Source of the DNA: an uncultured virus (IMG/VR IMGVR_UViG_2860819427_000001)
Lineage: Duplodnaviria; Heunggongvirae; Uroviricota; Caudoviricetes
Reading direction: 5' to 3' (one strand)
Virus record (IMG/VR): IMGVR_UViG_2860819427_000001
Span: 1-64,000 of that record
Length of the DNA: 64,000 nt
The notes beneath the pieces were generated by a model. The model saw only the letters and a list, made by a program, of their open reading frames with translations. It made no database searches and had not been told where the DNA came from. This document shows, one piece after another, positions 1 to 64,000 of the stretch. A program made the position numbers and the translations under genes. Each line of letters opens with the position of its first letter. Position 1 is the stretch's first letter.

Positions 1-1047
1 ATGTCCGCAAATAGAACAGGAAAACGCGTCAAAAAGGAACGTACTTTACGGAAGACTACGAGCAATCTCGATGTGCTTTTCGTACAGTTTCGCGCAATTA
101 AGAAATCGGAGGGGCGAGCGCAATCAACGCTCAACCAATACGAAGACAATTACGGTTTCTTTCTCGAATTTCTTGACCGTAAGGGGATCGCGCGGTCCAT
201 TCACGAAATGAGCCGAGAAGTAATTCGCAGGTATATCGTTTACATGCAAGACGAATGGGTTAAATTCGAGGACCATTATTTTAAGAAGGACGAGCATATG
301 ACGAAAGGGCTTGCGCCGGGGACGATTAATACTCGATTGAAGACCTTGCGCGTGTTCTTTAAGACATTATATGACGAGGATCTTATCGAGCATAACCCGA
401 TGGTCGGTATAAAGAACGTTAACGAACCCGAAGAGGAAGTCGTTATTTTAGACGAGGACGAGCTTCGGTTGTTATTTGCGGCGCCGAATCAACGTGAATA
501 TGCCGACTTCAGGGATTACGTTTTAATGAACGTTTTACTCGACGGAATGATGCGTATTTCTGAAGCGCTAGGGCTCAAGCAGGAAAACTTCGATTTTTCT
601 GCACGTACTTTATATATTCCGGCTACTGTTGCGAAAAATAGACGGGCACGTACGGTTCCTATCGAGTTTGGTACAGCGAAAATGCTAAACGAATTAATAG
701 TAGAAAACCGTGCGGATTTCGAGAGCGAATATATTTTTCTCGCAAACTACGGCGAACGTTTAACGCGCGATCACTTCCGAAAACGCCTCGTTGAATACGC
801 GAAAGAGGTCGGCATAAAGAAGCGGGTGCATCCGCATTTATTCCGACATACGGCGGCAACTATGTACTTGGAGAGCGGTGGAGATATGCGCCATTTACAA
901 ATGTTATTGGGGCATAGTGATTTACGTATGGTTCAAAGATACACGCATCTTTCCGGAAGCTCACTAACGGCTCAACACGAAAAATATTCCGCCATAAATA
1001 AGGTTCGTGGAAAACTAAATAAGCAGCGAAAAATAAAACGGAGATGA
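1..1047 (+). CDS. int: Phage integrase (tyrosine recombinase)
   Basis: Catalytic pattern MRISE...K...HLFRH...LGHS...RYTH with an N-terminal core-binding region. Confidence 0.93.
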   Translation: MSANRTGKRVKKERTLRKTTSNLDVLFVQFRAIKKSEGRAQSTLNQYEDNYGFFLEFLDRKGIARSIHEMSREVIRRYIVYMQDEWVKFEDHYFKKDEHMTKGLAPGTINTRLKTLRVFFKTLYDEDLIEHNPMVGIKNVNEPEEEVVILDEDELRLLFAAPNQREYADFRDYVLMNVLLDGMMRISEALGLKQENFDFSARTLYIPATVAKNRRARTVPIEFGTAKMLNELIVENRADFESEYIFLANYGERLTRDHFRKRLVEYAKEVGIKKRVHPHLFRHTAATMYLESGGDMRHLQMLLGHSDLRMVQRYTHLSGSSLTAQHEKYSAINKVRGKLNKQRKIKRR

Positions 1048-1048
1048 C

Positions 1049-1076
1049 TCGGCCACACGGCCGGGTTATTTTTTTT
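1049..1076 (+). terminator. Rho-independent terminator after int
   Basis: CGGCC-acac-GGCCG hairpin followed by a T run. Confidence 0.75.
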
Positions 1077-1137
1077 GTCCGTTTTCCGAAGTTTATTCGC
1101 AGTTATAAATGACAGACGAAAAAAGTTTCGTAATCCA

Positions 1138-1176
1138 TGTCGCAAAATTGACGGTAACCTACCCGTTATAGAAGTG
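1138..1176 (+). promoter_or_regulatory. Phage-specific motif A, copy 1
   Basis: TGTCGCAAAA-N10-CCTACCCGTTATA-GAAGTG, also at 11215 and 26263, each just upstream of an SD. Confidence 0.7.
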
Positions 1177-1190
1177 AGAGGTGATTACGA

Positions 1191-1529
1191 ATGACAAACG
1201 AACAGCTAGGCGTATTAGACTTACGCGAACACAAATTTACGCAGGTAGCGAGTTGCGTTTTATCTGACCGTAAGATTCTCGATAAGAGCGCGCAGAAGCT
1301 CGTTTACACGATGCTATCAATGCACGCGGACAATCACAGTAAGCGATCATTTCCGTCTATAAAGACGTTGGCAAGCGAATGCTTATGTTCGGAGAATACG
1401 GTTAGGGATGCGTTAAAGAAATTGAAGGCGGTTGGGCTCATCGATATACGCGAAAGGAAATCGCAGGAAAGCGGGCAGTTATCGAACCTTTACGTATTGC
1501 TTCCAATACCGAGCATCTTCGATTCATGA
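1191..1529 (+). CDS. HTH_36-type winged-helix protein (replication-initiator N-terminal domain)
   Basis: SFPSIKTLA...SENTVRDALKKLKAVGLI...SNLYVL pattern; SD GAGGTGA. Confidence 0.75.
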   Translation: MTNEQLGVLDLREHKFTQVASCVLSDRKILDKSAQKLVYTMLSMHADNHSKRSFPSIKTLASECLCSENTVRDALKKLKAVGLIDIRERKSQESGQLSNLYVLLPIPSIFDS

Positions 1530-1720
1530 AGCCGGGGGTTCGTAAGGTGAAGCCGTCCCTTGCTTAAACGATAGACGAACTATACTCATTTACTATATTC
1601 ATTATCTATACTCAATTAAATAATAGCGCTCAATTAAAACCTTTTCGCGCAGATACTTATTAAATAATAATTCTATCGCGATTAGGAATATCCGCAAGAG
1701 TGAGCGAAAGCGAACGATTG
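1527..1720. repeat. Putative replication origin
   Basis: TGAAGCCG at 1527 and 1548 (21-bp period); three 13-bp AT-rich tandem repeats at 1580-1618; GAGCGAAAGCGAA motif. Confidence 0.5.
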
Positions 1721-1754
1721 CTAGGTCTTAATAATAAACGAAAGGATGAGCGAT

Positions 1755-1919
1755 ATGTTTAGCGAAAAAGAACTCCTCGTTATTCTTGACGGATTAAAAG
1801 AGTTAGACCCAGAAACGCAGTATTACCATGACGGAGAATATACCGGCACTCCATCCGATTTGCGCGCCAAGGTATTGCGACTAATTAACGAAGGAGGCGA
1901 CGCCAACCATGGCGATTGA
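1755..1919 (+). CDS. Hypothetical protein (54 aa)
   Basis: SD AAAGGA, ATG, open frame MFSEKELLVILDG...; below ORF-track cutoff. Confidence 0.55.
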   Translation: MFSEKELLVILDGLKELDPETQYYHDGEYTGTPSDLRAKVLRLINEGGDANHGD

Positions 1920-2232
1920 AATCCCGATCTCACCCGATTACAAACTGACGTCCGACTCGCTTAACATCATCGTAAATGAACGCTATTTCACCGACCCGAC
2001 AAAAGCGCCGAGCTGGCCGAAGAAGCTCGCGGAGGACCCGAACGCTGATCCGACGCCAAAGGAAAAATGGCGCGAAGTAGCGTACCACTCAACGGTCGAA
2101 CGCGCGGTACTCGACGTAATGAATCGGCGGTTGCGCGACTCGGGTGCGACATCGCTGGCGGAATTAGCACGATTAATACGGGAGTTTCGCGAGGAAATAG
2201 CGGCTTTACTGGCGGTCGGGGGCAATCGGTAG
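1909..2232 (+). CDS. Hypothetical phage protein
   Basis: SD AAGGAGG; operon position. Confidence 0.75.
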   Translation: MAIEIPISPDYKLTSDSLNIIVNERYFTDPTKAPSWPKKLAEDPNADPTPKEKWREVAYHSTVERAVLDVMNRRLRDSGATSLAELARLIREFREEIAALLAVGGNR

Positions 2233-2279
2233 GGTAAGCGGTAAAACGTGAAAATACACGGAATGGAGGCGGCGAAAAC

Positions 2280-2477
2280 ATGACCGAAGAAGTTAAACGA
2301 TTGCGATGTGCTGTGGCGGATCTGATTGGCGAGAATGAGCGGTTGAAGACAAAAATTAATTGGTTAGAGGAAGGCATCGAGGATGTCGTCGGATTGGTTT
2401 ACAAACACGTAGATAACATGAGCGAATTATATGCCGAAGCTGAACGCTTAGATGATATAAAGGAGGCGCTAAAATGA
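2280..2477 (+). CDS. Small coiled-coil hypothetical protein
   Basis: SD GGAGG. Confidence 0.65.
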   Translation: MTEEVKRLRCAVADLIGENERLKTKINWLEEGIEDVVGLVYKHVDNMSELYAEAERLDDIKEALK

Positions 2478-2596
2478 GAAGCAAAGACGACATTATCGAG
2501 GACATGAGGCAGATCAAAGTAGAGATCGACGATCTTTACGAGGAACTTCGCGAATTAAAAGCCGAATTAAACTCGATAGAGGAGGCGTTAAAGTGA
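2474..2596 (+). CDS. Small coiled-coil hypothetical protein (40 aa)
   Basis: SD AGGAGG; ATGA overlap with the previous stop. Confidence 0.6.
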   Translation: MRSKDDIIEDMRQIKVEIDDLYEELRELKAELNSIEEALK

Positions 2597-2934
2597 AGCC
2601 GACAATCACGAAGGAACAGGCGGAGGAATTAGAAGCGATGAGAAATTCGTTTCCAGCGGGCGATAAACACATCCTTATGGCGTCCTGCGACGAAGTTCTA
2701 GGGGGTAAGCTTGCGCAACTCGACCTCCTAACGCTTGCAACTGCACTAGTCAACGGATACGAAGTCGAAGCGACGCCGGAAGGCCGGGTACGCGAGTATT
2801 ACGCCGAACTTCAGGAAAAGGAACGGGCGGCGCAATCCCGGGGCGTTACGTTCAGTTTGGAATGCGAAAGGGAAGGCGTTATCAATACGCTCAATCTTCT
2901 CGGAATCAAAATCGAAGGAGTGAACGCGCGATGA
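2593..2934 (+). CDS. Hypothetical phage protein
   Basis: SD GGAGG; GTGA overlap. Confidence 0.7.
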   Translation: MKPTITKEQAEELEAMRNSFPAGDKHILMASCDEVLGGKLAQLDLLTLATALVNGYEVEATPEGRVREYYAELQEKERAAQSRGVTFSLECEREGVINTLNLLGIKIEGVNAR

Positions 2935-3299
2935 CAACGTATGAAACGAAGCCGGTTGCCAATTGGAATACGCGCGATTTTCAAGCGTATTTGAAAGCGG
3001 AGCACCAGCGGCTCTACGGCGTCCCTTACGTCCCCATGCACGGATATCGAGCCGAAGCGGGTATGCTCGGACGTTGGGTCGGTACAAAACGAAAGCCGGG
3101 CGAATACGGGCCGGAGATAACGAAGCGATTCATCGACATGTGCTTCGCGGATTATAAGCCGTCCATAGACTGGCCGGGCGTAAGCTTCGGATGGATGCAG
3201 CCGTATATGGGGCGAAACTTGCAGCGGGCGGTCAGCGCAGTTCTAGCGGAAGAGGCAAGGGGCAAACGGAATAGCAGCGTGGATGATACGTGGTTCTAG
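2931..3299 (+). CDS. Hypothetical replication-module protein
   Basis: SD AAGGAG before the ATG at 2931; the track start at 2862 lacks an SD. Confidence 0.7.
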   Translation: MTTYETKPVANWNTRDFQAYLKAEHQRLYGVPYVPMHGYRAEAGMLGRWVGTKRKPGEYGPEITKRFIDMCFADYKPSIDWPGVSFGWMQPYMGRNLQRAVSAVLAEEARGKRNSSVDDTWF

Positions 3300-3325
3300 C
3301 GCGCCCGGCGGCTGGACGCCGATAA

Positions 3326-3421
3326 TTAGCGTCCAAGGAGTGCGAAAATAGGTTTTCTGAATGCGAAAACAAATGCCGCTGTAAGAGCGATAACTACTTT
3401 ATCTTCGGTTGATACTTTCAT
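3326..3421 (-). CDS. 31-aa hydrophobic peptide MKVSTEDKVVIALTAAFVFAFRKPIFALLGR
   Basis: SD AAAGGAGG; extended -10 TGnTACAAT; LexA box upstream. Confidence 0.65.
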   Translation of the reverse strand: MKVSTEDKVVIALTAAFVFAFRKPIFALLGR

Positions 3422-3469
3422 GAATCGAACCTCCTTTCGGTAACTCAGGTATATTGTACCACATAAATA

Positions 3470-3483
3470 CGAATATGTGTTCG
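3470..3483. promoter_or_regulatory. LexA (SOS) box
   Basis: CGAATATGTGTTCG versus the Bacillus consensus CGAAC-N4-GTTCG. Confidence 0.7.
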
Positions 3484-3514
3484 GTTTTTATAAAAATTCG
3501 GGAGGGATTACGTA

Positions 3515-4564
3515 ATGGTTGAAACGAAAAAGTATGCGCGGGTTCTGGGTGCAACGTATGGACCGGCTTGGTATGCGGATAAGGTTGGTCGGGTATTCGA
3601 GGTAGAAAGTGAGAGCTGTACCTATCTCGTCCGAACAGGACCGCATCATTTATCGGCAATCCTAAAAGAAGACGCCGAACTCATCGTCACTGAAAAGCGT
3701 CCGGCCAAAGTCGGCGAGCGCGTGTTGATTACGGTAGCTGCACCGATTGGAAAACAAGCCTATGAGACAGGAGATATTTTCGTAGCAGAATCACTATATG
3801 ATCCGTTCACTAAAGACATACGAGTTTTAGGAATGCCGGATTTTATCGACTATAACGAATACGAAGTCATCGTCAATAACGAAGTTAAAAACGAGGAGGC
3901 TGACGGAATGAAAATCGATTTGAGCGCAATGGGATACGATGAACTAATCGCTCACGGCGAAGACGTAATGCGGGCGATCAGGCTGCGCGCTTATGGTGAA
4001 GGCTATCGGCAAGGTAAGTTCGACGCGGAGATGGATTCTACGCACGGTCAGGCTCCGATTGTAAGCGCACAAGCACGCCGTGATGAAATCGTTGAGCAGG
4101 CGAAGGCGGATGTTGAGCGACTTAAGGAGAATAACAGACGGCTGAGGACGTTTAACATTTCGTTAGAGGTTAATCGAAAAGACCGATCCGTTGAAGCTAT
4201 CGCAAAGAGACCAAAGAGTAATAGGGCGTTTTATGGAATCGCCAAAGCAGCACCGGACGACTGCTTCAACGTTCATATCGGTCGTGCGATCGCGCTAAGA
4301 CGTGCGCTAGGCTTGGTGGTGCCGGACGAATATTTAAATGCGCCGCAGCCGACTGAGGTTCGTGTGGGTGACGTGGTTTATGGAAAGTACTCGGAGGCTT
4401 ACTACCAGCTCTGGTGTGAAGACGAAATCGGCGATGTCAGCTACGAAGCAAAGATTAAAGAAATTGTGGATGGTAAATACCGATATGTCGGCGGAGGGTA
4501 CGATTTTATAGAGGACGCTGACCTAACGATTATCGACGACTCACGCGAAGAGGTGGGCGAATGA
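3515..4564 (+). CDS. Multi-module hypothetical protein (SH3/KOW-like repeats)
   Basis: Repeated AKVGERV/VRVGDVV motifs; SD GGAGG. Confidence 0.7.
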   Translation: MVETKKYARVLGATYGPAWYADKVGRVFEVESESCTYLVRTGPHHLSAILKEDAELIVTEKRPAKVGERVLITVAAPIGKQAYETGDIFVAESLYDPFTKDIRVLGMPDFIDYNEYEVIVNNEVKNEEADGMKIDLSAMGYDELIAHGEDVMRAIRLRAYGEGYRQGKFDAEMDSTHGQAPIVSAQARRDEIVEQAKADVERLKENNRRLRTFNISLEVNRKDRSVEAIAKRPKSNRAFYGIAKAAPDDCFNVHIGRAIALRRALGLVVPDEYLNAPQPTEVRVGDVVYGKYSEAYYQLWCEDEIGDVSYEAKIKEIVDGKYRYVGGGYDFIEDADLTIIDDSREEVGE

Positions 4565-4713
4565 CTTTAAAATATACGATGAGTGAGGCGGAGATCGTCG
4601 AAGCTATGGTCCAGTGGCTTAAGCAGCGAGGGTACGCGGCGACAAAAGGAAGGTTCGTGATAAATCAATGGAATACGGAAGTAAAAGCGGAGTTTACTCT
4701 GCGCAAGAATTAA
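4561..4713 (+). CDS. Hypothetical protein (50 aa)
   Basis: SD GAGGTG; ATGA overlap. Confidence 0.5.
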   Translation: MTLKYTMSEAEIVEAMVQWLKQRGYAATKGRFVINQWNTEVKAEFTLRKN

Positions 4714-4732
4714 CGAAAGGAGGTTCGCAAAT

Positions 4733-5512
4733 ATGACTAACGAAAACACTTGCGTACTCGCTGACGGATGCAAAGCGGCCGGGACCGACGCATGTACGCG
4801 GCACTGTACGCATTTCATCGCAATGCACGGCGCGTCAGGCGAAGGCGGGCGATCAGGGGCGGCAGGGCTTCCGCGTGAGTACCGGCTCGTCACGCTGAAA
4901 AATTCGCCGGCGCGCGCTGACCAAGCCGAAGCTTATAAGTCCGCCGAAACTTATGCGGCATCCTTTGCGCGGCAGTTCGAACAGAGCGGACCAGTTGCGC
5001 CGGCCGACCGCATTAAAGACCTGTATCTGTTCAGCGAATCGCCCGGCACCGGAAAGACGACGACGGCTGCCGCACTCCTTAACGAATGGCTGCGCGTCCA
5101 TTATAGCGGCTCCCTACGGCGCGGCCTCGAACCATTACAGCGGCCGGCGTATTTCCTCGATGTGAATGCGTGGCAGAACGACTATAACGAATTCAATCGC
5201 CCACGTGTACCGGACTCAGTCGCAGAGCCGGCGGCCGCCCGTTATTATCGCGCATTAGAAACGGCAAAGAAGGCACCGTTTGCGGTGTTGGACGACATCG
5301 GAGTAAGAGATGCGAAAGACGGCTTCCGCGGCGACCTACACACCGTTATTAACGCAAGGGCAACGAATCAGCTACCGACGATCTACACGAGCAACATTGC
5401 GCTCGATCAGCTTTGGCAAGTATTCGGTGAGCGACGTCTGGCCGATCGGGTGGGCGACCTATGCCGCGAAATTGAATTCGTAGGCGAATCGAAAAGGGGG
5501 ATGCGTAGATGA
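4733..5512 (+). CDS. DnaC/DnaI-like helicase loader ATPase
   Basis: Walker A PGTGKTT, VLDDIG, TIYTSN, C-terminal GESKR; N-terminal Cys cluster. Confidence 0.88.
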   Translation: MTNENTCVLADGCKAAGTDACTRHCTHFIAMHGASGEGGRSGAAGLPREYRLVTLKNSPARADQAEAYKSAETYAASFARQFEQSGPVAPADRIKDLYLFSESPGTGKTTTAAALLNEWLRVHYSGSLRRGLEPLQRPAYFLDVNAWQNDYNEFNRPRVPDSVAEPAAARYYRALETAKKAPFAVLDDIGVRDAKDGFRGDLHTVINARATNQLPTIYTSNIALDQLWQVFGERRLADRVGDLCREIEFVGESKRGMRR

Positions 5513-6021
5513 AAACGGAATTCACCTTCGGAGATATCGTCTCGGTTGCCGGGTATGAAAATCGGATATTCTACGTCGATGCTTGGCGCGAAGTAAAGGA
5601 AACCGATGAATGGGGCGTAAGTGAATACGTCGAGTTCGAACTGACCGACGCGATTAACGGTGAATTCCTCGACGCGTTCGAAACGGATATGCGACTTGTC
5701 TGTCGGAAACAGTTTGCGGAAGATTACCTTTTAGAGTACGACGAGACGAATTATCCGGAGCCGACGGGCGCGGCGTTCCATTTTGCGGACATTTTTCCGA
5801 CATTACCAAGCGTAGAAAGCGTCGCGGAGATAGGAAAAGGACTCAAAAAGGTGGCGAGTGATATGGCGAAAAAGAAAGCGCAGGATGAGGTGAAACAAAT
5901 CGACGGGCTGCTGGACGAATACAACGATAACATGCGTCTGTACGAGGCGTTCGGGGATGCGGAATATAAAACGAAGGCTGACGCTGTGATGACGAAGTTG
6001 AGACGGGAGGCGAGCGAATGA
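5509..6021 (+). CDS. YodN-like hypothetical protein
   Basis: FGDIVSVAGY...IDGLLDEYND...FGDAEYK pattern recalled from B. subtilis YodN. Confidence 0.5.
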   Translation: MKTEFTFGDIVSVAGYENRIFYVDAWREVKETDEWGVSEYVEFELTDAINGEFLDAFETDMRLVCRKQFAEDYLLEYDETNYPEPTGAAFHFADIFPTLPSVESVAEIGKGLKKVASDMAKKKAQDEVKQIDGLLDEYNDNMRLYEAFGDAEYKTKADAVMTKLRREASE

Positions 6022-6242
6022 AGCGCAGAATTAGGTACGTTTATACGGATGAAGAGTGGGCTAAACAGGTCCGCATAGAAAACATGATCTTCTTCGTCCT
6101 ATCCCCGATATACTTACCACTAGTCGCGATTTACTATATCGGGGAAGGCGCTTTATATATGGCGGAAGGGATTGCGTTAGGAGTAAGAGCAATAGTTAAA
6201 CGGATTTTCTTTCGTAAAAATCGGAAGGAGGCGAGCGAATAA
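6018..6242 (+). CDS. Small membrane protein
   Basis: Hydrophobic core; SD GGAGG. Confidence 0.6.
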   Translation: MKRRIRYVYTDEEWAKQVRIENMIFFVLSPIYLPLVAIYYIGEGALYMAEGIALGVRAIVKRIFFRKNRKEASE

Positions 6243-6622
6243 TGGGAGTCGAATTTTATGCGTGTGATTGTTGCGGAGATAGCAGATACGAGGAATACGT
6301 TGATCATTGCGGATCTTGTGGGCACAGACTCGGAACGTGCTGCGTGGAGAATGACTATATTGGATCGAGCTACGCGTATGACTACGGAGTAAGATTTGAC
6401 GGGTCCGAAGAGCAAATCGAAGAGTACGAAATCGACCCGGAAGACTACGAGATAGACGATATAATTAAAGATTCCGGCATTGATCCGAAGTATTGTCCGT
6501 TTTGCTTAGGAAAAGTAGTAGCGAAAGAAGATTTATTCGATTATCTGTTAAAGAAATACGGATTAACCTTCGATGAGGTAAAAGCGGAATACCTTGCCCA
6601 AAAAGGAGCTGATCGCGGTTGA
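6242..6622 (+). CDS. Acidic Cys-rich (Zn-finger) hypothetical protein
   Basis: Several CxxC motifs. Confidence 0.65.
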   Translation: MGVEFYACDCCGDSRYEEYVDHCGSCGHRLGTCCVENDYIGSSYAYDYGVRFDGSEEQIEEYEIDPEDYEIDDIIKDSGIDPKYCPFCLGKVVAKEDLFDYLLKKYGLTFDEVKAEYLAQKGADRG

Positions 6623-8013
6623 ACTACGGAACTTTACTAATATCGAAAGCCATCGAAGCGAACGACCCCAACGCCCTGCTGCGCTTCAATATTTCGGAAG
6701 CCGACTTCCAAACGCAGGTCGAACGCAAGGCCTTCCGGTACGTAATGGATTACGCGGAGAAATACCGAGGCCAAGCGCCGACAGCCGAAATGGTCGCGAA
6801 TGAGGTGCCGGAATTCCAGCCGGATTTTAATATCGAAGCGAGCTACGATTATCTTGCGAAAAACCTCAAAGACCGGGCGGCCGAGCGCGAATTTATCGAG
6901 CTTATGAACGGACGTATTGATCCGGAAACCAACCGCCAAGTTCAGGAGCCGCAACTCGAAAAACGATTTATCGAAGCGCAAAAAAGCGGTGATATGGGAA
7001 AATTCTTCGAGTGGTTGACGGGGCAGGCCGAAAGTCTTAAAATGAGAACAAACGTTCGAAATTCGGTCGGGACGGATATCAAACGAGACATCGACAAGTT
7101 TAAAGCGGAGTATGAAAACCGTAAGGCCGGCGAGTCCTTTCGGATCTGGCGCAGCAAATTCGACTTTATTAATAAGGCTATGGGCGGCTATGTATCGTCT
7201 AACGTCTACGTTATTTACGGAAAGTCGGGGCGCGGAAAGTCGGCCATTGCGTTGGAGGAAGTCGTTAATTGTGCGATGCAGGGGGCGAACGTTCTGATAT
7301 GGTCGATGGAGATGGGCTGGTACGAAGTGCTCGTGCGCTTATACGTATCAATTTCCGGAACCATGGGTGTTACGACTGCGACTCTGGACGGCGTGGATAT
7401 GGAGGCCGGCTTTAATTCGCAAGACGTTAAATACGCCAAGCTTTCCGAGGAATTTGAAGCCGGATTCATGGATTTTATTGCGCGTCTAAACGAAATTATT
7501 CCGGGGAATATAACCGTTCGGGGTGTTGACGATGAGGACTTTAACTCTCGGTCATTGCGCGACCTAAAAGCGGATATTATCGAAACCAAAGCCGACGTAG
7601 TTCTCGTAGATCCCTTTTATTATTTAGACTACGAACGCAATACTTCGAAAACGGCAGGCGGCGATGCGGCTGAGACTTCGAAAAAGATGCGCAGACTATG
7701 TGGAACGACTACTGCTACATTTTTTGCGATCACACAAGCGGATGAGGACGACGAAAAGAAAGAAGAGGACGGAACCCGGGAACTTAAGTTAGCGCAACGT
7801 AAGGACGTGTTGAAGACGAAAGCCTTGCTACAAGATGCAGCAACGTTAATCGTAGTAGATACGGACGCTAAACAAGGCCGTGGACTTATCGGGATCAATA
7901 AAGGTCGCGACGGCGGCGAAGGAGAGGTCGCAGAGATTATTTATCTGCCGCAAATAGGCGTAGTGAAGCAGCCGGAAACGGGCGTCGGGGCTGCGGCTCA
8001 GTTCGGTTTCTAA
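6619..8013 (+). CDS. DnaB-like replicative helicase
   Basis: Walker A GKSGRGKS, SMEM, VLVD, LLQDA, NKGRDG. Confidence 0.9.
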   Translation: MNYGTLLISKAIEANDPNALLRFNISEADFQTQVERKAFRYVMDYAEKYRGQAPTAEMVANEVPEFQPDFNIEASYDYLAKNLKDRAAEREFIELMNGRIDPETNRQVQEPQLEKRFIEAQKSGDMGKFFEWLTGQAESLKMRTNVRNSVGTDIKRDIDKFKAEYENRKAGESFRIWRSKFDFINKAMGGYVSSNVYVIYGKSGRGKSAIALEEVVNCAMQGANVLIWSMEMGWYEVLVRLYVSISGTMGVTTATLDGVDMEAGFNSQDVKYAKLSEEFEAGFMDFIARLNEIIPGNITVRGVDDEDFNSRSLRDLKADIIETKADVVLVDPFYYLDYERNTSKTAGGDAAETSKKMRRLCGTTTATFFAITQADEDDEKKEEDGTRELKLAQRKDVLKTKALLQDAATLIVVDTDAKQGRGLIGINKGRDGGEGEVAEIIYLPQIGVVKQPETGVGAAAQFGF

Positions 8014-8147
8014 GCTGATTGGAATTTATCGGATGATATTGTCAACAATTACATCTAAATTTTTGAATAGTTTCGACAAATTGCGACTGTAAATTTCGTA
8101 ACAATGTCGTAATATAATTTACAAGTCTCGAAAGGAAGTGTCTCGAA

Positions 8148-9143
8148 TTGCCGATATTAACTTTGAATGGACGTTTTGTGGACGTCGACATTCGGTATGA
8201 GCTCGAACAATTCGACTGGACTCGGCCGACGTGGGGCGATGAACGCCTGCTGGCCGCCAGTCCATTCAGATACGATCGGACTCCGAGCTTTTACGTATAC
8301 CTCGAAGACACAGCGTCGGCAAAAGCCGGCTATTGGGGCGACTCAGGCGCCTATGACGAAGAGTTTGCGCGCGGTGGGTTCGTTAAACTGCTCGCTTTCC
8401 TGCGCGGCGAAACCGAAGATGACGCAGTCGATTACTTATTGGAAACGTATGCACCGGCGGCTGAAGACGGACGTATGGCGCTTAGGCTACCGAAATTAAA
8501 GGCCGTCACGAAACCGGAGCCTTTAGCGGAATCGGTACTCGCTGACACAACGCCGGGACCTAACGCTTATCTGGTAGGCCGAGGCATTGCGGGCGCGGTA
8601 CAAGAAGAGGCCGGCGTATCGCTTGCGGGAAATGCGGTCGCGATTCCTTGGCGGCTTCCTGACGGGCGGCTGGCTAACGTAAAGTACCGAGCAACGAAGG
8701 GGAAGGCGTTCTGGTACGTAAAAGGCGGAATGCCTATCCGGTATTTAGTCTACGGAATGGATCTCGTATATGCGCAGCGGCTTAAAAGCGCGGTGATATG
8801 CGAGGCCGAGATCGATGCTATGGCGTGGCGATCAGCGGGCATACCTGCGATCGGAACAGGCGGCAGCACATTTAATTTACAGAAGGCGGACATAATTGCG
8901 CAGTCTCCTATCGAATATTTAACGGTAGTTACAGATAACGACAAAGCTGGCGAAAAGTTACGGCGGGAGATTGAGCGTTATTTGATCGGAAAGGTGCGGC
9001 TTGCGCACGGTTATATTACGGAGGTGAAAGACGCTGATGAACTACTTATGAAGCGCGGTACAGAAGCGTTGAGAGACGTGTATGATCGTGCGGAGGTCGT
9101 GAGGAATACATTACGTTTAGGTTCGGGAATTCCCGTACTTTAG
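8148..9143 (+). CDS. DNA primase (TOPRIM)
   Basis: ICEAEIDAM, TDNDKAG and KDADE motifs. Confidence 0.88.
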   Translation: MPILTLNGRFVDVDIRYELEQFDWTRPTWGDERLLAASPFRYDRTPSFYVYLEDTASAKAGYWGDSGAYDEEFARGGFVKLLAFLRGETEDDAVDYLLETYAPAAEDGRMALRLPKLKAVTKPEPLAESVLADTTPGPNAYLVGRGIAGAVQEEAGVSLAGNAVAIPWRLPDGRLANVKYRATKGKAFWYVKGGMPIRYLVYGMDLVYAQRLKSAVICEAEIDAMAWRSAGIPAIGTGGSTFNLQKADIIAQSPIEYLTVVTDNDKAGEKLRREIERYLIGKVRLAHGYITEVKDADELLMKRGTEALRDVYDRAEVVRNTLRLGSGIPVL

Positions 9144-9159
9144 GTCGGCGGAGGTTGTA

Positions 9160-9390
9160 TTAACCCTCCGTGTTGCTGTCGGATACCTCAATCCATTCGT
9201 ACAGATCTTCGGGCGCGCAACCGAGCATCATTGCGATATTGTAGGTTCGTTCGATGCTCGGCAGGTTCCGAAGCCTGACGTAATCGGACATTTGCGTTTT
9301 TGATACTCCGACCATTGCTGCGAGCTGACTGAGGCTAATTCCGCGTTTTTTGCATAGTTCGGGTATCCGACATTTGCCGACCTTAAACGT
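9160..9390 (-). CDS. Xre-family HTH regulator
   Basis: SQLAAMVGVSKTQMSDY HTH; SD spacing favours an ACG start at 9390. Confidence 0.8.
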   Translation of the reverse strand, partial: TFKVGKCRIPELCKKRGISLSQLAAMVGVSKTQMSDYVRLRNLPSIERTYNIAMMLGCAPEDLYEWIEVSDSNTEG

Positions 9391-9452
9391 AACAAACACC
9401 TCCGTACTACATCAGATAAGGTGTCACGGAGGAAATTATAGACTATTTCCGT

Positions 9453-9674
9453 TTAATTTTCCACATCGTCAGGTACAATTCGAACAACCTTCTCGATAGG
9501 AACATCGAGAAATTGGCATATAACATCGATCGTACCTATGTACATAGTAGCGTTTTTAGTCATGTGCTGCTTCTTAATACTTGCCTGTGTGTCAGGAGAA
9601 ATGCATTTTCTTAGGTGACTAGGCTTTAGTCCTCTTTCTTTTAAAGTCTGGTATAAGGGCGAAAAATCAACCAT
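9453..9674 (-). CDS. Cro/C1-type HTH regulator
   Basis: DFSPLYQTLKERG...TIDVICQFLDVPIEKVV; SD AAGGAG. Confidence 0.8.
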   Translation of the reverse strand: MVDFSPLYQTLKERGLKPSHLRKCISPDTQASIKKQHMTKNATMYIGTIDVICQFLDVPIEKVVRIVPDDVEN

Positions 9675-9690
9675 TTAAATACTCCTTTTA

Positions 9691-9750
9691 AAAAAATGTC
9701 GGTACTACTGAACAAAAAATGTAGACACCGCTGAACATTTATCGTATGAT
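9691..9750 (+). promoter_or_regulatory. aimR sigma-A promoter with tandem 23-bp operator-like repeats
   Basis: TAGACA-N17-TATGAT (9722-9750); repeats AAAAAATGT-N4-AC-N2-CTGAAC at 9691 and 9714. Confidence 0.6.
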
Positions 9751-9809
9751 TCAATTATACTCTAAATTGAAAATAATTCAAGAAACGGCAGAAAGGGGGC
9801 TCTCCAAAA

Positions 9810-10994
9810 TTGGAGGCAATAAGACGAGAACTTTGTGACTTCATCGAGGACCATGATATAAAGTATTCTCAGATAGCAAAAGAACTACGTGTTGATAAAT
9901 CATCGATGACAAAATTTAAAAAAGATGGCACGATCGGCTTTAGGGCATTAGTAGTTATGGCGCACTTATTATTTCCAAAAGATCCAGACAGTAAGATTTC
10001 TAACTGGTGTCTCCAGTTAGACGATACCTCTAAAGAGATGGTTAAACAAGCATTTGAGTATGCTGCGATAACCAGAAATACTAAGCTACTTGAACACTTA
10101 ATTAATGAACATAAGGGGAAATCACACCTAAAATCGTATGTTTCTATGTATTGTACTATATTAAATTATATGGATATGAAAATATCCATCAAAGAGATGA
10201 TTCAAGAAATGAACGAATTCAAGGCTTCAAAAGATAAAGAGCTTCACATACTAGCTGGAATTTACAAGTGTTATGGAAATTACAGTTTGGGGGAGTACTT
10301 CCTCGTGATTTCTGACGCGATGGAAATTGGCAGAAACATAAATAAAATGAATGATAAAAGAGAGCTATTTATAAAGGAGTGTTATATTCATAGGTTTGCG
10401 GAAATGATAGCTCCCACATATCTCAAATTAAATAATCTTAAAGGTGCGGCACATTACGCGAATATCATACTACAAGCTAATATATCTCCAAAATTAAAAG
10501 CAGATGCCACGTATCTTCTAGGAATGACCAAATTGCTTCATAATCCAGACGAGTCAATTAAATATTTTGAAAAAAGTTATTCTCTAATGAGACTAACTGG
10601 TGTAGATTACCTCATAAATGACTCTTATAATAACTTAGTAATGGCAAAAGCGTATCAATATAGAAGTGATACACAAAAGTTAAGTGAATACCTTGAATCT
10701 TTAGAGGAGGTGGTTTATTTAGAAGAAGGGGACAGTTTTTATGAGTGCTTAAAGATATATGAAAAAGGGGGTGTTGATAATCTTCTTGAAGGCCATCGTA
10801 AATTCTTATATAAGTCAAACTTCTTTATTTCAGCGCTTATAGCTTCAGACCTACTCTCCACAGGCATACACCCTTATTTATTAGAAACATTGAGTAGTTA
10901 CAAACACAATAAAAAGGAGATGTTTTATTTTGAAGAAGATTTTATTGAGTGTTTTAGTGATCGCAGCGATTTTTTCAGCAGCCGGACAGCTTAA
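9810..10994 (+). CDS. aimR: Arbitrium receptor AimR (HTH plus TPR, RRNPP family)
   Basis: About 390 aa, N-terminal HTH, QAFEYA motif, helical repeats, C-terminal NFF motif; directly followed by a signal-peptide mini-gene. Confidence 0.85.
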   Translation: MEAIRRELCDFIEDHDIKYSQIAKELRVDKSSMTKFKKDGTIGFRALVVMAHLLFPKDPDSKISNWCLQLDDTSKEMVKQAFEYAAITRNTKLLEHLINEHKGKSHLKSYVSMYCTILNYMDMKISIKEMIQEMNEFKASKDKELHILAGIYKCYGNYSLGEYFLVISDAMEIGRNINKMNDKRELFIKECYIHRFAEMIAPTYLKLNNLKGAAHYANIILQANISPKLKADATYLLGMTKLLHNPDESIKYFEKSYSLMRLTGVDYLINDSYNNLVMAKAYQYRSDTQKLSEYLESLEEVVYLEEGDSFYECLKIYEKGGVDNLLEGHRKFLYKSNFFISALIASDLLSTGIHPYLLETLSSYKHNKKEMFYFEEDFIECFSDRSDFFSSRTA

Positions 10995-11058
10995 AGGGTT
11001 TGAATACGCAAGCAGCGATAAGACCTTCGGAACAGCTGAACTTCGCCCCGGAGGTTGA
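10930..11058 (+). CDS. aimP: Arbitrium pro-peptide AimP, predicted mature ELRPGG
   Basis: TTG start, SD AAGGAG; MKKILLSVLVIAAIFSAAGQLKGFEYASSDKTFGTA-ELRPGG (signal peptide, then hexapeptide after Ala). Confidence 0.88.
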   Translation: MKKILLSVLVIAAIFSAAGQLKGFEYASSDKTFGTAELRPGG

Positions 11059-11068
11059 TAATACAAGC

Positions 11069-11093
11069 AGAGCCTTCGGGCTCTTTTCTTTTT
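11069..11093 (+). terminator. Terminator after aimP
   Basis: AGAGCC-TTCG-GGCTCT followed by a T run. Confidence 0.85.
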
Positions 11094-11104
11094 GTCTATA
11101 CAAG

Positions 11105-11142
11105 AAGTTGACTAAATTTCCACAATATAAATATCGCAACTT
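11105..11142. promoter_or_regulatory. Candidate AimR operator
   Basis: AAGTTG-N26-CAACTT; long-spacer inverted repeat like characterised AimR operators; TGnTACGAT at 11165-11173. Confidence 0.45.
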
Positions 11143-11214
11143 TCCGAAAAAACAAACGAATTTTTGGTACGATATGGTCATAGAAGAAATTAATAAAAAG
11201 TTTTTAAAAAGAAA

Positions 11215-11253
11215 TGTCGCAAAATCATTTACTGCCTACCCGTTATATAAGTG
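11215..11253 (+). promoter_or_regulatory. Phage-specific motif A, copy 2
   Basis: TGTCGCAAAA-N10-CCTACCCGTTATATAAGTG. Confidence 0.7.
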
Positions 11254-11275
11254 TAAGGCGAAAGGAGATATCAAA

Positions 11276-11803
11276 TTGGAACAAAAACAATTTAATAGGC
11301 TTCAGTTAGCAGCCGACAGTGGTGCGATACCCTACGTAACTCAAGAATCGGAACGGATCGCCCATCTAATTCCGGATTTTACTTCCTTTGAGCAGGAGTG
11401 CTATCAAGCGATCGGAAGGACGTTAGAAAATCTTGCGGAAAATGGGCGCGAAAAAAAGGCGCTGATACAGCGAATTATTCGCGAAACCCGGCATAGGTTT
11501 GTGAAGAACAGACGATCAAGGGACGAAATCGCAATCGAAGCTATTAACGAAGAAGGAACCGTTTGGGAGCCCGCAGACACTTTGGCGAGTGTTGAGGACG
11601 CGGTTTTGTTTAAAGAAAAAGTCGCCCTGTTGGCGCAGGACGACGAAAGAAAAAAACTTATTCTCGATATTTGGACTCGCGGATGTACAAACGATACGGA
11701 AGTTTCCACGTTGTTGGCGCAACGTTTTGGAGGAAATGCTCCGTCACATCGAAAGTTTATCCAACGATTCCGATCAAACTGTCAACGCGAATTAACAGCT
11801 TAA
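11276..11803 (+). CDS. Putative sigma-factor-like transcription regulator
   Basis: TTG start after AAAGGAG; 175 aa with region-2-like (DFTSFEQE) and region-4-like (RKKLILDIWTRG...HRKFIQRFR) halves. Confidence 0.5.
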   Translation: MEQKQFNRLQLAADSGAIPYVTQESERIAHLIPDFTSFEQECYQAIGRTLENLAENGREKKALIQRIIRETRHRFVKNRRSRDEIAIEAINEEGTVWEPADTLASVEDAVLFKEKVALLAQDDERKKLILDIWTRGCTNDTEVSTLLAQRFGGNAPSHRKFIQRFRSNCQRELTA

Positions 11804-11945
11804 TATTTCTGCCGCAGCTAGGCCCGAAGGACTTTCGCTACGTCCTCATTGTATTGCATATTGTCAACAAATTCAAGGGAACAATGATGCGAACATGTCC
11901 TCGGCCTAGTGCGATTATCCTTAAAATAACGGAGGCTAACGTACT

Positions 11946-12107
11946 ATGCATACATCGATTTTACCCACATTTAACGAATCTCAAACGCTTTTAGCGCTAG
12001 ATGAGCGCAAACTCACCGATTTCATTTATCAAGGCGCATGGCCGCACGACGAAGACCCGGCCGACTATTTCCCGGCTACTCCGATTAAGGCGGTGCGCGT
12101 CGGATGA
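11946..12107 (+). CDS. Hypothetical protein (53 aa)
   Basis: SD GGAGG; ATGA coupling to the next gene. Confidence 0.55.
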   Translation: MHTSILPTFNESQTLLALDERKLTDFIYQGAWPHDEDPADYFPATPIKAVRVG

Positions 12108-12622
12108 GTACTGCCGGTCAGGTCAAGTTTTCGCACCACGCACGCAAGCGCCTTAAAGAACGTTACAATATTACGAATTTACACGTAGCGCGTAATTGGA
12201 TTGCGCAAAAGCTTCAGCACGCAAAGTATCTCGGAATCACCGTAGATTCTAACGGCAAGGAAGCGCGTATGTATGGCGGAAAAGGGGTCGTTATACTCTT
12301 CGCGCTAAATAGCGATTATGTACTGACCGTTCATCCTCCCGAAAAGAATACGGCGATCCGATTTATCAAAGAAGCGTACGATACGATGAAACAAAGCGTA
12401 GAGGCTGCGGTTCAGAATAACGAAAATTATGCCGCGGAACTTCACGAAGAAATCGCGCGCCTGACGACCGAGCTTAAACGAACGCGGTCAAAAGCGAAGA
12501 AGATGGCGTACCAAGCGCGAATCAATGCGGTCCAGATGCGTATTGACGAATTGCCCGCCGAGTCCTTCGAATTAAAACGCAGGCTTACAAAAGCGGCGAA
12601 AGGAGTTGTGGCGTATGTCTGA
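12104..12622 (+). CDS. Hypothetical protein (DUF4258-like N-terminus plus coiled coil)
   Basis: FSHHARKRLKER motif. Confidence 0.6.
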   Translation: MSTAGQVKFSHHARKRLKERYNITNLHVARNWIAQKLQHAKYLGITVDSNGKEARMYGGKGVVILFALNSDYVLTVHPPEKNTAIRFIKEAYDTMKQSVEAAVQNNENYAAELHEEIARLTTELKRTRSKAKKMAYQARINAVQMRIDELPAESFELKRRLTKAAKGVVAYV

Positions 12623-12710
12623 TCTTTCGTGGGTGGGACCGATTGCCGCCGTCATCATCGGATTAATACTTTTCGGCATGTGGACGCAAGCGGGCGAAGA
12701 CGACGCATGA
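12615..12710 (+). CDS. Small single-TM protein (31 aa)
   Basis: MSDLSWVGPIAAVIIGLILFGMWTQAGEDDA; SD AAGGAG. Confidence 0.55.
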   Translation: MSDLSWVGPIAAVIIGLILFGMWTQAGEDDA

Positions 12711-12859
12711 TAGGCGCGTCGCGTCCTCGGAGAATGTCGGGGCGGCCGTTAGGTAATCCGTGTCGCGTCGCTACTGCCAAGCGCTGGCGGCGTTTCGGGC
12801 GCAGACACCGGCATTTTGCGAGGGCGAAAAGCCTTAATAAAAACGTAGGGGGAAAACGA

Positions 12860-13651
12860 ATGACACAATTTCAAAAAGGCGCAGCAGCACTAGGAGCTTT
12901 ACAGTCAGGCGGAAGCGAAGGCGGCAACTTAAATACGATCGACTTCGCAAAGTTTAGCGTAGGTGCTTCTTATAAGGTGCGCGTGCTCGGTACGGAAGAT
13001 TTAATGCAGTATTTCGGTTATGGCGTTTACAAGAAGGTAAATACGTTTGTTGCGAAGAATCCTTCTACGCGTAACGAAAAGGGCTTCGTAGTAAGCGATC
13101 ATACTCCGTGGGATTTAGCCGAGAAGTATCACCGTGATCTCCAATTCGCAGCCAGAGACGCAGGCAACGAAAAAGAAGAGAAAGCGCAAAGCCAAGAGGC
13201 CGGCAAATATCGCGGCAAGGAACGTTTCGCTATGGGCTTCGTTGACCTGGCGACCGGAAAAGAAATTGTTGTAGATTTAACGCGCAACCAAGCGCTGGAC
13301 GTATACGCAACAATTAGGAAATACGAAAAGAAACTCGGCAAGCTTGCGTTTGAATTAACGAAAACGAACGCGACAGGACAGGCGAAAGATACTAAGGTAG
13401 CGCTCACGCCTCTAATCGACTTTGACGAAGATCTTAACGAAAAGGAACGCGAGAACTTCGCCAAGTTTGACGGCAAGGAATTTAACTCGACGCTATTTGA
13501 CGGATTGCTTTTCGAAGCTGACGAAAAAACGCAAATCGAAAACCTTGTTGCGGCCGGATTCGATATCAGTTTGATCGGTCTGTCACTCGGCGGAAATGCT
13601 GCGAACGAACCTGAGCCTTGGAAGCCGACTGACGAAGAATTACCGTTCTAA
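12860..13651 (+). CDS. Putative phage ssDNA-binding protein
   Basis: Acidic C-terminal tail DEELPF; position in the replication module; SD before ATG 12860. Confidence 0.6.
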   Translation: MTQFQKGAAALGALQSGGSEGGNLNTIDFAKFSVGASYKVRVLGTEDLMQYFGYGVYKKVNTFVAKNPSTRNEKGFVVSDHTPWDLAEKYHRDLQFAARDAGNEKEEKAQSQEAGKYRGKERFAMGFVDLATGKEIVVDLTRNQALDVYATIRKYEKKLGKLAFELTKTNATGQAKDTKVALTPLIDFDEDLNEKERENFAKFDGKEFNSTLFDGLLFEADEKTQIENLVAAGFDISLIGLSLGGNAANEPEPWKPTDEELPF

Positions 13652-13693
13652 TCACGTACCAACCGAGCAACCAAACGAAAAGGAGGCGCTTAT

Positions 13694-14128
13694 ATGGCGC
13701 ATAAAGCAGAAGATACCGGAAAGTATTCGGAACTGATCGCGCGTGCTGCGTTGCTGGCTAGCGGCTGGCAGGCGGTCAGTACGTCCGAAACGGAAGAGGC
13801 ATTCGATATTAGCGCAAAAGATCCGTTAAGCGGCGAGTGGAAAACGTTTCAGGTGAAGACGATTTATGACCGGAAGAAGCGCGGCAGCCTTATCGTTCAG
13901 GCGCGTAAAAGCGACCGGACACCGTATAGGCTCGATGAAGTCGATTACTTTATCGGCGTGCTGATCGGCCGCGGTCCGGTGCCTACCGTGTGGATGTTCG
14001 AGAACCGCGAGCTCACCGAATATTGGGGGCCGCAGTCGAAGGACGGCAAGCGGTGGGTACGGATGGATTTGAATTTCCGGCGCGAAGACGTAGATCTTAC
14101 GAAAATTAACGAATCGGAGGCGGTATAA
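13694..14128 (+). CDS. PD-(D/E)xK nuclease
   Basis: GKYSE...FD...FQVKT motif. Confidence 0.7.
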   Translation: MAHKAEDTGKYSELIARAALLASGWQAVSTSETEEAFDISAKDPLSGEWKTFQVKTIYDRKKRGSLIVQARKSDRTPYRLDEVDYFIGVLIGRGPVPTVWMFENRELTEYWGPQSKDGKRWVRMDLNFRREDVDLTKINESEAV

Positions 14129-15427
14129 ATGGCGAAATTAAACGGCGTTAAGACACTCGATATGGTGAACGGTGAAACTACGAAGGTTGCGTATGGCGGT
14201 GCGGAATACGAGCGTGTGGAGGGGAGCGCTGACGAATTCGGGAGGATCGGCGATCTGGTGCTTAATGGACGCATTCACTGCGCCTTAACTGTAGGCGCGT
14301 TTTACGAAATAGTACTTCACGAGGCCTACGGATGGAAAACAGTTCGAGATGATATCGGGGATTGGCACAGCGCCGTATTGCGTCATTCAGGGAGCGTACT
14401 CTTCCGCAAAGTATCCGCCAGCACCAGTCCGTCCTTAGAAGAACGCGTCAGCTCTGCGGAAGGCGAAATCGAATCGTTAAAATCCGACGTGGCTGCGTTG
14501 AAGGGCGAACCGGAATACAAGCTGATTGACGTAGCTGAGGCGCAGGAAGGCGATTATGTTAAGTTCGATGAGGCTCCTAAACGCTATCTAACCTCGGGCA
14601 AGTATTACGAAATTGATTACGTTGATTCGCAAGGAGATCCATGGATTACTGACGACGATGGGGACGAATTTGATACACAAGTGCTGCACTATGATGAATT
14701 CGAAGTCTTCCGCAAAGTAAGCGCCGCAAGCGCAGAAAATGAACCGAAGCCTGAGCACCTGAAGGTCGGTGCTTATGCGAAGGTGGTTGACGCATCCGAT
14801 TATCACATCTTCCGCGACGGAGATATCGTTGAAATAGTTGAAGATCCGTTCACGGGATCAACTAACGAATGCGCTCGTAAAATTACAAGCGGAGTGACTC
14901 AATACGTCCCGAAACGTCAGTTAGTACGCGCCACTGACGAAGAAGTTGCCGAAGCTAAAGACGCAGCAGCACGCGCTAAATTTAAAAAAGGCGCAAAGGT
15001 ACGTTTGCTTTCGGGCGGCGGAGAGCACCCTTTATGCGGATTCACGGACGGTAAGATTTACGAGGTTGTAAATAATAACTTCGATCATCCTAACGGTAAA
15101 CGCATTCAAATCGAAGACGGATTTGCAACGCCGGATCAGCTCGAAATTTTATCCGAAGAGGAAGCCGCCGAGATCGAACGCCAGCAAGCCGAAGAAGCGA
15201 AGTGGGCGAAGATCGGACGCAAGGTTGGCGAATATAAGAAAGGCGATGTCGTTACGTATGATGATCCGGAGTTTTTCGAAAATAGCGGAATCGGAGAAGT
15301 CGTTAGCGTTTTCGGAGGAGATCCTAAGGTGATGGCGATTGACTACGAAGGGGATAAAAACCAGTACTACCTTGAACCAGCTCAACTCCGACTTATCACG
15401 CCAGTCGAGGCGCGCTTTGACCGCTAA
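14129..15427 (+). CDS. Multi-module hypothetical protein (repeated SH3/KOW-like units)
   Basis: RIGDLV, QEGDYV, KVGAYA, KKGAKV and KKGDVV units. Confidence 0.7.
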   Translation: MAKLNGVKTLDMVNGETTKVAYGGAEYERVEGSADEFGRIGDLVLNGRIHCALTVGAFYEIVLHEAYGWKTVRDDIGDWHSAVLRHSGSVLFRKVSASTSPSLEERVSSAEGEIESLKSDVAALKGEPEYKLIDVAEAQEGDYVKFDEAPKRYLTSGKYYEIDYVDSQGDPWITDDDGDEFDTQVLHYDEFEVFRKVSAASAENEPKPEHLKVGAYAKVVDASDYHIFRDGDIVEIVEDPFTGSTNECARKITSGVTQYVPKRQLVRATDEEVAEAKDAAARAKFKKGAKVRLLSGGGEHPLCGFTDGKIYEVVNNNFDHPNGKRIQIEDGFATPDQLEILSEEEAAEIERQQAEEAKWAKIGRKVGEYKKGDVVTYDDPEFFENSGIGEVVSVFGGDPKVMAIDYEGDKNQYYLEPAQLRLITPVEARFDR

Positions 15428-15596
15428 GCCGGCCGCCGTCTGCGCCGCATGTAACGCTAACCTCTACGAAGGGCGATCCGCAATTTACGATTCGTTCTTC
15501 GAGGTTTACGCGTGCGGGCCGTCTTGCTGGTCGGAGTGGTATGCGGGGAATGAAGCGAACTATAAACGAAGATGGGCGGAGGCGGTCGATCTATGA
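15417..15596 (+). CDS. Small Zn-finger protein
   Basis: CAAC...CGPSC; TTG start after GAGG. Confidence 0.55.
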   Translation: MTAKPAAVCAACNANLYEGRSAIYDSFFEVYACGPSCWSEWYAGNEANYKRRWAEAVDL

Positions 15597-15748
15597 GGAC
15601 GAAAGTGGATCGAATATTCTCGTACACATTCGGAGCTTATTTCGTAGGAATGGGTGTACTCGCCGGGGTAAACAACGAATGGATAGGAGTTATCTTATTC
15701 GGAATGCTAGCGTCACTTTACGGAATTATGAACTATCGGGCGGAATAA
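15593..15748 (+). CDS. Small membrane protein (51 aa)
   Basis: SD GGAGG; two hydrophobic segments. Confidence 0.5.
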   Translation: MRTKVDRIFSYTFGAYFVGMGVLAGVNNEWIGVILFGMLASLYGIMNYRAE

Positions 15749-15782
15749 CCCGCAATTACTTCGCGAGGAAGGAGGACGACGG

Positions 15783-18029
15783 ATGGAAGGCTTACGGTTA
15801 AATATGAACGCGTTGAAGCCGGTGGCGCCGAAATCGGACGCAGTAGAGGCGACGGCCAAGCGGAAGGCAAAAGCCAAGACCGCCGAGCCGATCGAGGAAA
15901 GCTGGCGCAAGATATTCGCGATGAAGCTATCGGATGCCGACCGCAAAAGGGTAACGGAAGTCAAGGCGGCTATGGATGCGGGCAAGCTAGCACGGAATCC
16001 GGCTGACTGCGTTAACAAGGCCGGCAACCCTAAAGCGTTCAGCAAGGCGGAGGCGCTCCGGCTATGGAAGACGCTGCAAGAAGCCCAGCGCGAAGAAACC
16101 CTGCGGCAGATGGTCGAGAACACGCCGGATAATTACTGGTTGATTACGGATGTTGAACGTTTCAACGAATTTCTAGCGCTGCTGGCTGACGAAGAAGAGC
16201 TCGTATTCGACGTAGAGACGACGGGCACAGACGTATGGAATGACTATATTGTCGGCCATGTAATAACGGCCATTAAAGCGGACGTTCATGCGTATATACC
16301 GACGAAGCACAAAACGGATCACCCGCAATTAGACAACGCGTATGTGCTCGAAAAGTTGCGCCCGTTTTATGAAGACGAGTCGATCGGTAAGCTCGCCCAT
16401 AACGCCAAGTTCGATATACACATGCTGGATCGTGAAGGTATTAAGCTGCGTGGATTAACGTGGGACACTCAGGAAGCTATGCGGCTGCTTAACGAAAACG
16501 AGCCGTCCTTTGCGCTGAAGAATCTTGTTACTAAGTACCTGCGAATTAAATCGGATACCTACGGAGATTTATTCGGAAAGATCGGCTTTGACGAAATCAG
16601 CGACTTGAAAATTGCACTTGCCTACGCTGCTAAAGACGGTGACGTTACGCGCAAACTACGCGATTTCCAACGCTACCAGCTCAGCAAATTTCCGGATATT
16701 CTTCGATATTACGAAACGGTAGAAGTTCCGTTGATAAGCGTCGTGCAAAAACTGGAGTCTACCGGATTCGATATTGACTTAGATTTCGCGAAGGAGTACG
16801 GCAGAGAAATTAAAGCGCAGATTGATCGTTTATACGCGGAGATTATCGACGAATTAGGCGACATCAACATTAACTCGCCGGCACAGCTTAAACCGGCGTT
16901 GGAGAAAGCGACCGGAGAGAAATTAGCGTCAACTGATGCGAAGAAAGTGCTGAAACCACTCGCGAAAAAGCATCCGATCATTAAAAAGCTTCTCGAATAT
17001 AAGGAGCTGTTCAAGCTGTACTCAACGTACATCAATGCTTTGCCGGAATTGATTGATCGAAAGACTGGAAAGCTTTACACGAATTTTAATCAAAACGGGG
17101 CGAAAACTGGTCGCTTTTCATCCGGAGGAACCGGTGTCAATCTACAGAATCAGCCGAAGGAAGCACGTAAATTATTCGTCGCGCCTAAAGGTTACGTGAT
17201 ACTTGGTGGAGACTGGAGTCAGCAAGAATACCGGTGCCTTGCGTACTTCTCGCAAGATCCGAAGCTAGTCAGTAACTACCTGCAAGGAAACGATTTGTAC
17301 GCGTCCATTGCGTCCGAGGTTTTTAACAAGCCGATAGAAGAATGCGGGGACGGATCAGTTTATCGTAAGCAAGCGAAGGTTATCATGCTCGCGGTTGCTT
17401 ACGGTGGCGGCGCTAACATGCTTAAAGATGCGATTGGGATTACGAAACAGGAAGCGCAAAAGTTCCTCGATAGCTTCTTCGAAAGGTTTCCGGTGGTTAA
17501 GAAGTGGGTCGAATCGAATCAAGATTTCGTTAAAAAACACGGCTACGTATGGATGGACCACAACCAGCGTAAGAGACGTTTGCCTGACGCAAAGGATAGG
17601 AACGCCAAAGGACACTACTCGGCTGTGTATACGCAGTCAACAAACGCAAGAGTTCAAGGATCAGCAGCGATTCAGACCAAAGAGACAATGATTGCACTGC
17701 AAGAGTTGTGCGATAGGAAGACGGCTGAAGGGCGCGGTATATGGCGGCCGTGGTGCGTAGTGCATGACGAAGACCTGTTGTTAGTTCCGGAAACAATTAC
17801 GCGAGAAGACGTAGCAGCTTTCGAAGACGTGATGGTGAATACGTACGTTTTCGGTAATATTCCGAACAAAACCGATATCGAAATCATGCGGCGATGGGGC
17901 GAAGGTATGAAAGTAGACGAATTTTTCACTGGCGTAGTCAATCGCGATGATTATCCTAAGGTGGACGATTACGAAAAACAAAAACGGATTGTTAGCGAAG
18001 GCTGGCAAGGAAAAACGGAGGCGGTTTGA
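15783..18029 (+). CDS. polA: Family A DNA polymerase with 3'-5' exonuclease
   Basis: FDVET, HNAKFD, TGRFSS, DWSQQEYR, QGSAA and VHDE motifs. Confidence 0.95.
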   Translation: MEGLRLNMNALKPVAPKSDAVEATAKRKAKAKTAEPIEESWRKIFAMKLSDADRKRVTEVKAAMDAGKLARNPADCVNKAGNPKAFSKAEALRLWKTLQEAQREETLRQMVENTPDNYWLITDVERFNEFLALLADEEELVFDVETTGTDVWNDYIVGHVITAIKADVHAYIPTKHKTDHPQLDNAYVLEKLRPFYEDESIGKLAHNAKFDIHMLDREGIKLRGLTWDTQEAMRLLNENEPSFALKNLVTKYLRIKSDTYGDLFGKIGFDEISDLKIALAYAAKDGDVTRKLRDFQRYQLSKFPDILRYYETVEVPLISVVQKLESTGFDIDLDFAKEYGREIKAQIDRLYAEIIDELGDININSPAQLKPALEKATGEKLASTDAKKVLKPLAKKHPIIKKLLEYKELFKLYSTYINALPELIDRKTGKLYTNFNQNGAKTGRFSSGGTGVNLQNQPKEARKLFVAPKGYVILGGDWSQQEYRCLAYFSQDPKLVSNYLQGNDLYASIASEVFNKPIEECGDGSVYRKQAKVIMLAVAYGGGANMLKDAIGITKQEAQKFLDSFFERFPVVKKWVESNQDFVKKHGYVWMDHNQRKRRLPDAKDRNAKGHYSAVYTQSTNARVQGSAAIQTKETMIALQELCDRKTAEGRGIWRPWCVVHDEDLLLVPETITREDVAAFEDVMVNTYVFGNIPNKTDIEIMRRWGEGMKVDEFFTGVVNRDDYPKVDDYEKQKRIVSEGWQGKTEAV

Positions 18030-18940
18030 TGAGCGAAATGAAAAAATATACGGATGTTGTGCGCCTAGGTCATCGTACTACTGAGGGCGTTCTTACTGCA
18101 GATGACTACGTTGTTGTTTACGAAAAATTAGACGGGGCAAATGCATCGTTCACACTCAACCCTGAAACGCATGAATTGGAAGCTTTTTCACGTAATAGGA
18201 AGCTAGACAGCGAGAACAACTTACGGGGGTTCTATGAATATACGCAGAAAATTGACCCGGAGGATCTCAACAGCGATTACATCTACTTCGGAGAATGGCT
18301 CGTTAAGCACAAGGTTGATTATGGTGTTAATAAGAATGAATTTTACCTCTTCGATATTTACGACAAGAAAGATGGCGTGTATCTCTCACATGTGGACGTT
18401 GTTGCGGAGGCTTTCCGGATTGGTCTTACTTTGGCCCCTATTCTTTACGCAGGGAAATATCGCGGGTTCGAGCATTTACAAAACTTTGTTGGGCGCAGTG
18501 CACTAGCGGATGAATTGGCCGGAGGCGAGGGAGTTGTCGTAAAGAACGTAAGCTACCGCGATAATTTCGGAAAGCAGCTTTTCGTAAAAGTCGTCAGTGA
18601 TTCGTTCAGAGAAATGCAGCCGCAGAAAGCTCCACGCGATCCTGCGAAATTAAACGCCGAGCAAACCTTCGTAAGAACGTTCGCAACGAAAGGACGCGTC
18701 GATAAACTCCTACGAAAGATGGTTGACGAAGGGGTTATCGAAGAGAAGTTCGATCTATCGGACATGGGCGTAATCCTCTCGCATTTAGGCGGCCGAGTAT
18801 ACGACGACCTTATTAAAGAAGAATCCGACAGTTTGTCGCAAGATTTCGAAGAAAAAGCTGTACGTAAGGCAATCGGAAAATTCGTTCCGGTGCTTGTGCG
18901 GGAGATTATCGAAGAAGAAACAAAACGGGAGGCGGTTTAA
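18029..18940 (+). CDS. RNA ligase (Rnl2-like)
   Basis: YEKLDGAN, FGEW, FYLFDI, EGVVVK and FVKVVS nucleotidyltransferase motifs; helical C-terminal domain. Confidence 0.8.
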   Translation: MSEMKKYTDVVRLGHRTTEGVLTADDYVVVYEKLDGANASFTLNPETHELEAFSRNRKLDSENNLRGFYEYTQKIDPEDLNSDYIYFGEWLVKHKVDYGVNKNEFYLFDIYDKKDGVYLSHVDVVAEAFRIGLTLAPILYAGKYRGFEHLQNFVGRSALADELAGGEGVVVKNVSYRDNFGKQLFVKVVSDSFREMQPQKAPRDPAKLNAEQTFVRTFATKGRVDKLLRKMVDEGVIEEKFDLSDMGVILSHLGGRVYDDLIKEESDSLSQDFEEKAVRKAIGKFVPVLVREIIEEETKREAV

Positions 18941-18941
18941 T

Positions 18942-19646
18942 ATGGCGAAAACTTACGTTGTACTCGACTTAGAAACGACAGGACTCGATTATCAGTCCGA
19001 ACAAATTACGGAAATCGGCGCGATTAAGATTGACGAAAGATTTAACGAAATTGATCGCTTTCATACGATGGTTGCGCTAGAAGAAGGGCGCGAGCTGCCG
19101 GAATTCATTACGAAACTGACCGGCATCACAGCCGCCGATCTCGAAGGCGCGCCGACTGAGTCCGAAGCGCTCGAAAAGCTGAACGAATTTATCGGAGATG
19201 CTATCGTAGTTGCGCAAAACGCTCCGTTCGATCTGTCGTTTATCAGTCGAGGCGGAATCGCGCCTAACCGATTCTACTGTACGCGAGCTATGGTGCGTTT
19301 TGTTGAGCCGGAGTTGTCTGCGAGTCTAAAGGACGTTGCTGAACGCAATGGTATTTCGCTTGAAGGACATCATCGAGCTCTTAACGACGTAGAAGCGACG
19401 ATTGAAATATTCCGGCTTTATCTACCGCATGTAAGAGAGGAGTATAACGGGTTCGAGAATATCGTCCAAGACTCCGCGGATCGACCGTTAAAGTTTAAGC
19501 CGAAGAACGCAATTGTACGCACAGTTCATATGGTCGCATTGGATAATACGGACTTAATTCGTTTGGTTCGAGCGTTTCCTGAAGATCACGATATGTTTTC
19601 CAAACTAGGTAATATTATCGACCGCACGATGAGGGGGCGTGATTAA
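18942..19646 (+). CDS. DEDDh 3'-5' exonuclease (Pol III epsilon-like)
   Basis: LDLETTG, NAPFD, HRALND. Confidence 0.9.
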   Translation: MAKTYVVLDLETTGLDYQSEQITEIGAIKIDERFNEIDRFHTMVALEEGRELPEFITKLTGITAADLEGAPTESEALEKLNEFIGDAIVVAQNAPFDLSFISRGGIAPNRFYCTRAMVRFVEPELSASLKDVAERNGISLEGHHRALNDVEATIEIFRLYLPHVREEYNGFENIVQDSADRPLKFKPKNAIVRTVHMVALDNTDLIRLVRAFPEDHDMFSKLGNIIDRTMRGRD

Positions 19647-20726
19647 TTGACGAACGCAAATGCACGATCAGCCGCAAACTCACTGCGCGCCCAATTAGCG
19701 CCGCAACAAACCGAGGACCAAGAATTCGCTCAGTTTATCGCGCAAGAGTTTAACGATATGCTATACGAATTCCATAAATATCCTCAGCCTTATGACGAGC
19801 TAATGGACGCTGAATTACACGAACAATATGCGCGAATCTTACGTGAACAAGCGGAGCCGGGATATTTCAACTGGAAGAAGGCGCCGGACGGAACACCACG
19901 GCCTGCGTTTTCGCCGAGCGGAGCGAGTAAATCGGAGCGTGAATTATACGAGAAAGCGCGTAAGGCAATGCGTGATCCACAAGCACCTACGCCAAACCAA
20001 CGAAACTGGACGGCACTCGGCTCGCAGGTCGGTGATTATATTCAGCGCGAGGTCTTACTTGCCGAACGTCATTACGAAAGACTGACGGGATTAAAGCCGA
20101 AGTTTCGCTTTGAACGGACAGATCGAGGTGAGCCTAAGTTCGAGCATTTCGTTAAGGTGATGCACGAAGTTGAACATAACGGAGAAAAGTTCGCTCTTAA
20201 CGGGTTGCCGGACGGAATCTTAATTTACACCGCAGATGATGGCCGACAGTATCGCGTAGGACTCGAAGTGAAGTCGTTTCAGAAAAGCTACTCGGAGTTT
20301 AAGAGGCAGGATAAACCGAAGTCTAGTCACGTAGATCAGACGATTTGCTACTCGGAAATGTACGACCTAGATTACTACATCGTCCTTTACCATCTGACGT
20401 ATGGCGTAAAGTGGGACCAAGACCTTAACCGCAACAAAACGTTTGGGATCGTTATTACGCAAGAGGATCGCGAGAAGACGTTTGATAAGTTCGCCAACGT
20501 AGCCAAGGCGGTAAGATTTTCGAGAGCACCTTCGTTAGATCTGTTCGAGTGGGATTATTACGAATATAAGCGCTCGACCTCGATGTCGTTGACTGACGAG
20601 GAGCTTGCCGATTTATATTCGTTGAAGAGTCGGATGCTTAGATCGCGATTACCAGACTGGAAGAAACAGCGATTAGTAGATGCGCTCGAGTTTATCGAAA
20701 AAGTACGCAAAGGGGAGGCGGTTTGA
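19647..20726 (+). CDS. PD-(D/E)xK exonuclease-like protein
   Basis: FSPS, GLPDG, LEVKS, QxxxY. Confidence 0.7.
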   Translation: MTNANARSAANSLRAQLAPQQTEDQEFAQFIAQEFNDMLYEFHKYPQPYDELMDAELHEQYARILREQAEPGYFNWKKAPDGTPRPAFSPSGASKSERELYEKARKAMRDPQAPTPNQRNWTALGSQVGDYIQREVLLAERHYERLTGLKPKFRFERTDRGEPKFEHFVKVMHEVEHNGEKFALNGLPDGILIYTADDGRQYRVGLEVKSFQKSYSEFKRQDKPKSSHVDQTICYSEMYDLDYYIVLYHLTYGVKWDQDLNRNKTFGIVITQEDREKTFDKFANVAKAVRFSRAPSLDLFEWDYYEYKRSTSMSLTDEELADLYSLKSRMLRSRLPDWKKQRLVDALEFIEKVRKGEAV

Positions 20727-21010
20727 TGTGCCGTTTCAATATTGGAGACACTGTGAAAGCAAAAAATTCACATAAGGAAGTAGGCTATAGGAGAGGAGAC
20801 ATTATTAGAGTAACGAGAAAAGGATATTTTTCCGGAGATTTCATCGGTGAGAATTTAACAGAACCGTCCGCATATGGAAACTCTCACGTATATATCGGAG
20901 ACCATTTCCGCGGCAAGAATATCCAAAGAGATAGCGTTGTTAAAGAACCGAAATATAAAGTGTATTTTCTCGGAATCCCTCTTTTATCGGTTAGAAAGGA
21001 GATCCGATGA
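20726..21010 (+). CDS. Hypothetical protein
   Basis: SD GGAGG; TGATG coupling. Confidence 0.6.
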   Translation: MCRFNIGDTVKAKNSHKEVGYRRGDIIRVTRKGYFSGDFIGENLTEPSAYGNSHVYIGDHFRGKNIQRDSVVKEPKYKVYFLGIPLLSVRKEIR

Positions 21011-21540
21011 CTAGCGCCAAGCCTATCCGCATTCTCGCGTTAGACATATCGACTAATCCCGGCTTCGCAGTCCTCGAATTCAAACGGCTGAAGGCAGGTC
21101 CGCGCGTGAATCTCGTACATGTAACGTCTGTCAGCACGACGAGCGAGTCGCCGGACAGTCATCGGTATTCCTACATCGAAGCCGCAACGACGATGGTTCT
21201 CCACGAGTGCGGACCGTTCGACGTTGTTGTCCGGGAGCATTATACGAAAGGGCGCAATAAACGATCGACACAAACGGTGTTTGGTGCGTGGGCTGTTATC
21301 GATCTAGCGCTCGGTAAGTACGGATATAAGGCGGATGTGGAGATCACGCCGACAACGGTTAAAAAGGACGTAACCGGAAAAGGCAGCGCATCAAAAGACG
21401 AAGTAGAGGCGGGAGTGCGGCGGATACTTTCGCTCCCAGCCGACTTTACATTTCGAACAGATGACGAATCGGATGCGGTGGCGATTGGGCTTTCGTATCT
21501 TGTTCGCGAGAAGATTATAAAACCGGGGGAGGCGGAATGA
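21007..21540 (+). CDS. RuvC-like Holliday junction resolvase
   Basis: ILALD...VVVRE...PTTVKKDVTGKGSASK...DESDA. Confidence 0.88.
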   Translation: MTSAKPIRILALDISTNPGFAVLEFKRLKAGPRVNLVHVTSVSTTSESPDSHRYSYIEAATTMVLHECGPFDVVVREHYTKGRNKRSTQTVFGAWAVIDLALGKYGYKADVEITPTTVKKDVTGKGSASKDEVEAGVRRILSLPADFTFRTDDESDAVAIGLSYLVREKIIKPGEAE

Positions 21541-21738
21541 ATGGGTAAAGGATATTTTTTAATCGCTGGTAAAACGGAGGGGTTTAGTTACGAGGATGCT
21601 AAAGTTCTTCGCTGTGGCTCCGAGATCGATGCAGAAAGCCTTGTCAACTCACTTAGGCACGAGGGCTATTCGATCTTTTACGTCACTAAAACCGTCTATC
21701 GAATCGATGATAACGCGACTATCAGGGAGGCGGAATAA
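21541..21738 (+). CDS. Hypothetical protein
   Basis: SD GGAGG; flanked by GGGAGGCGGAAT repeats. Confidence 0.6.
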   Translation: MGKGYFLIAGKTEGFSYEDAKVLRCGSEIDAESLVNSLRHEGYSIFYVTKTVYRIDDNATIREAE

Positions 21739-22100
21739 TGGATAAAGCGATGGAGTATATCGATAAGCTTTCAGCAAAGCTCGGAGTCGCGGCTGAGCAC
21801 GTTTACGGAGTTCTCGTGAAGCAGGCGTACGCTAACGGGGTAACTGACGTGCTCATCGGTGTCTTAGTGATCGCCGCAGCTACTCTTCTATCGGCATATA
21901 CTGCGAAATTCGTAAAGAAGCGCCTGAAAACTCACGGGATGGATGGCGTAGATCTATTCGTTCTAATCACCTTTTGCTTGGTATTTATCGTTTTACCAGT
22001 ATTCGGAGGGGTTGCATCGGTAGCTGACGGAATCAAGGCGCTAGTCAATCCGGAATACTACGCGATCAAAGACATTCTCGAAACGATCGGAGGGAAGTGA
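21738..22100 (+). CDS. Phage membrane protein
   Basis: Two TM segments; NPEYYAI motif. Confidence 0.7.
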   Translation: MDKAMEYIDKLSAKLGVAAEHVYGVLVKQAYANGVTDVLIGVLVIAAATLLSAYTAKFVKKRLKTHGMDGVDLFVLITFCLVFIVLPVFGGVASVADGIKALVNPEYYAIKDILETIGGK

Positions 22101-22345
22101 CGCGAATGTTTAAGCGGAGATTATACGAGACGCTCTCGTGGATAGTTATAGGCGCGATGTTCTTCCTGTGCGCTATCTTTATGAGGTGGGCGCTAACGTT
22201 TCCCGTAGTAAAGGCGATCTTTACGATTGCACTCGTATTCGGTCTGCTTCTCGTCGGACTTTACGGAATCATCCGTTTTATCTTATGGCTGATCGTTGAA
22301 CCATACCGCGCACATAAACGCGAGAAAGCGAGGGCGGCGGAATGA
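22097..22345 (+). CDS. Small membrane protein
   Basis: Two TM segments. Confidence 0.65.
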   Translation: MTRMFKRRLYETLSWIVIGAMFFLCAIFMRWALTFPVVKAIFTIALVFGLLLVGLYGIIRFILWLIVEPYRAHKREKARAAE

Positions 22346-22527
22346 TTTACGGAGCGACTGACGAAGGTTTGCGGAATATGAGACGCTGGCTTAACGAAAA
22401 GCTTATCGAAAGTGATACCGCCATCAACTTCCACGATCGGAAACTGATCGAAGAGCGAATCGAGCGTGAACGGACGCAGGCGCGTCTGGACGAAGTTGAG
22501 GCGGAAATTGAGAGACGGAAGGGGTGA
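22342..22527 (+). CDS. Coiled-coil hypothetical protein
   Basis: ATGA coupling. Confidence 0.6.
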   Translation: MIYGATDEGLRNMRRWLNEKLIESDTAINFHDRKLIEERIERERTQARLDEVEAEIERRKG

Positions 22528-22531
22528 TCGT

Positions 22532-22900
22532 ATGCTGATCGCCTACTACTCACTGACCGGCAACGTACGCCGTTTCGTCGCAAAGACCGGCCTAGTAGCC
22601 GTCGAAATTAAGCCGGGCCTGATGCTCTCCGAGCCGTTCGTATGTGTGACTGGTACGTACGGCTTCGGTCAGGTCGCCGGCACGGTTTCAGATTTCCTTG
22701 CGAATAACAGCGACTATCTCGCGGCCGTGGCTGCGTCAGGCAATCGTAACTGGGGCGATAATTACGCAAAGGCGGCCGATGTGATTGCGGCGCAATACGG
22801 CGTGCCGATAGTCGGGCGCTTTGAATTAGCGGGCACGGACGAGGACGTACGACAATTTATCGAAAGGGTGAATGCGCTTGACGAATTACATCGAACTTAA
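22532..22900 (+). CDS. nrdI: Class Ib RNR flavoprotein NrdI
   Basis: YYSLTGNVRRF, SGNRNWG, FELAGT. Confidence 0.93.
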   Translation: MLIAYYSLTGNVRRFVAKTGLVAVEIKPGLMLSEPFVCVTGTYGFGQVAGTVSDFLANNSDYLAAVAASGNRNWGDNYAKAADVIAAQYGVPIVGRFELAGTDEDVRQFIERVNALDELHRT

Positions 22901-24983
22901 TAACGAAATTATGATACAGAAGGACGGCCGGTTCCAATTCGAAAAGGATCTCGAAGCCGTCCGCGCTTATTTTATTGACTACGTAAATCAAAACACCGTA
23001 TTTTTCCATGACTTGGGCGAGAAGCTCGACTATTTGCGCGAGAACGATTACTACGAAACCGAATTCCTTGACGCCTATACGTTCGAAGAAATCAAGGCGG
23101 TCTATCAGGCGGCCTATGCGCACAAATTCCGATTCCCTTCGTTCATGAGCGCGTTCAAATTCTACAACGACTATGCGCTGAAGACGAACGACGGCAAAAA
23201 GATTCTTGAACGCTATGAGGACCGCGTTTCTGTTGTCGCGCTATTCTTCGCGGGAGGAGACGCAACCAAGGCGATCGAGTACGTCGATTTAATGATGCGC
23301 CAAGAATATCAGCCTTCGACGCCGACGTTTTTGAATGCGGGCCGGAAGCGACGGGGCGAGTTAGTTTCGTGTTTCCTGCTCGAAGTTAACGATTCCCTTA
23401 ACGATATTAGTCGCGCGATTGATATTTCGATGCAACTCTCGAAGCTTGGCGGTGGCGTATCGCTTAACTTATCGAAGCTAAGAGCGAAAGGCGAGGCGAT
23501 TAAAGACGTAGAGAATGCGACGAAGGGTGTCGTAGGCGTAATGAAACTGCTGGACCATGCGTTCAGATATGCGGATCAAATGGGTCAGCGGCAAGGGTCT
23601 GGCGCGGCTTATCTAAACGTATTCCATGCGGACATCCACGATTTCCTTGATACGAAGAAAATCTCGGCAGATGAGGACGTCCGGGTCAAAACGCTTTCCA
23701 TCGGCGTTGTCATCCCGGATAAATTCATCGAACTGGCGCGAGAGAATCGACCGGCTTACGTGTTCTATCCGCACACCGTTTACAAGGCGTACGGCCAACA
23801 CTTAGACGAAATGGATATCGAAGAGATGTACGACCAACTCGTTGATAATCCGGCTGTCCGTAAAGACAAGATCGACGCACGGAAGCTCCTCGAAAAGCTC
23901 GCCGTGCTGCGTTCCGAATCGGGCTATCCGTACATCATGTTCGAAGGAAACGTAAACGCAGAGCACGCGAACAGCCACGTATCGAAGGTTAAATTTTCGA
24001 ATCTGTGCTCGGAGGTCCTTCAGGCGTCGCAAGTATCGGAATACACCGACTACGGCGAAGAAGACGAAATCGGCCTTGATATTTCGTGTAATCTCGGATC
24101 GCTCAACGTTGCAAACGTAATGAAAAACGGAGACTTCGAAACGATCGTCAAGCTTTCCGTCGATGCACTTACGCACGTATCCGAAACTTCGAATATCAAG
24201 AATGCGCCTGCTGTTGCGCGAGCTAACCGGGAGATGCGGTCGATCGGACTCGGCGCGATGAACCTGCACGGTTATCTAGCGCAGAATGGAATCGCTTATG
24301 AGTCGGAGGAAGCACGGGATTTCGCCAACGTATTCTTTGCGACGGTTAACTACTGGACGTTGGTGCGCTCGAATGAATTGGCGCAGCAGACCGGTAGCAC
24401 GTACGAGGGCTACGAGGGTTCTACGTATGCAAACGGAGAGTATTTCGAAAAGTATTTCGATAGGCTGGGCGATGCTTTTATTTATTGCGAGCCAAATACG
24501 AGGAAAGTTGCCGAGCTATTCGAGGGAATACGTATTCCTGACGTTACTGATTGGGCGACTCTTAGTGATAACGTAATTAAATATGGACTCTACCACGCAT
24601 ATAGACTTGCGATTGCGCCTACGGGGTCTATTTCGTATGTGCAGTCGGCTACGGCGTCAGTCATGCCGATTATGGAGCGCATCGAGGAGCGTACGTACGG
24701 AAATTCGAAAACGTATTATCCTATGCCGGGACTATCGCCGCAGAATTGGTTCTTCTACAAGGAAGCTTACGACATGGATATGTTTAAAGTCGTCGATATG
24801 ATCGCAACGATTCAGCAGCACGTCGACCAAGGCATCTCGTTTACGCTGTTCTTGAAAGATACGATGACGACGCGCGATCTGAATCGGATTGATTTATACG
24901 CACATCACAAAGGAATTAAAACGCTGTATTATGCGCGAACAAAAGATACGGGCCAGGATTCGTGCTTGAGTTGCGTCGTTTAA
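22878..24983 (+). CDS. nrdE: Class Ib ribonucleotide reductase alpha subunit
   Basis: PSTPTFLNAG, SCFL, SNLCSE, APTGSIS, KTLYY, C-terminal CLSCVV. Confidence 0.97.
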   Translation: MTNYIELNNEIMIQKDGRFQFEKDLEAVRAYFIDYVNQNTVFFHDLGEKLDYLRENDYYETEFLDAYTFEEIKAVYQAAYAHKFRFPSFMSAFKFYNDYALKTNDGKKILERYEDRVSVVALFFAGGDATKAIEYVDLMMRQEYQPSTPTFLNAGRKRRGELVSCFLLEVNDSLNDISRAIDISMQLSKLGGGVSLNLSKLRAKGEAIKDVENATKGVVGVMKLLDHAFRYADQMGQRQGSGAAYLNVFHADIHDFLDTKKISADEDVRVKTLSIGVVIPDKFIELARENRPAYVFYPHTVYKAYGQHLDEMDIEEMYDQLVDNPAVRKDKIDARKLLEKLAVLRSESGYPYIMFEGNVNAEHANSHVSKVKFSNLCSEVLQASQVSEYTDYGEEDEIGLDISCNLGSLNVANVMKNGDFETIVKLSVDALTHVSETSNIKNAPAVARANREMRSIGLGAMNLHGYLAQNGIAYESEEARDFANVFFATVNYWTLVRSNELAQQTGSTYEGYEGSTYANGEYFEKYFDRLGDAFIYCEPNTRKVAELFEGIRIPDVTDWATLSDNVIKYGLYHAYRLAIAPTGSISYVQSATASVMPIMERIEERTYGNSKTYYPMPGLSPQNWFFYKEAYDMDMFKVVDMIATIQQHVDQGISFTLFLKDTMTTRDLNRIDLYAHHKGIKTLYYARTKDTGQDSCLSCVV

Positions 24984-25002
24984 ACGAAGAGGAGGCGGAG
25001 GT

Positions 25003-25179
25003 ATGCGGAAGGTTAAAATCGAAGGTTACGTGCTTTATAACGAGGATGAGTTAATTCATGGATCTTGTGTAACGGATGAAATCGATCATTGGCTGTTCAG
25101 TCAGGCCGATTTTCCGTATGAGTGGATGTTCAAGGCTGTTTCGGACGAAGAAGTATATGTTAAAGAGGAGGACGAATAA
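25003..25179 (+). CDS. Acidic hypothetical protein between nrdE and nrdF (58 aa)
   Basis: SD GGAGG; open frame. Confidence 0.55.
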   Translation: MRKVKIEGYVLYNEDELIHGSCVTDEIDHWLFSQADFPYEWMFKAVSDEEVYVKEEDE

Positions 25180-26163
25180 TTGACGAACGCAAACGCAATC
25201 CATACGGCGGCTGACTGGTCGCGTCACGAAGACGAATTCACGCAGATGTTTTACGCGCAGAACGTTAAGCAGTTTTGGCTCCCGGAGGAGATTTCGCTTA
25301 ATGGCGATCTCCTTTCGTGGAAGGCGCTAGCCCCGGCTGAGCAGACGACATACATGCGGGGCCTTGCGGGCCTGACGCTTCTGGACACGGAGCAGGGAAA
25401 TACCGGAATGCCTATCATTGCGCAACACATCGACGGCCACCAGCGGAAAGCCGTGCTGAATTTTATGGCGATGATGGAGAACGCTGTCCATGCGAAGTCC
25501 TATTCGAACATATTCATGACGTTGGCGCCTACCGAAACGATTAACGAAGTATTCGAATGGGTTAAGACGAATCCGTATTTGCAGCGGAAGGCGGCGCTGA
25601 TAACCGGCTTATATCGCGACATAAAAGAGGGCGATGCCATTTCGCTGTATAAGGCGCTTGTGGCTTCGGTTTACCTCGAAAGCTTCCTGTTTTATTCCGG
25701 CTTTTATTATCCGCTATACTTCGCCGGCCAAGGCAAGCTAACGAGCAGCGGCGAGATCATTAATCTTATTATTCGCGATGAAGCGATCCATGGCGTGTAC
25801 GTCGGCTTATTGGCGCAAGAGATTTACGGAAAGCAAGATCCGGACGTTCAACTAGAGATGCGCGACTTTGCCGTCGAACTACTGACGGAGCTGTACGATA
25901 ATGAAGTCGCATATACCGAGGATGTATACGATGCGGTCGGCTTAACGCACGATGTAAAGCGATTCCTTCGATACAACGCGAATAAGGCGCTACAAAACCT
26001 CGGCTTCGATCCGTATTTCGAAGAGGAAAGGCCGAATCCTATCGTCATGAACGGACTGAATACGAAGACGAAATCGCACGACTTCTTCTCGCAAAAAGGG
26101 AACGGCTATAAGAAGGCGACGGTCGAGGCGCTCAAAGATTCGGATTTTTATTTCGGCGAATAA
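25180..26163 (+). CDS. nrdF: Class Ib ribonucleotide reductase beta subunit
   Basis: [41 protein letters not shown]. Confidence 0.97.
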
Positions 26164-26262
26164 GCGTCCATTTTCCGGAGTGGATTCGCAGTTATTTATG
26201 AAGACGTTGTGCCAAACGGAAAGTTAATACGCAGTTATATACGAAAGGAAATTATCCTGCGA

Positions 26263-26301
26263 TGTCGCAAAAGTGGCGATTACCTACCCGTTATATAAGT
26301 G
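26263..26301 (+). promoter_or_regulatory. Phage-specific motif A, copy 3
   Basis: TGTCGCAAAA-N10-CCTACCCGTTATATAAGTG. Confidence 0.7.
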
Positions 26302-26316
26302 AGGAGGTTATCGCGT

Positions 26317-26463
26317 ATGAAACGATTTATTAGCGCCGCGGCAACGATCATCGCCGGACTGCTCTTCATTATACCGTACATCCATACGATAGGATTCCGG
26401 TGGTTTTCGATAGTAGCCGTGTTCGCCTTGATTGCGATATTAACGAAGGAGGAAACGAAATGA
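26317..26463 (+). CDS. Small two-TM protein (48 aa)
   Basis: SD GAGGAGG; ATGA coupling to dut. Confidence 0.6.
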   Translation: MKRFISAAATIIAGLLFIIPYIHTIGFRWFSIVAVFALIAILTKEETK

Positions 26464-27038
26464 ACGTAAATATAAAACGGTTATCACCGGACGCACAGAT
26501 TCCGACTTATGCGCACGCAACGGACGCCGGTTTCGATTTAGTGGCGGCAAAGGACGTTATTATCGAACCGGGCGAGACCGCGTGTGTGCCGACGGGCTTG
26601 GCGTTCGAGATTCCGGAAGGTTACGAAATGCAGATCCGACCACGGTCAGGAATTACGCTGAAGACGCCTTTGCGCGTTCAGTTAGGGACGGTTGACGCGG
26701 GCTATAGGGGCGAGGTCGGAGTGAACGTCGATAATATCGCCGAGAGATCATCGGCAATCAACTTAGACAACTGGACAAAGTACGAACATATTGACGGAAC
26801 TACGACGGAAACAGCAAAGCATGCACGGTACTGTAAGCGATGGGGTGATTACGTCGAACAAGATGAAGTTGCGTATAAGACGTACATCATCCGCAAAGGC
26901 GACCGCCTGGCGCAAGCCGTAATCAAGCCGGTCGAGCAGGCGGTGTTTACGGAAGTTGATGCGCTCGGCGATAGCGATCGAGGTGCGGGCGGCTTTGGGT
27001 CATCTGGAATTTCTATTTATAAGGAACAAAGAACGTAA
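26460..27038 (+). CDS. dut: Trimeric dUTPase with a phage-type insertion
   Basis: AGFDL, RPRSG, GTVDAGYRGE, RGAGGFGSSG. Confidence 0.95.
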   Translation: MNVNIKRLSPDAQIPTYAHATDAGFDLVAAKDVIIEPGETACVPTGLAFEIPEGYEMQIRPRSGITLKTPLRVQLGTVDAGYRGEVGVNVDNIAERSSAINLDNWTKYEHIDGTTTETAKHARYCKRWGDYVEQDEVAYKTYIIRKGDRLAQAVIKPVEQAVFTEVDALGDSDRGAGGFGSSGISIYKEQRT

Positions 27039-27402
27039 CACATATCCTGCTGCCTTCCGCAAAAGAAGGATTGTCAAATCTTATTTTAGAAAAGTCAGCA
27101 GTTCTTCCTCGAAATAGTGAGTGAGCAAGCTCTTTGATGCCTGTAAGATTTCCACTTTTATCTAAGGCTTTTAAAATACGCTCCTCTAAACTGTCATTGT
27201 CCAGACGACCTTTAACTGAAGCTTCAGGGAGGCCATCGTGCAAGCGTTTAGCTTCTTCGGGTGACTCCATGTCAATATAAAACCCAGTTATGGTAAGACC
27301 GACCTCGTTGAAGTCTTCAACGCGTAAGCTAATCTGAGAACTTTCTCCGATCTTTCTAAGAACTATATTCATAATCTCTTGGTCTTCTTGAGTGCTATAC
27401 AT
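27013..27402 (-). CDS. AT-rich antisense accessory gene, unknown function
   Basis: SD AAGGAGG; opposite strand within the operon. Confidence 0.65.
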   Translation of the reverse strand: MYSTQEDQEIMNIVLRKIGESSQISLRVEDFNEVGLTITGFYIDMESPEEAKRLHDGLPEASVKGRLDNDSLEERILKALDKSGNLTGIKELAHSLFRGRTADFSKIRFDNPSFAEGSRICVTFFVPYK

Positions 27403-27455
27403 GTAAATTCCTCCTTTTATATAAAATTATAACATAGAAAGGTTGTTTGGTATTG

Positions 27456-28214
27456 ATGAAAGCACAGCTAATCGCACATACGCAGTTAAGCGAAAAATTT
27501 TACGATAGCTTTGACGAATTAGATAGCGTAGGTAATTACGATTTCAATTATCTAAGCCAATTTGATACGACGGAGGGGAAGCTCGTCGCCCTCACCGCAA
27601 TCAGAACATGCTACAGCGCCAACAAACCGACCGAAATCGTCGCAAAGGAAGGCGCCAAGTATTTCGGCTCCAAAGCGTCAGACGGCGGCGAAGGCACGGA
27701 CGCCGACCGGCTATTCCGACATATCGTCCGTTCGGGCCATTCGTCGACGTTAGAGCATATCTCGTTCACCTTCGCGATTGAAGGCGTCAGCCGGGCGTTA
27801 CTGGCGCAGCTTACACGGCACAGAGTCGGTTTTAGCTTCAGCGTCCAGTCACAACGTTATGTGCGGATGGGAAGTGACGACAAGATCGGCGGATTCGATT
27901 ACGTGCTTCCGGACAGCGTCAAAGGATCGACCGTTAAAGAAGCGCTTTTCCGAGCGGCAATGAGAGCGCATCAGGAGGATTACGATGCGTTAAGATCGCA
28001 AGGTGTGCCCGCAGAAGATGCGAGAGCCGTCCTACCGAACGCAGCCGCAACGAATCTCGTAATGACTGCGAACCTGACCGCGTTGCTTTCGTTCTATTCC
28101 AAACGTAAAAAGGGACGCGGCGCACAGGCGGAAATTACCGAGCTAGCCGAAGCGCTAAGACGCGAAGTGGTCGCCGTGGAGCCATGGACGGACCAGTTTT
28201 TCGAGGAGGTGTAA
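27456..28214 (+). CDS. thyX: Flavin-dependent thymidylate synthase
   Basis: GHSSTLEH, SRALLAQLTRHR, SQRY, EDARAVLP. Confidence 0.95.
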   Translation: MKAQLIAHTQLSEKFYDSFDELDSVGNYDFNYLSQFDTTEGKLVALTAIRTCYSANKPTEIVAKEGAKYFGSKASDGGEGTDADRLFRHIVRSGHSSTLEHISFTFAIEGVSRALLAQLTRHRVGFSFSVQSQRYVRMGSDDKIGGFDYVLPDSVKGSTVKEALFRAAMRAHQEDYDALRSQGVPAEDARAVLPNAAATNLVMTANLTALLSFYSKRKKGRGAQAEITELAEALRREVVAVEPWTDQFFEEV

Positions 28215-28216
28215 GC

Positions 28217-28807
28217 ATCGGTATACTAACGAATCTAGCGATGTCAACGCAATTACTTACGAACCCAACCGCCAAGCCGCCGGAACCTCCACCGCCAGAC
28301 CCGCCACGCATCACCGAAGAAGAATCCGCGCTCCAAGAGGCGGAATCCGTTATCGAAGGCAAGGACGTTGAACTGGCGGTCAAGGATGCGAAGATAAAAG
28401 CGCTCGAATCCGAACTTGCTTCCGTAAAAGACGAAGTTAGGGCGCAGTCTAACGAAAAGCGCGAGAAGCCGCCGTATAAGAACGAAGAGCCCGCCGCATG
28501 GCAAACGTTCGAAGCGTCTGCTTATACGGCCTATTGCGCGGAAGGATGTACCGGAACCACAGCGACCGGCCTCGACGTCAGCCATACGATCTACCACGGA
28601 GGCAAGCGTATTATAGCGGTCGATCCGTCAGTGATTGCGTTAGGCTCGAGGGTTGAGGTGCGGCAGGCAGACGGCACGACGTTTGAAGCCGTGGCACAGG
28701 ATACAGGCGGTTACATTAAAGGCGCCAAGATTGACGTACTAGTTGCGAATGAAACCGACGCGGTACAGTTCGGACGCCAGTCGGTGCAGGTTCGCGTAAT
28801 AAATTAA
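28217..28807 (+). CDS. 3D-domain cell-wall-associated protein
   Basis: ASAYT, IAVDPSVI.LGS, AQDTGG.IKG.KIDV; start uncertain (ATC after GAGGAGG, or ATG 28241). Confidence 0.85.
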   Translation: MGILTNLAMSTQLLTNPTAKPPEPPPPDPPRITEEESALQEAESVIEGKDVELAVKDAKIKALESELASVKDEVRAQSNEKREKPPYKNEEPAAWQTFEASAYTAYCAEGCTGTTATGLDVSHTIYHGGKRIIAVDPSVIALGSRVEVRQADGTTFEAVAQDTGGYIKGAKIDVLVANETDAVQFGRQSVQVRVIN

Positions 28808-28822
28808 CGGGAGGGCCATGTA

Positions 28823-29326
28823 GTGGCGATAACTATCGAGGAAATGACCAAAGAAGCTCGCCGATTTCTCTCAGTAAACTACGGTATAGATCTGCGAATC
28901 CCCATACGAAGAAACAATCGGCTTAAAAGAACGTTAGGTCAGTTTATTCATAGAGGCAGGAAGGCTGATTGTATAGAGCTTAGTGGTATCTTACTAGATT
29001 ACGGGGGTAAAGAGGCCGCTATTGATACTCTGAGGCACGAACTGATCCATTACGCTCTTTTTGAGCTAGAGAAGCCGTACCGGGATGGGGATCCTACGTT
29101 TGAGAATGAGTTGCGAAAGCATAACGTCAGCCCTACAGGTACTCTCGAGTGCCTCGGACCTATCGTCCGTTTCGAATGTATGGAGTGCGGAAGTGAAAGC
29201 TTTACCGAGACAAAGAGAGTGGGAATCAGTCCGCAAAGTTATAAAACGAAGTGTTGTAAGGCGGCATTAATTAACGTTAGAAATGATGTCATTTATGGAG
29301 GGCGATCGGATGGAAGTCGAATTTAA
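28823..29326 (+). CDS. SprT-like Zn metalloprotease
   Basis: NNRLKRTLG, HELIH, C-terminal Cys cluster. Confidence 0.8.
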   Translation: MAITIEEMTKEARRFLSVNYGIDLRIPIRRNNRLKRTLGQFIHRGRKADCIELSGILLDYGGKEAAIDTLRHELIHYALFELEKPYRDGDPTFENELRKHNVSPTGTLECLGPIVRFECMECGSESFTETKRVGISPQSYKTKCCKAALINVRNDVIYGGRSDGSRI

Positions 29327-29495
29327 CGGTAAGAATCTCGGTGATTTCTTTATCAAGACGATGCGAGGGGACGAAGGCATGCCCGATCGCGAGAGCCGAG
29401 AACTTGAAGAACTCGCTAAAGCCGGGCTAACGTTACCGAACTTCTCCCCGAAATCATCACGCCAGATATTCGCGAAATATGTGCGGAGGAAGTGA
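29310..29495 (+). CDS. Hypothetical protein
   Basis: SD GGAGG. Confidence 0.5.
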   Translation: MEVEFNGKNLGDFFIKTMRGDEGMPDRESRELEELAKAGLTLPNFSPKSSRQIFAKYVRRK

Positions 29496-29499
29496 TCGG

Positions 29500-30273
29500 A
29501 TGGATTTTCTCAAGGGCGCAATGGAACGTGTTAAACCGGAAGTTAAACGATTAATACGAAGGGAGCTCGATAAAATGACGGAAACTAACGCAAATATCCA
29601 CGTACTGGCTGACGAAACACTTGGCGGCATCAAGCGCGAATACGTAGAGGTCGATCGGAAGGCGGAGGTCGGCGAGAGAATTATCCTCAGAGATGATGAT
29701 GAGATAGGTACGTTTCTCGGAAGCAATTCAAGTTTTGTTTACTTAGATTTAGGAGGCTATAGGAACGGAGTTGCTTGCGATCCAGCCTGTTGCCGTGTAC
29801 TCGAACCGACCGACATCGTTCACATTGACGGTCAGCGTTACGAAATGGTCGAACGTGAGGCGGAAGTGGGCGAGAAGGTTATTCACTTGTACGAAGGTGA
29901 ATCGAATGGAATCGCGAGAGAGGTTCGTAAGACTGATGACGAAGGAGTAGAAGTCGATCCGTATGAAGACGAAGAAGGAGTGTGGATCGGATTCTCTCAC
30001 GGATATTATCTCGTACTCGTCCCGGTCGAAGCCGCCGAAGAAGAACCGCAGCCAGCCGACCCAATCGACGTTATCGCCAGTTTAGCGCAAGAGGTTGCGT
30101 CTTTAAAACGAACAGTCGATCGCCATAGAGACGAAATCGACACGCTGTATAAAGACAAACGGACGCTCGGCGAAGAGTTGGCACGGTTGGCCGCAGAAAT
30201 TGGAAAGGAAACGGAATCAAGCGCGAAGGCAATGGCGGAAGCATTTGTGGCGCTAAAGAGGGCCGGCCTATGA
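29500..30273 (+). CDS. Multi-module hypothetical protein (SH3/KOW-like units plus coiled coil)
   Basis: Two (R/E)xAEVGE(R/K) units. Confidence 0.7.
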   Translation: MDFLKGAMERVKPEVKRLIRRELDKMTETNANIHVLADETLGGIKREYVEVDRKAEVGERIILRDDDEIGTFLGSNSSFVYLDLGGYRNGVACDPACCRVLEPTDIVHIDGQRYEMVEREAEVGEKVIHLYEGESNGIAREVRKTDDEGVEVDPYEDEEGVWIGFSHGYYLVLVPVEAAEEEPQPADPIDVIASLAQEVASLKRTVDRHRDEIDTLYKDKRTLGEELARLAAEIGKETESSAKAMAEAFVALKRAGL

Positions 30274-30842
30274 AGCTCGCCCTGACCGCATCGTTACGCG
30301 CAGGCAAGTCGCAGGCCGCCGGCTATCTGTCGACGTATTACGATTTCCAAACGTTCGCCTTCAGTGACGAACTAAAGGCGGCTTTTCATCGCGCATTCCC
30401 CTCCGTACCCGAAAAGCCGAAGCCACGCGCGCATTATCAGGAGTTCGGGCAGTGGGCGCGGAAGATATTCGCAGAGAACGTTTGGATAGACGCATGTATG
30501 GCGAAAGTCGACGCATATACGGCGCTCTTTTCTCGCAAATGTGATTGCGGATTAGTCCCGTCCCTGAAAAACCGCGTACTGATCGAAGACGTTCGGCAGC
30601 AGAACGAATATGACCGACTGCGCGCGGAAGGATTTACTATCGTCCGTATTACGGCGCCGGAGGAACTGCGGATCGAACGCGCACGAAAGGCCGGCGACGA
30701 CTTCGATTTAGCAGCGCTCGATCATCCGACTGAAAAAGCGCTGCAAACTTTCGAAGTTGATTACGAAATTGTAAACGATGGAACGTACGAGCAGTTTTAT
30801 GCGAAATTAGACGGACTAATGGCGGAGGTGGGCGTTAGGTGA
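30270..30842 (+). CDS. Deoxynucleoside monophosphate kinase-like P-loop protein
   Basis: RAGKS, AFSDELK, IEDVRQQNE, HPTE. Confidence 0.75.
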   Translation: MKLALTASLRAGKSQAAGYLSTYYDFQTFAFSDELKAAFHRAFPSVPEKPKPRAHYQEFGQWARKIFAENVWIDACMAKVDAYTALFSRKCDCGLVPSLKNRVLIEDVRQQNEYDRLRAEGFTIVRITAPEELRIERARKAGDDFDLAALDHPTEKALQTFEVDYEIVNDGTYEQFYAKLDGLMAEVGVR

Positions 30843-31966
30843 CGCGAGTGTTTAACCCCATTCAAACACGATCGACCACCGTGAAGTTAAAAGACGGTGT
30901 ATACAACCAGCGCGCTTATGTCGCGGACTGGGCCAAGCCGGCAAGGACTGTGTGTACGAATCGTTTAGACCATGCGGAGATACATCCCGGACCATTAAAC
31001 GAAAGGAGCGAATATATGGGCGACTTTAATTTAACACCACAACAGCCGGAAAACGGATTTACGGTACTCGAATTATTCTGCGGAGGCGGACTCGGCGCAA
31101 TCGGATTCAAGGCGGCCGGCTACGGCATCGTGAAGGCGTTGGACTTCGATAAAAACGCCGTCAAAGCTTACCGACATAACTTCTGCGACCATGTTGAACA
31201 GGCGGATATTAACGAAATTGATATCGATAGCCTACCGAACACAGATGTTATATTCGGAGGCCCTCCGTGCCAAGACTTCTCGGTTGCAGGCAAAGGTGCC
31301 GGAGCAGACGGAGAGCGCGGTAAACTCGTATGGCGTTATCTTGAAATTATTGAACGCAAGCAACCGAAAGCTTTCGTTTTCGAAAACGTTAAGGGGCTTA
31401 TAACGAAGCGCCACCGACCTACATTCGATGCTCTTATCGAGAAGTTTAACGAAATAGGTTACGAGATTGAGTGGAAAGCGCTGAGCGCGTGGGACTACGG
31501 AGTAGCACAGAAGCGAGAGCGCGTGTTTATCGTCGGAATACGAAAAGACCTCGGCTTTACATTCGAGTTTCCGAAGCCGTTAGAAGGCGATTATCAGGCG
31601 CGTGTATTGCGGGATGTTATCGGAGATTTGCCGGAGCCTGAGCGCCAAGATTGCGGAAAGTATTGGACGCCAAAAAGCGAATACACATACGGCCAAGCTA
31701 ACCGCGTTCAATCGCCAGATAGACCGTCAAATACGATTCCAGCGCATCATAATAGCGGCCAGCCGATTCATCCGACGGAAGCGCCGCGCCGTTTCACCGT
31801 CCGTGAATGTCTCCGAATCCAATCTGCGCCGGACACCTACGTCTTGCCAGACGATATTTCCTTATCGGCGCAATATCGGATTGTCGGTAATGGAATCGCT
31901 TCACGCGTTGCGTGGTATATCGGCTGTGCCTTGGCGGATCAGCTACGGTTTAAGTCGAAAGCATAA
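30839..31966 (+). CDS. DNA cytosine-C5 methyltransferase
   Basis: ELFCGGG, GGPPCQDFS, FENV, QKRER, RECLRIQ, VGN; second start at ATG 31016. Confidence 0.95.
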   Translation: MTRVFNPIQTRSTTVKLKDGVYNQRAYVADWAKPARTVCTNRLDHAEIHPGPLNERSEYMGDFNLTPQQPENGFTVLELFCGGGLGAIGFKAAGYGIVKALDFDKNAVKAYRHNFCDHVEQADINEIDIDSLPNTDVIFGGPPCQDFSVAGKGAGADGERGKLVWRYLEIIERKQPKAFVFENVKGLITKRHRPTFDALIEKFNEIGYEIEWKALSAWDYGVAQKRERVFIVGIRKDLGFTFEFPKPLEGDYQARVLRDVIGDLPEPERQDCGKYWTPKSEYTYGQANRVQSPDRPSNTIPAHHNSGQPIHPTEAPRRFTVRECLRIQSAPDTYVLPDDISLSAQYRIVGNGIASRVAWYIGCALADQLRFKSKA

Positions 31967-32328
31967 ACGCCGGAAGGGTACGCCATATACGCCTGCTTCG
32001 CGGCTTCCTCTTCGCCGATCATCTGAAAACGTAGCGGAAGGTCCTCGTCTTTGAAGCCGGCCGCCTTAATTACTTTGCTTGCGGCTTTATTATACGAACG
32101 CTTATCGAATTTGAACGGAGTCGCATCGGCCTTTACGGTTTCGGGCTTTGCGCAAACGAGCCGATTCGCTTCATCATCGTAACCGATCGTCAGGTAAAAC
32201 GGTGATTTGTCGGGCAGGCCGATTAGCTTACGTGCGCCGGACGAAACGTATATTCTTCGCTGTTTATCAAGCGTTATATAAGCGTCATTACTTTGCGCTG
32301 AAATCCAGTTAATAACCACGCTATTCAC
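31939..32328 (-). CDS. Antisense accessory gene, unknown function
   Basis: SD GAGGTG; own sigma-A promoter. Confidence 0.7.
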   Translation of the reverse strand: MNSVVINWISAQSNDAYITLDKQRRIYVSSGARKLIGLPDKSPFYLTIGYDDEANRLVCAKPETVKADATPFKFDKRSYNKAASKVIKAAGFKDEDLPLRFQMIGEEEAAKQAYMAYPSGVYAFDLNRS

Positions 32329-32350
32329 CTCGATTATACATTATACGGAA

Positions 32351-32379
32351 ATTATACTCGCTTTTGGGACGAAAGTCAA
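32351..32379 (-). promoter_or_regulatory. Sigma-A promoter
   Basis: TTGACT-N17-TATAAT on the minus strand. Confidence 0.75.
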
Positions 32380-32398
32380 ACGAAAGGGGACGATTGTT

Positions 32399-33622
32399 AT
32401 AGGGAAAGCCGATCGCAAACGATGGGAAGGCAACGTTAAATCCATGGAAATCATCGCGAAGGATCGCGACCAAATAACCGAAGAAGATATCGAATTCTTA
32501 CGGAAAAATTATACGTCGGCAGGCGGGTTACTTCCGAATGCCTTTAGCGGTGGGGCCTTTTTCACACCTACTCACGTTGCAAAGTTCGTATGGGATGTAT
32601 TAAAGCCGCGGCTGCCTGAGACTCCGAAGGTTTTAGAGCCTTCCGTGGGTGCCGGTGTATTTCTCGAACATGCGCCGAAGGCCGCCGACATTACAGCGTT
32701 AGAACTCGATAGTACAAGTGCGAAAGTAACATCGCTGTTATATCCAGACGCTGAGATTATCGAAGGGAATGCGCTAGTACATGGCCGCAGAGATTATTAC
32801 GATCTAGTAATCGGCAACCCGCCATACGGAGTAAACGTTAAATTCGAGCCGCAAGAAGACGAGGAATGGCGGTCATTTACTAAAAAGAAGGGAGAATACG
32901 GAGGCAAGTCGGAGGTCGCTTTTATCGAACTCGCAATCAAAGCAGTTAAGCCCGGCGGTTACATTGCGTTCGTGCTTCCGTTAGGCATATCCTTCGCTAA
33001 CTACGCATCCAAGCTTCGAAAGCTCATGCACGAAACGTGCTGGCAGGTCGCGACTATTTTACTTCCGGGAGAAACGTTCCAACACGTAGGTACTACGATT
33101 CCTACGCAGATATTAATACTGCGGAAAGCACCTCCTAGAACGGAGTTAATACCGCCGGCAACTACGAAGTGGCGCTCTAATTTTAAACGAGGCGGAGACA
33201 CCGACATTACGGAATATAACGCAAAATTTCTCGAAGGTCAGCCGCCTGCTTATTTCGCACAAGTAACAGATATTGGATGGGATGCGAAAGGAAAGTCAAC
33301 AGATAAATGGAGCGACGGTCTAACACAACTTGACGAACTTGTTGACGATTTTACTGACGATAACCTTATGCGCGAAAATTTATACCCGCATTTACCGAGC
33401 TGGCACGGAATCGATAAAGGAAACGAGGCATTCTTCTTCTCACAGGGCAACGGGCAGTGTGACGGCTTAAGAGACGCAGAAGCCACTTTTCCGAAAGGTC
33501 CTTATCGTTGGAATGAGCTAACGTTAGGCGCCGGGGATGAGATCGAATGGAATGGACGTATGGTGAGCTCGTTTGATTTCGATTGGCAGGACGAAATCGT
33601 TCGCAATTATTTCGATAGATAG
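32399..33622 (+). CDS. N6-adenine DNA methyltransferase
   Basis: FFTP, VLEPSVGAG, IGNPPY; SD spacing suggests ATA 32399, otherwise ATG 32444. Confidence 0.88.
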   Translation: MGKADRKRWEGNVKSMEIIAKDRDQITEEDIEFLRKNYTSAGGLLPNAFSGGAFFTPTHVAKFVWDVLKPRLPETPKVLEPSVGAGVFLEHAPKAADITALELDSTSAKVTSLLYPDAEIIEGNALVHGRRDYYDLVIGNPPYGVNVKFEPQEDEEWRSFTKKKGEYGGKSEVAFIELAIKAVKPGGYIAFVLPLGISFANYASKLRKLMHETCWQVATILLPGETFQHVGTTIPTQILILRKAPPRTELIPPATTKWRSNFKRGGDTDITEYNAKFLEGQPPAYFAQVTDIGWDAKGKSTDKWSDGLTQLDELVDDFTDDNLMRENLYPHLPSWHGIDKGNEAFFFSQGNGQCDGLRDAEATFPKGPYRWNELTLGAGDEIEWNGRMVSSFDFDWQDEIVRNYFDR

Positions 33623-33655
33623 CGCGATTACTAGAGCGAGAAGGAGGTTTTACGT

Positions 33656-34039
33656 ATGGGAACGGTCAAAATCGATCTACATCGCAAGGACCGCGAATTT
33701 AACGCCGCATATGCGCTCGATAACGCAGAGGGCGTTAAGTTGCTGCTCGCCGATTATCAGAAGTTCGTCAGCCGGAAGCGCTGCGGCGACTATGCGGCCG
33801 TGGAAGTACTAATCGACATCCATAAGGCGATTGAGCTCGCCGGCTTAACGGATCGGCAACGACAGGCGATCGAGCTCGTTTACTTCGGCGAACTAACGCA
33901 AGCCGAGGCGGGCGAACGGATGGGCATTGCGCAAAAGAATGTTAACGAGACCCTGGATCGATCAGCTGAAAAGATTGCGGACATTTATTACTATTGGGCC
34001 GGCCACGGCGAAGGATACACGACAGGGGGGACGTATTAA
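33656..34039 (+). CDS. Sigma-70 region-4 HTH protein (late activator-like)
   Basis: LTDRQRQAIELVYFGELTQAEAGERMGI. Confidence 0.8.
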   Translation: MGTVKIDLHRKDREFNAAYALDNAEGVKLLLADYQKFVSRKRCGDYAAVEVLIDIHKAIELAGLTDRQRQAIELVYFGELTQAEAGERMGIAQKNVNETLDRSAEKIADIYYYWAGHGEGYTTGGTY

Positions 34040-34560
34040 TGGATAAAACGATTTTGCACGAAACGATTACGGAAATGTACACACGCACTAAGGCCGGCAA
34101 GATGACGCGGCAGGAGCGAATTGAGGCAATAACGGCCTTGTCGGACGCTTACTTCGATTCTACCGGAGAGCATCCGGAGCCGTCAGCGCTTGAGCGAATG
34201 GCTAATCTCGTACTTTACGAAGACTTGTCCGATTCACATCCAGATAAAGTTGCGCGAACTGAATACCCGATAATGAGTGACGAGCAGCTGGCTAGGCGAA
34301 AGGAGGGGAAGCACCGCAAGAAAAATGATAACCCGCGTATAGAGGTTCCGCTGTCAATCGGTCAGAATTTCGGAACGGACGGGAAAAACCACTCGTACCC
34401 AGTTAGAAGGCAGAGAAGTGAGAGAGAGTCCGCTTATGTGGATAAGGCGTCTCTTTCGAAGAACAAGAGCAGGCGAAGAAAGTATCGCAAGTTCATAAGT
34501 GGAAAATCACCGGGACAATTCACCGTAAATATCGCCACTGGCGAAAAAACTTATCACTGA
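34039..34560 (+). CDS. Hypothetical protein with basic C-terminus
   Basis: TAATG coupling; SD GGGGGA. Confidence 0.7.
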   Translation: MDKTILHETITEMYTRTKAGKMTRQERIEAITALSDAYFDSTGEHPEPSALERMANLVLYEDLSDSHPDKVARTEYPIMSDEQLARRKEGKHRKKNDNPRIEVPLSIGQNFGTDGKNHSYPVRRQRSERESAYVDKASLSKNKSRRRKYRKFISGKSPGQFTVNIATGEKTYH

Positions 34561-34609
34561 TTAGGCGCTTATCTAGCGCTTTTTATTTTACCGAAAAGGA
34601 GACGATGTA

Positions 34610-35413
34610 ATGGAAAAGAAACTACGAGTTGTGAACATGGAGACTGGCGAGGATCTATCTGGAGATTATACGCTAAGGCACCGCAACCAAGACGATGCCT
34701 TTCGCCAGCAACAAGAAAAGACGGCTGATCGGCGCGATTTCTCAAACGCTAATATGTCTAATATTCACGAAGTCTATGACGCTCTTACGACGGCACAGTG
34801 CGGCTACCTGATGTTGCTTCAGTGCTACGTAGATTATAACGGTGTTCTCGTTAAATCTAGCCGCAATAAAACGCCGATGTCAACTACCAACATGATGGAC
34901 GTATTACAGCTTAGCAGAAAGCGAATGACCTTCTACGATTTCCTAGCCGCGTGCACAAAACACGATATTATACGCGAAAATGACGGCGTCTACAGCGTAA
35001 ATGAGCGTTATCACTTTAAAGGTAACTTCGGCAGCCAGTACGTTGTTAAGTTATATACAGCGAAAATAAAACGTGTATATAGCGAGGTGAAGGCGACGGA
35101 CATCGGCCTGATCTATCGGATGCTGCCGTTCATCCATTTCGAGACGAACGCTCTATGCGAAAATCCTTTCGAAAAGAATCCGAAGCGTATCCGCTGGTTC
35201 AATAAGAAGGAGCTTGCGGCGGCGATCGGAGTTACTTCGGACACGCTTGGCCGGCGCCTGAAACAGATGAAATTCGACGGCGAATACGTTGTTGCGCGCA
35301 TTAAAGTCGGCAGCGAGCCGGAGCGCTATACGTTTAATCCTAACGTATTCTATCGACAGTCTAAGACGCCGGACAAAACGCTGATTGCGCTGTTCAACGT
35401 TAAGAAGGTATAA
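34610..35413 (+). CDS. Tandem winged-helix protein, replication-initiator-like
   Basis: Two HTH-like halves ending YSVN / YTFNPNVFY; starts VNMETGE. Confidence 0.55.
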   Translation: MEKKLRVVNMETGEDLSGDYTLRHRNQDDAFRQQQEKTADRRDFSNANMSNIHEVYDALTTAQCGYLMLLQCYVDYNGVLVKSSRNKTPMSTTNMMDVLQLSRKRMTFYDFLAACTKHDIIRENDGVYSVNERYHFKGNFGSQYVVKLYTAKIKRVYSEVKATDIGLIYRMLPFIHFETNALCENPFEKNPKRIRWFNKKELAAAIGVTSDTLGRRLKQMKFDGEYVVARIKVGSEPERYTFNPNVFYRQSKTPDKTLIALFNVKKV

Positions 35414-35414
35414 T
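35385..35414 (+). promoter_or_regulatory. Sigma-A-like promoter for the mini-gene
   Basis: TTGCGC-N18-TATAAT. Confidence 0.55.
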
Positions 35415-35438
35415 TTTACTATATCGGAGGTGAGACGA

Positions 35439-35501
35439 ATGGGAGAGATCAAACCGGGAGCTAATCCGTTGGAAAGCGCGAGCCCGTCACGCGGAGCATA
35501 A
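35439..35501 (+). CDS. 20-aa peptide MGEIKPGANPLESASPSRGA (arbitrium-signal-like)
   Basis: SD GGAGGTGA, ATG, own promoter and terminator. Confidence 0.65.
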   Translation: MGEIKPGANPLESASPSRGA

Positions 35502-35506
35502 AACGA

Positions 35507-35534
35507 AAAAGGACGCCTTATACGGGCGTCTTTT
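35507..35534. terminator. Bidirectional terminator
   Basis: A run, GACGCC...GGCGTC stem, T run, between convergent genes. Confidence 0.8.
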
Positions 35535-35679
35535 CTTCGTCATCTTCCGTTTGTAATTCAAGAACTTCGATCTGAGATTTTAAGATCGCTATGTCGCGGC
35601 TGTTTAGATTCGTAGGTAATTCAAAGCCTGCATACTGCCCGTTAGTAAGCGCAATGCGAGCGTATTGTTTATCATCCAT
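35518..35679 (-). CDS. Hypothetical protein (53 aa)
   Basis: SD GGAGGAG before ATG 35679. Confidence 0.6.
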   Translation of the reverse strand: MDDKQYARIALTNGQYAGFELPTNLNSRDIAILKSQIEVLELQTEDDEEKTPV

Positions 35680-35717
35680 TCGTATTCTCCTCCGGTGTTT
35701 GTGCCTTAAATATATCA

Positions 35718-36530
35718 TCAGCTCGTCCACGAATCAAACGAAGGTATCCGCAACAGTCCTTTCCGCGTCTTAAATCGATGCTTCACGCGGCATCTTATCG
35801 GCTCTATATTCACGTATTTATCCGTTTCTCCTACGTCTACCCGCTCCGAATGAAATCTCCGACGTTCAGCGTGCGGCATAAACTCCATCAGCCCCGCATA
35901 AGAACCGTCTTCATACGCTAAAACAAACGCATTATCTTCTTTCCGATATCCCGTAATCCAAACGTCAGTGTATTCGTAGTTGACGATCTTAAGCCATCGA
36001 TCTGACCGCCTATTTTCCGCGTAGGACGAAGCAGCACGCTTCATAACGACGCCTTCAATGCCGGAGCTTTTCGCTAATTCGAAAACAGCGCGGCCATTAC
36101 CGGTAACACTATCGACAATCTTAACGTTCGGATGATCGAGCGCAAGGCCGTTTAATAATTCCTTCCGCTCATATAACGGCTTCGACGTAACCGATACGCC
36201 GTCGAGACGCAATATATCAAACACGCAGAATACTATCGGATGATAGCTTCTTCGCGATTGAAACCGCTCCATCATAGCTTCGAAGTCTCCGGCGCCTGTC
36301 GGTCCGGGTACGATAAGCTCGCCGTCTAAAACGGTTCCATCCGGGATCTGTAGCGTGTGGAGTTCGGGGAATTTAGCGGTGACTTCGTTGTTGTGGCGCG
36401 TATAGAGGCGTATTTGTCCGTTGGTTTTGGACGCGAGCAGGCGGATACCGTCGAATTTGATTTCCGTAATATAATCGTCAGAGTCGAATGGGTCTTTTGC
36501 GGACTCTAATAGCATTGGCGAAATAAACAA
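35718..36530 (-). CDS. ATP-dependent DNA ligase
   Basis: EIKFDGIR, LDGEL, VFDIL, EGVVMK, WLKI, LRIPSF. Confidence 0.92.
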   Translation of the reverse strand: MFISPMLLESAKDPFDSDDYITEIKFDGIRLLASKTNGQIRLYTRHNNEVTAKFPELHTLQIPDGTVLDGELIVPGPTGAGDFEAMMERFQSRRSYHPIVFCVFDILRLDGVSVTSKPLYERKELLNGLALDHPNVKIVDSVTGNGRAVFELAKSSGIEGVVMKRAASSYAENRRSDRWLKIVNYEYTDVWITGYRKEDNAFVLAYEDGSYAGLMEFMPHAERRRFHSERVDVGETDKYVNIEPIRCRVKHRFKTRKGLLRIPSFDSWTS

Positions 36531-36621
36531 AAAATCACCTCGTTTCAGGTTCGTAATACTATAATGATATAGTAAGAGTCGGCTGGAGCGAAGTGATTCG
36601 TATGCGGTAATTTATGGTCGT

Positions 36622-36969
36622 TTATTTTATTCCGTATCTATCAAATGACGCTAGTACCTGTGATACTTCGCTAAGAGTACATCTCTGGCTGTTCAGGTAC
36701 GATTCTACTTTCTCGTCAGACATTTCATAGGAATCTTTCACGTCTCTTCTTGTTCCTGATGCCCGTTCAATTTCTCGCGATCTCTCTTCGACAGTACGCT
36801 TAATCCAATTGTTATTCCTAACACAAAGTTCCACCGATTTTTCATACCAGTCGAGCCCGCCATTTATATCTCTTTCTTCCAAGAGGAGCGATGAAACAAT
36901 AATACTAGCCTCGGGGTTTTCTTCTGATATCTTTTTCCTTAGTTCACCTAGTTGCGAGGATACTTGCAT
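36622..36969 (-). CDS. Hypothetical protein
   Basis: SD AAGGAG. Confidence 0.6.
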   Translation of the reverse strand: MQVSSQLGELRKKISEENPEASIIVSSLLLEERDINGGLDWYEKSVELCVRNNNWIKRTVEERSREIERASGTRRDVKDSYEMSDEKVESYLNSQRCTLSEVSQVLASFDRYGIK

Positions 36970-36995
36970 ATGTACAGCTCCTTATTGTGTTATTT

Positions 36996-37175
36996 TTATA
37001 TATTCTTCTTCATTCCACACCGCCGGCACTCCCGAAGAAACTTTCCGCTCTTCACCGAACTTTTAAACAGCGTATAATCGCAGTTGTCGCATCGTCCTGC
37101 GCGCTTATCCGGAAATTCCTTGTATTCGTAAGTGATCGACGTATCAATGCCGTTAGTCTCGTATTTTTCCTCCAT
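36996..37175 (-). CDS. Small Zn-ribbon protein (59 aa)
   Basis: SD GGAGG; CDNC...CRRC. Confidence 0.65.
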   Translation of the reverse strand: MEEKYETNGIDTSITYEYKEFPDKRAGRCDNCDYTLFKSSVKSGKFLRECRRCGMKKNI

Positions 37176-37306
37176 TTTCGCAATGCCTCCGTGTCCTACA
37201 TCGTTGTATAGAACGATTATACCACGAAATTACAGCGAAATGAGCCGCCTCAAACGCGTTCAGGTACGATAGGTATCCGAAAGCTAGAAACGGCTCATTT
37301 CGTTCA

Positions 37307-37744
37307 TTATTTAACGTTGAATTTCGCTGACTCAAACGTACCTACGTATTTGCGCTTGGCTGAATCCGAATAGCAGTCGATCTGAATTACGTATGTGCCT
37401 TTGCCGGTCTTGCTGCGGATCGATTTCGCACTAAACGACTTCAGCGGCGTTGAGGTCTTAAAGCTTCCGCGCTGTACTAAGCCGGTGTCAGTCAGCCCGC
37501 CACTGCTCCGTTTTTTATAAACGCCTGCCGTGTAATACAGCGTTGCGCCGCCTTTCTTCTCGGCTTTCCAGTCGACTGTGGTCGCGCTACTGCTGTACGT
37601 GGTAGCGTCCGTATAAACGCGCGCCTTATGCCCGAACTTCTCCGTCTGCCATCCCGACCATGCCGCGTCAGCTTGCGGAGTCAACGCAATAGTGCCGGTT
37701 AATAAGGTTGCGGCGATAACGAGCGATTTCACTAAACGTTTCAT
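37307..37744 (-). CDS. Secreted basic protein
   Basis: Signal peptide MKRLVKSLVIAATLLTGTIALTPQADA; SD GAGGAGG. Confidence 0.75.
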   Translation of the reverse strand: MKRLVKSLVIAATLLTGTIALTPQADAAWSGWQTEKFGHKARVYTDATTYSSSATTVDWKAEKKGGATLYYTAGVYKKRSSGGLTDTGLVQRGSFKTSTPLKSFSAKSIRSKTGKGTYVIQIDCYSDSAKRKYVGTFESAKFNVK

Positions 37745-37849
37745 ACGATTTCCTCCTCGACTTCCAGCCGCGTACCACACGTAGGGCAGCACGCGTCCGG
37801 CTTGATCTCGATATCTAACTTTGCGTAATTACAATCATGGCAAGTGTAT

Positions 37850-38053
37850 TCAATCATCGTTATAACTCTCCGTTTCCTTTTCGATACGATATCCGAAATA
37901 TTGCATTAGCGTATTAATCCCGATTTGGTAAGCGCGCCCGCATCGACCGAAATTGGCGGCGGGGCGCACGTATAATTCGAGGATCTGCGCTTCCTGCTGC
38001 GGCGTTAATGCCGGTACATCCGGCCATACTTTACGAATCATAAGCTGTTCCAT
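37850..38053 (-). CDS. Hypothetical protein
   Basis: SD GGAGG. Confidence 0.6.
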   Translation of the reverse strand: MEQLMIRKVWPDVPALTPQQEAQILELYVRPAANFGRCGRAYQIGINTLMQYFGYRIEKETESYNDD

Positions 38054-38057
38054 ACCG

Positions 38058-38147
38058 TTATCGCCTCCGTTTTAGTGCTACGACAAGACCCGCGATTGCT
38101 ACGATCAGGGCCGCCGCCGTAATGCCGATGGTTAATACCGTTAACAT
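38058..38147 (-). CDS. 29-aa single-TM peptide MLTVLTIGITAAALIVAIAGLVVALKRRR
   Basis: SD AAGGAGG. Confidence 0.6.
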   Translation of the reverse strand: MLTVLTIGITAAALIVAIAGLVVALKRRR

Positions 38148-38241
38148 GGCGCGCTCGCCTCCTTGTGTTTGCATTATGGTTACGGTACTATAAGAGACAC
38201 GGGGCGGACTCTCCAATCAACCCCGTATCAATGTTCTGGCG

Positions 38242-38355
38242 CTAGTCGTTTTTGCGATTAGCGTTTTTTGCGTTAACGCAGGCGGTTGCCAGATTTGTTA
38301 CCGCAATGACGAAGTTTACTATCGCCGTTATAATTAGTACCGTTTCCGCGTTCAA
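38242..38355 (-). CDS. 37-aa single-TM peptide
   Basis: SD GGAGGAGG, TTG start; MNAETVLIITAIVNFVIAVTNLATACVNAKNANRKND. Confidence 0.6.
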   Translation of the reverse strand: MNAETVLIITAIVNFVIAVTNLATACVNAKNANRKND

Positions 38356-38383
38356 ATCGTTTTCCCCTCCTCCCTATAATTCT

Positions 38384-38412
38384 ATTATACGATATCGTAT
38401 AACGTAAGTCAA
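38384..38412 (-). promoter_or_regulatory. Sigma-A promoter containing an 18-bp palindromic operator
   Basis: TTGACT-N17-TATAAT; TTATACGATATCGTATAA at 38385-38402. Confidence 0.8.
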
Positions 38413-38415
38413 CAG

Positions 38416-40179
38416 TTAAATTGATATATTATTCGTTTCTATATCGGTTTCGTTGAGTGATAGGGTGCCGGATACCTTATTCCCGATGACCCGCGAATTA
38501 ATAGACTCGGAAGTCTTTATCGGATTGTACAGCCTGAAAGAACTGACGGAGTGCACAACGTTTTCTTTTACTAATGCACCGTCGGTGTTTTTCGTTTGAA
38601 TTCCGTAACCGCCGGAAGCCTTACGATTAAACGTTATGTCATTTCCGGATATTTCGGGGTTTTTGCCGCCGACAACGTAAATCGGTATCAGACATTTCGC
38701 GTCAGTGATGTCGTTGTTCTTAATGCGGACGGTTCGACCTTCGGTGCTTTCTCCGTAAATAGCCATGTTTGCCGGTTTTGGTATACGGGTGTATTTAATA
38801 TCCACGTCGCTTCCCCTATCGAAAGATATAGCGTATCCTACTGCGCCAGAGTAGTCGGTAAGATCAATGTCGTTATCTATCAATTTCGCCGAAGACCGCG
38901 TAACTACGACGCCTTGCTTACTGCGTTTAATAACGTTCGCTCTCGCTGTAACATCAGTTGAATCGACGATTTCTATCGCTGTAATATCTGAGTCGTTGAG
39001 AGCGTTACCTTCAAACGTTATATCTTTTGAGTTACGGGCACTACATAATTTACCCGGACAATGGTTTACGATGTTATCCGAAAACTTAACGTTCTTGGCT
39101 TCGAAGGTAGCCAATGCGGTGCCGTCAGCACTAAGCTCCGAAATTGTATTGCCGGATGCTGAAACGTCTGCTCCGCGAACGTCAATACCACTGCTGAAGC
39201 CTTTTATCGTATTTCCGGTAATTGATATATTATTTCCACTAAAGCCAGCCGACACGCCAAGGCTCGTAATCGCGGTATATTTCTTGTCCGTACGTACTAA
39301 CGTATTATTCGAGATAGTGGTGTCGGTTCCGAATCCGTAAGAGATGGAGTTATCAGAATAGTTTCCGGAAATAACGACCTCGTATCCGCTGAAATTACAA
39401 ACGGACTGCAATATATTTCCTTTGAACGTATTATTCGTTATCCTCACATTGCGAGGCTCTTCGTAATCGATATTGCCTTCTCCGTAACCTTCGATATCAA
39501 TGCCGAACATAGGCTTGCAGCCATCGTTTATGCCAGCGTTGGTTATTACGTTTTTATCGATCTTTACATCTTCTCCGCCAGTGACCGATATATTGTTTCG
39601 CCGAGCACCGTCTAATTTACAACGCTCAATTGTAACGTTGCGGGCAGGTCGGTAAGACGTCCAAGGAACGTTTAACATACCTTGCGCGTTCACCATAATA
39701 CAATCGCCCGTACATTCCGAAATATCCACGCCTTCAATCACGACATCCTTGGCGCCATGTACGTTTATACCGTAACCCCATTCGTGAGTTTCCTTCTTTT
39801 TTAGATTGCCGTGCCCGGTAAAGTCGTGCTGATAACGTTCGCCGCGTATCTTTCCGCCTTTTATTGTCACGTCTTCGACCTCACCAAGGTAGATGCAGGA
39901 ATATCCGTAAGAACTGTTTGGCTCTACAATAAATTCTGCTTTCGGATGTAATATTAAGGTCATGTACGATGGTACACGTATCCCTGCGCCTTCTTCCGGT
40001 TTAACTGCAATACGGTTTACTGCGTCGATAAGGTATTTTCCCTTAGGGATTTCCACTTCAGAATAACCGGCCTCAGCCGCCTCGTGTATTGCGCGATTAA
40101 TTCCTTGCGTAGTCATAGCCGCCTCAGTCCCGTCCCAACGTACATCGTATTTTTCAGCTTCCAACGTATACCGCATCAT
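38416..40179 (-). CDS. Right-handed beta-helix (pectin-lyase-like) protein
   Basis: Many Asn/Ile-rich beta-helix repeats; VEIPKGKY; GIDIEG. Confidence 0.82.
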   Translation of the reverse strand: MMRYTLEAEKYDVRWDGTEAAMTTQGINRAIHEAAEAGYSEVEIPKGKYLIDAVNRIAVKPEEGAGIRVPSYMTLILHPKAEFIVEPNSSYGYSCIYLGEVEDVTIKGGKIRGERYQHDFTGHGNLKKKETHEWGYGINVHGAKDVVIEGVDISECTGDCIMVNAQGMLNVPWTSYRPARNVTIERCKLDGARRNNISVTGGEDVKIDKNVITNAGINDGCKPMFGIDIEGYGEGNIDYEEPRNVRITNNTFKGNILQSVCNFSGYEVVISGNYSDNSISYGFGTDTTISNNTLVRTDKKYTAITSLGVSAGFSGNNISITGNTIKGFSSGIDVRGADVSASGNTISELSADGTALATFEAKNVKFSDNIVNHCPGKLCSARNSKDITFEGNALNDSDITAIEIVDSTDVTARANVIKRSKQGVVVTRSSAKLIDNDIDLTDYSGAVGYAISFDRGSDVDIKYTRIPKPANMAIYGESTEGRTVRIKNNDITDAKCLIPIYVVGGKNPEISGNDITFNRKASGGYGIQTKNTDGALVKENVVHSVSSFRLYNPIKTSESINSRVIGNKVSGTLSLNETDIETNNISI

Positions 40180-40976
40180 TATTCGTTACCTCCAACGTTA
40201 TAGTTTTCGTTAATGAACTCCGACAGTAGACCGGTAAACTTGTAGAACGTCGCGGTTTCGGTTCCGGCGCGTCCGTTAAGCGAGAACTTACCGAACATGC
40301 TTTTACGCAAACCGGTACTGAGCTCGATCTGTAAGCTTTCGCCAGTTATGCACTTATTCGCTATGTTCGCGCTACTTGCGCCTGCGAATCGATGTCCAGC
40401 GCCTACGAGTTCGGCACTAAAGCCAGCAGCGTTCAAGCGATCTACTAACGTCTGGCCGCGGACCGGATCGGTACCGCCTACGATAATGTGCTCGGTGCTG
40501 TCGCTGTATCCGTGAAGCGATATAACGCGTTGGTGTCGGGCGGTCATATCTAGCGCGGTTGGCTCGTCGAAATGGGTACTCGTGATGTGAAGGTCGAATC
40601 CGTTGGAGGTCTTGAGTGATTCGAATAGATAAGTAGAATAGTCGTTACTGAGTTCGCGGGATAATTCGCTAGTTCCGCCCTCAATACTGCCGCCGTGCGG
40701 CGCGAGTATCAAAACGGGCGTGGCGTGGTCGATTGCGAAAATGTTGTAGTTCGTCTCGGGTTCGGTGGCTTGGAGTTCGGCAAAGTTGCGGTAAACATCG
40801 GTGGCTTGTGCGGTGACTGAAGTGAATGCGGATAACATTGCGCATAGAATAAACGCTGTGATATACTGGAAGTGCTTCGTTCGATTCGGACGGTGCAGCT
40901 TTGCTTTGGTCGGTGGGGCTGCGCCTCCGTTTCGTTCTTTAATCGCCTTATTCAGTTTTCGAGGATCATTAATCAT
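40179..40976 (-). CDS. Poly-gamma-glutamate hydrolase (PghP/DUF867 family), secreted
   Basis: APHGGSIEGGTSEL, HITSTHFDEP, SLHG, QIELS; signal peptide ending AQA. Confidence 0.9.
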   Translation of the reverse strand: MINDPRKLNKAIKERNGGAAPPTKAKLHRPNRTKHFQYITAFILCAMLSAFTSVTAQATDVYRNFAELQATEPETNYNIFAIDHATPVLILAPHGGSIEGGTSELSRELSNDYSTYLFESLKTSNGFDLHITSTHFDEPTALDMTARHQRVISLHGYSDSTEHIIVGGTDPVRGQTLVDRLNAAGFSAELVGAGHRFAGASSANIANKCITGESLQIELSTGLRKSMFGKFSLNGRAGTETATFYKFTGLLSEFINENYNVGGNE

Positions 40977-41024
40977 TTCGTTACCCCTCTCGGATTTTAT
41001 TAACGAGGGCCCTTCGTCGTTCTA

Positions 41025-41087
41025 AATATACGATATACGATAACGTGTGTCAACGGATTTGCAGAAATTTATTCGATATCGTATAAT
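41025..41087. promoter_or_regulatory. Divergent sigma-A promoters with operator copies
   Basis: Minus strand TTGACA-N17-TATATT; plus strand TTGCAG-N17-TATAAT; variants of the 38385 palindrome in both spacers. Confidence 0.75.
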
Positions 41088-41106
41088 GGTCGCAGAGGTG
41101 GTCGAA

Positions 41107-41331
41107 ATGAAACTAAATGCAACGCCACGTTTAAACGCCGTTATGAAGGCGAAAGGGTGGACGCAGGTAAGACTATCGGAAGCATCGGGCGTGCCGCAAG
41201 GTTCAATATCGCGATTTGATAAGAATAGTCGCCACGAAGACTGGCACGTTTTTTCAATAGCGAAAGCGCTCGGCGTAGAAGTCGATGAGCTATTCGAAAT
41301 TGAAGAAGCCGCAGAAGAGGACGCTGAATAA
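41107..41331 (+). CDS. Xre-family HTH regulator
   Basis: WTQVRLSEASGVPQGSISRF; SD GAGGTG. Confidence 0.88.
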   Translation: MKLNATPRLNAVMKAKGWTQVRLSEASGVPQGSISRFDKNSRHEDWHVFSIAKALGVEVDELFEIEEAAEEDAE

Positions 41332-41429
41332 ATCGGCGTCTTTTTTTGTCTTGAAATTCGAGCGCGCGTTGGTATAATTATCCTATCGATAAAAGTACGG
41401 GAATTCCCGAACTTGGAGGGCGGTTATAA

Positions 41430-42452
41430 ATGAATCCGAAAATGAGCGTTATTATACCGGTATACAATGGCGAAAAATATCTTTGCGATTGCATCGACAG
41501 CGTGCTCGGACAGACGCTTAAAAATATCGAGGTTTTGGTCGTAGATGACGGCTCCACCGACGCAACACGCAATATCCTGCGATTCTATTCTACGATAGAT
41601 GAACGAGTCAAACCGATCTATCAGGCGAATCAAGGGCCGGGCACGGCGCGTAATACAGCGCTGAAGCAGGCGCGCGGCGAATACGTAGCTTTTATCGACT
41701 CGGATGACTGGATTGAGCCGGAAGCTTACGCGATTATGTACGAAGCTGCCCGTGAAAATAACGCAGATATCGTCTTTACGGACATGCGGTGGGATTACGA
41801 AGATACAACGAAAAGCTTTACGAAAAGTTATATTGCGAAAGCAAATGAGCCGATCAGGCGGGACGAGATTAAGGCGACCATATTAACGGATTTCTTATAC
41901 AACGGATCGTACGGCGGCGTCGGTAAGGTGGTCCGCAAAAGTATGCTCGATACGCATAACATAACGTTTCCTGACGGCAAGTACCTCGGCGAAGATTGGC
42001 TGTTCAACATGGACGCGTTTACGTATTGTCAGACGGCGTACTATATCGATAAGCCGCTGTACCATTACCGGCAGATTAATGACGCCAGTTTGATGCGCGA
42101 ATATAATCCGGAGCTATTCGATTCATATATCGATAGTAATACACTCGAACGGTACGCGAAACGGTGGGGCTTATACAGCGAGAAAGTTGCGGTAGATCTG
42201 GCGCGGCGGAAATGTTATATCGCGGTCAACGGCTGCATACAAAACGAATTCAAGCCGGGATGCCGTAAAACAGTACGCGAAAAGTTGGCGCTGATTAAGC
42301 GCATAGTCGAACATCCGAACGTAGGAAAGGCGGTTGCGATAGCGTGGGAGAACGAGGAGAGCAGGGCGAGGCGGTTATATCTGGCGATGCTGAAACGGAG
42401 GGCTGTCGTTGGGTTGTTTCTAGCCGGAAAAATACTTACGTTGAGGCGCTGA
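41430..42452 (+). CDS. Glycosyltransferase family 2
   Basis: SVIIPVYN, VDDGSTD, FIDSDD, GED; own promoter TTGAAA-N16-TATAAT at 41351-41378. Confidence 0.92.
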   Translation: MNPKMSVIIPVYNGEKYLCDCIDSVLGQTLKNIEVLVVDDGSTDATRNILRFYSTIDERVKPIYQANQGPGTARNTALKQARGEYVAFIDSDDWIEPEAYAIMYEAARENNADIVFTDMRWDYEDTTKSFTKSYIAKANEPIRRDEIKATILTDFLYNGSYGGVGKVVRKSMLDTHNITFPDGKYLGEDWLFNMDAFTYCQTAYYIDKPLYHYRQINDASLMREYNPELFDSYIDSNTLERYAKRWGLYSEKVAVDLARRKCYIAVNGCIQNEFKPGCRKTVREKLALIKRIVEHPNVGKAVAIAWENEESRARRLYLAMLKRRAVVGLFLAGKILTLRR

Positions 42453-42525
42453 CGAAAAGTTGGCGTCTTTTTTCGTGGGTTCGGTTATTCTTCGATTCTC
42501 AATTACGATAACCTAATTGATAATG

Positions 42526-42576
42526 AACACGACTTTATTCGTACAAATCGGGCAAAAACACGACTTTATTCGTACA
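42526..42576 (+). repeat. 20-bp direct repeat pair
   Basis: AACACGACTTTATTCGTACA at 42526 and 42557. Confidence 0.9.
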
Positions 42577-43433
42577 CCAGAAAAGTGGGTTCGCGCTTAG
42601 AGACGCAAGGGATACAGCCGTTTTAGGTCGCCAATCACTTCTTAGTCTTGTGATTCACAAGCCTCTGGAACTCCGTTTCACTTCGTCCAGTATTATCGCG
42701 ATCAAGTACTTATTAATTAATATCTGCGCGTATGTAGGGAACGAAGTGACCGGAATTAGCGCTATGTTTTAAATACAATCGGAAAGGACTGCGCTAACCT
42801 AACGAAATTAATTTCGGAAACTTAACGTTAATACCGTATAATTTAAGCCGTTAGTTATCTATGTATTATAGAAGGACGTAACATACCGTATAACCTAGCG
42901 ATAGGCAGGCGGGATATGGCCGGCACACATACGCTATATGTAACACCGTATAGGCATGCGTATAGTTATATAGGAAGGGAGGCGACGGAGAGGCGTCCGG
43001 TTGCGATGCATGATGAGGCGGACAGCAACGAGCCAGTGCCGGAGGATGAGCCCTTCCGAAACTCACGGGGTCAAACCGAATGACCAACGCAATATGCACG
43101 ATCCTATACATAGCATACGGCACATGGCATGCGGCAGGGTGCAGGCGTGGCGCGGGTTGTCGAATGCATAAACAACATACGATTAATTGCGATGAGTAAA
43201 CGATGACGAACGCTATCATATCAACGTTTGTCTATTGATTCGAATGTAACTCAATTTACTTCTGTTAAATTCGTTATTCATAAATGTGTATTTAATATAC
43301 GATGACCCAAACGAAGAATCGCAGAAACGCCGGGCCCCCAACCGCCCCCAAAAATACCGGCGCGACTGCTGACCGGAACTTGCGCACAATTTTTCGAACT
43401 CGGGGCGTCAACTAAACGGAGGTGATCACGGAA

Positions 43434-43595
43434 ATGGAGAAGAAAATCGCTCTTACAGGCGAAGGCGTTCTATACGCTATTTTGAAAGACGAAATTGTCG
43501 GACCGATAGTAAATGTTCCGAATCAGCCGATCAGCTCGACGCCGATTTCCGTTGAATATTCGACGCTAAACGAAGGTGTAGACGTTGCCCCATAA
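43434..43595 (+). CDS. Hypothetical protein (53 aa)
   Basis: SD GGAGGTGA. Confidence 0.55.
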   Translation: MEKKIALTGEGVLYAILKDEIVGPIVNVPNQPISSTPISVEYSTLNEGVDVAP

Positions 43596-43713
43596 ATGCG
43601 ACGTTTGCGAAAAAGATGGTGAAGTAGAATACGATGATATTAACGATCGTCATATGTGCGAGCAATGTTGGGACGAATATTACGAGGCTTGTTATTATGG
43701 CGGATTAACATAA
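43585..43713 (+). CDS. Small acidic Zn-finger protein
   Basis: CDVC...CEQC; TTG start. Confidence 0.5.
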   Translation: MPHKCDVCEKDGEVEYDDINDRHMCEQCWDEYYEACYYGGLT

Positions 43714-43727
43714 CGGAGGTGCTAACG

Positions 43728-43865
43728 CTGGAAAATTTCGAAATCACATGTAAATGTTGCGGATCAAAGAACGTTGTAGCTTTCGGAAACTTCGACATGG
43801 CTGCACACTTTTATTGCGAGGATTGCAACGCAGACGAAATAGAATACAATTATTCCACGAAATAA
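43728..43865 (+). CDS. Small Zn-ribbon protein
   Basis: CKCC...CEDC; SD GGAGGTG then CTG. Confidence 0.5.
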   Translation: MENFEITCKCCGSKNVVAFGNFDMAAHFYCEDCNADEIEYNYSTK

Positions 43866-43959
43866 ACGGGCCACAGCCGTTTTAATCCGGCCGGAGGGTA
43901 TTCGGTAGGGTAAGCGTTAGATACGCTAATTTCGTGTGATTTGAAGGGAGGACGAAAGG

Positions 43960-44241
43960 GTGGCGAAATATCGTAAAAAGCCGATTGAAATAGAAGCGGT
44001 AAAATTCGAGGATACGGCGCATTCAATCACTGATATTTCGAACTTGGCTGGCGGAAGGACGATCGTATACAGTTACCAGAGCGAATATCCGACTTTAACG
44101 ATTCAGACTTTAGAGGGAGATATGATCGCACAGGTTGGCGACTACGTTATTCGTGGAATAGAAGGCGAACTTTACCTGTGCAAGCCCGACATTTTCGAAA
44201 AGACTTACGAAAGGGTGAACGAATCGAATGGCGGAATTTAA
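43960..44241 (+). CDS. Conserved small phage protein
   Basis: KYRKKP.EIEA...TLEG.M...GDYVIRG..GELYLCKPDIFEKTYE. Confidence 0.8.
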   Translation: MAKYRKKPIEIEAVKFEDTAHSITDISNLAGGRTIVYSYQSEYPTLTIQTLEGDMIAQVGDYVIRGIEGELYLCKPDIFEKTYERVNESNGGI

Positions 44242-44362
44242 AACGTTAAAAGAAATCGTCGAGCAGCTTAAAGATTGCGGATATGAAAGCGAGGCAGGTC
44301 CGTTAGTCAATAACGTAGCTTTCCAAAAGCTTGCGGAGTTGGCAGGCGTCGAGGTTTTGTAG
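44228..44362 (+). CDS. Hypothetical protein (44 aa)
   Basis: Open frame followed by a terminator-like hairpin at 44381-44412. Confidence 0.5.
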   Translation: MAEFKTLKEIVEQLKDCGYESEAGPLVNNVAFQKLAELAGVEVL

Positions 44363-44522
44363 ATCACCGCAATCAGAACGAGGCTTCCGCACCCTACGGC
44401 GGAGGTCTTTTTGTGCTTGCGTTTTACTGATCAGTCGGAATGTGCTTACGGGCCTTCCGGTGACGCTAGCGCACCCACCGACACGCCTCTTAACAATGCG
44501 GACCCCGGTCGGTGTGGCAAAT

Positions 44523-44594
44523 AGGGGCGCATGTTCCTCGGTGGCGATGCGATCTCCAAAACCGCGTGGGTAGGTTCGATCCCTGCCGCCCCTG
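44523..44594 (+). tRNA. Atypical tRNA-Trp (CCA)
   Basis: AGGGGCG/CGCCCCT acceptor stem, CTCCAAA loop, GTAGG-TTCGATC-CCTGC T arm; irregular D arm; no encoded CCA end. Confidence 0.75.
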
Positions 44595-44650
44595 TAAAAG
44601 CATGTTTCAAGATGAAACGCGCTTTAAGAAACGAAAAGGAGACGATGAAG

Positions 44651-45136
44651 ATGACGACGATAAACGATAGGCTAGCCTACTTAGATAGGCTGATATCCGT
44701 ACAAAATTGCGGACATAACGTCCACGAGGAAATTGATGAAGCGATATCACTAGTGCGGTCGGAATTACGAGTAGAGAACCCGGAGTTTTGTGGTACTGAC
44801 TACGGCAGATATATCGAGAATGTAAAACGCTTGGCAGGCAGTTGCTATTCAGAAGACTTTCGATTAGCAAACGGAATCATTTACGGGGCGTATTCTTCAG
44901 GCGCAGAAGGCGATATTTATGTTGGCAGAGCGGTGGGAACAAGCACGTCTGTCCATGCGTTAGAGGCTACGTTTAAAGACGTTGCTTATCTAACGAGAGA
45001 AAGCCGAAGAAATGCGCCCGATTTAAATGGGAAAGTAGTTTTCGTAGATCAGGGCGTCAGTATTCCGAGAGGGCAACGAATCAAACGACTATTAAAAATC
45101 ATTTCTGTCGAGGATGTACGTCGCCGTGACGAATAA
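44651..45136 (+). CDS. Hypothetical protein
   Basis: SD AAAGGAG. Confidence 0.6.
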   Translation: MTTINDRLAYLDRLISVQNCGHNVHEEIDEAISLVRSELRVENPEFCGTDYGRYIENVKRLAGSCYSEDFRLANGIIYGAYSSGAEGDIYVGRAVGTSTSVHALEATFKDVAYLTRESRRNAPDLNGKVVFVDQGVSIPRGQRIKRLLKIISVEDVRRRDE

Positions 45137-45333
45137 GCAGACGGAGTCACACTGTGCCCCGTCCAATTGTTCACGCCATTTCGAAGTATGCGATTGCAAG
45201 TCGATGTGTCTGCTGCGGTATGGAGCAGAAATACGGAAGCGGCAGGAAGAAGTCGGAGCCGCAGCCGGCGTATACGAAAAAAGACGAGCACACCTACGTT
45301 GGCTGCGGCTCAAACGTTGGGGCGCCCGTCGTC

Positions 45334-45882
45334 TTATAGATTAACATTCGCGTATACTTCGTCGATCCGGTCCTGATTGATTCCGATATACCGCAACGTG
45401 ACCGACTGCTTCGAATGATTGAAAATCGATTGAAGTAGCGTAAGATCTGTGCCGTTCTTGTACGCGTGATAGCCGAAAGTCTTACGCAATGAGTGACAGC
45501 CGATTGTGCCGAGCTTCTCCGAAAGGCCTGCGCGCTCAACAGCTTCGTTAAGGATGCCATAGGCACGGACGCGGGTAATAGCTTTCGAACCTTTCCGAGA
45601 AGGGAAAAGCCAGTCGTCATCGTTTGCTTCGGCCGGAATCAGATCGTCAACAGCTTTCTTGATTGCGGCATTGAAGAAGAAACGTTTTGATTTCTTCGTT
45701 TTCCCTTCCGTAATTGCAACGAAGTCCTTTCCGCGCACATCGCCGACTTTTAGCGCAAGTATATCGGAAATGCGTAGACCGGAATTAATGCCGATCGTAA
45801 ATAAAAGCAGATCACGCCCGCGAAGGGCTTTTTTTATTGCGTTTATTTGGCGTTTTTCTCTAATCGGTTGGACTTCGTTCAT
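45334..45882 (-). CDS. Small tyrosine recombinase (catalytic domain only)
   Basis: SGLRISD, HSLRKT, FNHS, LRYIG. Confidence 0.9.
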   Translation of the reverse strand: MNEVQPIREKRQINAIKKALRGRDLLLFTIGINSGLRISDILALKVGDVRGKDFVAITEGKTKKSKRFFFNAAIKKAVDDLIPAEANDDDWLFPSRKGSKAITRVRAYGILNEAVERAGLSEKLGTIGCHSLRKTFGYHAYKNGTDLTLLQSIFNHSKQSVTLRYIGINQDRIDEVYANVNL

Positions 45883-45964
45883 TCGAATTTCACTCCGTTC
45901 TCAATATGTTAAATTCATATTAACGAAAATAATAACGAAAGTCAAGCGAAAGGAGGGCGATAAT

Positions 45965-47719
45965 TTGGCGTATATTAACGGAAAATGGTTGGATCGTGGA
46001 GAGCGGCAGGAGCGTATCGACTTATTGATCGAGAGTGTGCGCCGATTAGCGGCCCTCATTAAAGCGAAAAAAGCCACCGATTACCATATCGATATGTTCC
46101 GGAAGAACAAGGCCGAATTAATTAAGCTGAAGCGCGTTCATCGTGCCGAAGTGGATATCGCATATTTCACCTACGAGTATTTGAGCGACGGCCTAAACCC
46201 GGAAAACGAGGATAACGTCGTAAGAAATTCAGATGACGGGACGCCTCACGACGGCATTGAAGATATTGCGAAGATCCACGAAGAGTTTTTTGAGCTTTGC
46301 GATTACGTCAACGAAGAGAAAAGGAACGCGCGGCTTGCAATCGCGGCTGCGCGGGGTCACTCGAAATCCGGTATGTTTTCGAACGCTTTGCCGTTACATC
46401 AGGCGGCTTATAGAAAGCGCAAATATATTCTCGTGATATCAGAGACGGATTCGCTCTCGAAAAAGCTTATCGGATGGGTTAACAAGCAGATGAAGTTTAA
46501 CGCTAAACTGCGGGAAGACTTCGGCCCTATGATGCACGAGTCGGCGAGCCGCAACGAAAAGGATAACGAAGAGGCGTTCATTACCACGACGAATATCCTT
46601 ATCGAGTCGTCCTCTTCCGGTAAGCAGCTTCGCGGTAAGCGGCATGGAGCAGTCCGGCCGGACCTCGTAATAATTGACGATCCATCATCGACAAACAACG
46701 AAGGAACCAAGGAAGCGCGGGAAAAGCTTGTTCACTGGTTTAACTCCGTCGTTGTTCCTATTGGGTCCAAGGCGACGGCAATCGTGTTAGTCGGGACGAT
46801 GGTTTCAGCGACCGGGCTTCTTAACCACGTTCTGAAGCGTAAGGATTTCAAGGCGAGCTTTCACGGAGCGATCATAAGCGAGCCAACACATCCGGAATTA
46901 TGGGACAAATACTGCGAGGTCTATGCGAGAGCAGAAACGATCGAAGAGGCTGACGAATTTTACGAAGCGCATAAAGAGGCGTTGGAGGACGGCGTCGAAC
47001 TGGCGTGGCCTTGGCGCTGGACCTACCGCGAGCTTATGCACGAAAAAGTAAACATGGGAACGCGCGCATACAATTCGGAATTCCGAAACTTGGCTTTCAG
47101 TGAAGACGAGCAGTTTTTCTTTCCGGATAACTACGCTTACTATCACTACTACCACGAGAACGGAACAGCATACGTCGTGTACAACGAATTGAAAATTCCG
47201 GTCAGCGATCTTCTGATTGTTGGCGCGTGGGATATCGCGCAGGGTAAGAATGCGCGGTCTTGCTATAACTCAGTTATTACGCTTGGTAAGCACGAGCCGA
47301 CCGGATACATTTTCGTACTTGATGAATACGCGTCGAAGGAGCCGGCGCACGTATACATTGACGTCATTATTCGGAAAATCAAACAATATCGGCATCGTTC
47401 CTTCAATGTCGAAACTATAAACGCGCAGCACGAATATTATCGTCAGCTTCAGGAGCGGGTCCGGCAGGAAGGTCTTTATACGTGTCGCGTGAACGATGTG
47501 AAATCGCATAAGTCTTCGAAAGACGAGCGTATTCAGTCGATGGAGCCGATGCTGCATAACAAAACGCTGATTCTGAACGATAGGCACACGATGCTTCTCG
47601 ATCAGATGGCGCAGTATCCTTTCGGCGATTACGTTGATTCACTCGACGCGCTTCAGCAGGCGCTCGAATCCGTATTCAGACCGAAAACAAGGTTGGTGAA
47701 TAAGCCGGGATGGCTATAA
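45965..47719 (+). CDS. terL: Terminase large subunit
   Basis: ARGHSKS, LRGKR, IIDDP, AWD, DSLDAL; TTG start after GGAGG. Confidence 0.92.
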   Translation: MAYINGKWLDRGERQERIDLLIESVRRLAALIKAKKATDYHIDMFRKNKAELIKLKRVHRAEVDIAYFTYEYLSDGLNPENEDNVVRNSDDGTPHDGIEDIAKIHEEFFELCDYVNEEKRNARLAIAAARGHSKSGMFSNALPLHQAAYRKRKYILVISETDSLSKKLIGWVNKQMKFNAKLREDFGPMMHESASRNEKDNEEAFITTTNILIESSSSGKQLRGKRHGAVRPDLVIIDDPSSTNNEGTKEAREKLVHWFNSVVVPIGSKATAIVLVGTMVSATGLLNHVLKRKDFKASFHGAIISEPTHPELWDKYCEVYARAETIEEADEFYEAHKEALEDGVELAWPWRWTYRELMHEKVNMGTRAYNSEFRNLAFSEDEQFFFPDNYAYYHYYHENGTAYVVYNELKIPVSDLLIVGAWDIAQGKNARSCYNSVITLGKHEPTGYIFVLDEYASKEPAHVYIDVIIRKIKQYRHRSFNVETINAQHEYYRQLQERVRQEGLYTCRVNDVKSHKSSKDERIQSMEPMLHNKTLILNDRHTMLLDQMAQYPFGDYVDSLDALQQALESVFRPKTRLVNKPGWL

Positions 47720-47735
47720 GAAAGGAGGCGATAAA

Positions 47736-48167
47736 ATGTCGCGGATGAAAGAGCTAGAAGCAAAACTAACGCTTCAGCAACGCAAGGCAGCGCAAGTCGT
47801 TGCGAGTAATGAAGTCACGCCCGAAGACGGGAACAAACGAAGTCAGGACGCATTGGCCGAAGAAATCGGTGTAAGTCGTATGACGCTCTATCGATGGCGG
47901 TTTCAAAATCCGATATTCATCGAATACATGAATCTATTAGCGGACGACATGCTTTCCGGGCACCGGTCCGAAGTATACGGGCAACTCCTAAAGCTGATAA
48001 AAGGACCGCAGCCTTCAGTTAAAGCTATCGACTTGTTCATGCGTCGCCACGGCTTACTGACCGATCGTCAGATAACGACCAATGAAGCAGACGGAGGCGC
48101 CCGCAGTAACGAAGATATCGAGAAGGAACTCGAAGAACTGGCTGACATTATCGGAGAGGAGGAATAG
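47736..48167 (+). CDS. phBC6A51-type HTH protein, probable terminase small subunit
   Basis: LAEEIGVSRMTLYRW; position between terL and portal. Confidence 0.65.
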   Translation: MSRMKELEAKLTLQQRKAAQVVASNEVTPEDGNKRSQDALAEEIGVSRMTLYRWRFQNPIFIEYMNLLADDMLSGHRSEVYGQLLKLIKGPQPSVKAIDLFMRRHGLLTDRQITTNEADGGARSNEDIEKELEELADIIGEEE

Positions 48168-48169
48168 CG

Positions 48170-49801
48170 TTGGGGTTTTTCAATTTACTAAAGAAACACG
48201 ACCAGCCTTCGGATGAGTACACGGTTAGAAAGACGTACAGCATCATTCGGGAAGGCGCGCAATTTCCTCCGGACGATTCAATCAAGAGGTTGGCGAAATA
48301 TAAACGTATGCGTAAGCTCTTCGAAGGAAATCACCGAGACGTATACGAAAGGGCTACGGACATTTTAAAAGATTCGCCACAAGCGAAACAGCTCGAAAAG
48401 CTCTACATCGCTATCAATCTCGCGGATATTTTGGTAACGAAGCCTGCGGATCTGTTGGTAGGAGAACCGGTTCACTTTGAGAGCGGACTGGACGACACTA
48501 GCGGAGAGCAAAAGGCGCTCAACCGATATGTAGAAGAAAACGATCTCAATCAACTGCTGCACGAGAGCGCCATGTCGAACGGATATCGCGGTGACGCGTG
48601 GATTAAGGTTCGATTTGGCTACCGCCAAGACTATTCCGAACTTATCGCGAGGGGCTTAGAGATTCCAGAAGATGCGAAAATGGAGTCCGTTGTTGAGCAT
48701 GTTAATGCGAATTGCGTTTTCCCTGAGTTTTCAGCCGGGAACGTTAAGCAGATCAAAGCGGTCAATATAGCCCAAGTCGAATGGGTAGAGACGGAGCAGA
48801 CGGAAATTCCTTTCCTAAACGTAGAGCGCCATATACCGGGACACATCTTCTATACGCGCTACAGACTATATCAGAATGGCGTCGATGTTTCAGGTGGCGC
48901 CCCAATCAGCGTTTTCAATATAGGCGAAGAGGTGCCGACGGGCCGCGAAGAAGATCACGAAGAGACGTTCCTTCCGCATATTCCGGTTTTTCACATTCCG
49001 TACAAGTCAATCGATGATAGCTATTTCGGTATTGGCGGATTGGAGAAGATCGAAACGACGCTCGCGGCAATTAACGATCGTCTGGTGCAGATCGATTACA
49101 TCCTATGGAAGCATAGCGACCCGACTGCGTATGGACCGGACTTAGAAGGGTCCGGGGATTCGGTTCAGTTTGGCGGCAAGTACATTCCGGTTACAAAAGA
49201 CGATACGACTCCGGGCTATATGGTTTGGCAGGCGCAGCTTGACGCAGCGTTCAAAGAGCTTGACGTCCTATTCAGTAATGTCTTTCAAATGGCCGAGACG
49301 CCGCAGTGGTTATTCGGCACGACGATTTCCGGAGATAATTCAGGCGGCACAGGCACGTCTCACACAGACGGCGCGGCGATCAAAGCTCGCTTCATGCCGA
49401 TTCTTTCGAAGGTAAAGCGGATACGAGCGCACTATGACAGGGCGGTAAGAGACGCCCTTTGGACGTGTATGCTGCTCGAAAAAGCAGTCGGGATCATCGA
49501 TGTTGAAAAAGCGGTTTATCCGCGGGCTATTTGGAGCGACGGACTTCCGAAGAATGAAAAAGAGCTCGCCGAAATTATGCAAATCCGTACAGGTGGCAAG
49601 CCTACGATTGACGTTCGCGGAGCCATTAAGCAGCAGGACGACGTGGACGACGAAAAAGCTGACGAAATCATTCGCCGCATTGAAGAAGACGAAAAAACGA
49701 CAAGTGGCTTTGTTGACGGATCAATTTTTAATAAGGAAGAGCCGGAAAAGAGCCCTTCAGACGAGGATAAAGAGGAAATCGCAGAGGAGGACGATAGTTA
49801 A
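48170..49801 (+). CDS. Portal protein (SPP1 gp6-like)
   Basis: Size, synteny, acidic C-terminus. Confidence 0.85.
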   Translation: MGFFNLLKKHDQPSDEYTVRKTYSIIREGAQFPPDDSIKRLAKYKRMRKLFEGNHRDVYERATDILKDSPQAKQLEKLYIAINLADILVTKPADLLVGEPVHFESGLDDTSGEQKALNRYVEENDLNQLLHESAMSNGYRGDAWIKVRFGYRQDYSELIARGLEIPEDAKMESVVEHVNANCVFPEFSAGNVKQIKAVNIAQVEWVETEQTEIPFLNVERHIPGHIFYTRYRLYQNGVDVSGGAPISVFNIGEEVPTGREEDHEETFLPHIPVFHIPYKSIDDSYFGIGGLEKIETTLAAINDRLVQIDYILWKHSDPTAYGPDLEGSGDSVQFGGKYIPVTKDDTTPGYMVWQAQLDAAFKELDVLFSNVFQMAETPQWLFGTTISGDNSGGTGTSHTDGAAIKARFMPILSKVKRIRAHYDRAVRDALWTCMLLEKAVGIIDVEKAVYPRAIWSDGLPKNEKELAEIMQIRTGGKPTIDVRGAIKQQDDVDDEKADEIIRRIEEDEKTTSGFVDGSIFNKEEPEKSPSDEDKEEIAEEDDS

Positions 49802-50625
49802 TGTCTCGCTCTCCTGAGCCTCAATACGATTATCAGACGAATCGACTTGCCGGGTATTATCAGGAAGCGGTACGAGACATCTTGGCGGAGCTTGATCGGA
49901 TTGACCTCGATAATTTTCGAAAGGCTAACGCGTTGGCGACTTTGAAATCTATTAGCGAGATACTCAGTGATTTAGACGAAAAATCTTCCGCATGGGTCAA
50001 AAAGAATGTTCCGAAGGCGGCCACCGATGGTATTGCACGGGCACTGGTCGCGCTTGACGTAGCAAAGACGATATCTGACGCAGAAAAGATCGTTTCTTTT
50101 AACGAGGTAAACGAGTACATGGTTGCGGCTGCTGTAGCGGATACGCAGTCGGATTTACTAGCGATTACGCAAAACGTCGATAGGAAGACGCGGGCCGCCG
50201 TGAGGAAAGCCGTGTCGGATTCGATGCGCCTTAATATGACCAAAGGGACGAACGGACGGCGCAGCATAACGGATCTGGTACGCAAGTCTCTTCGAGCTTC
50301 GGTGAGTACCGGCATTATTGATGCGAGGGGAAATCGATGGAAGCCGGAAGTGTATGCGGATATGGTCGTCCGCACAAAGATGATGGAAACCTATCGGGAA
50401 GCTCATACGAATGAGGCGGTAAGCCGCGGAGCTTATTATGCGCAAATTTCGTCTCACGGGGCGAAGGATCTATGCCGTCTCCACGAAGGACAAATCATTA
50501 AGCTGACTGACGACGCTCCCGGCAATTATCCGACATATGACGAACTCAAAGCGACCGGGGAGATATTTCACCCACGTTGTAAGCACGTAATTTCTACAAT
50601 AAGAAACCCATCAAGCGCCGTGTAG
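49801..50625 (+). CDS. Minor capsid / head morphogenesis protein
   Basis: IDARGNRW, FHPRCKH. Confidence 0.85.
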   Translation: MSRSPEPQYDYQTNRLAGYYQEAVRDILAELDRIDLDNFRKANALATLKSISEILSDLDEKSSAWVKKNVPKAATDGIARALVALDVAKTISDAEKIVSFNEVNEYMVAAAVADTQSDLLAITQNVDRKTRAAVRKAVSDSMRLNMTKGTNGRRSITDLVRKSLRASVSTGIIDARGNRWKPEVYADMVVRTKMMETYREAHTNEAVSRGAYYAQISSHGAKDLCRLHEGQIIKLTDDAPGNYPTYDELKATGEIFHPRCKHVISTIRNPSSAV

Positions 50626-50715
50626 CGCTTTTTTATTTTGTCCGAACGTTATGACGTTAAAAGAAACGGCTGCATCACTCAATAGCCGACGGGCTTTAAG
50701 CGGTGGAGGGACTGT

Positions 50716-51387
50716 ATGAGCGAAGAACTTAAAGAAACACAAACAAGCGAGGTTACCGAACAAACTACGGCTGAGGTGCCGGAAAATAAACCTGAAGCGC
50801 AGACGGTGACTATGACGCAAGAGGAATTTAACGCTGTAATTGCTCGCGAAAAGGGGCGCGTTAAGAACAAGTACGCTGACTATGACGAAGTGAAGGCGAA
50901 ACTTAGCGATTACGAAAAAGCCCAGAAAGAGCGAGAAGAGGCGGAAATGACCGAGCTGGAAAAGCTTACGAAACAGCTCGACGAAAAGGCCGAAGCTGAA
51001 GCCGCCTTCGTAAAGCAGATCGAAGATTTAAAAGCGGCTGCTGAACAGGAAAAAGTGGCGAACGAATTTATCAAGGTTGCTACGAGCAACGGCATCGCCT
51101 ACATTGACGACGCTTTACGTCTGGCTGACCTATCCGCGGTAAAGGTTGAGGACGGAAAAGTAATCGGCATGGAGGACGTTGTAAAGGGGCTCGTTGACAA
51201 TAAACCATACTTGGTTGCGAAACAGCAAACGCTGAAGCCGATCGGCCAACCTTCTAATAGTGGAGGAGAGACGGACGGAGGCGAAATCAAGACGTTAGAA
51301 GCGCAGCTAAGCGAAGCGAAGAAAGAAAAGAATTTTTCGAAGGTTATCGAGCTTTCAAACAAATTGAAATCACTTTTGAAGAAGTAG
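50716..51387 (+). CDS. Capsid scaffold protein
   Basis: Acidic coiled coil, KPYL motif, upstream of the major capsid gene. Confidence 0.85.
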   Translation: MSEELKETQTSEVTEQTTAEVPENKPEAQTVTMTQEEFNAVIAREKGRVKNKYADYDEVKAKLSDYEKAQKEREEAEMTELEKLTKQLDEKAEAEAAFVKQIEDLKAAAEQEKVANEFIKVATSNGIAYIDDALRLADLSAVKVEDGKVIGMEDVVKGLVDNKPYLVAKQQTLKPIGQPSNSGGETDGGEIKTLEAQLSEAKKEKNFSKVIELSNKLKSLLKK

Positions 51388-51398
51388 GGGGAAAATAA

Positions 51399-52502
51399 AT
51401 GTTAACTAGTTACGATTTTAAAGATCAGGTACGACAGCTTGACGCAGGGATTGACCTTATTATTCAGGATGAACCGACTTTACTCGGTCTAATCGGCTTA
51501 AACGGAGAGGCGCTCTATCAGACTAAATTCGAGTGGATGTCTGACCGACTGAACTCAAACCTCGCGACTGTTAAATCGGTAGCGGAAGACGGAAAAATTA
51601 CTGTGGCGGAAGATGACGGAGAGAAGTTTCGTAAAGATGCCATCATTGTTTTTGGCGAAGAGTATCTGAAAGTCACAAACGTGTCTGGCGATGTACTGAC
51701 TGTTGTTCGCGGATTTGACGGAACAGTTCAAGAGGAAATCAAAGCCGGTTCTGAGCTGCGTATTGTTTCCCGTCCGCAAAATGAAGGTGCGGGTGTCGGT
51801 ATCGATGAGGGTCATGACCGTTATGTAGATTACAACTTCACGCAAATCATTGAAAGATACGCTGCCGTCTCGAATACTCAACAAGCAGTCCGTACACATA
51901 ACGTATCGAACGAGCTTGATTATCAAGTACAATTACGTCTTAAAGAGATGGCGCGTGAATTTAACGACTGGTTGATCTACGGCCGTAGAATTGACGGCAA
52001 GCCTCGTATGACTGGCGGCTTACTGAACTTTGCGAACTTGAAAGGCGCTGCTAAGGCTAACCTAAAAGGAGCAGAGGTTCAAGCGAAAGATATTAATGCG
52101 TTAATGGAAAAAGTGTATCAGCGCGGCGGGTCAGCAAATACAATCCTTACAAATACCGCGGGTGCTCGTCAGATCTCTAAAATGGCGACGGATACTATTC
52201 GAACAGAAAGAACGGACGCTGCTACAGGCCACCGCGTAAGTACCTTCGTTTCTGATATGGTAGGTGGCGGAGTTGCGACTGTAGTTGTGGACCCGAACTT
52301 CCCTAAAGACAAAATCGCACTCTTCGACCGTAGTATTCTTTCTCTACATCCGCTGAACGGCCGTTCCGTCTACGATACTGATGCTAGCGTAAATGGTGCC
52401 GACTTTGTTGCGCGTCAGATCCGTGGTGAATACGGAATCAAGGTCAAAAACGCAAACGAAAAAATCGCTATCCTCGAAAATATCTCGACAACTGTATCTT
52501 AA
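51399..52502 (+). CDS. Major capsid protein (DUF5309/SU10-like)
   Basis: FEWMSD, NFTQI, GEYG; synteny; followed by a terminator. Confidence 0.85.
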   Translation: MLTSYDFKDQVRQLDAGIDLIIQDEPTLLGLIGLNGEALYQTKFEWMSDRLNSNLATVKSVAEDGKITVAEDDGEKFRKDAIIVFGEEYLKVTNVSGDVLTVVRGFDGTVQEEIKAGSELRIVSRPQNEGAGVGIDEGHDRYVDYNFTQIIERYAAVSNTQQAVRTHNVSNELDYQVQLRLKEMAREFNDWLIYGRRIDGKPRMTGGLLNFANLKGAAKANLKGAEVQAKDINALMEKVYQRGGSANTILTNTAGARQISKMATDTIRTERTDAATGHRVSTFVSDMVGGGVATVVVDPNFPKDKIALFDRSILSLHPLNGRSVYDTDASVNGADFVARQIRGEYGIKVKNANEKIAILENISTTVS

Positions 52503-52510
52503 TGGCAATC

Positions 52511-52534
52511 GACGGGCTTCGGCCCGTCTTTTTA
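52511..52534 (+). terminator. Terminator after the capsid gene
   Basis: GACGGGC-TTCG-GCCCGTC followed by a T run. Confidence 0.88.
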
Positions 52535-52553
52535 ATTTGAAAGGAGGCCAACA

Positions 52554-52790
52554 ATGGCAATTACAGATGACCAGAAACGGAGATTAAATGAATCTATGCC
52601 GGTCGCCAACGATCTAAAGCTCGGTGACATCATTCAGGAATTACAAGAAAGCGGTGGGACTGCCGGCCCTAAAGGCGATCCCGGTCCGAAAGGCGACCCC
52701 GGGCCAAAAGGAGCGGACGGATTCGGAACCAAAGCGCAGTATGACGACATCATCGCGCGGCTTAAAGCGTTAGAGGGAGCTGGCTCGTAA
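52554..52790 (+). CDS. Small collagen-repeat virion protein
   Basis: GPKGDPGPKGDPGPKG. Confidence 0.75.
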   Translation: MAITDDQKRRLNESMPVANDLKLGDIIQELQESGGTAGPKGDPGPKGDPGPKGADGFGTKAQYDDIIARLKALEGAGS

Positions 52791-52792
52791 TA

Positions 52793-53011
52793 ATGGCCGT
52801 CTATAAGGCTTCTCCGTTTTATTCCGTAGGCACTGACCAGACGATCGTTTTCGACCACAAAGGCGTTTATGAAACCGATGTGCAGGCCGAAATCAAGCAG
52901 TTGAATGCATTATGTCCGCGATGGATTAGCTGTATTGCGTCAGACGATGAGACGGAAAAGGCGGAGGCAAAGGCGCCGAAAAAGCCTGCACGTAAGTCCT
53001 CCGGAAAATAA
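52793..53011 (+). CDS. Small head-associated protein
   Basis: Synteny; basic tail. Confidence 0.6.
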   Translation: MAVYKASPFYSVGTDQTIVFDHKGVYETDVQAEIKQLNALCPRWISCIASDDETEKAEAKAPKKPARKSSGK

Positions 53012-53025
53012 GGAGGGTTGCGTGC

Positions 53026-53412
53026 ATGGCTTTAAGCGTAGAAGCTGCAAACGAATATATTAACCGAATGACAATCGATAACGAGGATTGGAACGACTAT
53101 GACAACGCGAAGCAGCAGCGGGTACTAAACGTAGCCGAGGACGTCTTGGCTCGAAAATTTCGTAAGTACGTCATTCCTGACGACGCAGTTTACGAGTTTA
53201 CGAATGTGCTTGCAACTGCCTATAACGATACGAACCGCCTGAATAAGCACGGCATCGCGTCTTACTCAATCACCGGCGTCGGGTCGTTTACGTATAAGGA
53301 AACGCTTCGAGCTGACGATGAGTCTCTCATACCGAAAAAGACGATCGACCTGATCGAAGAAGCAAACGACGTGAAACTTAGCGGTCGGACCGTAAAAGCG
53401 ACGGTGATGTAA
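53026..53412 (+). CDS. Head-tail adaptor
   Basis: Synteny; GIASYSI motif. Confidence 0.65.
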   Translation: MALSVEAANEYINRMTIDNEDWNDYDNAKQQRVLNVAEDVLARKFRKYVIPDDAVYEFTNVLATAYNDTNRLNKHGIASYSITGVGSFTYKETLRADDESLIPKKTIDLIEEANDVKLSGRTVKATVM

Positions 53413-53748
53413 TTGGCGATCATACCGATGCGTCAGACCGTAACCGTTACTCGTGCTTCAGATGATATAGACGTGTGGGGAAACCCCGTGGACGTCGAGC
53501 CGTTCGAAATTAAGTGCCGAATCGACGAAGGATCTACTATTGCGAATTCACGTTCTTCCGGTGTTGTGAAGAGCGAGGAAGTCGTGGCTACGGCGCGCAT
53601 CTTAGTCGATAAATTAGCCGACATCAGGTATACGGATACACTCGCATTCACGAACGAGTTGGGCGAAACCATTGAGCGTAAGCCGAAGGAAATAAACGTG
53701 AAGCGGCATGTCAGCGGTAAGCCGATTCTGACCGAGGTAATCGTATGA
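53413..53748 (+). CDS. Head closure protein
   Basis: Synteny; DVWGNP. Confidence 0.65.
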   Translation: MAIIPMRQTVTVTRASDDIDVWGNPVDVEPFEIKCRIDEGSTIANSRSSGVVKSEEVVATARILVDKLADIRYTDTLAFTNELGETIERKPKEINVKRHVSGKPILTEVIV

Positions 53749-54152
53749 GTTTTACGTTGGATGCTGGCAATTTTCTATCGTTGTTGGATAACCGAGAGGC
53801 AGCCGTTGAGCAGGCAGCAAAGACAGCGATGCATGATAACACGGATGACCTCGCTAGACTTGCGCAAAATATCGCCCCGATTGATAAAGCCACGCTCCGT
53901 CGCGGCATGAAAAAGAAGGTTACGTTAAAGCGTGATAGTCTGATCGGTGAAGTATCGTTCCGGGCCGTTGATAAAGGCTTTAACTATGCGCTATGGACGC
54001 ACGAAGCGGATTACAACCTCGGACCAGTTTCGGCAGGTGCAGGAGGCATTAACGGCTATCCGGTCGGTAACAAATATCTGGAACGTCCACTGAAAGGTGA
54101 ATCGCAGAAATATATTAATCACGTAGCAGACGCGGTGAGAAGGGAGTTGTGA
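53745..54152 (+). CDS. HK97 gp10-like neck protein
   Basis: APIDKATLR, YALWTHE, KYLERP. Confidence 0.75.
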   Translation: MSFTLDAGNFLSLLDNREAAVEQAAKTAMHDNTDDLARLAQNIAPIDKATLRRGMKKKVTLKRDSLIGEVSFRAVDKGFNYALWTHEADYNLGPVSAGAGGINGYPVGNKYLERPLKGESQKYINHVADAVRREL

Positions 54153-54158
54153 TAATCG

Positions 54159-54548
54159 TTGAAGATAACCGAATTAATCTCGTTCATACAATCGCGGGTT
54201 GACGGCGTTTATTACGCAAACGGATTCCCGCGGAATGCTGCAGACGAATGTACTTATGTGCGATTTACAGGCGGATTTCCTCCGTCTCAATGGACCGGAA
54301 AGAGTCAGCCGTCGTTTCAAATAATCGTACGAGGAAAGGCAAGGGGCGACGCGGATTGCGAAGAGAAAGCGTATCAGCTTCAGGAAGCGTTAACGAATCT
54401 CCGTGAAGTGTTTATCGGTAATAGCTCAATCGTTGTTATCCGCGCGGCCAATTCGGTGCCGTTATTTATCGGATACGACGACAATGATCGTCCCCAATAC
54501 TCGTTAAATTTCGATTGTGTAGTGCGCCCCGACCGGGCGCTTTTTTAA
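54159..54548 (+). CDS. Tail terminator / completion protein
   Basis: PSFQIIVRG, IGYDDNDR. Confidence 0.7.
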   Translation: MKITELISFIQSRVDGVYYANGFPRNAADECTYVRFTGGFPPSQWTGKSQPSFQIIVRGKARGDADCEEKAYQLQEALTNLREVFIGNSSIVVIRAANSVPLFIGYDDNDRPQYSLNFDCVVRPDRALF

Positions 54549-54572
54549 TGTAAAAATAAAGGAGGAAAACGG

Positions 54573-55127
54573 ATGGCTGGAATTAAAACGATTCAAGTTC
54601 CTATCGGCCCCGCAATTGTCGAATACGGCGAGGGTAAGGATATGGTGACGTTTGACATCACGAAGGGCGGCATCGTTTTTAAGGCGCAGATGTCTAAGCA
54701 GGATACAACGGTCGACCAATACGGTGACTCGATCGTAGGCTCACGGACAAAGGGTGGAACTTGCGAATGTACCGTACCGTTTGCGATCTATGATTTAGAA
54801 AAGATTCATAAGGCGGTGCCAAACAGTAAGTACGTGTCTGACGGAGACAAAAAGAAGCTAGTAGTCAGCGGCAAAGCCGGATATGACTTACTGAAGGATG
54901 CGAAGCCTTTACGAATTAAGCCGACAGATCCGGAAGCGACGGCCAACGATTGGCTCACGATTCCATTAGCTGGTGCGTCGACTGACATCGAATATACGTA
55001 TGATTCCGATAATGAGAGGATCGCTAACCTAACGTTTACCGGTTATCCGGACACGATGGGAGACGGCGATCTTTTTATTATGGGCGACGAAACGGCCGGG
55101 ACCTCTTCCGGAACCGGTAGCGAATAA
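54573..55127 (+). CDS. Major tail tube protein
   Basis: Size and synteny; followed by a terminator. Confidence 0.75.
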   Translation: MAGIKTIQVPIGPAIVEYGEGKDMVTFDITKGGIVFKAQMSKQDTTVDQYGDSIVGSRTKGGTCECTVPFAIYDLEKIHKAVPNSKYVSDGDKKKLVVSGKAGYDLLKDAKPLRIKPTDPEATANDWLTIPLAGASTDIEYTYDSDNERIANLTFTGYPDTMGDGDLFIMGDETAGTSSGTGSE

Positions 55128-55184
55128 CAAACGAAAGGCATCGTCGAGGGGCGGTGTCTTTTTAATTAACGAAAGGAGAGTCGC

Positions 55185-55556
55185 ATGAACATTTTCAAAA
55201 AGAAACAGGAGGCAGATTCGATCCAGCTCGGTAAGTATCCGGTCGAGGTCGCGAAGCTCACTCCGGCCAAGTGGAAACAGCTTTTCGCAGCGCTCGATAA
55301 AATTCCGTTTCTCGTTCTGGAGGTCTTCAGCGCGCCTAAAACGGATTTCTACTCGTATTTAGTGAGCGCGGTTGAGGTCGGCATGGATGAGATCGTCGAG
55401 ATTACGGCATTATTGAGCGGCGTAGATGCCGAGTACATCCGTGAAGAAGTCGGTACGGACGAAATTATCGAGTACATCACGCTCACTGTCAAAAGGAACC
55501 GTCTTGACTCGCAAGCAAAAAACGTGAAGAGCCTTCTTCCGAAACTCGAAAAGTAG
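55185..55556 (+). CDS. Tail assembly chaperone (G)
   Basis: Synteny; slippery A AAA AAC at 55517. Confidence 0.75.
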   Translation: MNIFKKKQEADSIQLGKYPVEVAKLTPAKWKQLFAALDKIPFLVLEVFSAPKTDFYSYLVSAVEVGMDEIVEITALLSGVDAEYIREEVGTDEIIEYITLTVKRNRLDSQAKNVKSLLPKLEK

Positions 55557-55888
55557 ACGAAGAGGGCGATCCGTATACGATTGACGACTATCTAATCGAA
55601 GCGGCTATCAGTTTGGGCGTCACGCAGCATCAGATAGAAAACGAGTTTTATATGGTGGATATACCGAAATTTGTGCGCGCCAAGACGAAACAAGGCGCGG
55701 TAAGGCGGATAGAAGACATTCGCGTACTTCTTGCGACGAATAGTCGGGCAAGTGAGGACGATGAGTATAAACAGCTCATGAATTCGTTAATTCGGGCGGC
55801 AGGACTTCGGCCTGAAGTGAAATTCGACCGTGAGAAATTCGAACAATTACGGGCTTTACAGGGGAATTTTCGGAAAGGAGGTAAATAG
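55517..55888 (+). CDS. Tail chaperone -1 frameshift extension (T)
   Basis: The -1 frame is open from the slippery site to 55888. Confidence 0.7.
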   Translation, partial: KKREEPSSETRKVDEEGDPYTIDDYLIEAAISLGVTQHQIENEFYMVDIPKFVRAKTKQGAVRRIEDIRVLLATNSRASEDDEYKQLMNSLIRAAGLRPEVKFDREKFEQLRALQGNFRKGGK

Positions 55889-58687
55889 ATGGCCGGAACA
55901 ACAGTCGGAGAAATCCGGGCGCGGCTCGTATTAGACATGGCGGACTGGTCCCGTCGATCTCAGCAAGCTCGAAACGATATGGATCAAATGGGCCGTTCAT
56001 CTGCGAATCTCTCGAAGCAAATGGGCCTCATCCAAAAGGCTTCACTTGCGGTCGGAGGCGCAGTCGTAGCCGGCATCGGTGTTTCCGTTAAGAAAGCGGC
56101 TGACTTCGAGGAGGCCATGTCGCGAGTTAAAGCGATCAGCGGCGCAACCGGTCAGGACTTCGAAGATCTGAAGAATATCGCGGCTAAGATGGGCGCCGAA
56201 ACAAAATACACCGCAGTCGAGGCGGCCGAGGGTCTTCAATACCTTGCGATGGCGGGCTTCAGCGTAAAAGCGCAAGTCGGATCGTTGCCGGCCGTGCTTA
56301 ACTTGGCGGCAGCTTCAGGCGAAGGGCTCGGACGTTCAGCGGATATCGTTTCGAACATCATGACCGGCTTCGGCATTAAAGCGGAAGACTCCGGGCACGC
56401 CGTAGACGTACTTGTGAAAGCGATGACGACGGCCAATACGGATCTACCGCAATTAGGCGATGCAATGAAATTCGTCGCCCCTGTCGCGCACTCTCTCGGT
56501 TACTCCATCGAAGATACTGCGACGGCCGTTGCGAAAATGTCAGACGCCGGTATTCAGGGATCGATGGCGGGTACGGCGCTTCGTGCGTCACTCTTGCACC
56601 TTACGAATCCGGTAGGGCAGTCGGCAAAGGCGATGAAAAAGTACGGCATCGAAGTAAAGGACGCGCACGGAAATCTAAAGCCGATACCGGAACTCGTCGG
56701 CCATATTTCGAAGCAATTCGAAGGGATGACGTCGGCGCAGAAAACGGCAGCGGCGGCACAGCTCGTTGGAGTTGAAGCGGCTTCCGGATTCGTTACGCTT
56801 TTGGGCGTCGGAGAAAAGGGACTGCGCAACTATTCGAAGACGCTGAAGGAAGCCGGCGGGACTGCGGACAAAGTAGCAAAAACGCAGATGGATAACCTCA
56901 AAGGGTCATTCGAACAGTTTACGTCTGCGCTTGACGGCCTCGGAATTGCGCTCGGTAACGAGTTTTTACCTACTTTCCGAAAAATTGTCGATACCGGTAC
57001 GAAAGTGGTCGAGTTCCTTAGCGAACTGAATCCGGGAATCATTACGACGGGCCTCGAAATGGCGGGCGCGGCGGCAGCGGTGGCGCTGGTAGCATCGTCC
57101 ATGGTGAAACTCGGAATCGCAGTACGCGGTTTGTTCGTTGCGATGGGGCCGGCCGGATGGGTGATCACCGGGCTCTCTTTATTAGCGGGGGCTCTCGTCG
57201 GGGTAAAAGCGGGGTACGATCAGATGAACACCGTTAGTTTAGAGGCGGCCGAGTCGAAGCAGAAGGAAATTGATTCTATCAACAGCTTAACGAAAGAGTT
57301 CGATAAACTTCAAAATAAAACGAAGCTGACTGCCGATGAATTCGTTTACTATCTCGATTTGAATGATCGAATTAAAACGGAGACGGATGCCAATTCCATT
57401 AAACGGATGAAGGAAGAACAGGAAGAGTTGCGAAAAAAATCAGGTCTTACAAATGAGGAATTTAATCGCTACTTAGATTTAAACGATAAGGTTATCGCAA
57501 AAGCTCCGGACACTGCGGCCGCAATCAGCGAGCAAGGCAATGCCGCAGCAAAGAACACAGACGCATTAAAGCGTCTTAACAAAGAAAAAGCCGAGGAACT
57601 TCGGCTGGAGCTGGAAACCCAAAGGGCTAAAGCTGAGGCCAATATGTCTAAATATATAGCCGAAGAAGCGCGATTAAAAGAAAAAGTTAATGCGTTGACG
57701 AGAGAGCGATCCGATTTAGAGCAGCAGGTATCTGATCAATTACAAGTTGTGGCAGCTAAAGAGAGCGAATTGGCGGCAGCTAAAGAGGCTAAAGATACAG
57801 CACGGGTGGCAATAGCTGAAAATGAGCTCAACTTAGAGCAAACAAAGTTGCAGAGATTACGAGAACAGTTTTCTACAAATATGGAAAACCTGAGCTCCAA
57901 GAATCAAGAGCTCCAAAAGACCCGTGAGAATATCAATCAGCTAGATGTCGTTAATCAGAAAATGATCGACCTTGAGCTCCGTCAAGTTGGATTAAACGCC
58001 AAAAAGGGCGAAGGCGTGAGAGTGATCGATAAGGAGATTGGACGCTTACAAGATGCGAAGGCGAACCTTAAAAATGTTACGAATGTTGCTGATCGTAAAA
58101 CGGATGAGTACCGGAAGTCTGTTAAAGCGATTGACGACGAGATCGCAAACCTTCGTACCGCAAGGGGGCGGGTCGCGGATATTACGTCAGAAGCCCAAAG
58201 AATGAACGCTGCTCTAAGTAAGGACATCACGAAACGCATCACGACAATTACATCGGATGTTTCTATGAAGACGGAGCGTGCCGTAAGTCGCGGAAAAGGG
58301 AACGAAGGTACTTACCACACTGGCGGCGTCATCGGCCTCGGGCAGATCAATAAACTTCATATCGGCGGCCTTGCGTCTCAATTCGCTAATCCGATGAGCC
58401 ACGAAGTCGATATACGGGCCCTGCGTAACGAAATGGTGCTTACTGAAGCGCAACAGGCGAATCTTATGCGAATGATAGACGCAGGACATACGGCGGGACT
58501 CGGAGGAGATTCTGGCTTATCATCGGATATGCTGCGCGCGCTCGGATCGATTGAGCAGGCGATTAAGACGAAGGGTGGCGCTTCCATAATCGTAGATGGA
58601 TACGAACTCGGCCACGTAATTGAGCCGCATATCAGCGCGATCCAACAAGACGGCCTTGATATAGAAAGTCTAAGGAGCGGGAGGTGA
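55889..58687 (+). CDS. Tape measure protein
   Basis: Ala-rich TP901-type core, TM-like segments, coiled coil. Confidence 0.92.
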   Translation: MAGTTVGEIRARLVLDMADWSRRSQQARNDMDQMGRSSANLSKQMGLIQKASLAVGGAVVAGIGVSVKKAADFEEAMSRVKAISGATGQDFEDLKNIAAKMGAETKYTAVEAAEGLQYLAMAGFSVKAQVGSLPAVLNLAAASGEGLGRSADIVSNIMTGFGIKAEDSGHAVDVLVKAMTTANTDLPQLGDAMKFVAPVAHSLGYSIEDTATAVAKMSDAGIQGSMAGTALRASLLHLTNPVGQSAKAMKKYGIEVKDAHGNLKPIPELVGHISKQFEGMTSAQKTAAAAQLVGVEAASGFVTLLGVGEKGLRNYSKTLKEAGGTADKVAKTQMDNLKGSFEQFTSALDGLGIALGNEFLPTFRKIVDTGTKVVEFLSELNPGIITTGLEMAGAAAAVALVASSMVKLGIAVRGLFVAMGPAGWVITGLSLLAGALVGVKAGYDQMNTVSLEAAESKQKEIDSINSLTKEFDKLQNKTKLTADEFVYYLDLNDRIKTETDANSIKRMKEEQEELRKKSGLTNEEFNRYLDLNDKVIAKAPDTAAAISEQGNAAAKNTDALKRLNKEKAEELRLELETQRAKAEANMSKYIAEEARLKEKVNALTRERSDLEQQVSDQLQVVAAKESELAAAKEAKDTARVAIAENELNLEQTKLQRLREQFSTNMENLSSKNQELQKTRENINQLDVVNQKMIDLELRQVGLNAKKGEGVRVIDKEIGRLQDAKANLKNVTNVADRKTDEYRKSVKAIDDEIANLRTARGRVADITSEAQRMNAALSKDITKRITTITSDVSMKTERAVSRGKGNEGTYHTGGVIGLGQINKLHIGGLASQFANPMSHEVDIRALRNEMVLTEAQQANLMRMIDAGHTAGLGGDSGLSSDMLRALGSIEQAIKTKGGASIIVDGYELGHVIEPHISAIQQDGLDIESLRSGR

Positions 58688-58693
58688 TTTCGA

Positions 58694-60118
58694 ATGGGAA
58701 ATACGGACTTCATTAAGAAAATCGCTCCGGATGCGCAGAAGATATTTGTAAATTATAAAATTCTCGCCAGCCTTGTAATCGCACAGGGATGTCTCGAAAG
58801 TGCATACGGAACCAGTGGTCTTGCCGTTAATGGAAAGAACCTTTTCGGAGTCAAGGGCGAATATAACGGAAAATACGTCATCATGAAAACGTGGGAAGTG
58901 ATCAACGGAAGGAACGTTCAGGTTGACGCCAAGTTCCGAAAGTACCCGACGTGGTATGAGTCGATGCAAGACCTTGCGAAGCTTTACGTAAATGGCGTCA
59001 GTTGGGACCCGAATCACTACAAGGCAGTCGTAGGCGAGAAGAATTACAAAAAAGCGACGGCTGCGCTAGTAGATGCTGGATACGCAACGGACCCGTCTTA
59101 CGCGTCAAAGCTTAACAGAATTATTGAAACGTATAATCTGACGAAGTATGACACCGCCCCGTCTCCATCGAATCCGTCGACTCCTTCTACGCCGGAGACA
59201 AACAACCCGGCTCCGGTTGTCGTTGAAGAGCCGGAGATATCTATCGACGTTTTTTCGAGTGTCTATACAACGCCTCCATCAGGCGTCCCTATTACGGATA
59301 GCAACTTCCGGATACTTTACAAGGACGGACGCATAATCGATATGGCTCGCGATTTATCGGTCCTTGTGCGAAGTTTCAAGATTGCTTCGCCCACTCCCGA
59401 CATTGATTACGAAACGGTTCCGGGAAGGGACGGCGTAGTTCGAGTAGGAAAAAAATTCGGAGCCAGAACGCTTACTGCCGAATGTATCTTGCTCGGAGCC
59501 GATGACGTTGATTTTCATTTGCTACAAGCGGAACTCTTTCACGCGCTTCATCGCGAGGAGGAGTTCTTTTTAGTTTCGGAAGCGACGCCGAAAAAACGGT
59601 GGCGGGTCGAGCTAAGCGCATCATTCACGCCTGACAGAATTGGCAGCTTCGGCGACTTTACGCTGACTTTCCAAAGTGCCTCGACTTATTGCGAATCAGT
59701 CGGCACAACGTTGGATGCATTTACTTTTGATGCGAACAAATGGCAGATAGGCGAAGGGCTGACGGACGATATCCCTTCGTACAAACACAAGACGAAGACT
59801 TTTCGTATTTTCAATGCGGGAGCCGTCCGGCTAGATCCGAGATACATGCCTTTAAAGATTACGTATAAAGGTGCGTCTAACAAGCTGGCGATTAAGAATA
59901 GAACGACGGGCGATCTGTGGACGTTTTCCGGCACATCTGCCGCGAAGGAAGCGATTCAAATTTCTGGGGTTACTGCGAAAAAGGGGAACGTTAGCATCTT
60001 CGGGCAGACAAATTTCGGACTCATTACGTTAGAGCCCGGGTGGAACGACTTTGAGTTAAGCGGAACGAGCGGGGATTTTGAGGTCGCGTTTGATTTCAGA
60101 TTCCACTATTACGCGTAG
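58694..60118 (+). CDS. Distal tail protein with N-terminal GH73 glucosaminidase
   Basis: AQGCLES, NLFGVK, GYATDP; Pro/Ser linker; Dit-like C-terminus LEPGWN. Confidence 0.82.
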   Translation: MGNTDFIKKIAPDAQKIFVNYKILASLVIAQGCLESAYGTSGLAVNGKNLFGVKGEYNGKYVIMKTWEVINGRNVQVDAKFRKYPTWYESMQDLAKLYVNGVSWDPNHYKAVVGEKNYKKATAALVDAGYATDPSYASKLNRIIETYNLTKYDTAPSPSNPSTPSTPETNNPAPVVVEEPEISIDVFSSVYTTPPSGVPITDSNFRILYKDGRIIDMARDLSVLVRSFKIASPTPDIDYETVPGRDGVVRVGKKFGARTLTAECILLGADDVDFHLLQAELFHALHREEEFFLVSEATPKKRWRVELSASFTPDRIGSFGDFTLTFQSASTYCESVGTTLDAFTFDANKWQIGEGLTDDIPSYKHKTKTFRIFNAGAVRLDPRYMPLKITYKGASNKLAIKNRTTGDLWTFSGTSAAKEAIQISGVTAKKGNVSIFGQTNFGLITLEPGWNDFELSGTSGDFEVAFDFRFHYYA

Positions 60119-60129
60119 GGAGGTGCGCC

Positions 60130-61530
60130 ATGTCTAGTCTAATTGTAAAGAATCTCGTTAATCAGGTCGAAGCCCTAACGGACTTCAGCGTGACGAAGAA
60201 AGATGAAATCGATAACGGTAGATCTTTAGACGTATCAGTTATACAGACGGATCGGAACGCGCACTCCTTTCCGCTGATTCAGAATGAAGGCTCTCTTTTT
60301 TATGAAGACGAGGAATTTATCATCAGAAAGACGCGTTATGTACCGATCGGTGGCAAGAGACTAAAGGTCGACATTACGGCCTTGCACCGATCATTTTCAG
60401 ATCTCGGAGAGAATTACGTGTACGAGACTTCGGGAAAAAAGAAAAAACTTTACCTCGAAGATATGCTGGATATCGCATTAAAAGGTTCTGGATATTCCTA
60501 CGAGGTTGTACCGGATGGGCTCGGTGATTCGTTTGAAGTAGAGGACTTTGGGAACGGGTACTCACTCGGTCTGTTAAACGATATAAAGGAAAAATACACG
60601 GCTGAATATGAGTGTATTGGAAAGAAAGTATATTTCGCGAAGGAGATAGCGAGAGATACGGACTATGTTATTCGCGACCGAGTAAATGTAAAAGATCCAA
60701 CGCAAGAGATTGACACTTCTTCTATCAAAACGTTTATCAAGGGCTTCGGAAAGAAGGACGACAAGACAGGGAAATATGCGGTTGAAGCTGAATACAAAAG
60801 CCCTTTGGCTGCAATCTACGGAATTAAACACGCAAATCCGATATTCGACGATTCTTACACGGCGAAGGACGAGGGGAAACTTGAACAGCGACTAGAGAAG
60901 GAACTGACCGATAAGATCGAAATATCTATCAGTTTGACATATGTAGAAGTCGAAGCTTTGAAAATGCAAGACATCCGAAAAGGTGATTACGTATGGTGTG
61001 TATTAGAGCCATTTGATTTACGCACCAAACTTCGCGTTGTCAGTGTCGAATCTTACTCCGATCCGAATAAACCGTCTGTTTTTACTTTCGGAAAATTGCG
61101 GCCGAATATCAGTAAAACTGTCGCAAAGCTTGGTCGTACGCAGAGCACGCTCTCCAAACTTATCGACACGTCGACCGGAAAGGTGAAAGGCAGCGCCATA
61201 AGCGGAAACATAACTATCGGAAAAGACGCGATTTACGAAGACGGGTATGATCCGACAAAGCTGTCGATTCCTACGTACGGCCGGGCAAACGCAACAACGG
61301 ACGGTCTTATGAGCTCATCGGACTATGTGAAGCTGGCGAGTATCGTATTGGGGCCCGACGGCCAAGTTTCTGTCTCGCTGGCTACCGAAACAACGGACGG
61401 CTTGATGAGCGCAGCCGACTTCGCAAAGCTGAAGCGCATCAAGGTCGGTACGGCTACGGTGGATATATCGACACTTTCGCAACAGCTCGAATCTATAAAC
61501 AAGCGCCTGACTGCGCTGGAGAATAAATAA
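60130..61530 (+). CDS. Baseplate hub / Tal-like tail protein
   Basis: Synteny; TFIKGFGK; repeated TTDGLMS motif. Confidence 0.75.
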   Translation: MSSLIVKNLVNQVEALTDFSVTKKDEIDNGRSLDVSVIQTDRNAHSFPLIQNEGSLFYEDEEFIIRKTRYVPIGGKRLKVDITALHRSFSDLGENYVYETSGKKKKLYLEDMLDIALKGSGYSYEVVPDGLGDSFEVEDFGNGYSLGLLNDIKEKYTAEYECIGKKVYFAKEIARDTDYVIRDRVNVKDPTQEIDTSSIKTFIKGFGKKDDKTGKYAVEAEYKSPLAAIYGIKHANPIFDDSYTAKDEGKLEQRLEKELTDKIEISISLTYVEVEALKMQDIRKGDYVWCVLEPFDLRTKLRVVSVESYSDPNKPSVFTFGKLRPNISKTVAKLGRTQSTLSKLIDTSTGKVKGSAISGNITIGKDAIYEDGYDPTKLSIPTYGRANATTDGLMSSSDYVKLASIVLGPDGQVSVSLATETTDGLMSAADFAKLKRIKVGTATVDISTLSQQLESINKRLTALENK

Positions 61531-61544
61531 CGAGGAGGAATACA

Positions 61545-64000
61545 ATGCCGAAATTTCCGTACAGAAAGGCCGGGGCGGCGTGGGACCGTGTTTTTCGTAA
61601 CGACCACAACCAAAACCTCGATGACATTGCGGACGATATTAAAGGATCGTATACGGAATTGGCCGCACATAAGAACGCGAAAACCGCCCACACGTCGGAG
61701 CAAATCGACCATGGAGGTTTTTCTTTGCGCACATATATCGACGGCCTGTATAACCGTATCAGAAATCTTATCCTTAACGCGGATGGCACAAACGTAAAAG
61801 AGGTCGTTGACGCTCGTGTAGACGCGGAAGGAAACATCGCGCCGTTATTGAAAGAGCGGCTCGACAGAGAGTATAACAAGCTTTTACGCAAAATTGAGCG
61901 AGATGTAAACGTTGACGACTACGGAGCCGATCCGACAGGCGTTAACGATAGTACAGAAGCGTTTAAAAAGGCAATCGGGAACGGTAAGGTGCGGCTAAAT
62001 CTATCGGCAGGTACGTATATCGTTAAAGGCATCAAGTTGCCGTCATGGACGTATTTGATCGGCCAAGGCATGGGCGTTACTACGCTGAAGCTTCATGAAG
62101 ATACGCCGGCGAGCGAGTGGGTCATCATTAACGCAGACCCGGCATCCGGCAACCGGAATATCGTAGTCCAAGGAATGTCCCTCGACTGGAATCCGGATCG
62201 TCAAGGCGGCGTTAGTTCTACCGGCGGAATTCATTCAAGCTGCTTAACTTTTGCGCAAGTGAAGTTCGGTATCGTACGGGAAGTCGAAGGCATTAATCCG
62301 GGACTCCACTGTTTCGACGTATCGGCCCCTTCCTACGATATTACTGCGAAGGATTATACCGCAACAGGTAGTAAGTACGTCTGGATCGATCGATGCGTCG
62401 GCTATGGATACGGTGATGACGGGATCACTACGCACTACAGCGAATACATCTTCATCACTAATAACGTAATGACAAACCCGCGCGGCACAGCCCATCGTAA
62501 GGGTGCCGCCAATTCGAACGGTATCGAGGTCGATGACGGTTCTAAACACGTATGGCTTCTCGATAACTACACCGAGGGGAACGTCCGTGGGGTAGAAGTA
62601 AAGGCACACACGGAATGGCCGGCGCCTTGTAATGTTCATATTCGCGGGCACGAATCTTTTCGGGATGTACGTTCATTCGACTTGCGGCATATAGGACACC
62701 ACTTAGCGACTGATCCGTGGAGCGAGACGGCAAGGGACGTAACGCTGATCGACTGTACTTCACGAGAGCCGATATACAATTCGCTTTATGAAGGGCTGGA
62801 GCCGAAAGCGTTAGTTGTCTCGGCATACCAACGCGTGAAGATAATCGGTTTTACTGCGATCGGTGATCCTACGTATGACTACAAAGGAAAATCGGTGATT
62901 GCCTTTCAATACAAAAGTCGGAAGATAACCGTAACTGGTCTGCAAATTTCCGGTTTTGAAAAGGCCGGCTATGATATCAACATTACCGGAGGCGACCAGC
63001 GCACAGATGACGTCTCCATTTCCAATTTCGTCATACATGATTCAGCGCAGAATGGCATCGAGATCGGAGGCGGGGTCTATAACGTAAACTTGGAAAACGG
63101 ACTTCTTCACGTAGCAAGTGGCACGGCCGGCATCACATCGCCAAATACGCAAACAAATATCTTAATGGTCCGGGCGTATGGTTATGAGAGCGCGGCAGTC
63201 CTCGGAGGCCAGAAACATAAGGTCGTCCCTAACAACGTAAAAGGCGGTTTCCGTGCTGCTTCTACGTCGGGTCACGTTTTAGACAAAACAAGTGCGGTGA
63301 TTGCGACCACGGGCGGATGTACAACGAAAGGACCTAGAAACGTCGTTCTAGGCGCCAGTGGTGGCTCATCCACAACAGCTTCGCGTCAAGCGGTTATAGC
63401 GTCAAACAATTCACATACAAAAGGTGACGGGCCGTCGAGGGTCGTACTCGCTGCCAACGGGGTTATCAACGATAACGGATATAGCGTCAGAGGGGGATAC
63501 GGAAGCGGAAGCGCCTCGACCGGAAATACGAAATGGGAACTCGATTCAACTGGCGGACATATTCGTGGTACAGGGCGGGTAGAAAGCGTCTCAGATTTCA
63601 AAGACTTCGCGGAGTATTTCGAATCTGCTGACGGTCAGAAAATCGATTCAAGCTATCTGGTTGCGTTAGAAGGCGATAAGATACGAAAAGCAGGCGAAGG
63701 AGATAAGATACTCGGAGTTGTTTCGGAAACGGCCGGCTTGGTACTCGGAGGCGCAGCGTTCTATTGGAACGATCAGTTCGAAAGGAACGAATTCGGCGGC
63801 TTGGTTTACGAAACGGTTATCGATGGCGGCGAAGAGTTAAGCGTTCCAAAATTAAACCCCGACTATGATCCGACTCTTGAATACGTGCCGCGCGACTCTC
63901 GGGACGAATGGCATGTCATAGGCCTGATCGGTCAAGTCTTTGTCAGAATTGACGAAACAGTGTCCGTAGGAGATAGCGTATCAGCAATCGAAGGCATCGC
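61545..64000 (+). CDS. phi29 gp12-like pre-neck appendage / tail spike with peptidase_G2 chaperone (truncated by window end)
   Basis: SD GAGGAGG; VNVDDYGADPTG, beta-helix repeats, in-frame DFAEYFES; missing from the ORF track. Confidence 0.85.
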   Translation, partial: MPKFPYRKAGAAWDRVFRNDHNQNLDDIADDIKGSYTELAAHKNAKTAHTSEQIDHGGFSLRTYIDGLYNRIRNLILNADGTNVKEVVDARVDAEGNIAPLLKERLDREYNKLLRKIERDVNVDDYGADPTGVNDSTEAFKKAIGNGKVRLNLSAGTYIVKGIKLPSWTYLIGQGMGVTTLKLHEDTPASEWVIINADPASGNRNIVVQGMSLDWNPDRQGGVSSTGGIHSSCLTFAQVKFGIVREVEGINPGLHCFDVSAPSYDITAKDYTATGSKYVWIDRCVGYGYGDDGITTHYSEYIFITNNVMTNPRGTAHRKGAANSNGIEVDDGSKHVWLLDNYTEGNVRGVEVKAHTEWPAPCNVHIRGHESFRDVRSFDLRHIGHHLATDPWSETARDVTLIDCTSREPIYNSLYEGLEPKALVVSAYQRVKIIGFTAIGDPTYDYKGKSVIAFQYKSRKITVTGLQISGFEKAGYDINITGGDQRTDDVSISNFVIHDSAQNGIEIGGGVYNVNLENGLLHVASGTAGITSPNTQTNILMVRAYGYESAAVLGGQKHKVVPNNVKGGFRAASTSGHVLDKTSAVIATTGGCTTKGPRNVVLGASGGSSTTASRQAVIASNNSHTKGDGPSRVVLAANGVINDNGYSVRGGYGSGSASTGNTKWELDSTGGHIRGTGRVESVSDFKDFAEYFESADGQKIDSSYLVALEGDKIRKAGEGDKILGVVSETAGLVLGGAAFYWNDQFERNEFGGLVYETVIDGGEELSVPKLNPDYDPTLEYVPRDSRDEWHVIGLIGQVFVRIDETVSVGDSVSAIEGI

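Follow-up and report, generated by a model that had tools for sequence, protein, structure and literature searches.

A mini-gene of 20 codons at the end of a rightward operon in the window (the whole stretch analyzed here, positions 1 to 64,000 of IMG/VR record IMGVR_UViG_2860819427_000001, from an uncultured member of the Caudoviricetes) appears to be one allele of a polymorphic 'foreign-signal array', a leaderless, receptor-less cistron made up of the arbitrium hexapeptides of other Bacillus phages, with most of the array units apparently being signals of the SPbeta family (clade 2). The mini-gene is probably a signal-forgery gene, which would push rival arbitrium phages to dormancy. No virus-to-virus communication system was found before arbitrium. 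Reports from 2025-26 describe phages that overhear and are misled by each other's similar signals (PMC13220667; 10.1101/2025.10.13.681967); a gene holding only other phages' exact signals, with neither a receptor nor secretion attached to it, would make such deception an evolved strategy with its own module and not a side effect.

The first-pass annotation of this DNA had proposed a foreign-clade signal mimic engaged in inter-phage interference, and that core idea is strongly supported by the comparative evidence: exact foreign-signal strings, apparent selection at the peptide level, arrays that never contain the carrier's own signal, two carriers with no AimR, and three genomes in which a co-resident prophage uses a signal spelled out by the array.

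Position and layout of the mini-gene

The features to which we refer are as follows.

9810-11058, + strand: the phage's own aimR (9810-10994, 394 aa, PF22871) and aimP (10930-11058), from profile match and sequence
33656-34560, + strand: sigma-factor-like gene (phrog_3512, Sigma70_r4) and phrog_13088 gene, the conserved operon ahead of the mini-gene
34610-35413, + strand: 267-aa gene (phrog_9501), function not assigned, 'AsnC family' or 'DNA binding' in the annotation of relatives
35385-35414, + strand: promoter-like TTGCGC-N18-TATAAT, seen in the sequence and absent from the consensus scan list
35414-35501, + strand: SD and ORF block, 88 bp, present or absent among relatives (comparison with phi18-2, 268TH007 and L037)
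35427-35434, + strand: Shine-Dalgarno (SD) sequence GGAGGTGA, 4 nt 5' of the ATG, kept in all carriers
35439-35501, + strand: mini-ORF, 20 codons and TAA, product MGEIKPGANPLESASPSRGA (sequence and ORF list)
35442-35462, + strand: N-terminal unit GEIKPGA, immediately 3' of the initiator Met (sequence, AimP comparison)
35463-35480, + strand: spacer NPLE plus 'SA', the leftover of a middle SAxRGA unit (alignment)
35481-35498, + strand: C-terminal unit SPSRGA, an exact clade-2 (SPbeta family) signal that runs to the stop codon (Tables S1/S2 of PMC13220667)
35512-35539, both strands: bidirectional intrinsic terminator, a G+C-rich hairpin with T runs on both strands (sequence, terminator scan)

The 150-bp arrangement described earlier, with TTGCGC-N18-TATAAT followed by an SD, the ORF at 35439-35501 and a terminator, is present just as annotated. 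The mini-ORF, from the ATG at 35439 to the TAA at 35499-35501, is the 3' part of a 38-aa frame that starts with TTG at 35385, and an SD is present only at the ATG. Its product is hydrophilic over all 20 aa and has no hydrophobic stretch, and thus lacks a Sec signal; its neighbors are the phrog_9501 gene and a DNA ligase, with no receptor gene adjoining, so that the claimed absence of both a signal peptide and an adjacent receptor holds. SPSRGA is indeed a published clade-2 signal, that of 8 of 281 AimR proteins (Table S2 of PMC13220667; see also 10.1101/2025.10.13.681967). In the mini-ORF it is preceded by Ala, as in natural precursors (..KVASPSRGA), and a natural aimP with an SPSRGA end occurs in the provirus L373; a single cut after Ala would be needed to free it.

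The reduction of the window allele is evident from alignment with the L014 and L004 alleles, relative to which a 12-nt in-frame deletion has removed the middle SAxRGA unit; one sequencing-run contig has 12 additional bases after 35475. What is left is an exact SPSRGA, a near-natural EIKPGA and the stump of the deleted third unit, and since a unit has been lost, this copy could be decaying. The pheromone of Wbeta is EIKPGG (PMC8878798), as the first-pass annotation had it, and the likeness of EIKPGA to it is borne out in so far as it lies one residue off the natural signals EIKPGG, EISPGA and EIKVGA, while no exact natural match was found among the AimPs sampled.

The promoter is less convincing. 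TTGCGC (35385-35390) matches the -35 consensus at 3 of 6 positions and is separated by 18 nt from TATAAT (35409-35414), and the entire stretch falls in the 3' coding part of the 267-aa gene, whose stop codon lies within TATAAT. Only the final T of TATAAT belongs to the inserted block in the window context, and in another context the block has TGGTATAAT, an extended -10, directly 5' of it. No terminator separates the 267-aa gene from the mini-ORF. With so weak a -35, missing from the scan and buried in a coding 3' end, the mini-gene is best seen as the last cistron of an operon, not as the clearly stand-alone unit with a promoter of its own that was first envisaged. That operon, running rightward through replication, nucleotide-metabolism and sigma-factor genes, suggests expression in the lytic programme, instead of the expression by the lysogen that the first-pass annotation had assumed. 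The mini-gene sits at the end of the sigma-factor operon even where an unrelated gene replaces the 267-aa gene, as in G015, which has an unrelated 146-aa gene upstream and yet retains both the mini-gene and its place.

The terminator hairpin (GACGCC-TTATACG-GGCGTC, 35512-35530, followed by a T run) is common to the rightward operon and the convergent minus-strand genes, and the scan lists it on the minus strand. It is the only stable structure in the mini-gene RNA, the fold z-score being -0.51. A structured small RNA, leader or attenuator was considered and rejected: there are no Rfam matches in the window, the z-score is unremarkable, and the variation between alleles follows codons, not pairs.

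Distribution among related phages

The ORF and its strong SD make up a discrete accessory insertion at the operon end. At this locus the SD and ORF, lying between the stop codon and the terminator, are precisely what sets the window apart from phi18-2 and 268TH007; in both of these phages and in L037 the TAA stop directly precedes AACGAAAAAGGACGCC, with the 88-bp block absent. Since the upstream gene and the block both finish in ATAA, no finer placement of the junction is possible. Among 46 IMG/VR loci found by way of the 267-aa protein, 17 have the block, 25 are without it and 4 could not be judged, and carriers and non-carriers are intermixed on the tree of the flanking gene. Pattern scans added 5 further contigs, bringing the IMG/VR proviruses with the mini-gene to 22; thus the ORF proposed for a search in related prophages is found there, with units that switch among known AimP signals. 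The mini-gene also occurs in 3 of 49 Bacillus species genomes. Its absence from phi18-2, 268TH007 and 25 proviruses shows that it is dispensable, which counts against the forgery reading.

In GenBank phages, blastn of the region finds the flanking gene in phi18-2, 268TH002 and 268TH007, the match stopping at its stop codon; tblastn of the 39-aa array gave no match there, a weak test with so short and low-complexity a query. A 19-nt SD pattern run against genome contigs gave B. glycinifermentans as the only real match among those listed, which were dominated by chance matches in Streptomyces. A search elsewhere for M-GMPRGA without a leader gave 81 loci; apart from the 9 known array contigs, 56 matches were within a long ORF (all of them in unrelated metagenomic phages) and the other 15 were without an array, and no second type of locus for arrays was seen among them. 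A related allele is present in sequencing runs as assembled contigs (DNA), in small shares. All the alleles shorter than 29 aa that were looked up were absent from a collection of 15 billion proteins, and those that are present there are unnamed; the mini-gene, being so short, is given a name in no source.

Array content and selection on the peptide

Sixteen DNA alleles, with four more from the protein collection, encode peptides of 17-39 aa, for example MGMPRGANPLESAIRGAGPAESASRGA, MGELNPGAGPQLYGMPRGASPLESIIRGAGPAESASRGA, MGMPRGASPLEGIVRGA and MGFTVGAKELPKPKYGFPRGA. The frame is kept in all of them, through 10 length classes, so that the frame conservation expected of a translated gene is found in each of the 16 DNA alleles; all 20 alleles are intact, with a strong conserved SD and a stop at the same place, and none has any trace of signal-peptide coding. 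The relatives' arrays hold 2-4 units per ORF, in combinations shuffled between phages.

Of the 38 instances of RGA-type units, 35 are exact published clade-2 (SPbeta) signals, and 8 of the 11 distinct units (GMPRGA, SAIRGA, SASRGA, SPSRGA, SIIRGA, GIVRGA, GFTVGA and GFPRGA) are listed in Table S2 of PMC13220667, which has 26 clade-2 signals. A hexapeptide has a prior chance of about 4e-7 of being an exact match to one of 26 known signals, and among the relatives the pattern recurs 35 times; the matches lie far beyond chance. Several observations sit less comfortably with forgery. SIVRGA, GPVRGA and GPVRGV are not published as signals, and not one of the 20 alleles contains GFGRGA, the commonest clade-2 signal (56 of 281). 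The spacers (NPLE, SPLE, GPAE, GPQLY and KELPKPKY) place Glu or Tyr ahead of the units, where natural precursors have Val/Ile-Ala.

The same units are spelled in many ways, with six synonymous spellings of GMPRGA, five of SASRGA (including AGT/TCA switches for Ser and AGA/CGC switches for Arg), four of SAIRGA and three of SPSRGA. Conservation of the peptide while the DNA varies points to selection acting at the peptide level. The array codons are unlike those of the natural aimP genes of SPbeta, phi3T and Goe11, and the units were rejected as plain copies of aimP 3' ends, since both the codons and the preceding residues differ. The N-terminal unit often resembles signals of other, non-clade-2 clades, although none of the five N-terminal E-type units is an exact natural signal among the natural AimPs sampled (a match may exist elsewhere), and 8 of the 16 alleles have no E-type unit.

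The carriers' own signals and those of their neighbors

The aimR-aimP pair of the window lies 24.4 kb from the mini-gene, in agreement with the 24 kb given previously, and its AimR is the only one in the whole 71-kb provirus. The 42-aa AimP has a signal peptide and ends in TAELRPGG, giving ELRPGG as the phage's own signal; natural AimPs of the same phages begin MKKILL.. and have a hydrophobic core. In all 13 carriers with a known aimP, whose signals are ELRPGG, EIKVGG, INAIGG, DIRVGA or ANQLGG, the own signal is missing from the array. G003, which shares its AimR and AimP with the window, carries clade-2 units and no others in its array, and no AimR was found in carriers G008 and G013, both rated 100% complete.

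The arrays correspond in part to signals of phages close at hand. An allele with GFTVGA and GFPRGA was found in B. glycinifermentans; both are natural signals in B. sonorensis (Table S1 of PMC13220667). G022 has, elsewhere in its genome, a clade-2 aimP with a GFPRGA end, and the records prefixed 2811995017 and 2811995041 combine array phages with an SPbeta-like provirus, of 129 kb or 173 kb, that has GFTVGA at the end of its aimP. In three genomes, then, the signal of a co-resident SPbeta-like prophage is exactly one encoded in the array, but these cases are few, all of one allele and perhaps from related strains, so that their independence is weak. Neighbors that do not match also occur: the co-resident clade-2 signal is GFGRGA in G024 and SAIRGA in the G017 contig, neither being in the local array.

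Proposed action and alternatives

As a forgery gene, the mini-gene would be transcribed as polymerase reads on from the rightward early/middle operon, and perhaps from the weak TATAAT as well, and translated from its own SD, with Met removed ahead of Gly. The string would be cut to hexapeptides, which would fill the AimR of rival phages and turn aimX off; induction of a co-resident SPbeta-like prophage would be held back, co-infecting or neighboring rivals would be driven to lysogeny, and the emitter would benefit. Published work gives precedents for such effects. SPSRGA is reported to act on phi3T AimR, with lysogeny of phi3T going up and its excision down under non-cognate signals including SPSRGA, and the emitter of non-cognate signals gains fitness (10.1101/2025.10.13.681967); cognate peptides reduce prophage induction at least 10-fold (PMC13220667).

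In the solved complex of SPbeta AimR with GMPRGA, the hexapeptide is gripped at both ends, by its free N-terminal amine and its free C-terminal carboxylate (PMC6458997). Such a pocket requires free hexapeptide termini, so that proteolytic trimming of the array would be needed, and binding of the uncut 20-mer as a decoy, as the first-pass annotation had it, is not supported. Maturation may occur in the producer's cytoplasm, with action on co-resident or co-infecting rivals, a route to which we give somewhat less than an even chance; release through the phage's own lysis, followed by trimming by host extracellular proteases and Opp uptake, is a less probable but still plausible route. The B. subtilis extracellular proteases WprA and Bpr are reported to excise the internal pheromones of tandem Phr propeptides (PMC11343458).

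It is unlikely that the peptides act by blinding, with uncut or partly cut product competing for Opp uptake or filling the rival AimR without switching it, so that rivals would miss their own signal and be pushed to lysis. With no export signal in the product, and spacers unlike natural pro-regions, activity might reside in the full-length peptide, and the poor Rap binding reported for immature Phr peptides (PMC11343458) shows that extended forms can act differently. The units, however, are exact agonists, the first beginning directly behind Met-Gly and the last running up to the stop codon, which is what would be predicted if correct free ends matter, and induction of a co-resident rival would harm the emitter. 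Action on Bacillus physiology (colony development, sporulation) and not on rival phages would find a precedent in SAIRGA, which is reported to change B. subtilis colony development and to promote sporulation (bioRxiv 10.64898/2026.08.23.746533); we consider it decidedly unlikely, as it leaves unexplained the several different phage signals per array, the way in which arrays follow the signals in use in the local host group and in co-resident prophages, and the fast turnover of alleles.

The carrier itself might be the target, the peptides serving as an internal, secretion-independent input to its own AimR and lysis-lysogeny switch. EIKPGA of the window does resemble the phage's own ELRPGG, and E-type units fall in the range of sequences that this phage family uses for its own signals; such self-regulation is nevertheless very improbable given that the own signal is in none of 13 arrays, that half of the 16 alleles do without an E-type unit, that G003 has clade-2 units only, and that two complete carriers have no AimR. 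Finally, the patchy presence and repeated loss of the block, the internal deletion in the window allele, and a size too small to be named in any source could all be expected of a scar left by recombination, or of captured aimP 3' ends now in decay, untranslated or neutral. Absence of function, as improbable in our judgment as action on the host, is at odds with the 20 intact alleles with their conserved strong SD, common stop position and 10 in-frame length classes, with the plentiful synonymous change (up to five- and six-fold encodings of a unit), and with codons that differ from natural aimP and the lack of any remaining signal-peptide coding; nor does the RNA offer anything beyond the terminator, having no unusual structure (z = -0.51) and no Rfam match.

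We return to forgery as the preferred reading. The mini-gene could be the first dedicated viral 'signal forgery' weapon, a fast-shuffling cassette that would lock competitors dormant inside a shared cell without secretion, a proposal that we put forward tentatively and at slightly less than even confidence. No description of such a gene was found in the arbitrium/AimP literature, subscription journals and bioRxiv supplements lying outside the search. If the proposal is true, a phage without a communication system of its own could speak its competitors' private languages, the arrays would form a genomic record of the rivals met by a phage lineage, and pressure from forgers could help to drive arbitrium signal-receptor pairs to diversify and to be exchanged horizontally. 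It would also offer a directly testable system in B. subtilis for viral competition within polylysogens, a natural example of multi-signal 'polypeptide' design, and a new search target in the very short ORFs at operon ends that gene callers skip.

Relation to known systems

The closest comparison is with AimP of the SPbeta-family phages (SPbeta yopL, phi3T_90, Goe11 aimP). The mature hexapeptides are the same, the last unit likewise ends at the stop codon, and the presumed target is again AimR, with repression of aimX. In contrast to AimP, the mini-gene has no Sec signal peptide or pro-region, is not beside aimR (24 kb off, with some carriers having no aimR at all), and encodes the signals of other phages and not the carrier's own; the relatives' ORFs hold 2-4 different signals, and codon usage differs. 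It thus shares with AimP a C-terminal hexapeptide that is a known ligand, and lacks the adjoining aimR, the leader and the own signal.

Arbitrium crosstalk (Cell 2026, PMC13220667; 10.1101/2025.10.13.681967) is alike in presumed outcome, a peptide acting on a rival's AimR, with lysogeny of the rival promoted or its induction blocked to the emitter's benefit. There, however, the effect arises incidentally, from cognate signals that resemble each other, whereas here a dedicated gene, separate from the emitter's own communication system, would carry the rivals' exact signals; a term search of these two papers found no mention of a dedicated forgery gene. The tandem Phr propeptides (PLoS Biol 2024, PMC11343458) also have several pheromone units in one short precursor, internal units of which need cuts on both sides, and the 2-4 units of the relatives' arrays resemble them in this. 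Phr, unlike the leaderless, receptor-less and heterologous arrays, is secreted, lies beside its cognate Rap and repeats its own pheromone.

As a genetic element the mini-gene belongs with the phage morons or accessory cistrons: it is a discrete 88-bp insertion with its own SD, placed ahead of an existing terminator, distributed patchily over the phage tree (17 with and 25 without among the 46 loci, interleaved on the flanking-gene tree) and kept despite the swap of a neighboring gene. It differs from them in that the block is only 88 bp, with signalling peptides and not a folded protein as its content.

Setting of the mini-ORF

The window holds most of a 71-kb provirus that falls, by blastn, with a 64-68-kb Bacillus subtilis phage type (phi18-2, 268TH002 and 268TH007) and has a single AimR, the receptor of arbitrium signalling. 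The 150-bp unit described in the first-pass annotation is confirmed, its promoter-like boxes, SD, ORF and terminator all being present exactly where claimed.

Features of the window (boxes, SD and mini-ORF by sequence inspection)
Left end: integrase and replication genes
9810-10994: aimR (PF22871)
10930-11058: aimP, behind aimR, product ending TAELRPGG
Between aimP and the sigma-factor-like gene: DNA polymerase, ribonucleotide reductase, ThyX, methyltransferases
33656-34039: sigma-factor-like gene, then the phrog_13088 gene
34610-35413: 267-aa gene (phrog_9501), then mini-ORF, then terminator
35385-35390 and 35409-35414, plus strand: promoter-like TTGCGC-18 nt-TATAAT
35427-35434, plus strand: SD GGAGGTGA
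35439 (ATG) to 35499-35501 (TAA), plus strand: mini-ORF, 20 codons from the ATG, product MGEIKPGANPLESASPSRGA
35512-35530: 6-bp G+C hairpin flanked by T runs on both sides, a minus-strand terminator in the consensus scan
Right of the terminator, leftward: ligase, poly-gamma-glutamate hydrolase, beta-helix tail spike
From about 44.5 kb, rightward: structural genes

The proposed stand-alone promoter fares less well: TTGCGC-N18-TATAAT is not among the matches of a consensus promoter scan of the window because its -35 box agrees at only 3 of 6 positions, and the stretch is the coding 3' end of the 267-aa gene, whose stop sits within TATAAT. The ORF listing opens the frame at an upstream TTG (38 aa); an SD is present at the ATG only. 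Gene order makes the mini-ORF the final cistron of a long rightward replication and nucleotide-metabolism unit, and the expression by the lysogen that had been suggested is not borne out. A terminator-like hairpin at 34563-34581 separates the phrog_13088 gene from the 267-aa gene, so the latter and the mini-ORF may constitute a separate short transcript. Elsewhere in the window, the start of aimP shares 65 bases with the end of aimR, read in a different frame (10930-10994), an overlap also found in relatives L077 and L213-L215, and the poly-gamma-glutamate hydrolase (PF05908) adjoins the tail-spike-like protein at 38416-40976 on the minus strand, a pair that is usual equipment of phages on capsule-forming B. 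subtilis-group hosts.

A family of signal arrays

Homologous mini-ORFs in related phages encode strings of hexapeptide units, a real, selected and polymorphic family of foreign-signal arrays. Sixteen DNA alleles encode 16 peptides, 17-39 aa long: the window's 20-mer and MGMPRGASPLEGIVRGA, MGMPRGASPLESIVRGA, MGFTVGAKELPKPKYGFPRGA, MGMPRGANPLESAIRGASPSRGA, MGMPRGASSLESASRGASPSRGA, MGMPRGASPLESIIRGAGPVRGA, MGEIKPGANPLESAIRGASPSRGA, MGEIRPGASPLESASRGASPSRGA, MGMPRGANPLESAIRGAGPAESASRGA, MGMPRGASPLESIIRGAGPAESASRGA, MGEIKPGANPLESIIRGAGPAESASRGA, MGEIKLGANPLESAIRGAGPAESASRGA, MGELNPGAGPQLYGMPRGASPLEGIVRGA, MGELKPGGFPQRYGMPRGASPLESASRGAGPVRGV and MGELNPGAGPQLYGMPRGASPLESIIRGAGPAESASRGA. The comparison of related prophages proposed in the first-pass annotation finds the frame kept and the units switching among known AimP signals: 8 of the 11 distinct RGA-type units, and 35 of their 38 instances, are entries of Table S2 of PMC13220667, which holds 26 mature peptides of clade 2 (the SPbeta family) over 281 AimR. 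That source gives GMPRGA as the signal of SPbeta, SAIRGA of phi3T and GIVRGA of Goe11, as does translation of the three aimP genes. The units SIVRGA, GPVRGA and GPVRGV are absent from the 26 peptides of the table, and GFGRGA, the most frequent clade-2 signal, is in none of the array alleles.

Array units and the number of AimR listed for each in Table S2 of PMC13220667
SASRGA: 42
GMPRGA: 32
GFTVGA: 23
SAIRGA: 19
SIIRGA: 17
SPSRGA: 8
GFPRGA: 5
GIVRGA: 5

In every allele the SD and an ATGGG start are retained and the stop lies immediately before the terminator, and the ten length classes differ by whole codons throughout. Single units have several synonymous encodings (six for GMPRGA, five for SASRGA, four for SAIRGA, three for SPSRGA), with Ser of SASRGA written AGT, TCA or TCT and Arg written AGA, AGG or CGC. 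Natural aimP genes use codons unlike those of the arrays and place Val/Ile-Ala ahead of the mature peptide; in arrays the residue before a unit is Glu, Tyr or Ala, or else the initiator Met. Rfam has no match in the window, and the mini-gene RNA, terminator aside, folds no better than shuffled sequence. From these comparisons the peptide, rather than DNA or RNA, appears to be what is conserved.

The window's allele is that of locus L014 or L004 less 12 bases in the middle unit (by alignment), the residue of the deletion being ..NPLESA ahead of SPSRGA; one contig of a public run still has these 12 bases. Its one exact signal, SPSRGA, which is reported to act on the phi3T receptor too (10.1101/2025.10.13.681967), would be released by a single cut after Ala, the residue that also precedes it in natural precursors (..KVASPSRGA).

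Of 10 alleles looked up by exact match in a collection of 15 billion proteins, only two were present, one of 39 aa and the MGELNPGA one of 29 aa, and a word-based search found six relatives that add four further alleles; all array relatives there are unnamed, with no Pfam hits. Public gene calls P0004, P0006, P0007, P0009 and P0010, likewise nameless, lengthen some arrays upstream to 41-53 aa (MVEYRCEKES..); the extension runs in frame through the tail of the adjacent gene's region and masks the SD-led short ORF.

Distribution of the block

The counterpart of the 267-aa gene in phi18-2 and 268TH007 closes with ..GGTATAA or ..GGCATAA, directly abutting the terminator sequence AACGAAAAAGGACGCC; aligned with them, the window has 88 additional bases, the SD and ORF. 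Of the 46 IMG/VR loci that a search with the 267-aa protein retrieved, 17 have the block, 25 lack it (one judged on only 11 bases after the stop) and 4, where contig or match ends, are not assessable. An SD-to-start motif scan of IMG/VR gave 27 loci (21 arrays and 6 chance matches) and an end-of-ORF scan one more contig, for a total of 22 array contigs, the window not counted. Three of 49 Bacillus species genomes have the block, one being B. glycinifermentans GO-13.

Carriers are intermixed with non-carriers in the flanking-gene tree: a clade of 16 rows has 13 carriers with 12 different alleles, its non-carriers phi18-2, 268TH007 and locus L037 grouping with carrier L012, and in the other clade five carriers of one allele are dispersed among 21 non-carriers. 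Allele MGFTVGAKELPKPKYGFPRGA is unvarying in nine IMG/VR records and two Bacillus species genomes; set against the 12 alleles among 13 carriers of the B. subtilis-type clade, this indicates that turnover rate differs sharply between the two host groups. G015, an array-carrying relative, has an unrelated 146-aa DnaD-like gene in place of the 267-aa gene, and still keeps the order sigma factor, phrog_13088, upstream gene, mini-gene and terminator, with conserved DNA beginning at GGTATAAT.

Own and foreign signals

The own signals of the 13 carriers with a readable aimP are ELRPGG, EIKVGG, INAIGG, DIRVGA or ANQLGG, and in none of the 13 does that signal occur in the phage's own array. Relative G003, with an AimR 98% identical to the window's and the same AimP, has clade-2 units only; in G008 and G013, both rated 100% complete, neither protein search nor the Pfam model finds an AimR. 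The N-terminal E-type units (GEIKPGA, GEIRPGA, GEIKLGA, GELNPGA, GELKPGG) lie within the sequence space of non-clade-2 signals, with no exact match among the natural Bacillus AimP endings collected (EISPGA, EIKVGA, EIKVGG, ELRPGG, ETRPGG, DIRVGA) or to the Wbeta signal EIKPGG (PMC8878798). The central idea of the first-pass annotation, a signal-less, receptor-less mimic of another clade's signal serving inter-phage interference, is supported and much extended by the relatives' arrays.

The B. glycinifermentans allele is the GFTVGA/GFPRGA allele, and Table S1 of PMC13220667 has GFTVGA and GFPRGA as natural signals of B. sonorensis prophages. A separate contig of G022 holds a clade-2 aimR-aimP pair with aimP ending GFPRGA. 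IMG/VR prefix 2811995017 covers a 129-kb SPbeta-like provirus whose aimP ends GFTVGA, together with array phage G013, which lacks AimR, and prefix 2811995041 two array phages and a 173-kb SPbeta-like provirus with GFTVGA. The array proviruses 2811995041_000003 and 2811995041_000006 (L026, L015) are different and both have the GFTVGA/GFPRGA allele, one with AimR (signal ANQLGG) and the other without. Other cases do not match: G024 has GEIKPGA, SIIRGA and SASRGA against a clade-2 aimP ending GFGRGA, and the G017 contig GELNPGA, GMPRGA and GIVRGA against an aimP ending SAIRGA, 4 kb away. On this last contig (L378, 6365-8925) the clade-2 aimR is broken into 112-aa and 236-aa pieces by an inserted 372-aa gene (phrog_4555), with the aimP behind it intact; the record is 65% complete and looks mosaic.

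Possible mode of action

The arrays probably function in inter-phage signal forgery. Cognate peptide is reported to lower prophage induction at least tenfold (PMC13220667), and non-cognate signals to bring early lysogeny of the receiver and higher emitter fitness, also from a resident prophage acting on a superinfecting phage; B. subtilis polylysogens commonly pair clade 1, 2 and 3 systems (10.1101/2025.10.13.681967). A gene supplying rivals' exact signals would fit this published crosstalk as a purpose-built means of manipulation.

The SPbeta AimR structure lends no support to binding of the 20-mer in uncut form, as first envisaged: in it Q299 and E300 bind the peptide's free amine and R228 its free carboxylate (PMC6458997), which makes cutting of the string necessary. 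The layout agrees, the first unit starting directly after Met-Gly and the last ending at the stop codon. Methionine aminopeptidase strips Met ahead of Gly. Peptides cut in the cytoplasm would act privately and at once on a rival that is co-resident or co-infecting, and a Phr pentapeptide expressed within B. subtilis was reportedly active (Lazazzera and colleagues, 1997), which would render intracellular maturation plausible. Alternatively, arrays might be released by the phage's own lysis, cut by extracellular protease and taken up through Opp; B. subtilis extracellular proteases are described as excising internal pheromones from tandem Phr propeptides (PMC11343458).

None of the literature searched, which did not extend to subscription journals, supplements of bioRxiv papers or the pair of studies that founded the arbitrium field, was seen to describe a gene of this kind. 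The mini-gene differs from an AimP gene in position, signal peptide and cognate signal, although it would work with AimP's mature product, and its genetic behaviour is like that of a phage moron. With tandem Phr propeptides it has the multi-unit precursor in common, but without secretion or receptor. The natural secreted AimP of a related phage, L229 (IMGVR_UViG_2919414237_000001), encoded downstream of aimR, ends ..ASDKVGGFILFSDKVGG and has its presumed mature unit SDKVGG twice within one precursor, so that an otherwise ordinary arbitrium gene carries its self-signal in tandem.
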